In this document: one piece after another, positions 1 to 64,000 of the stretch | How the letters are laid out: every line of letters starts with the position of its first letter | Numbering within the stretch: position 1 is the first letter of the stretch | Assembly: GCF_048403405.1 (NCBI RefSeq) | Contig: NZ_CP183129.1 | Length of the DNA: 64,000 nucleotides | Direction: 5' to 3' (one strand) | From: Escherichia coli | GTDB lineage: Bacteria; Pseudomonadota; Gammaproteobacteria; Enterobacterales; Enterobacteriaceae | Made by a program: the position numbers and the translations under genes | The notes under the pieces: model-generated | Told to the model about the DNA's origin: nothing | Seen by the model: the letters and a program-made list of their open reading frames with translations, nothing else | Databases searched by the model: none

Positions 1-453
<453 letters not shown>

Positions 454-787
454 TCAAAAAATCACAGTGCTCGGTCAACTCTTACCCCGCAAGCACAGGT
501 TGTTGGCTTCGCGGAACCGGGATGTTCTTATAATCAATCACATTCCCTGTTACCAGAATCATCCCGAAAGCATTCAAATAGGACGCGGCATTATAGCGGC
601 ATCACTTTTATGAGTCGAGAACGGTTATTGCGCGCTGTCGCGTATTTTTTCACAATTCCCGGGCAATTTTCGTCTGAATGCTGGGCAAAAAGCGCAAAAT
701 CCAGACAAAACAAAACGGCCCGCAGGCCGTTTTTCATAAAATCTTTAGCAACATACTGGAAAAGCGCCGACAGTTGCAAATGCGTTT

Positions 788-1105
788 TTACGCGATGCTT
801 CCTGCTCCACGACAGGGAGGAGAGGCAAAGACGGTGTCCTGCAACCCTTCCCACTCCTTAATAGTGTAAGTATGCAGAGCCAGCGCATGAACGGTAGTAG
901 AGAGTTCCTCCGCTAAAGTACTGTAAATCATTCGATGACGATTCAGAAAACGTTCACCCGTAAAACGATCGCTGACCAGCACAACTTTAAAATGGCTTTC
1001 AGAGCCGGCTGGGACATTGTGACGATAGCTTTCATCCACTACTTCGAGGAATACGGGTTGGAACGCCGCCCTTAATTTTTCTTCTATCCGCTCACGTATC
1101 ATCAT
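788..1105 (-). CDS. bolA: BolA stress/morphogene transcriptional regulator (105 aa)
   Basis: Supplied ORF 788..1138; start set at the internal ATG at 1105 ([11 protein letters not shown]...), preceded by GGAGG; sequence and length match BolA. Confidence 0.9.
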
Positions 1106-1409
1106 GAAATATCTCCTCCGACAACGCTGAGATGTCATCCATCCCTTTAAATACTAGCCGCTTTTACCGTTTCCATTGCAGCTTAACAACAAATATTTAG
1201 GTTTCGTCCTGGTTTTTCTGTCAAGCGTATGAAGTTTACTGATTTAAAGATTGAAACACAGGCCTCGCATCAGCGTTTCTTTTACCAGGGGCGATTATTT
1301 CGTCAACATGATGAATTTACATGCCTTACCCACTTCCCCTCGCCGTTGGCAATGTTATGATGGCGGGAATTTTTACCAAACACGCTTAAGAGTCTCTGAG
1401 AGCCCGAAC

Positions 1410-1988
1410 ATGTTCAAAAAAATCCTCTTCCCGTTAGTTGCTCTGTTTATGCTTGCAGGATGCGCAAAACCGCCAACAACTATTGAAGTTTCCCCGACGA
1501 TGACACTGCCACAGCAGGATCCAAGCCTGATGGGCGTCACCGTAAGCATTAATGGTGCCGATCAGCGTACCGATCAGGCGCTGGCAAAAGTCACCCGAGA
1601 TAATCAAATCGTTACCCTGACCGCCTCCCGCGATCTGCGTTTCCTGCTGCAAGAAGTGCTTGAAAAACAGATGACCGCGCGTGGTTACATGGTCGGTCCG
1701 AATGGCCCGGTTAATCTGCAAATCATCGTTAGCCAACTGTATGCTGATGTGTCCCAGGGCAACGTGCGCTATAACATCGCGACCAAAGCGGATATCGCCA
1801 TCATCGCTACCGCGCAGAATGGCAACAAAATGACCAAGAACTATCGTGCCAGCTACAACGTTGAAGGTGCGTTCCAGGCCTCCAACAAAAATATCGCCGA
1901 TGCGGTTAACAGTGTGCTGACCGATACCATCGCTGATATGTCTCAGGACACCAGCATCCACGAATTCATCAAGCAGAACGCGCGTTAA
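1410..1988 (+). CDS. yajG: Lipoprotein YajG (192 aa)
   Basis: Internal ATG at 1410 of ORF 1251..1988; MFKKILFPLVALFMLAGC has a lipobox (LAGC); position between bolA and ampG. Confidence 0.9.
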   Translation: MFKKILFPLVALFMLAGCAKPPTTIEVSPTMTLPQQDPSLMGVTVSINGADQRTDQALAKVTRDNQIVTLTASRDLRFLLQEVLEKQMTARGYMVGPNGPVNLQIIVSQLYADVSQGNVRYNIATKADIAIIATAQNGNKMTKNYRASYNVEGAFQASNKNIADAVNSVLTDTIADMSQDTSIHEFIKQNAR

Positions 1989-2000
1989 TTTCTGCCCTCT

Positions 2001-2020
2001 GGCCCGGTGCAAGCCGGGCC
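2001..2020 (+). terminator. Short GC-rich hairpin between yajG and ampG (possible attenuator or terminator)
   Basis: ggcccgg-tgcaag-ccgggcc, a 7-bp stem directly after the yajG stop; no clear T-run follows, so read-through into ampG is likely. Confidence 0.35.
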
Positions 2021-2031
2021 TGTAGACGCCC

Positions 2032-3507
2032 ATGTCCAGTCAATATTTACGTATTTTTCAACAGCCACGTTCAGCCATATTGCTGATTCTGGGTTTTGCT
2101 TCCGGGCTACCGCTCGCCCTGACATCCGGCACCTTACAGGCCTGGATGACGGTCGAGAATATCGATCTTAAAACCATTGGTTTCTTCTCTCTGGTAGGCC
2201 AGGCTTACGTTTTTAAATTCCTCTGGTCACCGCTGATGGACCGCTACACGCCCCCATTTTTCGGGCGGCGGCGCGGTTGGCTGCTCGCCACGCAAATCCT
2301 GTTATTAGTCGCCATTGCGGCGATGGGTTTTCTCGAACCAGGCACCCAGCTCCGCTGGATGGCGGCACTGGCGGTGGTGATCGCTTTTTGCTCTGCCTCC
2401 CAGGATATTGTCTTCGATGCGTGGAAAACCGATGTGCTCCCGGCAGAAGAACGTGGTGCGGGCGCGGCAATCAGCGTGCTGGGTTACCGTTTAGGGATGC
2501 TGGTTTCCGGCGGCTTAGCCCTGTGGCTGGCAGATAAATGGCTGGGCTGGCAGGGCATGTACTGGTTGATGGCGGCGCTGTTGATCCCCTGTATTATCGC
2601 GACGTTACTTGCACCAGAACCAACCGACACCATTCCAGTGCCCAAAACGCTGGAACAAGCGGTTGTTGCACCTCTGCGCGATTTCTTTGGTCGCAATAAT
2701 GCCTGGCTTATTTTGCTTATTATCGTGCTGTATAAGCTGGGCGACGCATTCGCCATGAGCCTGACAACCACGTTTTTGATTCGTGGCGTCGGGTTTGATG
2801 CGGGTGAAGTAGGCGTGGTTAACAAAACGCTTGGCTTACTGGCGACCATTGTTGGCGCATTGTACGGTGGGATTTTGATGCAGCGCCTGTCGCTGTTCCG
2901 GGCGCTGCTGATTTTCGGCATTTTACAAGGTGCATCTAACGCCGGTTACTGGCTGCTGTCGATTACTGATAAGCATCTCTACAGCATGGGCGCTGCCGTC
3001 TTTTTCGAAAACCTCTGTGGCGGGATGGGCACATCAGCCTTTGTCGCGCTGTTAATGACGCTGTGTAATAAGTCATTTTCCGCTACTCAATTTGCCCTGC
3101 TCTCAGCGCTTTCTGCTGTAGGGCGAGTTTATGTCGGCCCCGTGGCGGGTTGGTTTGTTGAAGCACACGGCTGGTCGACATTCTATCTGTTCTCCGTCGC
3201 CGCTGCCGTACCAGGGCTTATTTTGCTGCTGGTTTGCCGCCAGACGCTTGAATATACACGAGTAAATGACAACTTTATCTCCCGTACCGAATATCCTGCA
3301 GGTTATGCCTTTGCCATGTGGACACTGGCGGCGGGCATCAGCCTGTTGGCCGTGTGGTTACTGCTGTTGACGATGGACGCGCTGGATTTGACGCATTTCT
3401 CTTTCCTGCCTGCTCTGCTGGAAGTCGGGGTTTTAGTCGCTCTTTCTGGCGTCGTGCTTGGTGGTTTACTGGATTATCTGGCGCTACGAAAAACGCATCT
3501 GACGTAA
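2032..3507 (+). CDS. ampG: Muropeptide (anhydromuropeptide) permease AmpG, MFS family (491 aa)
   Basis: ORF 2032..3507; multi-pass membrane protein MSSQYLRIFQQPRSAILLILGFASGLPLAL...; synteny with yajG and cyoA. Confidence 0.92.
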   Translation: MSSQYLRIFQQPRSAILLILGFASGLPLALTSGTLQAWMTVENIDLKTIGFFSLVGQAYVFKFLWSPLMDRYTPPFFGRRRGWLLATQILLLVAIAAMGFLEPGTQLRWMAALAVVIAFCSASQDIVFDAWKTDVLPAEERGAGAAISVLGYRLGMLVSGGLALWLADKWLGWQGMYWLMAALLIPCIIATLLAPEPTDTIPVPKTLEQAVVAPLRDFFGRNNAWLILLIIVLYKLGDAFAMSLTTTFLIRGVGFDAGEVGVVNKTLGLLATIVGALYGGILMQRLSLFRALLIFGILQGASNAGYWLLSITDKHLYSMGAAVFFENLCGGMGTSAFVALLMTLCNKSFSATQFALLSALSAVGRVYVGPVAGWFVEAHGWSTFYLFSVAAAVPGLILLLVCRQTLEYTRVNDNFISRTEYPAGYAFAMWTLAAGISLLAVWLLLLTMDALDLTHFSFLPALLEVGVLVALSGVVLGGLLDYLALRKTHLT

Positions 3508-4914
<1,407 letters not shown>

Positions 4915-4923
4915 AGGGGTTGA

Positions 4924-7860
<2,937 letters not shown>

Positions 7861-7871
7861 GAGCGGCGGTT

Positions 7872-8762
7872 ATGATGTTTAAGCAATACCTGCAAGTAAC
7901 GAAACCAGGCATCATCTTTGGCAACCTGATCTCGGTGATTGGGGGATTCCTGCTGGCCTCAAAGGGCCGCATTGATTATCCCCTGTTTATCTACACGCTG
8001 GTTGGGGTGTCACTGGTTGTGGCGTCGGGTTGTGTGTTTAACAACTACATCGACAGGGATATCGACAGAAAGATGGAAAGGACGAAGAATCGGGTGCTGG
8101 TTAAAGGCCTGATCTCTCCTGCTGTCTCGCTGGTGTACGCCACCTTGCTGGGTATTGCTGGCTTTATGCTGCTGTGGTTTGGCGCGAATCCGCTGGCCTG
8201 CTGGCTGGGAGTGATGGGCTTTGTGGTTTACGTCGGCGTTTATAGCCTGTACATGAAACGCCACTCAGTCTACGGCACATTGATTGGTTCGCTCTCCGGC
8301 GCTGCGCCGCCGGTGATCGGCTACTGTGCAGTAACCGGCGAGTTCGATAGTGGCGCAGCGATTCTGCTTGCTATCTTCAGTCTGTGGCAGATGCCTCACT
8401 CCTATGCCATCGCCATTTTCCGCTTTAAGGATTACCAGGCGGCAAACATTCCGGTATTGCCAGTGGTAAAAGGCATTTCGGTGGCGAAGAATCACATCAC
8501 GCTGTATATCATCGCCTTTGCCGTTGCCACGCTGATGCTCTCTCTTGGCGGTTACGCTGGGTATAAATATCTGGTAGTCGCCGCGGCGGTGAGCGTCTGG
8601 TGGTTAGGCATGGCTCTGCGCGGTTATAAAGTTGCTGATGACAGAATCTGGGCGCGCAAGCTGTTCGGCTTCTCTATCATCGCCATCACTGCCCTCTCGG
8701 TGATGATGTCCGTTGATTTTATGGTGCCGGACTCGCATACGCTGCTGGCTGCTGTGTGGTAA
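7872..8762 (+). CDS. cyoE: Protohaem IX farnesyltransferase, haem O synthase (296 aa)
   Basis: ORF 7872..8762; polytopic membrane prenyltransferase sequence; last gene of the cyo operon. Confidence 0.95.
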
Positions 8763-8777
8763 CACAACCTCTCAGTT

Positions 8778-8806
8778 AAAAAGGTGCTACGGCACCTTTT
8801 TTCTTA
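8778..8806 (+). terminator. Rho-independent terminator of the cyo operon
   Basis: aaggtgc-tacg-gcacctt hairpin followed by TTTTTTC, directly after the cyoE stop. Confidence 0.8.
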
Positions 8807-8910
8807 GCATTAGAATCATATCCCTCTCGAAATATTTACTAAAAAATCCGCATATTTACCCCATTCGTTTGCCGCTTTACACTAGTCGCGAATTTAAAAC
8901 AGAGGTGGTA

Positions 8911-10275
8911 ATGAACGATTATAAAATGACGCCAGGTGAGCGACGCGCGACCTGGGGTTTAGGGACCGTATTCTCGTTGCGCATGCTGGGCATGTTTATG
9001 GTTCTGCCGGTTCTGACCACGTACGGCATGGCTCTGCAAGGTGCCAGCGAAGCATTAATCGGTATTGCCATTGGTATTTATGGTCTGACTCAGGCCGTTT
9101 TTCAGATTCCGTTTGGCCTGCTTTCCGACCGCATTGGTCGCAAACCATTAATTGTCGGTGGGCTGGCAGTGTTTGCCGCCGGTAGCGTTATCGCTGCGCT
9201 CTCTGACTCCATCTGGGGAATTATTCTGGGCCGGGCGCTACAAGGCTCCGGTGCGATTGCCGCTGCCGTTATGGCGCTGCTTTCCGATCTCACGCGCGAA
9301 CAAAACCGCACCAAAGCAATGGCGTTTATCGGCGTGAGCTTTGGCATTACCTTTGCCATTGCGATGGTGCTTGGCCCGATCATCACTCACAAACTTGGGC
9401 TGCACGCGCTGTTCTGGATGATCGCTATTCTGGCAACAACCGGCATTGCGTTGACCATTTGGGTTGTGCCCAACAGTAGCACTCACGTACTTAATCGTGA
9501 GTCCGGAATGGTGAAAGGCAGTTTCAGTAAAGTGCTGGCGGAACCGCGGCTGCTGAAACTCAACTTTGGCATTATGTGTCTGCATATTTTGCTGATGTCG
9601 ACGTTTGTTGCCCTGCCAGGGCAACTGGCTGATGCGGGATTTCCGGCGGCTGAACACTGGAAGGTCTACCTGGCAACGATGTTAATCGCCTTTGGCTCGG
9701 TCGTGCCTTTCATTATCTACGCTGAAGTTAAGCGCAAAATGAAGCAAGTCTTTGTCTTCTGCGTCGGGTTGATCGTGGTTGCGGAAATTGTGTTGTGGAA
9801 CGCACAAACGCAGTTCTGGCAACTGGTGGTCGGCGTGCAGCTTTTCTTTGTGGCGTTTAATTTGATGGAAGCCCTTCTGCCTTCACTTATCAGTAAAGAG
9901 TCGCCAGCAGGTTACAAAGGTACGGCGATGGGTGTTTACTCCACCAGCCAGTTTCTTGGCGTGGCGATTGGCGGTTCGCTGGGCGGCTGGATTGACGGCA
10001 TGTTTGACGGTCAGGGGGTATTTCTCGCTGGCGCAATGCTGGCCGCAGTGTGGCTGGCAGTCGCCAGTACCATGAAAGAACCGCCGTATGTCAGCAGCTT
10101 ACGCATTGAAATCCCGGCGGACATTGCCGCAAACGAGGCGTTAAAAGTGCGTTTGCTGGAAACTGAAGGCGTCAAAGAAGTGTTGATTGCAGAAGAAGAA
10201 CATTCAGCTTATGTGAAAATCGACAGCAAAGTGACGAATCGCTTTGAGGTTGAACAGGCAATTCGTCAGGCATAA
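8911..10275 (+). CDS. yajR: MFS transporter YajR (454 aa)
   Basis: Internal ATG at 8911 of ORF 8713..10275 (MNDYKMTPGERRATWGLG...); 12-TM MFS-like protein with a soluble C-terminal domain. Confidence 0.9.
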   Translation: MNDYKMTPGERRATWGLGTVFSLRMLGMFMVLPVLTTYGMALQGASEALIGIAIGIYGLTQAVFQIPFGLLSDRIGRKPLIVGGLAVFAAGSVIAALSDSIWGIILGRALQGSGAIAAAVMALLSDLTREQNRTKAMAFIGVSFGITFAIAMVLGPIITHKLGLHALFWMIAILATTGIALTIWVVPNSSTHVLNRESGMVKGSFSKVLAEPRLLKLNFGIMCLHILLMSTFVALPGQLADAGFPAAEHWKVYLATMLIAFGSVVPFIIYAEVKRKMKQVFVFCVGLIVVAEIVLWNAQTQFWQLVVGVQLFFVAFNLMEALLPSLISKESPAGYKGTAMGVYSTSQFLGVAIGGSLGGWIDGMFDGQGVFLAGAMLAAVWLAVASTMKEPPYVSSLRIEIPADIAANEALKVRLLETEGVKEVLIAEEEHSAYVKIDSKVTNRFEVEQAIRQA

Positions 10276-10289
10276 AAAACGAGGCGAAT

Positions 10290-10385
10290 TGCCTGCTGCG
10301 CTACGCTTACCAGGCCTACAAAGTTCCTGAGTTATAAACCTTTGTAGGCCGAATTAGCTGTTCATGCTGCATTCGGCATGAACAA
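10290..10385. repeat. REP-like palindromic repeats between convergent yajR and yajQ
   Basis: Two imperfect palindromes visible: ggcctacaaag...ctttgtaggcc and ttcatgc...gcatgaa. Confidence 0.55.
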
Positions 10386-10402
10386 AACGCACATTGTCGC
10401 GA

Positions 10403-10894
10403 TTAATCGCGGAAGTTTTTGAACTGGAACGGCTGACCGAGATCGCCACCACGTACCATCGCCATGACAGCCTGCAAATCATCACGAGATTTACCCGTTA
10501 CGCGGATCTCATCGCCCTGAATTTGCGCCTGCACTTTCAGTTTGCTGTCTTTGATCATCTTGACGATTTTCTTCTGGGTCGCACTCTCAATGCCCTGTTT
10601 CAGTTTCGCTTCCACAAACCAGGTTTTACCGCTATGAACGATATTTTCCGGTACATCCAGCGAACTGCCTTCAATGCCGCGCTTCAGCAGCTTGGCACGC
10701 AGAATATCCAGCAACTGATTGACCTGGAAATCGGACTCGCTCAACACTTTGATGGTTTTGCTGGCGTCGTTCAGCTCAAATGAGGCTTCAACATTACGGA
10801 AGTCAAAACGGGACTCCACTTCGCGGCTCGCGTTATCGACCGCGTTACGTGCTTCCTGAAGATCAACTTCAGAGACAATATCGAAAGATGGCAT
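10403..10894 (-). CDS. yajQ: Nucleotide-binding protein YajQ (UPF0234 family, 163 aa)
   Basis: Internal ATG at 10894 of ORF 10403..11062 ([20 protein letters not shown]...). Confidence 0.9.
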
Positions 10895-10972
10895 CTTTTC
10901 CTCTCCCTTCATTTTTGATGCGAAGCATAATACCTGCAAAGTTAAATAACCAACAGTCCTGCACCAGGACGT

Positions 10973-11018
10973 ATCCCTTAATTGTGCATAGTCGCAACAG
11001 CATGCACAATTAAGGGAT
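10973..11018. promoter_or_regulatory. Perfect 17-bp inverted repeat in the yajQ/panE divergent intergenic region
   Basis: atcccttaattgtgcat - 12 nt - atgcacaattaagggat; the arms are exact reverse complements. Confidence 0.6.
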
Positions 11019-11061
11019 AGCCTTATTGAACACCCGGAGTGGTTGCGGGTGAGGAGGAACA

Positions 11062-12526
<1,465 letters not shown>

Positions 12527-12527
12527 T

Positions 12528-12566
12528 GTCGGATGCGGTAAGCGTCGCATCTGACCAGATGCGACG
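12528..12566. repeat. REP element between convergent yajL and thiI
   Basis: gtcggatgcggtaagcgtcgcatctgaccagatgcgacg, a canonical REP-type palindrome (cgtcgcatctg / cagatgcgacg). Confidence 0.7.
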
Positions 12567-12579
12567 TAAAAACCACAAA

Positions 12580-14028
12580 TTACGGGCGATATACCTTCAC
12601 ATTGTTAAAGCCCTGCTCGCGCAGATAGAGCGCCTGCAGGCGGCTCATCACCCCGCGCTCACACCACAACAGCCAGGTTTTGTTCTGGTCGAGATCGCCA
12701 AATTTGGTGCTCAGTTTATAGAACGGCAGAGAAACCACATCAATCCCTTCGACTTTCAGTGGCTTATCTTCCTGTTCATCGATAGAACGGATATCGAGGA
12801 TCACGTCGTTCGGGCCAAAGCCATTGACGGTTTCCACTTCCACCACTTCCTGCTCGGTCTGCTGGGCGATTTCGCGGATATCAACGTTATTCGCTTCTTC
12901 AACCACTTTATCGAGAATGCTGAAGTCGAACTTCTCTTCTTCCGCTTCAATCTTCGATTTAACCGCTTTCACCGTCGGGCTTTTGGAGATCACACCGCAG
13001 TATTCCGGCATAGTACGGGCAAAGTCTTCGGTACCAATATGGCGAGCCAGGTTGATGATATGCTCTTTGTCATAAGAGATCAGCGGACGCAGGATCAGCG
13101 TATCAGAGACGTTATCAATCAGGCGCAGGTTGGTCAGCGTCTGGCTGGACACCTGGCCGAGCGCTTCACCGGTGACCAGCGCCTGTACGCCGTAACGTTC
13201 AGCCACTTTAGATGCGGCACGCACCATCATACGTTTGAGGATAACGCCCATCTGACCGTCGTCGATTTTCTCGAGAATTTCCCCGACGACCGGTTCGAAA
13301 TTAATGGCGACAAAACGCACTCGGTGGGAGCTGCCAAAACGGTTCCACAGATAATGCGCCACCTGACGCACGCCAATTTCATGCGCCGCGCCGCCAAGGT
13401 TAAAGAAGCAGTAATGCACGCGGCAGCCGCGACGCATCAACATATAGCTGGAAACGCCGGAGTCGAAACCACCAGAAATGAGCGACAGCACATCTTCCTG
13501 GGTGCCGATCGGGAAACCGCCAATACCTTCGTAGCGGCCTTTAATTAGCAGGAGGCGATCGTCTTCCACTTCTAGATGGACAGTCACATCCGGATTGGTC
13601 AGCTTCACGCGCGCGGACTCAATATGCTGATTTAAACCGCCGCCGACGTAACGTTCCACATCAATCGAGCTAAAATCATGTTTGCCGCGGCGCTTCACGC
13701 GTACGCAGAAGGTTTTCCCTTCCAGCTGATCGCGATACTGAACCAACGCTTTCTCAAAAATATCGTGCATGTCGGTAAACGGCACGTCTTCGACTTCGAG
13801 AATATGGTGGATACCCGGAATACGGGTCAGGGCGTCGCGAATAGCCAGACGCTGGTTTTCATCTTTTGCGCGAACTTCGATGTTATCCCAGTGGCGGACG
13901 ACAGCGAGCGTCTCATCATAGTGCTTTAAAACGTTACGAATGTTCCCGGTAAGGATTTTTATAAAGCGCAAGCGCACAGATTGGCTTTTGATGGTGATTT
14001 CCGGGAACAATTTAATGATAAACTTCAT
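12580..14028 (-). CDS. thiI: tRNA 4-thiouridine synthase / thiazole biosynthesis sulfurtransferase ThiI (482 aa)
   Basis: ORF 12580..14028; [22 protein letters not shown]... (THUMP + PP-loop ATPase + rhodanese layout). Confidence 0.95.
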
Positions 14029-14233
14029 GGCGGCAATGGTTCGTTGGCAAGCCTTAAGCGACTTGTATAGGGAAAAATACAGCAGCCCACACCTGCGGCT
14101 GCATCCAGGCGCGGAAGTATACCACTAACATCGCTTTGCTGCGCACATCACCTTACCATTGCGCGTTATTTGCTATTTGCCCTGAGTCCGTTACCATGAC
14201 GGGGCGAAAAATATTGAGAGTCAGACATTCATT

Positions 14234-14476
14234 ATGCCGAAGAAAAATGAGGCGCCCGCCAGCTTTGAAAAGGCGCTGAGCGAGCTGGAACAGATTGTAA
14301 CCCGTCTGGAAAGTGGCGACCTGCCGCTGGAAGAGGCGCTGAACGAGTTCGAACGCGGCGTGCAGCTGGCACGTCAGGGGCAGGCCAAATTACAACAAGC
14401 CGAACAGCGCGTACAAATTCTGCTGTCTGACAATGAAGACGCCTCTCTAACCCCTTTTACACCGGACAATGAGTAA
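14234..14476 (+). CDS. xseB: Exodeoxyribonuclease VII small subunit (80 aa)
   Basis: ORF 14234..14476; [22 protein letters not shown]...; stop overlaps the ispA start. Confidence 0.95.
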
Positions 14477-15375
14477 TGGACTTTCCGCAGCAACTCGAAG
14501 CCTGCGTTAAGCAGGCCAACCAGGCGCTGAGCCGTTTTATCGCCCCACTGCCCTTTCAGAACACTCCCGTGGTCGAAACCATGCAGTATGGCGCATTATT
14601 AGGTGGTAAGCGCCTGCGACCTTTCCTGGTTTATGCCACCGGTCATATGTTCGGCGTTAGCACAAACACGCTGGACGCACCCGCTGCCGCCGTAGAGTGT
14701 ATCCACGCTTACTCATTAATTCATGATGATTTACCGGCAATGGATGATGACGATCTGCGTCGCGGTTTGCCAACCTGCCATGTGAAGTTTGGCGAAGCAA
14801 ACGCGATTCTCGCTGGCGACGCTTTACAAACGCTGGCGTTCTCGATTCTAAGCGATGCCGATATGCCGGAAGTGTCGGATCGCGACAGAATTTCGATGAT
14901 TTCTGAACTGGCGAGCGCCAGCGGTATTGCCGGAATGTGCGGTGGTCAGGCATTAGATTTAGATGCGGAAGGCAAACACGTACCTCTGGACGCACTCGAG
15001 CGTATTCATCGTCATAAAACCGGCGCATTGATTCGCGCCGCCGTTCGCCTTGGTGCATTAAGCGCCGGAGATAAAGGACGTCGTGCTCTGCCAGTACTCG
15101 ACAAGTACGCAGAGAGCATCGGCCTTGCCTTCCAGGTTCAGGATGACATCCTGGATGTGGTAGGAGATACTGCAACGTTAGGAAAACGCCAGGGTGCCGA
15201 TCAGCAACTTGGTAAAAGTACCTACCCTGCACTTCTGGGTCTTGAGCAAGCCCGGAAGAAAGCCCGGGATCTGATCGACGATGCCCGTCAGTCGCTGAAA
15301 CAACTGGCTGAGCAGTCACTCGATACCTCGGCACTGGAAGCGCTAGCGGACTACATCATCCAGCGTAATAAATAA
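14476..15375 (+). CDS. ispA: Farnesyl diphosphate synthase (299 aa)
   Basis: ORF 14476..15375; DDxxD motifs (LIHDDLPAMDDDD and FQVQDDILD). Confidence 0.95.
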   Translation: MDFPQQLEACVKQANQALSRFIAPLPFQNTPVVETMQYGALLGGKRLRPFLVYATGHMFGVSTNTLDAPAAAVECIHAYSLIHDDLPAMDDDDLRRGLPTCHVKFGEANAILAGDALQTLAFSILSDADMPEVSDRDRISMISELASASGIAGMCGGQALDLDAEGKHVPLDALERIHRHKTGALIRAAVRLGALSAGDKGRRALPVLDKYAESIGLAFQVQDDILDVVGDTATLGKRQGADQQLGKSTYPALLGLEQARKKARDLIDDARQSLKQLAEQSLDTSALEALADYIIQRNK

Positions 15376-15399
15376 ACAATAAGTATTAATAGGCCCCTG

Positions 15400-17262
15400 A
15401 TGAGTTTTGATATTGCCAAATACCCGACCCTGGCACTGGTCGACTCCACCCAGGAGTTACGACTGTTGCCGAAAGAGAGTTTACCGAAACTCTGCGACGA
15501 ACTGCGCCGCTATTTACTCGACAGCGTGAGCCGTTCCAGCGGGCACTTCGCCTCCGGGCTGGGCACGGTCGAACTGACCGTGGCGCTGCACTATGTCTAC
15601 AACACCCCGTTTGACCAATTGATTTGGGATGTGGGGCATCAGGCTTATCCGCATAAAATTTTGACCGGACGCCGCGACAAGATCGACACCATCCGTCAGA
15701 AAGGCGGTCTGCACCCGTTCCCGTGGCGCGGCGAAAGCGAATATGACGTATTAAGCGTCGGGCATTCATCAACCTCCATCAGTGCCGGAATTGGTATTGC
15801 GGTCGCTGCCGAAAAAGAAGGCAAAAATCGCCGCACCGTTTGTGTGATTGGCGACGGTGCGATTACCGCTGGCATGGCGTTTGAAGCGATGAATCACGCG
15901 GGCGATATCCGTCCTGATATGCTGGTGGTTCTCAACGACAATGAAATGTCGATTTCCGAAAATGTTGGCGCGCTCAACAACCATCTGGCGCAGCTGCTTT
16001 CCGGTAAGCTTTACTCTTCACTGCGCGAAGGCGGGAAAAAAGTTTTCTCTGGCGTGCCCCCCATTAAAGAGCTGCTCAAACGTACCGAAGAACATATTAA
16101 AGGCATGGTAGTGCCTGGCACATTGTTTGAAGAGCTGGGCTTTAACTACATCGGCCCGGTTGACGGTCACGATGTGCTGGGGCTTATCACCACGCTTAAG
16201 AACATGCGCGACCTGAAAGGCCCGCAGTTCCTGCATATCATGACCAAAAAAGGTCGTGGTTATGAACCGGCAGAAAAAGACCCAATCACTTTCCACGCCG
16301 TGCCTAAATTTGATCCCTCCAGCGGTTGTTTGCCGAAAAGTAGCGGCGGTTTGCCGAGCTATTCAAAAATCTTTGGCGACTGGTTGTGCGAAACGGCAGC
16401 GAAAGACAACAAGCTGATGGCGATTACTCCGGCGATGCGTGAAGGTTCCGGTATGGTCGAGTTTTCTCGTAAATTCCCGGATCGCTACTTCGACGTGGCA
16501 ATTGCCGAGCAACACGCAGTGACCTTTGCCGCCGGTCTGGCGATTGGTGGGTACAAACCCATCGTCGCGATCTACTCCACCTTCCTGCAACGCGCCTATG
16601 ATCAGGTGCTGCATGACGTGGCGATTCAAAAGCTTCCGGTCCTGTTCGCCATCGACCGCGCGGGCATTGTTGGTGCTGATGGTCAAACCCACCAGGGCGC
16701 TTTTGATCTCTCTTACCTGCGCTGTATTCCGGAAATGGTCATTATGACCCCGAGCGATGAAAACGAATGTCGCCAGATGCTCTATACCGGCTATCACTAT
16801 AACGATGGCCCGTCAGCGGTACGCTACCCGCGTGGCAACGCGGTTGGCGTGGAACTGACGCCGCTGGAAAAACTGCCAATTGGCAAAGGCATTGTGAAGC
16901 GTCGTGGCGAGAAACTGGCGATCCTTAACTTTGGTACGCTGATGCCAGAAGCGGCGAAAGTCGCTGAATCGCTGAACGCTACGCTGGTCGATATGCGTTT
17001 TGTGAAACCGCTTGATGAAGCGTTAATTCTGGAAATGGCCGCCAGCCATGAAGCGCTGGTCACCGTAGAAGAAAACGCCATTATGGGCGGCGCAGGCAGC
17101 GGAGTGAACGAAGTGCTGATGGCCCATCGTAAACCAGTACCCGTGCTGAACATTGGCCTGCCTGACTTCTTTATTCCACAAGGAACGCAGGAAGAAATGC
17201 GCGCCGAACTCGGCCTCGATGCCGCCGGTATGGAAGCCAAAATCAAGGCCTGGCTGGCATAA
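15400..17262 (+). CDS. dxs: 1-deoxy-D-xylulose-5-phosphate synthase (620 aa)
   Basis: ORF 15400..17262; [24 protein letters not shown]..., TPP-dependent transketolase-like. Confidence 0.95.
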
Positions 17263-17316
17263 TCCCTACTCCACTCCTGCTATGCTTAAGAAATTATTCA
17301 TGGCAGGAGTGGCAGC

Positions 17317-39730: not shown

Positions 39731-41050
39731 TTAGTGAGCGCTGGAGGTCACCTGACGACCTGCCGCGCGATCCCAGATAATGGCCAGAACCACCATCACC
39801 ACTGTTGGCATTAACCACGCCAGACCTTGTTCGGCCAGCGGTAAACGCTGCGCCCAAGACGGTAAGATATCGCTGAATGCAGATGCTTTGATCCCGTCGA
39901 GAATACCAAAAAGCAGGCTGATAAACATCGGCGGAGCAATCACGCGGGACGAATTATGCCACCATGAGCGTGTAAAACTTAATACAACCAGTGCGATACA
40001 CGGCGGATAAATGGCGGTCAGCACCGGTACGGAGATCTGAATCAGCTGACTCAAGCCGAGGTTAGACACCACCATCGAGAAGCCGCCGAGGATAAACACC
40101 AGCGTACGATAAGAGAGCGGTACGTACTGGGCGAAGAATTCTGCACAAGCACAGGTCAGGCCAACTGCCGTGACCAGGCAGGCGATGAAGATTAACGCCG
40201 CCAGCAGGAAGCTACCGCCGCCGCCAAAGGTGTGCTGAACGTAAGCATGCAGAATAGCAGCGCCGTTTGCAGACTGATCGACCAGCGACGCGCTGTCTGA
40301 ACCCAGACGGAACAGCGCCAGGTACAGCAGAGTCAGACCGACACCCGCCATCAGGCCAGCCCAGACGGTATAACGGGTCAGCAGACGCGCTTCGGTAACG
40401 CCACGAGAACGCGCCGCGTTAACAATAACGATACCAAACACCATCGCGCCCAGCGTATCCATGGTCAGATAGCCGTTGACGAAGCCGTTAGAAAACGCAG
40501 CGTTTTGATAAGCCTCAGTCGCCGTGCTGATAGAACCCGCTGGCCAGACAATTGCGGCAACTGACAGGATGACCAGCGCGATAATTTTCAGCGGCGCAAG
40601 GAAGTTGCCCACGGTATCCAGCAGCTTGCCCGGATAGAGCGAAACCAGAATAACGATAGCGAAATAGACCAGGCTGTAGATAAACAGCGGCAGCGCGGAA
40701 TCACCCGTCAGCGGCGCAATCCCCACTTCAAAAGAAACGGTAGCTGTACGCGGCGTAGCGAAAAGCGGCCCCACCGCCAGGTAACACACCGTTGCCAGCA
40801 GTACGCCAGCGACTTTACCGATTGGCGTGCTGAGGCTGTCAACACCGCCGCCAACTTTTGCCAGCGCCACTACCGTTAATACCGGCAGGCCAACGGCAGT
40901 AATGAGGAAGCCGAATGCCGCAGTCCAGACGTGTTCGCCTGCCTGTAAGCCGACCATTGGAGGGAAAATAATGTTACCTGCGCCGACGAACAACGCAAAT
41001 GTCATAAAGCCCAGAGCGATGATATCGCGCGATCTTAATTGATGGGTCAT
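39731..41050 (-). CDS. brnQ: Branched-chain amino acid transport system II carrier BrnQ (439 aa)
   Basis: ORF 39731..41050; [42 protein letters not shown]... Confidence 0.95.
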
Positions 41051-41400
41051 AAATCATACTGCCTGTGGATGTGGTGTTGTAACGTTAAATTTTTGTGCCA
41101 ATCCCTGGGGATGATACAGCGGTATATTTAAACAATTTTAGCGGGAAATACTCCCAACCAGGCGCGGCGAAGAATAGTTTTTCGATTTACCGCGTGAATG
41201 CAGTCAGTATGACAGCACCTGAAGCGCAATTTAAACGCTTATAACGTTTTAAAGCAAGAAGGGATCTAAAAACCAGAGGTATATAGCGATAAGAAATCAC
41301 CAACCAGTATAAAACACTATTTCCGTGAAAAAGACATGGCTAATCATGCGAACAAAAAATCACCAACCGTTGTAAAATCTAACGCCCGTATTTTGACTGC

Positions 41401-41429
41401 AAAGAAAATAAGCCAGCATCGGCTGGCTT
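41401..41429 (-). terminator. Rho-independent terminator downstream of phoR
   Basis: aagccagc-atcg-gctggctt hairpin 28 nt after the phoR stop, followed on the minus strand by ATTTTCTTT. Confidence 0.7.
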
Positions 41430-41456
41430 ATGGCAATAAAAGATGACAAAGGCGGA

Positions 41457-42752
41457 TTAATCGCTGTTTTTGGCAATTAAACGTTCCGGGATAACAAAAC
41501 TGAAACGTGTTCCTTTTCCTACTGTACTCTCAATATTCAGGCGACTTTCGTGATGATTCACCGCATGTTTCACGATCGCTAACCCTAATCCGCTACCGCC
41601 GGTTTGCCGGGAACGCGCTTTATCAACGCGATAAAAACGCTCGGTCAGGCGCGGAATATGCTCCGGTGCAATGCCCGGTCCGTTATCTTCAACGCTAAAT
41701 TCGGCACCGTGCGGCACTCGCTGCCAGCGTACGGTGATATGCGTGCCTTCCGGCGTATGATTTACGGCGTTATAGACCAGGTTCGAAATCGCACTGCGTA
41801 GCTGATCTTCGTTGCCAGACACCTTGAGGCCGTTATCTATCTCAAAGGTAAATGTCTGTTTTTTCTGACTCAGAGTCTGAGCCTCGCGCTCAACAACGCG
41901 CAGCATCATCGGCACATCAACCTTTTCATTGAGCAAATGCGTCGGTGCGGCTTCTATTTTCGACAGCGTCAGCAATTGCTTCACCAGCCCTTCCATCCGC
42001 TGGGTCTGCTCGCGCATGGTGTGCAACGCTTTTTCACGTACCGCGCCTTCCAGCGGTTGCTCATCCATCATCTCCAGGTAACCCTGTAACACGGTCAATG
42101 GCGTACGTAACTCATGGCTCACGTTGGCAAAAAAGTTACGCCGCGCCCCTTCCAGTTGATGCATTTGCGTGACATCACGCGCCACCATCAGCAACTGTTT
42201 GTGGGTATAAGGCATGACGCGAATTTCCAGATGCCGCCCGGTGTTGAGCACCAGATTAAGCGGGCGAGAAAAATCACGCGTTTTCAGATATTGCGTAAAC
42301 TCCGGGTAACGCAGCAAGTTAAGGATGTTCTGCCCGTTATCTTCCGGCCAGCGCAAGCCAAGAATCTGTTGCGCCAGACCGTTGCACCAGAAAATACCGC
42401 CCTCTTCCGTGGTCAGCACCACCGCGTCGGGCAGCGACTCCGCGCCGCTACGAAAGCGTTTAATCAGATTGCCCAGTTCGCGGCGGCGTTTTTTATTTCG
42501 CAACTGCATCTGGTGTAATCCGTATAGCAGCGGTTCCCAGCTACCACGTCCCGGTGGCGGGGTCATACTACGATCCACCCACAGCCACCATGAAAGGCGC
42601 AATAAATTCCAGAAATGCCAGATAAGCAGTCCTGTTACCGATGCCAGCAAAAACCAGGGCAGGTAACCAAAAAATGCACCCAGGATGAAAGCCGGGAGGC
42701 AGCAAAGTAGCAGCTCCAGCACCAGCCTTTTCCACGACAGCCGTTCCAGCAC
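41457..42752 (-). CDS. phoR: Phosphate regulon sensor histidine kinase PhoR (431 aa)
   Basis: ORF 41457..42752; H-box ...[14 protein letters not shown]... and ATPase motifs. Confidence 0.95.
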
Positions 42753-42809
42753 GTAAGATACTCCAGTTAAGAATTCATAAGCCCTGCTCTGCGTCCGATG
42801 AGCAAGGCG

Positions 42810-43499
42810 TTAAAAGCGGGTTGAAAAACGATATCCTGTACCGCGCACGGTCTGCACCATGCGGTCATGCCCGCCGGGCTCCAGTGCTTTACGCAGGCGA
42901 CGAATGTGGACATCGACTGTACGATCTTCCACATACACGTTGGTTCCCCAGACGTGGTTTAACAGCTGCTCGCGGCTGTACACGCGCTCAGGATGCGTCA
43001 TAAAAAAGTGCAGCAGTTTAAATTCTGTCGGCCCCATCTCCAGCGGCTCTTCGCCCGCCATCACCCGGTGAGATGTCGGGTCGAGACTTAGTCCCTGCAT
43101 CTCAATCACCTCTTCCACCGCCATCGGCGAAATACGGCGCATTACCGCTTTGATTCGCGCCACCAGCTCCTTCGGCGAAAACGGCTTGGTGATATAGTCA
43201 TCCGCGCCGGTTTCAAGGCCGCGCACGCGATCTTCTTCTTCCCCTCTGGCGGTCAACATCACCACTGGAATATCCCGGGTCATCGACTCGCGCTTGAGGT
43301 GTTTGATGAACTGGATACCGGAGCCGCCAGGTAACATCCAGTCAAGGAGAATTAAATCCGGCCAGGGTTCATTCAGTTGATTCACAGCACTGTCATAATC
43401 TTCCGCTTCGACCGGCTGAAAGCCATTTTGTTCGAGCACGAAGCAGACCATTTCGCGAATTGGTGCTTCATCTTCTACGACCAGAATACGTCTCGCCAT
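42810..43499 (-). CDS. phoB: Phosphate regulon response regulator PhoB (229 aa)
   Basis: ORF 42810..43499; [39 protein letters not shown]... Confidence 0.95.
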
Positions 43500-43552
43500 G
43501 ATTTGCCCTGTTGTAATAAATAGGTTGCGATCATTAATGCGACGTCATTATG

Positions 43553-43582
43553 CGTCAGATTTATGACAGATTTATGAAAAGC
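43553..43582 (-). promoter_or_regulatory. Pho box of the phoB promoter
   Basis: Reverse complement reads GCTTTTCATAAATCTGTCATAAATCTGACG, which matches the phoB promoter Pho box (tandem CTGTCAT-type repeats) as I recall it. Confidence 0.8.
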
Positions 43583-43688
43583 TCGTCGCACATATCTTCA
43601 GGTTATTGATTTCCGTGGCGCAGAAAAAAGCAAATGGCACATCTGTTTGGGTATAATCGCGCCCATGCTTTTTCGCCAGGGAACCGTT

Positions 43689-44891
43689 ATGCGCATCCTT
43701 CACACCTCAGACTGGCATCTCGGCCAGAACTTCTACAGTAAAAGCCGCGAAGCTGAACATCAGGCTTTTCTTGACTGGCTGCTGGAGACAGTACAAACCC
43801 ATCAGGTGGATGCGATTATTGTTGCCGGTGATGTTTTCGATACCGGCTCGCCCCCCAGTTACGCCCGCACGTTATACAACCGTTTTGTTGTCAATTTACA
43901 GCAAACTGGCTGTCATCTGGTGGTACTGGCAGGAAACCATGACTCGGTCGCCACGCTGAATGAATCGCGCGATATCATGGCGTTCCTCAATACGACCGTG
44001 GTCGCCAGCGCCGGACATGCGCCGCAAATCTTGCCTCGTCGCGACGGGACGCCAGGCGCAGTGCTGTGCCCTATTCCGTTTTTACGCCCACGTGACATTA
44101 TTACCAGCCAGGCGGGGCTTAACGGTATTGAAAAACAGCAGCATTTGCTGGCGGCTATTACTGATTATTATCAACAACATTATGCCGATGCCTGCAAACT
44201 GCGCGGCGATCAGCCTCTGCCCATCATCGCCACGGGACATTTAACGACCGTGGGTGCCAGTAAAAGTGACGCCGTGCGTGACATTTATATTGGCACGCTG
44301 GACGCGTTTCCGGCACAAAACTTTCCACCAGCCGACTACATCGCGCTCGGGCATATTCACCGCGCGCAGATTATTGGCGGCATGGAACATGTTCGCTATT
44401 GCGGTTCCCCCATACCACTGAGTTTTGATGAATGCGGTAAGAGTAAATATGTCCATCTGGTGACATTTTCAAACGGCAAATTAGAGAGCGTGGAAAACCT
44501 GAACGTACCGGTAACGCAACCCATGGCGGTGCTGAAAGGCGATCTGGCGTCGATTACCGAACAGCTGGAACAGTGGCGCGATGTATCACAGGAGCCACCT
44601 GTCTGGCTGGATATCGAAATCACTACTGATGAGTATCTGCATGATATTCAGCGCAAAATCCAGGCATTAACCGAATCATTGCCTGTCGAAGTATTGCTGG
44701 TACGCCGGAGTCGTGAACAGCGCGAGCGAGTGTTAGCCAGCCAACAGCGTGAAACCCTCAGCGAACTCAGCGTCGAAGAGGTGTTCAATCGCTGTCTGGC
44801 ACTGGAAGAACTGGATGAATCGCAGCAGCAACGTCTGCAGCATCTTTTCACCACGACGTTGCATACCCTCGCCGGAGAACACGAAGCATGA
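43689..44891 (+). CDS. sbcD: SbcCD nuclease subunit SbcD (400 aa)
   Basis: Internal ATG at 43689 of ORF 43647..44891 ([24 protein letters not shown]...); Mre11-like phosphoesterase motifs. Confidence 0.93.
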
Positions 44892-47800
44892 AAATTCTCA
44901 GCCTGCGCCTGAAAAACCTGAACTCATTAAAAGGCGAATGGAAGATTGATTTCACCCGCGAGCCGTTCGCCAGCAACGGGCTGTTTGCCATTACCGGCCC
45001 AACCGGTGCGGGGAAAACCACCCTGCTGGACGCCATTTGTCTGGCGCTGTATCACGAAACTCCGCGCCTTTCTAACGTTTCACAATCGCAAAATGATCTC
45101 ATGACCCGCGATACCGCCGAATGTCTGGCGGAAGTGGAGTTTGAAGTCAAAGGTGAAGCGTACCGTGCATTCTGGAGCCAGAATCGGGCGCGTAACCAGC
45201 CGGACGGTAATTTGCAGGTGCCACGCGTAGAGCTGGCGCGCTGCGCCGATGGCAAAATTCTCGCCGACAAAGTGAAAGATAAGCTGGAACTGACGGCGAC
45301 GTTAACCGGACTGGATTACGGGCGCTTCACCCGTTCGATGCTGCTTTCGCAGGGGCAATTTGCTGCCTTCCTGAATGCCAAACCCAAAGAACGCGCGGAA
45401 TTGCTCGAGGAGTTAACTGGCACTGAAATCTACGGGCAAATCTCGGCGATGGTTTTTGAGCAGCACAAATTAGCCCGCACAGAGCTGGAGAAGCTGCAAG
45501 CGCAGGCCAGCGGCGTCGCGTTGCTCACGCCAGAACAAGTGCAATCGCTGACAGCGAGTTTGCAGGTACTTACTGACGAAGAAAAACAGTTACTTACCGC
45601 GCAGCAGCAAGAACAACAATCACTAAACTGGTTAACGCGTCTGGACGAATTGCAGCAAGAAGCCAGCCGCCGTCAACAGGCCTTGCAACAGGCGTTAGCC
45701 GTAGAAGAAAAAGCGCAACCTCAACTGGCGGCGCTCAGTCTGGCACAACCGGCACGAAATCTTCGTCCGCACTGGGAACGCATCGCAGAACACAGCGCGG
45801 CGCTGGCGCATACTCGCCAGCAGATTGAAGAAGTAAATACTCGCTTACAGAGCACAATGGCGCTTCGCGCGAGCATTCGCCACCACGCGGCGAAGCAGTC
45901 AGCAGAATTACAGCAGCAGCAACAAAGTCTGAATGCCTGGTTACAGGAACACGACCGCTTCCGTCAGTGGAACAACGAACTGGCGGGTTGGCGTGCGCAG
46001 TTCTCCCAACAAACCAGCGATCGCGAGCATCTGCGGCAATGGCAGCAACAGTTAACCCATGCAGAGCAAAAACTTAATGCGCTTGCGGCGATCACGTTGA
46101 CGTTAACCGCCGATGAAGTTGCTAGCGCCCTGGCGCAACATGCTGAGCAACGCCCACTGCGTCAGCGCCTGGTCGCGCTGCATGGACAGATTGTTCCCCA
46201 ACAAAAACGCCTGGCGCAATTACAGGTCACTATCCAGAATGTCACGCAAGAACAGACGCAACGTAACGCCGCACTTAACGAAATGCGCCAGCGTTATAAA
46301 GAAAAGACGCAGCAACTTGCCGATGTGAAAACCATTTGCGAGCAGGAAGCGCGCATCAAAACGCTGGAAGCTCAACGTGCACAGTTACAGGCGGGTCAGC
46401 CTTGTCCACTTTGTGGTTCCACCAGCCACCCGGCGGTCGAGGCGTATCAGGCGCTGGAGCCTGGCGTTAATCAGTCTCGATTACTGGCGCTGGAAAACGA
46501 AGTTAAAAAGCTCGGTGAAGAAGGTGCGACGCTACGTGGGCAACTGGATGCATTAACGAAGCAGCTTCAGCGCGATGAAAACGAAGCGCAAAGCCTCCGA
46601 CAAGATGAGCAAGCACTTACTCAACAATGGCAAGCCGTCACGGCCAGCCTCAATATCACCTTGCAGCCACAGGACGATATTCAACCGTGGCTGGATGCAC
46701 AAGATGAGCACGAACGCCAGCTGCGGTTACTCAGCCAACGGCATGAATTACAAGGGCAGATTGCCGCGCATAATCAGCAAATTATCCAGTATCAACAGCA
46801 AATTGAACAACGCCAGCAGCAGCTCTTAACGGCATTGGCGGGTTATGCGCTGACATTGCCACAGGAAGATGAAGAAGAGAGCTGGTTGGCGACGCGTCAG
46901 CAAGAAGCGCAGAGCTGGCAGCAACGCCAGAACGAATTAACCGCGCTGCAAAACCGTATTCAGCAACTGACGCCGATTCTGGAAACGTTGCCGCAAAGTG
47001 ATGAACTCCCGCACTGCGAAGAAACTGTGGTACTGGAAAACTGGCGGCAGGTACATGAACAATGTCTCGCACTACACAGCCAGCAACAGACGTTACAGCA
47101 ACAGGACGTTCTGGCGGCGCAAAGTCTGCAAAAAGCCCAGGCGCAGTTTGACACCGCGCTACAGGACAGCATTTTTGACGATCAGCAGGCATTTCTTGCG
47201 GCGTTAATGGATGAGCAGACGCTAACGCAGCTGGAACAGCTGAAACAGAATCTGGAAAACCAGCGTCGTCAGGCGCAAGCGTTGGCCATTCAGACAGCTG
47301 AAACGCTGGCACAGCATCAGCAACACCGACCTGACGGCCTGGATCTCAGTGTGACGGTGGAGCAGATTCAGCAAGAGTTAGCGCAAACTCAGCAAAAGTT
47401 GCGTGAAAACACCACCAGTCAGGGCGAGATTCGCCAGCAGCTGAAGCAGGATGCAGACAACCGTCAGCAACAACAAACCTTAATGCAGCAAATTGCTCAA
47501 ATGACGCAGCAGGTTGAGGACTGGGGATATCTGAATTCGCTAATAGGTTCCAAAGAGGGCGATAAATTCCGCAAGTTTGCCCAGGGGCTGACGCTGGATA
47601 ATTTAGTCCATCTCGCTAATCAGCAACTTACCCGGCTGCACGGGCGCTATCTGTTACAGCGCAAAGCCAGCGAGGCGCTGGAAGTCGAGGTTGTTGATAC
47701 CTGGCAGGCAGATGCGGTACGCGATACCCGTACCCTTTCTGGCGGCGAAAGTTTCCTCGTCAGTCTGGCGCTGGCACTGGCGCTTTCAGATCTGGTCAGC

Positions 47801-48031
47801 CATAAAACGCGTATTGACTCGCTGTTCCTTGATGAAGGTTTTGGCACGCTGGATAGCGAAACGCTGGATACCGCCCTTGATGCGCTGGATGCCCTGAACG
47901 CCAGCGGCAAAACCATCGGTGTGATTAGCCACGTAGAAGCGATGAAAGAGCGTATTCCGGTGCAGATCAAAGTGAAAAAGATCAACGGCCTGGGCTACAG
48001 CAAACTGGAAAGTATGTTTGCAGTGAAATAA
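44888..48031 (+). CDS. sbcC: SbcCD nuclease ATPase subunit SbcC (1047 aa)
   Basis: ORF 44888..48031; start overlaps the sbcD stop (ATGA); Walker [10 protein letters not shown], long Gln-rich coiled coil with a CPLCGS zinc hook, C-terminal signature [15 protein letters not shown]. Confidence 0.95.
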
Positions 48032-48156
48032 CTATTCAGCAGGATAATGAATACAGAGGGGCGAATTATCTCTTGGCCTTGCTGGTCGTTATCCTGCAAG
48101 CTATCACTTTATTGGCTACGGTGATTGGTAGCCGTTCTGGTGGTTGTGATGGTGGT

Positions 48157-49341
48157 ATGAAAAAAGTCATTTTATCTTTGGCTCTGGGCACGTTTGGTTT
48201 GGGGATGGCCGAATTTGGCATTATGGGCGTGCTCACGGAGCTGGCGCATAACGTAGGAATTTCAATTCCTGCTGCCGGGCATATGATCTCGTATTATGCG
48301 CTGGGGGTGGTGGTCGGTGCGCCAATCATCGCACTCTTTTCCAGCCGCTACTCACTCAAACATATCTTATTGTTTCTGGTGGCGTTGTGCGTCATTGGCA
48401 ACGCCATGTTCACGCTCTCTTCGTCTTACCTGATGCTCGCCATTGGTCGGCTGGTTTCCGGCTTTCCGCATGGTGCATTTTTTGGCGTCGGCGCGATCGT
48501 GTTATCGAAAATTATCAAACCCGGCAAAGTCACCGCCGCCGTGGCGGGGATGGTTTCCGGGATGACAGTCGCCAATTTGCTGGGCATTCCGCTGGGAACG
48601 TATTTAAGTCAGGAATTTAGCTGGCGTTACACCTTTTTATTGATCGCTGTTTTTAATATTGCGGTGATGGCATCGGTCTATTTTTGGGTGCCGGATATTC
48701 GCGACGAGGCGAAAGGGAAGCTACGCGAACAATTTCACTTTTTGCGCAGCCCGGCCCCGTGGTTAATTTTCGCCGCCACCATGTTTGGCAACGCAGGTGT
48801 GTTTGCCTGGTTCAGCTACGTAAAGCCATACATGATGTTTATTTCCGGTTTTTCGGAAACGGCGATGACTTTTATTATGATGTTAGTTGGGCTAGGGATG
48901 GTGCTGGGGAATGTGCTAAGTGGCCGGATTTCAGGACGTTATTCACCACTGCGCATTGCGGCAGTAACTGACTTTATTATTGTGCTGGCACTGCTGATGC
49001 TCTTTTTCTTCGGCGGCATGAAAACAACGTCGCTTATTTTTGCATTTTTTTGTTGCGCGGGATTATTTGCCCTTTCAGCACCACTGCAAATATTGTTACT
49101 GCAAAATGCCAAAGGCGGAGAGTTATTAGGTGCCGCAGGTGGGCAAATAGCGTTTAACCTCGGTAGCGCCGTCGGCGCATATTGCGGTGGTATGATGCTG
49201 ACGCTGGGGCTGGCATATAATTACGTGGCGCTGCCTGCCGCCCTGCTTTCGTTTGCTGCGATGTCGTCATTGCTGCTGTATGGTCGCTATAAGCGCCAGC
49301 AAGCGGCGGATAGTCCGGTGCTGGCGAAACCACTGGGGTAG
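48157..49341 (+). CDS. araJ: MFS transporter AraJ (394 aa)
   Basis: Internal ATG at 48157 of ORF 48073..49341 (MKKVILSLALGTFGLGMAEFGIMGVL...). Confidence 0.9.
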   Translation: MKKVILSLALGTFGLGMAEFGIMGVLTELAHNVGISIPAAGHMISYYALGVVVGAPIIALFSSRYSLKHILLFLVALCVIGNAMFTLSSSYLMLAIGRLVSGFPHGAFFGVGAIVLSKIIKPGKVTAAVAGMVSGMTVANLLGIPLGTYLSQEFSWRYTFLLIAVFNIAVMASVYFWVPDIRDEAKGKLREQFHFLRSPAPWLIFAATMFGNAGVFAWFSYVKPYMMFISGFSETAMTFIMMLVGLGMVLGNVLSGRISGRYSPLRIAAVTDFIIVLALLMLFFFGGMKTTSLIFAFFCCAGLFALSAPLQILLLQNAKGGELLGAAGGQIAFNLGSAVGAYCGGMMLTLGLAYNYVALPAALLSFAAMSSLLLYGRYKRQQAADSPVLAKPLG

Positions 49342-49367
49342 ATTGCAGTCACGGTGCACGTTGCTTA

Positions 49368-49468
49368 TTGCCGGATGCGGCGTGAACGCCTTATCGGCCT
49401 ACGGTTCCGGCACATTTTGCAGGCCTGATAAGATGCGGCAAGCGTCGCATCAGGCATGATACGCCAAT
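49368..49468. repeat. Pair of REP elements (BIME-like) between araJ and mak
   Basis: tgccggatgcggcgtgaacgccttatcggcctac and caggcctgataagatgcggcaagcgtcgcatcaggcat, canonical REP palindromes in opposite orientation. Confidence 0.8.
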
Positions 49469-49480
49469 TGCCTGGTTTTT

Positions 49481-50389
49481 TTACTCTTGTGGCCATAACC
49501 ATGCAGCGCCGCGTACGCCGCTCGAATCACCATGTTTCGCCTTGCGTACCGGCGTTTCACATTCTCCGCCGAAGACAAATTGTTTAATCAACTGCGGAAC
49601 CGTTTGATATAAACGGTCTACATTGCTCATTCCGCCGCCCAGGACAATCACATCCGGATCGAGAATATTCACGACATGTGCCAGCGATTTTGCCAGCCGC
49701 AGCTCGTAGCGACGCAATGCCAGTTCCGCTACCGGATCGCTTTCTTCTACCAGGCGGATAATTTCACTGCCTTTCAGCGCATGTCCGCTCAAACGACGAT
49801 AATCCGTCGCGAATCCCGTGCCCGAAATAAAGGTTTCAATACAACCTTGTTTACCGCAATAACAAGGGACTTCCTCGCGATAACGCAGTTCGTCTTCGTC
49901 CATCCACGGTAGCGGATTGTGTCCCCACTCACCTGCCGTGCCATTGCCGCCGATATGCGCCCGCCCATTGAATGCCACGCCCGCGCCGCATCCCGTGCCG
50001 ATAATCACGGCAAATACCGTCTGCGCTCCCGCTGCCGCACCATCTACTGCTTCTGAAACCGCCAGACAGTTGGCGTCATTTGCCAACCGTACTTCCCGCT
50101 GCAACCGCGCGCTTAAGTCTTTATCGAATGGCTGACCGTTGAGCCAGGTTGAATTGGCATTCTTCACCACACCGGTGTAGGGCGAAATCGAACCTGGAAT
50201 GCCCATACCTACCGTTCCGCGCTGCCCTGTCGCCTGCTCCGCCATATCAACCAACGTGGCGATCGTTTCAATAGTCTGCTGGTAATCATCACGCGGCGTG
50301 GGCAGACGATGGCGGTACAACTGCTCCCCTGCATCGCCCAGTGCAATCACTTCAGTTTTGGTGCCGCCTAAATCGATACCTATACGCAC
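49481..50389 (-). CDS. mak: Fructokinase / manno(fructo)kinase Mak (302 aa)
   Basis: GTG start at 50389 within ORF 49481..50527 ([19 protein letters not shown]...); ROK-family motifs. Confidence 0.9.
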
Positions 50390-50513
50390 GGTACTCTCCT
50401 TATTTTTTTCAATATCAATAGCGTAGAGACGGACAACCGGATTGGCAATGCAAGGCCGCCGACAATTCGTTATCATGCCCGCTAAATTTAACGACAAGGC
50501 CGTGGAAATTATC

Positions 50514-51425
50514 ATGCTGTGGTTCAAAAATTTAATGGTTTACCGTCTTAGCCGCGAGATTTCGCTGCGTGCAGAAGAGATGGAAAAACAGCTAGCCTCG
50601 ATGGCATTTACCCCATGCGGCAGCCAGGACATGGCGAAGATGGGCTGGGTTCCTCCGATGGGATCGCACAGCGATGCGTTAACGCACGTTGCCAATGGTC
50701 AAATTGTTATCTGCGCGCGCAAAGAAGAAAAAATCCTCCCGTCTCCGGTGATTAAACAGGCGCTGGAAGCGAAAATCTCCAAACTGGAAGCGGAACAGGC
50801 GCGTAAGCTGAAGAAAACCGAAAAAGATTCGCTGAAAGACGAAGTGCTGCATTCTCTGCTGCCGCGTGCTTTCAGCCGTTTTAGCCAGACAATGATGTGG
50901 ATCGACACGGTTAACGGTTTGATTATGGTGGACTGCGCCAGTGCCAAAAAAGCGGAAGATACGCTGGCACTGCTGCGTAAAAGCCTGGGGTCGTTACCGG
51001 TTGTACCATTGAGCATGGAAAACCCGATTGAACTGACGCTGACCGAATGGGTACGTTCCGGCAGCGCGGCACAGGGCTTCCAGCTGCTTGATGAAGCCGA
51101 GCTGAAATCGTTGCTGGAAGATGGCGGCGTGATCCGCGCGAAGAAACAAGATCTGACCAGCGAAGAGATCACCAACCACATTGAAGCCGGAAAAGTGGTG
51201 ACTAAACTGGCGCTCGACTGGCAGCAGCGCATTCAGTTTGTGATGTGCGACGATGGTTCGCTCAAGCGTCTGAAGTTCTGCGACGAGCTGCGCGATCAAA
51301 ACGAAGATATCGACCGTGAAGATTTCGCCCAGCGTTTTGATGCCGATTTCATCCTGATGACTGGTGAACTGGCAGCGTTAATTCAAAACCTGATTGAAGG
51401 ATTAGGTGGCGAAGCACAACGTTAA
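50514..51425 (+). CDS. rdgC: Recombination-associated protein RdgC (303 aa)
   Basis: Internal ATG at 50514 of ORF 50442..51425 ([29 protein letters not shown]...). Confidence 0.93.
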
Positions 51426-51440
51426 TTGCTGATTTACCTT

Positions 51441-51477
51441 TAATGCCGGATGCGACGCCTGCCGCGTCTTATCCGGC
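51441..51477. repeat. REP element downstream of rdgC
   Basis: gccggatgcgacgcctgccgcgtcttatccggc palindrome. Confidence 0.7.
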
Positions 51478-51582
51478 GTGCGAAGCTACACCAGGCATAT
51501 AATTATTCGCTACGGCGGGCAATAATTTTTAGCGCAGCAATATTATGCGTTTTATGCTGTAACTTGCTCCAGGGGCGTTGTG

Positions 51583-51864
51583 TCATTGTTTTTCCTCAAG
51601 CCGGTGACGCGCTTCACTGCGAATTTTTCGCGTTGCCCCGGTTTTCACTAAATCACGTAACAGCGAAAGATCGGGTTGTTCGACAAATAAGAGTAATGAT
51701 GGATCCTCTTTTAACCACGCCGTTTTCACATCGGCAGCCAGCTGTGAATTATTAATAGCCAGCGACCGCTCCTGAGGCTCAGTCAATGTCGTTAACAACA
51801 ACACCGGGGTATGTGCGTTGTGCAATGCCGTTTGGCGCAAATGATCATTGCGACTTTGCAGCAA
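51583..51864 (-). CDS. Hypothetical small protein (93 aa), possibly the ykiA-position ORF between rdgC and ppnP
   Basis: ORF 51583..51864 in the position where K-12 has a small gene, as I recall; no recognisable motif. Weak call. Confidence 0.3.
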   Translation of the reverse strand: MLQSRNDHLRQTALHNAHTPVLLLTTLTEPQERSLAINNSQLAADVKTAWLKEDPSLLLFVEQPDLSLLRDLVKTGATRKIRSEARHRLEEKQ

Positions 51865-52071
51865 TGCACGCCACCATTCATCATCTGATTTATCTTTTAT
51901 CGTCGCCAGTTCCGCAACAATATCTGGAGATCTTCGCTGATATTTATATCAACCTTGATGAATTATGAATATATCGGAAATCGAAAAAATCCCAGCAAAG
52001 GAAATATTATTATGGGTTAAAGAGAGGACATTTCAGATAAATGCCCTCCCGTTCAAGGGGAAGGCGAGGAA

Positions 52072-52356
52072 TTACAGATAGCGGCACAGATAAGAGGTGG
52101 GTTCGGCAACTTGCAGATGAAACTCGCTGTGACCGGGAACATTAAACACCGAACCGGCTTCATACACTTGCCAGTCGGTCGCGTCAGGCAGTAACACATT
52201 CAGCGCGCCACTGATTACCGTCATCTCTTCAGGCTCAGCGGTGCTGAAGGTGTATTCACCTTCAACCATAACACCCACGCTGGCGCGACCAGTGCTGCTG
52301 CTGGAAAAGCCGATCGATTTCACTTTGCCGGAAAAGTACTCATTACTTTGAAGCAT
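52072..52356 (-). CDS. ppnP: Pyrimidine/purine nucleoside phosphorylase PpnP (YaiE, 94 aa)
   Basis: ORF 52072..52356; [30 protein letters not shown]... Confidence 0.92.
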
Positions 52357-52427
52357 AAACTGGCCCTGTCTGGTAGTTGAACATCTACTTCACTATAGGG
52401 GCCAGAGGCGCTGGCTGTCACGCAAAA

Positions 52428-64000: not shown

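Follow-up and report, generated by a model that had tools for sequence, protein, structure and literature searches.

A perfect palindrome between yajQ and panE of Escherichia coli is a published RNase III hairpin and probably holds divergent promoters

The perfect palindrome in the yajQ-panE spacer of Escherichia coli is an already published RNase III hairpin and not the binding site of an unknown regulator. It is probably a lineage-specific hairpin insertion of about 54–61 bp acting at two levels, RNA and DNA. At the RNA level, a stem of 18 perfect base pairs (22 when extended) forms on transcripts crossing the spacer, chiefly on a long yajQ leader starting about 100 nt inside panE, and its cleavage by RNase III, demonstrated by experiment, raises the half-life of yajQ mRNA from about 3 to about 6 min. 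At the DNA level, weak mirror-image σ70 hexamers in the arms would start panE-yajL at position 11017 and, at 10975, a secondary transcript of yajQ. Four elements of this account come from the literature and were mapped onto the window, that is, the whole 64-kb stretch of DNA that was analysed: the cleavage by RNase III, its effect on the stability of yajQ mRNA, the 5’ ends, and the divergent transcripts that overlap. Beyond these, we infer the assignment of the hexamers, that the ancestral −10 box of panE was replaced, and that the cut frees the yajQ Shine-Dalgarno sequence (SD).

Extent of the palindrome and the RNase III hairpin

The arms of the repeat are 18 nt long and 100% complementary, with 12 nt between them. 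The preliminary description had reported a perfect inverted repeat of 17 bp; the existence and the exact complementarity of the repeat stand, and its length is corrected to 18 nt per arm. The 12-nt separation and the location between the starts of yajQ (10894, minus strand) and panE (11062, plus strand), in a spacer of 167 bp, were confirmed on the sequence and on the annotation of MG1655 (NC_000913.3), which agrees on the identities of both genes and gives the neighbourhood as thiI, yajL, panE, yajQ, yajR. The parts of the element are as follows.

10972–10989: left arm, TATCCCTTAATTGTGCAT
10990–11001: loop, the 12-nt spacer between the arms, AGTCGCAACAGC
11002–11019: right arm, ATGCACAATTAAGGGATA, holding the published RNase III site (MG1655 444573, window 11004)
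10966–11023: stem-loop in its extended form, about 22 bp (AGG.C. + arm / arm + G + CCT), from folds and alignments

Beyond the perfect arms the stem gains four further pairs across one bulge and one mismatch (10966–11023), and the same segment is the approximate extent of the lineage-specific insertion in the alignments. The RNA fold of 10960–11065 has an energy of −40.8 kcal/mol (z = −5.0). The earlier remark that such a repeat is unlikely by chance is borne out: the analytic expectation for arms of at least 18 nt in the window is 2.6e-5, and the palindrome is the longest perfect inverted repeat of the 64 kb. The runner-up has arms of 11 nt, and in 20 simulated windows the longest arms measured 9–12 nt. 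Even with up to 3 mismatches allowed, the arm sequence has no second occurrence in the window, and none of 100 shuffles yielded two matches.

The palindrome occupies 444558–444605 in MG1655. Since the window and MG1655 are collinear over 10777–11277 (8 SNPs, none of them in 10966–11023), coordinates can be converted exactly as window x = 11061 − (MG − 444516). Of 5426 complete E. coli genomes, 5424 have the yajQ-panE spacer, each in a single copy.

Gordon, Cameron and Pfleger (2017; mBio 8:e00128-17, PMC5371410) list the RNase III site “Intergenic (panE-yajQ) 444573”. This coordinate maps to window 11004, inside the right arm, and therefore the palindrome is the published hairpin; the view that nothing had been described for the site is superseded. 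The RNA-seq signal at the site is small, with 96 reads in the rnc mutant versus 2–3 in the wild type. Purified RNase III cut T7 transcripts of both strands spanning the whole spacer, and the cuts were mapped by 5’ RACE. In the wild type yajQ mRNA had a half-life of about 6 min, as against about 3 min in the rnc mutant, and no change in panE mRNA stability was seen. The authors remark that complementary hairpins give very similar structures on the yajQ and panE strands, which is what a perfect palindrome yields. They treat the object as a hairpin of the yajQ 5’-UTR without relating it to start sites, and mention neither the lineage-specific insertion, nor the panE start site inside it, nor the flanking pairing discussed below (all PMC5371410).

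RNase III accommodates about 22 bp, and a continuous stem of about 20–22 bp, roughly two helical turns, is expected of its substrates; the 18 perfect and four additional pairs give such a stem. The suggestion of a stable hairpin in a 5’ leader thus proved right on three counts: the stem-loop is known to be cleaved by RNase III, a documented yajQ-sense transcript carries it, and in Citrobacter the stem shows the pattern of G·U changes described below.

Start sites, proposed mirror-image promoters and the long leader of yajQ

SMRT-Cappable-seq (Yan et al. 2018, PMC6131387, Supplementary Data 2) places the start of panE-yajL at 444560 reverse (window 11017, plus strand) and yajQ starts at 444602 forward (10975, minus strand) and 444657 forward (10920, minus strand). 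The proximal start, 444657, has 79 and 92 reads, and that at 444602 is supported by one dataset. For panE, an independent dataset (Conway) gives the 5’ end 443783 in NC_000913.2, which is window 11018, 1 nt from 11017; the Conway coordinates are second-hand, taken from rows of Table S1 of Huang et al. 2020 (PMC7373196). The supplements of Cappable-seq 2016 contain no rows for the yajQ-panE locus. Mapping of the yajQ and panE starts had been proposed as a check in the preliminary description; public maps put the starts 11017 and 10975 at the outer ends of the palindrome arms. This implies core promoters inside the palindrome, which that description did not foresee. As for the downstream gene, the yajL frame overlaps the end of panE by about 40 nt (window 11930–11973; annotated as 38 nt in MG1655), in keeping with the panE-yajL operon of SMRT-Cappable-seq. 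The promoters and transcripts considered are listed below.

10982–11017, plus: inferred core promoter of panE-yajL, TTGTGC (10982–10987), 17 nt, CACAAT (11005–11010), start 11017
10975–11009, minus: putative secondary yajQ promoter, TTGTGC (11009 to 11004), 17 nt, CACAAT (10986 to 10981), start 10975
10920–10932, minus: proximal main yajQ promoter, −10 box TATTAT (10932 to 10927), start 10920 in SMRT-Cappable-seq and in the weight-matrix scan
11168–11173, minus: −10-like TACAAT of a candidate intragenic distal yajQ-sense promoter, start predicted at 11161 by the weight-matrix scan
10895–11160, minus: long yajQ leader carrying the whole hairpin as RNA and overlapping panE mRNA by 142 nt, from the Conway, MS-115 and p19 rows of Table S1 of Huang et al.
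11051–11064, minus: anti-Shine-Dalgarno (anti-SD) segment by thermodynamic prediction, with the hairpin lying between it and the yajQ SD

The starts 11017 and 10975 occupy mirror positions, 21.5 and 20.5 bp from the dyad centre and 42 bp apart. Each strand reads TTGTGC, 17 nt, CACAAT and then 6–7 nt to the start, so each −10 box overlaps the −35 box of the other strand. On both strands the hexamers have the σ70 spacing of 16–18 bp with A2 and T6 in the −10 box, and the primary 5’ ends, expected 6–8 nt from the −10 box, lie at 7 nt (11017) and 6 nt (10975). A weight-matrix scan of 10860–11230 ranked the palindrome promoter best on the plus strand and among the top three on the minus strand, and predicted the starts 11017, 10974, 10920 and 11161, as compared to the observed 11017, 10975, 10920 and 11160. 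The hexamers themselves are weak on both strands (TTGTGC matches 3 of 6 positions, CACAAT 4 of 6), scores of at least 6 occur about once per 315 bp per strand, and a standard promoter and terminator scan, under whose threshold the palindrome hexamers fall, found no promoter. Because the hexamers are weak and such scores common, the argument is based on the match to mapped 5’ ends and not on the score. Counted from the base of the stem, both ends (11017 and 10975) fall 3 nt within it, just before G-C pairs, where stalling of reverse transcriptase is possible; Cappable-seq selects triphosphate ends and removes incomplete cDNAs.

The DNA of the palindrome probably holds back-to-back promoters. 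Overlapping back-to-back divergent promoters reportedly form an older category (Beck and Warren 1988), and the palindrome pair would fit it. The bidirectional promoters of Warman et al. share −10 elements and have divergent starts 7–25 bp apart, most commonly 18 bp. The palindrome resembles that class in that a symmetric sequence allows divergent initiation from one short segment, to which RNA polymerase binds either way; assignment to the class was rejected, since the starts are 42 bp apart and each −10 box overlaps a −35 box and not the other −10 box.

The hairpin is absent from transcripts starting at 11017, 10975 and 10920, and hence the in vivo substrate of RNase III could only be a minor long leader or read-through RNA. 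Rows of Table S1 of Huang et al. 2020 (PMC7373196) bear on such a leader. They contain a p19 dsRNA cluster at the panE 5’ end, 443437–443776 (NC_000913.2; window 11025–11364), the Lybecker 2014 dsRNA “MS-115, Divergent, 443638-443836” (window 10965–11163), and a Conway 2014 operon row with a plus-strand promoter at 443641 and a 142-nt overlap, 443641–443783, with the panE transcript. According to these rows, a yajQ-sense transcript starts at about 11160 inside panE, runs antisense over the panE start and includes the complete palindrome. TACAAT (11173–11168, minus strand), a near-consensus −10 box, lies 7 nt upstream of this start. By published coordinates the stem is therefore present in cellular RNA: the start at about 11160 and MS-115, both as tabulated in these rows, are joined by the rnc reads. 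The hairpin is retained in both the minimum free energy and the centroid folds of the 269-nt long yajQ leader, the fold of the entire leader being not unusual (z = −1.8).

As far as the rows of this table go, the locus appears in all three surveys of overlapping divergent operon 5’ ends (Lybecker 2014, Conway 2014, and the p19 study of Huang 2020) as a “Divergent” overlap of 142 nt. It differs from other dsRNA overlaps in that an intramolecular 22-bp hairpin adjoins the intermolecular duplex. In the same rows, p19-captured dsRNAs of 21–22 nt and antibody-captured dsRNA span the first approximately 300 nt of panE on both strands (11025–11364), which shows sense-antisense pairing of panE mRNA with the long yajQ leader. 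Given this captured dsRNA, panE may itself be regulated through antisense RNA or RNase III.

The long leader includes the antisense of the SD and start codon of panE (11051–11064), which is predicted to pair with the SD and start of yajQ (10892–10907), with probabilities of 0.34–0.69, about 0.6–0.7 over the core pairs, and a duplex energy of −11.9 kcal/mol. The yajQ SD has a mean unpaired probability of 0.19 within the long leader; cutting the 3’ arm raises it to 0.55, and in the short mRNA starting at 10920 it is 0.98. An RNase III cut would disconnect the anti-SD from the SD, which could explain the stabilisation of yajQ mRNA. The same logic operates in the adhE 5’-UTR, where the cut relieves an occluded ribosome-binding site and raises stability or expression (PMC5371410, PMC9032294). 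Unlike adhE, the occlusion of yajQ is a prediction only, the occluder is the antisense of the SD of a neighbour gene, and most mRNA comes from a short-leader promoter that needs no processing.

A wider reading, which we put forward only tentatively, makes the Escherichia hairpin the hinge of a post-transcriptional switch combined with shared, mutually exclusive mirror promoters. The intragenic TACAAT, created by a synonymous TGC>TGT change in a Cys codon of panE (11173–11168), would make the long yajQ leader, in which the antisense of the panE SD and start would act as an anti-SD on the yajQ ribosome-binding site. RNase III cleavage of the intervening hairpin would sever the anti-SD, free translation and stabilise yajQ mRNA. 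On the DNA, the insertion would have replaced the ancestral panE −10 box with mirror promoters 42 bp apart, RNA polymerase on one gene excluding the other, and only where the RNAs of the two strands, or the two promoters, both count would the palindrome be perfect.

Origin of the insertion and the stem in the Citrobacter freundii complex

Using PanE, we retrieved and compared 80 loci of other Enterobacteriaceae. Most genera have 41–42 nt between a conserved −10-like box, CGCTATACT, and the ATG of panE. An extra 54–62 bp directly after the box is present in Escherichia (E. coli, E. whittamii, E. albertii) and in 11 loci of the C. freundii complex. The element is absent in 66 of the 80 related loci, among them those of Salmonella, C. 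koseri, Klebsiella and Enterobacter, and C. amalonaticus has the same type of spacer without the insertion. Conservation was another check proposed beforehand: the perfect repeat is found in Escherichia, the C. freundii complex has the repeat only in an imperfect form, and most other relatives lack the element. The TATACT box directly before the element is retained in the C. freundii complex and destroyed in Escherichia, where the ancestral CGCTATACT has mutated to CCTGCACC (TGCACC matches the −10 consensus at 2 of 6 positions). This decay fits with initiation having shifted into the insertion. A small hairpin now occupies the ancestral site.

10956–10970: small hairpin GTCCTG-CAC-CAGGAC on the ancestral CGCTATACT site, from alignments

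The “terminator-like” match of the standard scan is this hairpin; the T-rich run that follows it is broken by G’s. The hairpin also holds TGCACCA, a perfect NtrC half-site, in a spacer with a 41% NtrC SELEX peak (PMC8743547).

Other lineages carry unrelated sequence nearby. In seven Kluyvera loci (L064, L066-L068, L071, L073, L074) an insertion of 20–40 nt lies at the same point and separates the −10 box of panE from the leader hairpin, suggesting that indels are frequent where panE transcription starts. Raoultella (L057) has 50–80 nt of extra sequence, placed before the box in the alignment, and Intestinirhabdus (L049) has extra spacer sequence with no recognisable box.

Within E. coli, 5346 of 5424 genomes are identical over 60 bp. 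The one that was looked at among the 78 differing genomes carries an IS insertion and not a point variant. In E. coli 13TMH22, IS1203 lies inside the right arm directly after CACAAT (about 11010) and parts the proposed −10 box from panE; in NZ_LT883142.1 another IS3-family element lies between yajQ and the palindrome (about 10948). The two insertions, both of the IS3 family, are independent and fall in the same 167-bp spacer. The arms are identical in E. albertii, E. whittamii and 18 metagenome loci retrieved by the flanks alone, and the only part of the 48 bp that varies within Escherichia is the loop (G>A at 10994). The metagenome loci show one loop variant and one flank variant; as all are of the Escherichia type with identical arms, they give no signal of covariation within the genus. 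Between E. coli and E. albertii, about 2.4 substitutions are expected over the 48 bp and none is observed, which is not significant alone (Poisson P about 0.09).

TACAAT, found in 4 of 81 sequences, is nearly exclusive to Escherichia; in the other genera TGCAAT or TGCAGT predominates, through a synonymous Cys codon. The yajQ-sense transcript across the element may accordingly be Escherichia-specific, judging by this box. That would fit a palindrome which is perfect, and foldable on both strands, only there, the comparison covering two lineages only. As to the source of the element, neither a donor sequence nor a second copy was found in the window or in 83 loci. It was not found in phages, and matches in plasmids are mislabelled chromosomes. 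A REP, BIME, ERIC or MITE element was rejected, given one locus per genome in 5424 E. coli genomes (E ≤ 1) and the lack of a second copy in the window or the 83 loci.

The element of the C. freundii complex is homologous and imperfect. The stem alignment comprised 12 distinct sequences (3 from Escherichia, 9 from the C. freundii complex) and 23 pairs, and the two strands compare as follows.

Pair cells forming a standard pair: panE-sense 89.3%; yajQ-sense 76.2%
Pairs kept by one-sided G·U changes: panE-sense 7; yajQ-sense 0
RNAalifold consensus energy: panE-sense −12.9 kcal/mol; yajQ-sense −3.4 kcal/mol
Single-sequence folds, Citrobacter: panE-sense −22.7 to −32.5 kcal/mol; yajQ-sense −10.5 to −21.7 kcal/mol
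Single-sequence folds, Escherichia: panE-sense about −30 kcal/mol; yajQ-sense about −30 kcal/mol

The G·U cells of the panE-sense strand are A·C on the opposite strand. In addition, two pairs at the top of the stem show compensatory double changes between the genera, A-U to G-C and U-A to C-G. Because G·U pairs are maintained on one strand and compensatory changes are present, the alignment bears the signature of selection on an RNA stem in the Citrobacter panE leader. None of the 12 sequences departs from the core ATTGT/ACAAT, a segment within the proposed hexamers, the outer stem being variable.

The ompA mRNA has a stabilising stem-loop at its 5’ terminus. The hairpin of the C. freundii complex would be similar, beginning a few nucleotides from the start predicted by the retained TATACT box; in E. 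coli, unlike the ompA case, the mapped panE start is at the 3’ end of the hairpin.

Several further features of the spacer and its surroundings were observed. A 6-bp hairpin CACCYG...CRGGTG (11031–11051, plus strand) abuts the panE SD (11052–11057) and is kept in 22 diverse Enterobacteriaceae. One of its pairs has changed from U-A to C-G (in E. coli and one Citrobacter) via U·G intermediates, and it has no Rfam match; it may be a leader structure controlling or protecting panE mRNA. Upstream of yajQ (window 10917–10942), most Enterobacteriaceae (L059, L064, L080 and others) have an inverted repeat of 8–10 bp, (TT)GCGTTGCA-TAATACC-TGCAACGC(AA), whose loop is the yajQ −10 box (TATTAT on the yajQ strand). 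By its form the repeat looks like an operator over the main yajQ promoter; Escherichia as well as the C. freundii and C. amalonaticus groups have it in degenerate form (GATGCGAAGCATAATACCTGCAAAG). Finally, two perfect 11-nt inverted repeats at 10255–10295 and 10313–10350, the former beginning in the 3’ end of yajR, lie in or near the convergent yajR-yajQ intergenic region and are probably the terminators of yajR and yajQ.

Alternative explanations and biological meaning

The mirror start sites and the same TTGTGC-17-CACAAT arrangement on both strands might mean that the palindrome is essentially only a symmetric divergent promoter, whose arms serve as −35 and −10 boxes and in which RNase III cleavage of rare read-through RNA is incidental. 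The invariant ATTGT/ACAAT core within a varying outer stem, and the main transcripts lacking the hairpin, agree with this. However, symmetry of the hexamers needs about 6 + 6 bp and not 18 + 18 perfect pairs with a 4-bp extension, a role in DNA only leaves the one-strand G·U maintenance of the Citrobacter outer stem unexplained, and the stability of yajQ mRNA is measurably affected in the rnc mutant. We regard this explanation as rather unlikely. It is quite improbable, too, that the hairpin is a stabilising or processing stem-loop of the panE 5’ leader in E. coli, as in Citrobacter, the ends 11017/11018 and 10975 being processed ends or reverse-transcriptase stops. These ends do lie beside GGG/CCC pairs, 3 nt inside the base of the stem, and the C. 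freundii complex does keep the TATACT box just upstream, with a stem that folds well only in the panE sense. In Escherichia, however, the corresponding box is TGCACC, the only candidate upstream is moderate (score 6.52, predicted start 10949), and no mapped panE start lies upstream of the palindrome. Moreover, the ends come from a method that picks triphosphate ends and drops incomplete cDNAs, the second dataset agrees within 1 nt according to the rows in Table S1 of Huang et al., and panE stability was unchanged in Gordon et al. (PMC5371410).

An operator of a dimeric transcription factor, the other possibility named in the preliminary description, would suit the perfect dyad symmetry in a divergent promoter region, and genomic SELEX of NtrC gave a 41% peak in the panE/yajQ spacer (PMC8743547). 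A literature search on protein binding in the spacer found nothing beyond this weak peak. The NtrC consensus TGCACCAnnnTGGTGCA is matched only by the half-site TGCACCA (10960–10966), outside the palindrome, so an NtrC operator was rejected. Neither the consensus nor the binding of a factor was found on the repeat, nor is its DNA symmetry conserved with the target genes: Salmonella, Klebsiella, Enterobacter and most Citrobacter have both genes and lack the element, and where the Citrobacter element is present its DNA symmetry is broken and pairing at the RNA level is kept. Nor are 18-nt arms, with 30 bp between their centres, typical of a dimer operator. The suggestion is thus left without support, and we hold it to be very improbable. 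Still less credence is due to a neutral mutational by-product, a hairpin insertion perfected by an intrastrand template switch and then tolerated. The indel does lie where other genera have unrelated insertions, the Citrobacter version is imperfect, and conservation in Escherichia is not significantly above the spacer background; but use of the element is shown by the 5’ ends mapped to it, by its cleavage by RNase III and by the change in half-life, and in Citrobacter the compensatory changes and the G·U pairs maintained on one strand point to selection. Two further candidates were rejected. The stem is not an intrinsic terminator, being A+T-rich, lacking a T-run after it on either strand and lying between divergent starts. 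A permissive scan for Rfam families gave two chance-level snoRNA matches at E > 7, none of them on the palindrome.

The lineage-specific insertion acting as both RNase III stem and divergent promoters therefore remains the explanation that we prefer. As the role of RNase III was published in 2017 and the 5’ ends are in public start-site tables, the element adds little, and not much is at stake physiologically, panE acting in pantothenate synthesis and yajQ coding for a nucleotide-binding protein. What is new is modest, namely the origin by insertion, the loss of the ancestral −10 box, the strand-asymmetric selection on RNA in Citrobacter, the proposed mirror-image promoters and the possible release of an anti-SD. 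More generally, even a conspicuous perfect palindrome in a region of divergent promoters may be something other than an operator for a protein. The locus would be a compact example of promoter turnover, in which a hairpin was inserted exactly on the ancestral panE start, the −10 box decayed in Escherichia and initiation moved inside the insertion. The release of the anti-SD, in turn, would offer a testable account of the unexplained positive effect of RNase III on yajQ.

Follow-up and report, generated by a model that had tools for sequence, protein, structure and literature searches.

A direct repeat upstream of Escherichia coli brnQ and its possible relation to a phased array of Lrp-type sites

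Lrp-controlled promoters and the brnQ locus

Promoters that Lrp binds as phased arrays, such as ilvIH, gltBDF, pap and dadAX, carry degenerate YAGHAWATTWTDCTR-like sites upstream of a sigma-70 promoter, spaced at ~31-32 bp and typically consisting of one good site accompanied by weaker ones, and they are bound by Lrp in vitro. At pap and ilvIH the Lrp sites are three helical turns apart, and two of the gltBDF sites are separated by a 63-bp gap. The region upstream of brnQ, as described below, appears to resemble these promoters in each of the former respects—degenerate candidate sites, their spacing and uneven quality, the sigma-70 promoter and in vitro Lrp binding—and brnQ, too, is an amino acid transport gene. 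It differs in that one of its candidate sites, centred at -124, is unusually invariant for an Lrp site.

Lrp is also known to connect the expression of importers to leucine: The yhjE promoter is strictly Lrp-dependent and leucine-repressed, and livJ and livK are induced when leucine is absent. By analogy, brnQ may obey the same logic as livJ, livKHMGF and yhjE, with importer expression tied to leucine via Lrp. For the latter genes it is Lrp-controlled expression that has been described, whereas for brnQ Lrp binding is on record in vitro only. A further regulator, the sRNA GcvB, targets brnQ through its R1 region, which was verified in Salmonella and is conserved in E. coli. In common with other amino acid transporter mRNAs under GcvB control, brnQ has a CA-rich site near its start codon, but this constitutes a separate post-transcriptional layer, with its target in the 5' UTR some 240 bp away from the repeats considered here, on their downstream side, and unrelated to them.

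The window, by which we mean the whole 64-kb stretch of E. coli chromosome analysed here, carries phoB, phoR, brnQ and proY in this order on the minus strand. The spacer between phoR and brnQ measures 406 bp and is unannotated in RefSeq (Table 1). It is single-copy, at 95-100% identity, in 5424 of 5426 complete E. coli genomes, and so is the 111-bp stretch that holds both repeat copies (one copy in 5424/5426). Membership of a dispersed repeat family (REP/BIME, ERIC, MITEs) was rejected, as the repeats occupy one place per genome in 5424 genomes. An Rfam scan of the spacer, up to E = 10, left the repeats unmatched, as it did all of the spacer beyond the phoR terminator; its sole weak hit was tmRNA-like (7.5 bits) and lies outside them, at 41428-41479. 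In E. coli GDSC2BY4G (NZ_CP136025.1), an IS1A element is inserted at ~41406, where it separates the phoR terminator from the region upstream of brnQ.

A single K-12 transcription start has been published for brnQ, at 418,645, with 54 reads and a 170-nt 5' UTR, preceded by the sequence ...CTTGCTTTAAAACGTTATAAGCGTTTAAATTGCGCTTCA (Kim et al. 2012, PMC3415461, Table S1). Mapped onto the window sequence, this start corresponds to position 41220, to which all signed positions below refer, and it is preceded by the sigma-70 core promoter given in Table 1; both repeat copies lie upstream of this promoter. A sigma-70 consensus scan of 40900-41600 detected no promoter. Between the -35 and -10 elements sits TTAAAACGTTATAA (41238-41251, minus strand, -31 to -18), a 14-bp near-palindrome centred on CG that is invariant in the species compared, beyond the needs of a sigma-70 spacer. 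We take it to resemble LacI-family operators (AAACGTT core); a literature search for brnQ together with PurR returned nothing relevant. Further downstream, the 5' UTR contains an invariant block, GGTAAATCGAAAAACTATTCT, at 41171-41191, as well as Lrp-consensus-like peaks at +43 and +74, 31 bp apart. RNAalifold, applied to the 5' UTRs of 19 species, yielded no consensus structure (-0.39 kcal/mol).

Table 1. Features of the phoR-brnQ region, with window coordinates; candidate Lrp-type sites are scored against the 15-nt SELEX consensus
Feature	Position	Strand	Sequence and remarks
brnQ	39731-41050	minus	
brnQ 5' UTR	41051-41219	minus	170 nt including start base 41220
CA-rich GcvB-type target	41064-41080	minus	ACAACACCACATCCACA; invariant in species compared
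brnQ core promoter, sigma-70	41220-41257	minus	-35 TTGCTT 41252-41257, 17-nt spacer, -10 TTAAAT 41229-41234
Lrp-consensus-like site, centre -61	41274-41288	minus	CGCTATATACCTCTG; 10/15 in E. coli
Repeat copy B (proximal)	41291-41314	minus	TTTTATACTGGTTGGTGATTTCTT on brnQ strand (AAGAAATCACCAACCAGTATAAAA on + strand); -94 to -71 from transcription start
Lrp-consensus-like site, centre -92	41305-41319	minus	TAGTGTTTTATACTG; 13/15
Lrp-consensus-like site, centre -124	41337-41351	plus	TGGCTAATCATGCGA; 11/15
Repeat copy A (distal)	41354-41377	minus	TTTTACAACGGTTGGTGATTTTTT on brnQ strand (AAAAAATCACCAACCGTTGTAAAA on + strand); -157 to -134 from transcription start
Weak candidate fourth site, centre -157	41370-41384	minus	CGTTAGATTTTACAA; 11/15 in E. 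coli
phoR intrinsic terminator hairpin (strong)	41408-41431	minus	upstream limit of brnQ control region
phoR	41457-42752	minus	

The direct repeat and its conservation

The initial annotation had pointed to two copies of a direct repeat upstream of brnQ. Both are indeed there, between the phoR terminator and brnQ: Over 24 nt they are identical at 20 positions, and they have in common an exact 12-mer, AAATCACCAACC on the + strand (41294-41305 and 41357-41368). Their separation, put at about 64 bp, is 63 bp from start to start, and the feature does not end at 41370, since the second copy extends to 41377. In copy B, the first 10 nt form part of the Lrp-like site at -92 and the remainder is linker. 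In copy A, the first 8 nt overlap the weak E. coli Lrp-like site at -157, and its T6 tail is the beginning of a block that is invariant in the family.

How unusual is such a repeat? When the 406-bp spacer was shuffled 2000 times with dinucleotide composition preserved, 20/24 was reached 0 times and an exact 12-mer 22 times. Real sequence is less forbidding: Sliding 406-bp windows across the whole 64 kb revealed a similarity of at least 20/24 at three loci, the other two of which lie inside coding sequence for repeated peptide motifs. The similarity is thus non-random, yet not extraordinary. The strongest local DNA repeat of the window (21/24, 35214/35250) stems from the K/E-rich repeat REKIAEKIAKKTEEENAKKIAKQNAK of a 489-codon ORF without a Pfam match (34666-36135, minus strand). 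Another 20/24 direct repeat, also 63 nt apart, is found at 14267-14353 and reflects an internal peptide repeat of a short reading frame, presumably xseB. As for the 12-mer itself, four one-mismatch copies occur elsewhere in the window, and the hint of a regulon that its excess might have given (6 matches, 0.5 expected) was discarded because all four lie inside long ORFs.

For a comparative view, brnQ loci were collected from 80 enterobacterial species and their upstream regions aligned. In the spacer alignment, near-invariant blocks alternate with variable stretches, and the 12-mer core falls into the latter in both copies. Identity between copies A and B, out of 24 positions, is 20 in E. coli (this window), 17 in four other Escherichia species, 8-14 (mostly 10-14) in Citrobacter and 3-13 in other genera, the background being roughly 6-8. 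All four other Escherichia species have the core GGTTGGTGA altered in at least one copy. Across the alignment it is in the core that both copies are conserved least, with the E. coli base present in just 2-4 out of 10 species at several core positions. Even within E. coli copy A is polymorphic: K-12 has ACGATTGG (19/24, with a mismatch in the core) and Ecol_276 has ACAATGG (21/24), while ~60% of E. coli genomes, sampled evenly down the ranking, match the window exactly over 111 bp. That sister species have lost the core GGTTGGTGATTT, which varies even among E. coli strains, argues against the 12-mer as a recognition sequence; its 12-nt identity lies in linker DNA, is specific to the E. coli lineage and is probably no recognition element. 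That orthologous brnQ promoters lack the repeats had been named as an outcome that would speak against their significance, and here the answer is divided: Outside Escherichia the 12-mer is indeed absent, whereas the underlying array of sites persists.

One natural strain departs from this organization. E. coli A39 (NZ_CP028737.1) carries an exact 63-bp deletion between the copies, whose junction lies within the shared core, leaving a hybrid copy (TTTTACAAC joined to GGTTGGTGATTTCTT) and a spacer reduced from 406 to 343 bp. The deletion takes out the -124 and -92 sites, with the phase retained. Among 5424 E. coli genomes, A39 is the only one with a 63-bp deletion and the only length variant found; an assembly error may be an alternative explanation.

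Candidate Lrp-type sites upstream of brnQ

Genomic SELEX placed an Lrp peak at K-12 418,534, in the phoR>brnQ spacer (Shimada et al. 2015, PMC5320599, Table S1). This corresponds to about 41331 in the window, or ~-111, between the two repeat copies, at the low resolution of an in vitro method that used 60-mer probes every 105 bp (about +/-100 bp). brnQ goes unmentioned in the Kroner preprint and in Ziegler 2023. We scanned the region with the Lrp SELEX consensus YAGHAWATTWTDCTR, a string that occurs in Lrp papers.

The best consensus match in the spacer is the candidate site at -92, which overlaps copy B. Over the 80 species its sequence differs (e.g. TGGCATATTATTTTG, CAGTCAATAAGTCTG, TAGCGAATTATTCTG) with the critical positions kept, so that its family mean is 10.9/15 as compared to a background of 6.2 +/- 1.8, a value that 0 of 5000 permuted consensuses equalled. 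With a family mean of 11.5/15, the -61 site ranks first among all positions in 7.3 kb of alignment; the family mean of the -124 site is 10.3. The columns that are invariant in the -61 site (A5, T6, A7, T12, C13, T14, G15) and in the -92 site (G3, C13, T14) are consensus-critical positions. The sharp peaks of the family-averaged profile (80 species) at -61, -92 and -124 are 31 and 32 bp apart; further peaks are seen at +43, +74 and -218. The weak candidate at -157, whose conservation across the family is limited to its AT-rich centre, is 33 bp away from the -124 site. If this candidate is counted in, the array reaches from -157 to -61 and its midpoint, -109, is close to the SELEX peak. Under random placement, three peaks chained at 30-33 bp are expected with p ~0.012, and six family-averaged peaks of which three neighbouring pairs are 30-33 bp apart with p ~0.0009. 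The majority consensuses of the -61 and -92 sites, CGGTATATTCTTCTG and TGGTGTTTTATTCTG, are alike, indicating that the truly conserved repeat has a period of 31 bp, which is invisible in E. coli alone.

Several controls bear on how these scores are to be read. Within the 64-kb window there are 15 matches of at least 13/15 to YAGHAWATTWTDCTR, as compared to 9 expected, which makes a single consensus match weak evidence, and in E. coli alone 19 spacer positions score at least 10/15. The 7.3 kb of aligned flanks served as a negative control, and there conserved coding sequence showed a family-averaged peak of at least 10 roughly every 300 bp. Even so, the 406-bp spacer holds three of the top six positions of the 7.3-kb alignment, including the strongest of all. 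When the ilvIH upstream region, the classic Lrp target, was scanned likewise as a positive control, a single 14/15 site emerged alongside several of 10-12/15, similar to brnQ.

The -124 site is embedded in the block TTTTTTGTTCGCATGATTAGCC (41338-41359, minus strand, -139 to -118), which is nearly invariant in the 80 species. This is far more than a degenerate Lrp site needs, and the block may therefore serve another factor.

Other candidates were considered for the region. Consensus scans for CRP, NtrC, sigma-54, IHF, Nac, ArgR, TyrR and PhoB returned none that was convincing. Activation through NtrC and sigma-54 (TGCACCA-N3-TGGTGCA; GG-N10-GC) was dismissed for want of a dyad and of a convincing sigma-54 element. 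A Fis-like match over copy A, GGTGATTTTTTGTTC, was set aside because its -3 position is unconserved in other genera, and phased A-tract curvature because the centres of the T-tracts, inspected by eye, are out of the 10.5-bp phase. A 16-codon ORF, MISHVFFTEIVFYTGW (41297-41347, minus strand), starts with an ATG at 41347 and has its TGA stop inside copy B. Its interpretation as a gene was rejected: A Shine-Dalgarno sequence is missing, roughly one species in four has lost the ATG, in about half of those that keep it the frame closes after only 7-19 codons, and the peptide is unconserved in its middle. In Citrobacter and Enterobacter the frame is open for 32-38 codons. The conserved C-terminal part of this ORF is simply promoter DNA.

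Interpretation of the repeat

What does the repeat represent? The conserved -124 and -61 sites start exactly 3 nt past the ends of copies A and B, respectively. Together with the overlap between copy B and the -92 site, this equates the 63 bp with two periods of the array. We favour, at a probability of roughly 0.55, the reading that the repeat copies are equivalent segments of a phased Lrp-type site array upstream of the sigma-70 brnQ promoter. The predicted sites at -61, -92 and -124 would then be spaced by 31-32 bp, i.e. three helical turns, with a weak additional site at -157 in E. coli, and each copy would combine the tail (3' part) of a site with the T-rich linker up to the conserved site that follows. 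On this account 63 bp would be 2 x 31.5 bp, or six helical turns, and the shared TTTTAYA and TTTYTT parts would reflect equivalent array positions. The identical GGTTGGTGA would fall within linker DNA and looks like a coincidence specific to the E. coli lineage; that the identity of the linkers has no explanation beyond coincidence speaks against this reading.

If so, an Lrp octamer (four dimers) or a higher oligomer could wrap roughly -164 to -54, with the proximal dimer adjoining the -35 region, where it might modulate the recruitment of RNA polymerase, and brnQ transcription would track leucine or the feast-famine state. Our guess, by analogy, is that Lrp activates brnQ at low leucine; we lean toward activation because the sites are purely upstream and because yhjE and the liv transporters are leucine-repressed and Lrp-dependent. 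Phased regulator binding sites, with Lrp as an example, had already been proposed in the initial annotation. This part is supported by the SELEX peak, the 13/15 match over copy B and the three conserved sites at 31-32 bp; the repeated 12-mer, however, is not the conserved element, and the period is ~31.5 bp, not 63. An ordinary Lrp-type upstream array of this kind is standard, routine Lrp-promoter architecture. A published list of Lrp targets already records binding to the spacer; what appears to be undescribed is the array at the level of single sites and the way in which the repeat relates to it. We know of no described Lrp array in which the linkers of alternate periods are near-identical, as they are at brnQ in E. 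coli.

Two other accounts of the similarity were weighed, both of which we regard as unlikely. One sees in it the eroded trace of an ancient tandem duplication, in which a 63-bp two-site module gave rise to a four-position array, and would be compatible with the Lrp-type array. The copies are exactly 63 bp apart, as are the conserved sites at -124 and -61; if a 1-nt indel is admitted, similarity runs on through (T)TCGC into the next site; the A/B identities in the four other Escherichia species (17/24) and in Citrobacter (10-14/24) exceed the background of roughly 6-8; and recombination between the copies does happen. Yet once the 24-mers are masked, the other 39 nt of each unit are without similarity (1961 of 2000 shuffles do as well), and both units are present in all genera with no 63-bp indel, so that any duplication would predate the family—and so early an event cannot account for an identity that peaks in E. 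coli and declines with distance. The same two observations, dissimilar masked units and no genus lacking a unit, exclude the recent small duplication that had initially been offered as an option; an ancient one is possible but unproven. The second account, about as doubtful, holds that the 12-mer identity is a coincidence in a T-rich upstream region and that the copies themselves are functionless, irrespective of which protein binds nearby. It is in keeping with the poor conservation of the core in both copies, its polymorphism within E. coli (19/24 in K-12, 21/24 in Ecol_276), the three loci of at least 20/24 in the real 64 kb and the absence of one unit from a natural strain. Pure chance, however, is at odds with the shuffling result for 20/24 (p < 0.0005) and does not predict 17/24 at a fixed orthologous pair across Escherichia species.

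Far less credible than either is that a dedicated regulator recognizes the 12-mer GGTTGGTGATTT and binds at two sites on the same face of the DNA, NtrC-like TGGTGA half-sites being one candidate. The 63-bp spacing does put both copies on one helical face, and TGGTGA agrees with five of the six bases of the NtrC half-site TGGTGC. In addition, a published genomic-SELEX peak for RpoN holoenzyme and NtrC is listed for the phoR/brnQ spacer, at K-12 418,832 (37%). But this peak maps to ~41033, at the start of brnQ and some 300 bp from the repeats, and no NtrC dyad is present, the best 17-nt pattern matching 10-11 positions including three free ones. Moreover, the core is unconserved in sister species and not fully conserved within E. 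coli, and the four one-mismatch 12-mers elsewhere in the window all reside within long ORFs.

We return to the Lrp-type array as the preferred reading of the repeat, and to what it may mean for brnQ. More speculatively, and with low probability, the near-identical linkers may render the array length-variable, or else TTTTTTGTTCGCATGATTAGCC and the CG palindrome of the promoter spacer may bind undescribed regulators of brnQ. If the former were true, unequal recombination or slippage would remove (as in A39), or could add, exactly two in-phase sites, generating natural alleles that tune brnQ expression with the helical phase undisturbed. The visible consequence of the 12-nt identity is that it provides a substrate for an in-phase 63-bp deletion, and A39 represents such a natural in-phase deletion allele. 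More generally, a repeat that stands out when a single genome is viewed can turn out to be the most poorly conserved stretch of a regulatory region. BrnQ is a low-affinity importer of branched-chain amino acids, and the present analysis provides a site-level picture of its probable wiring to Lrp.
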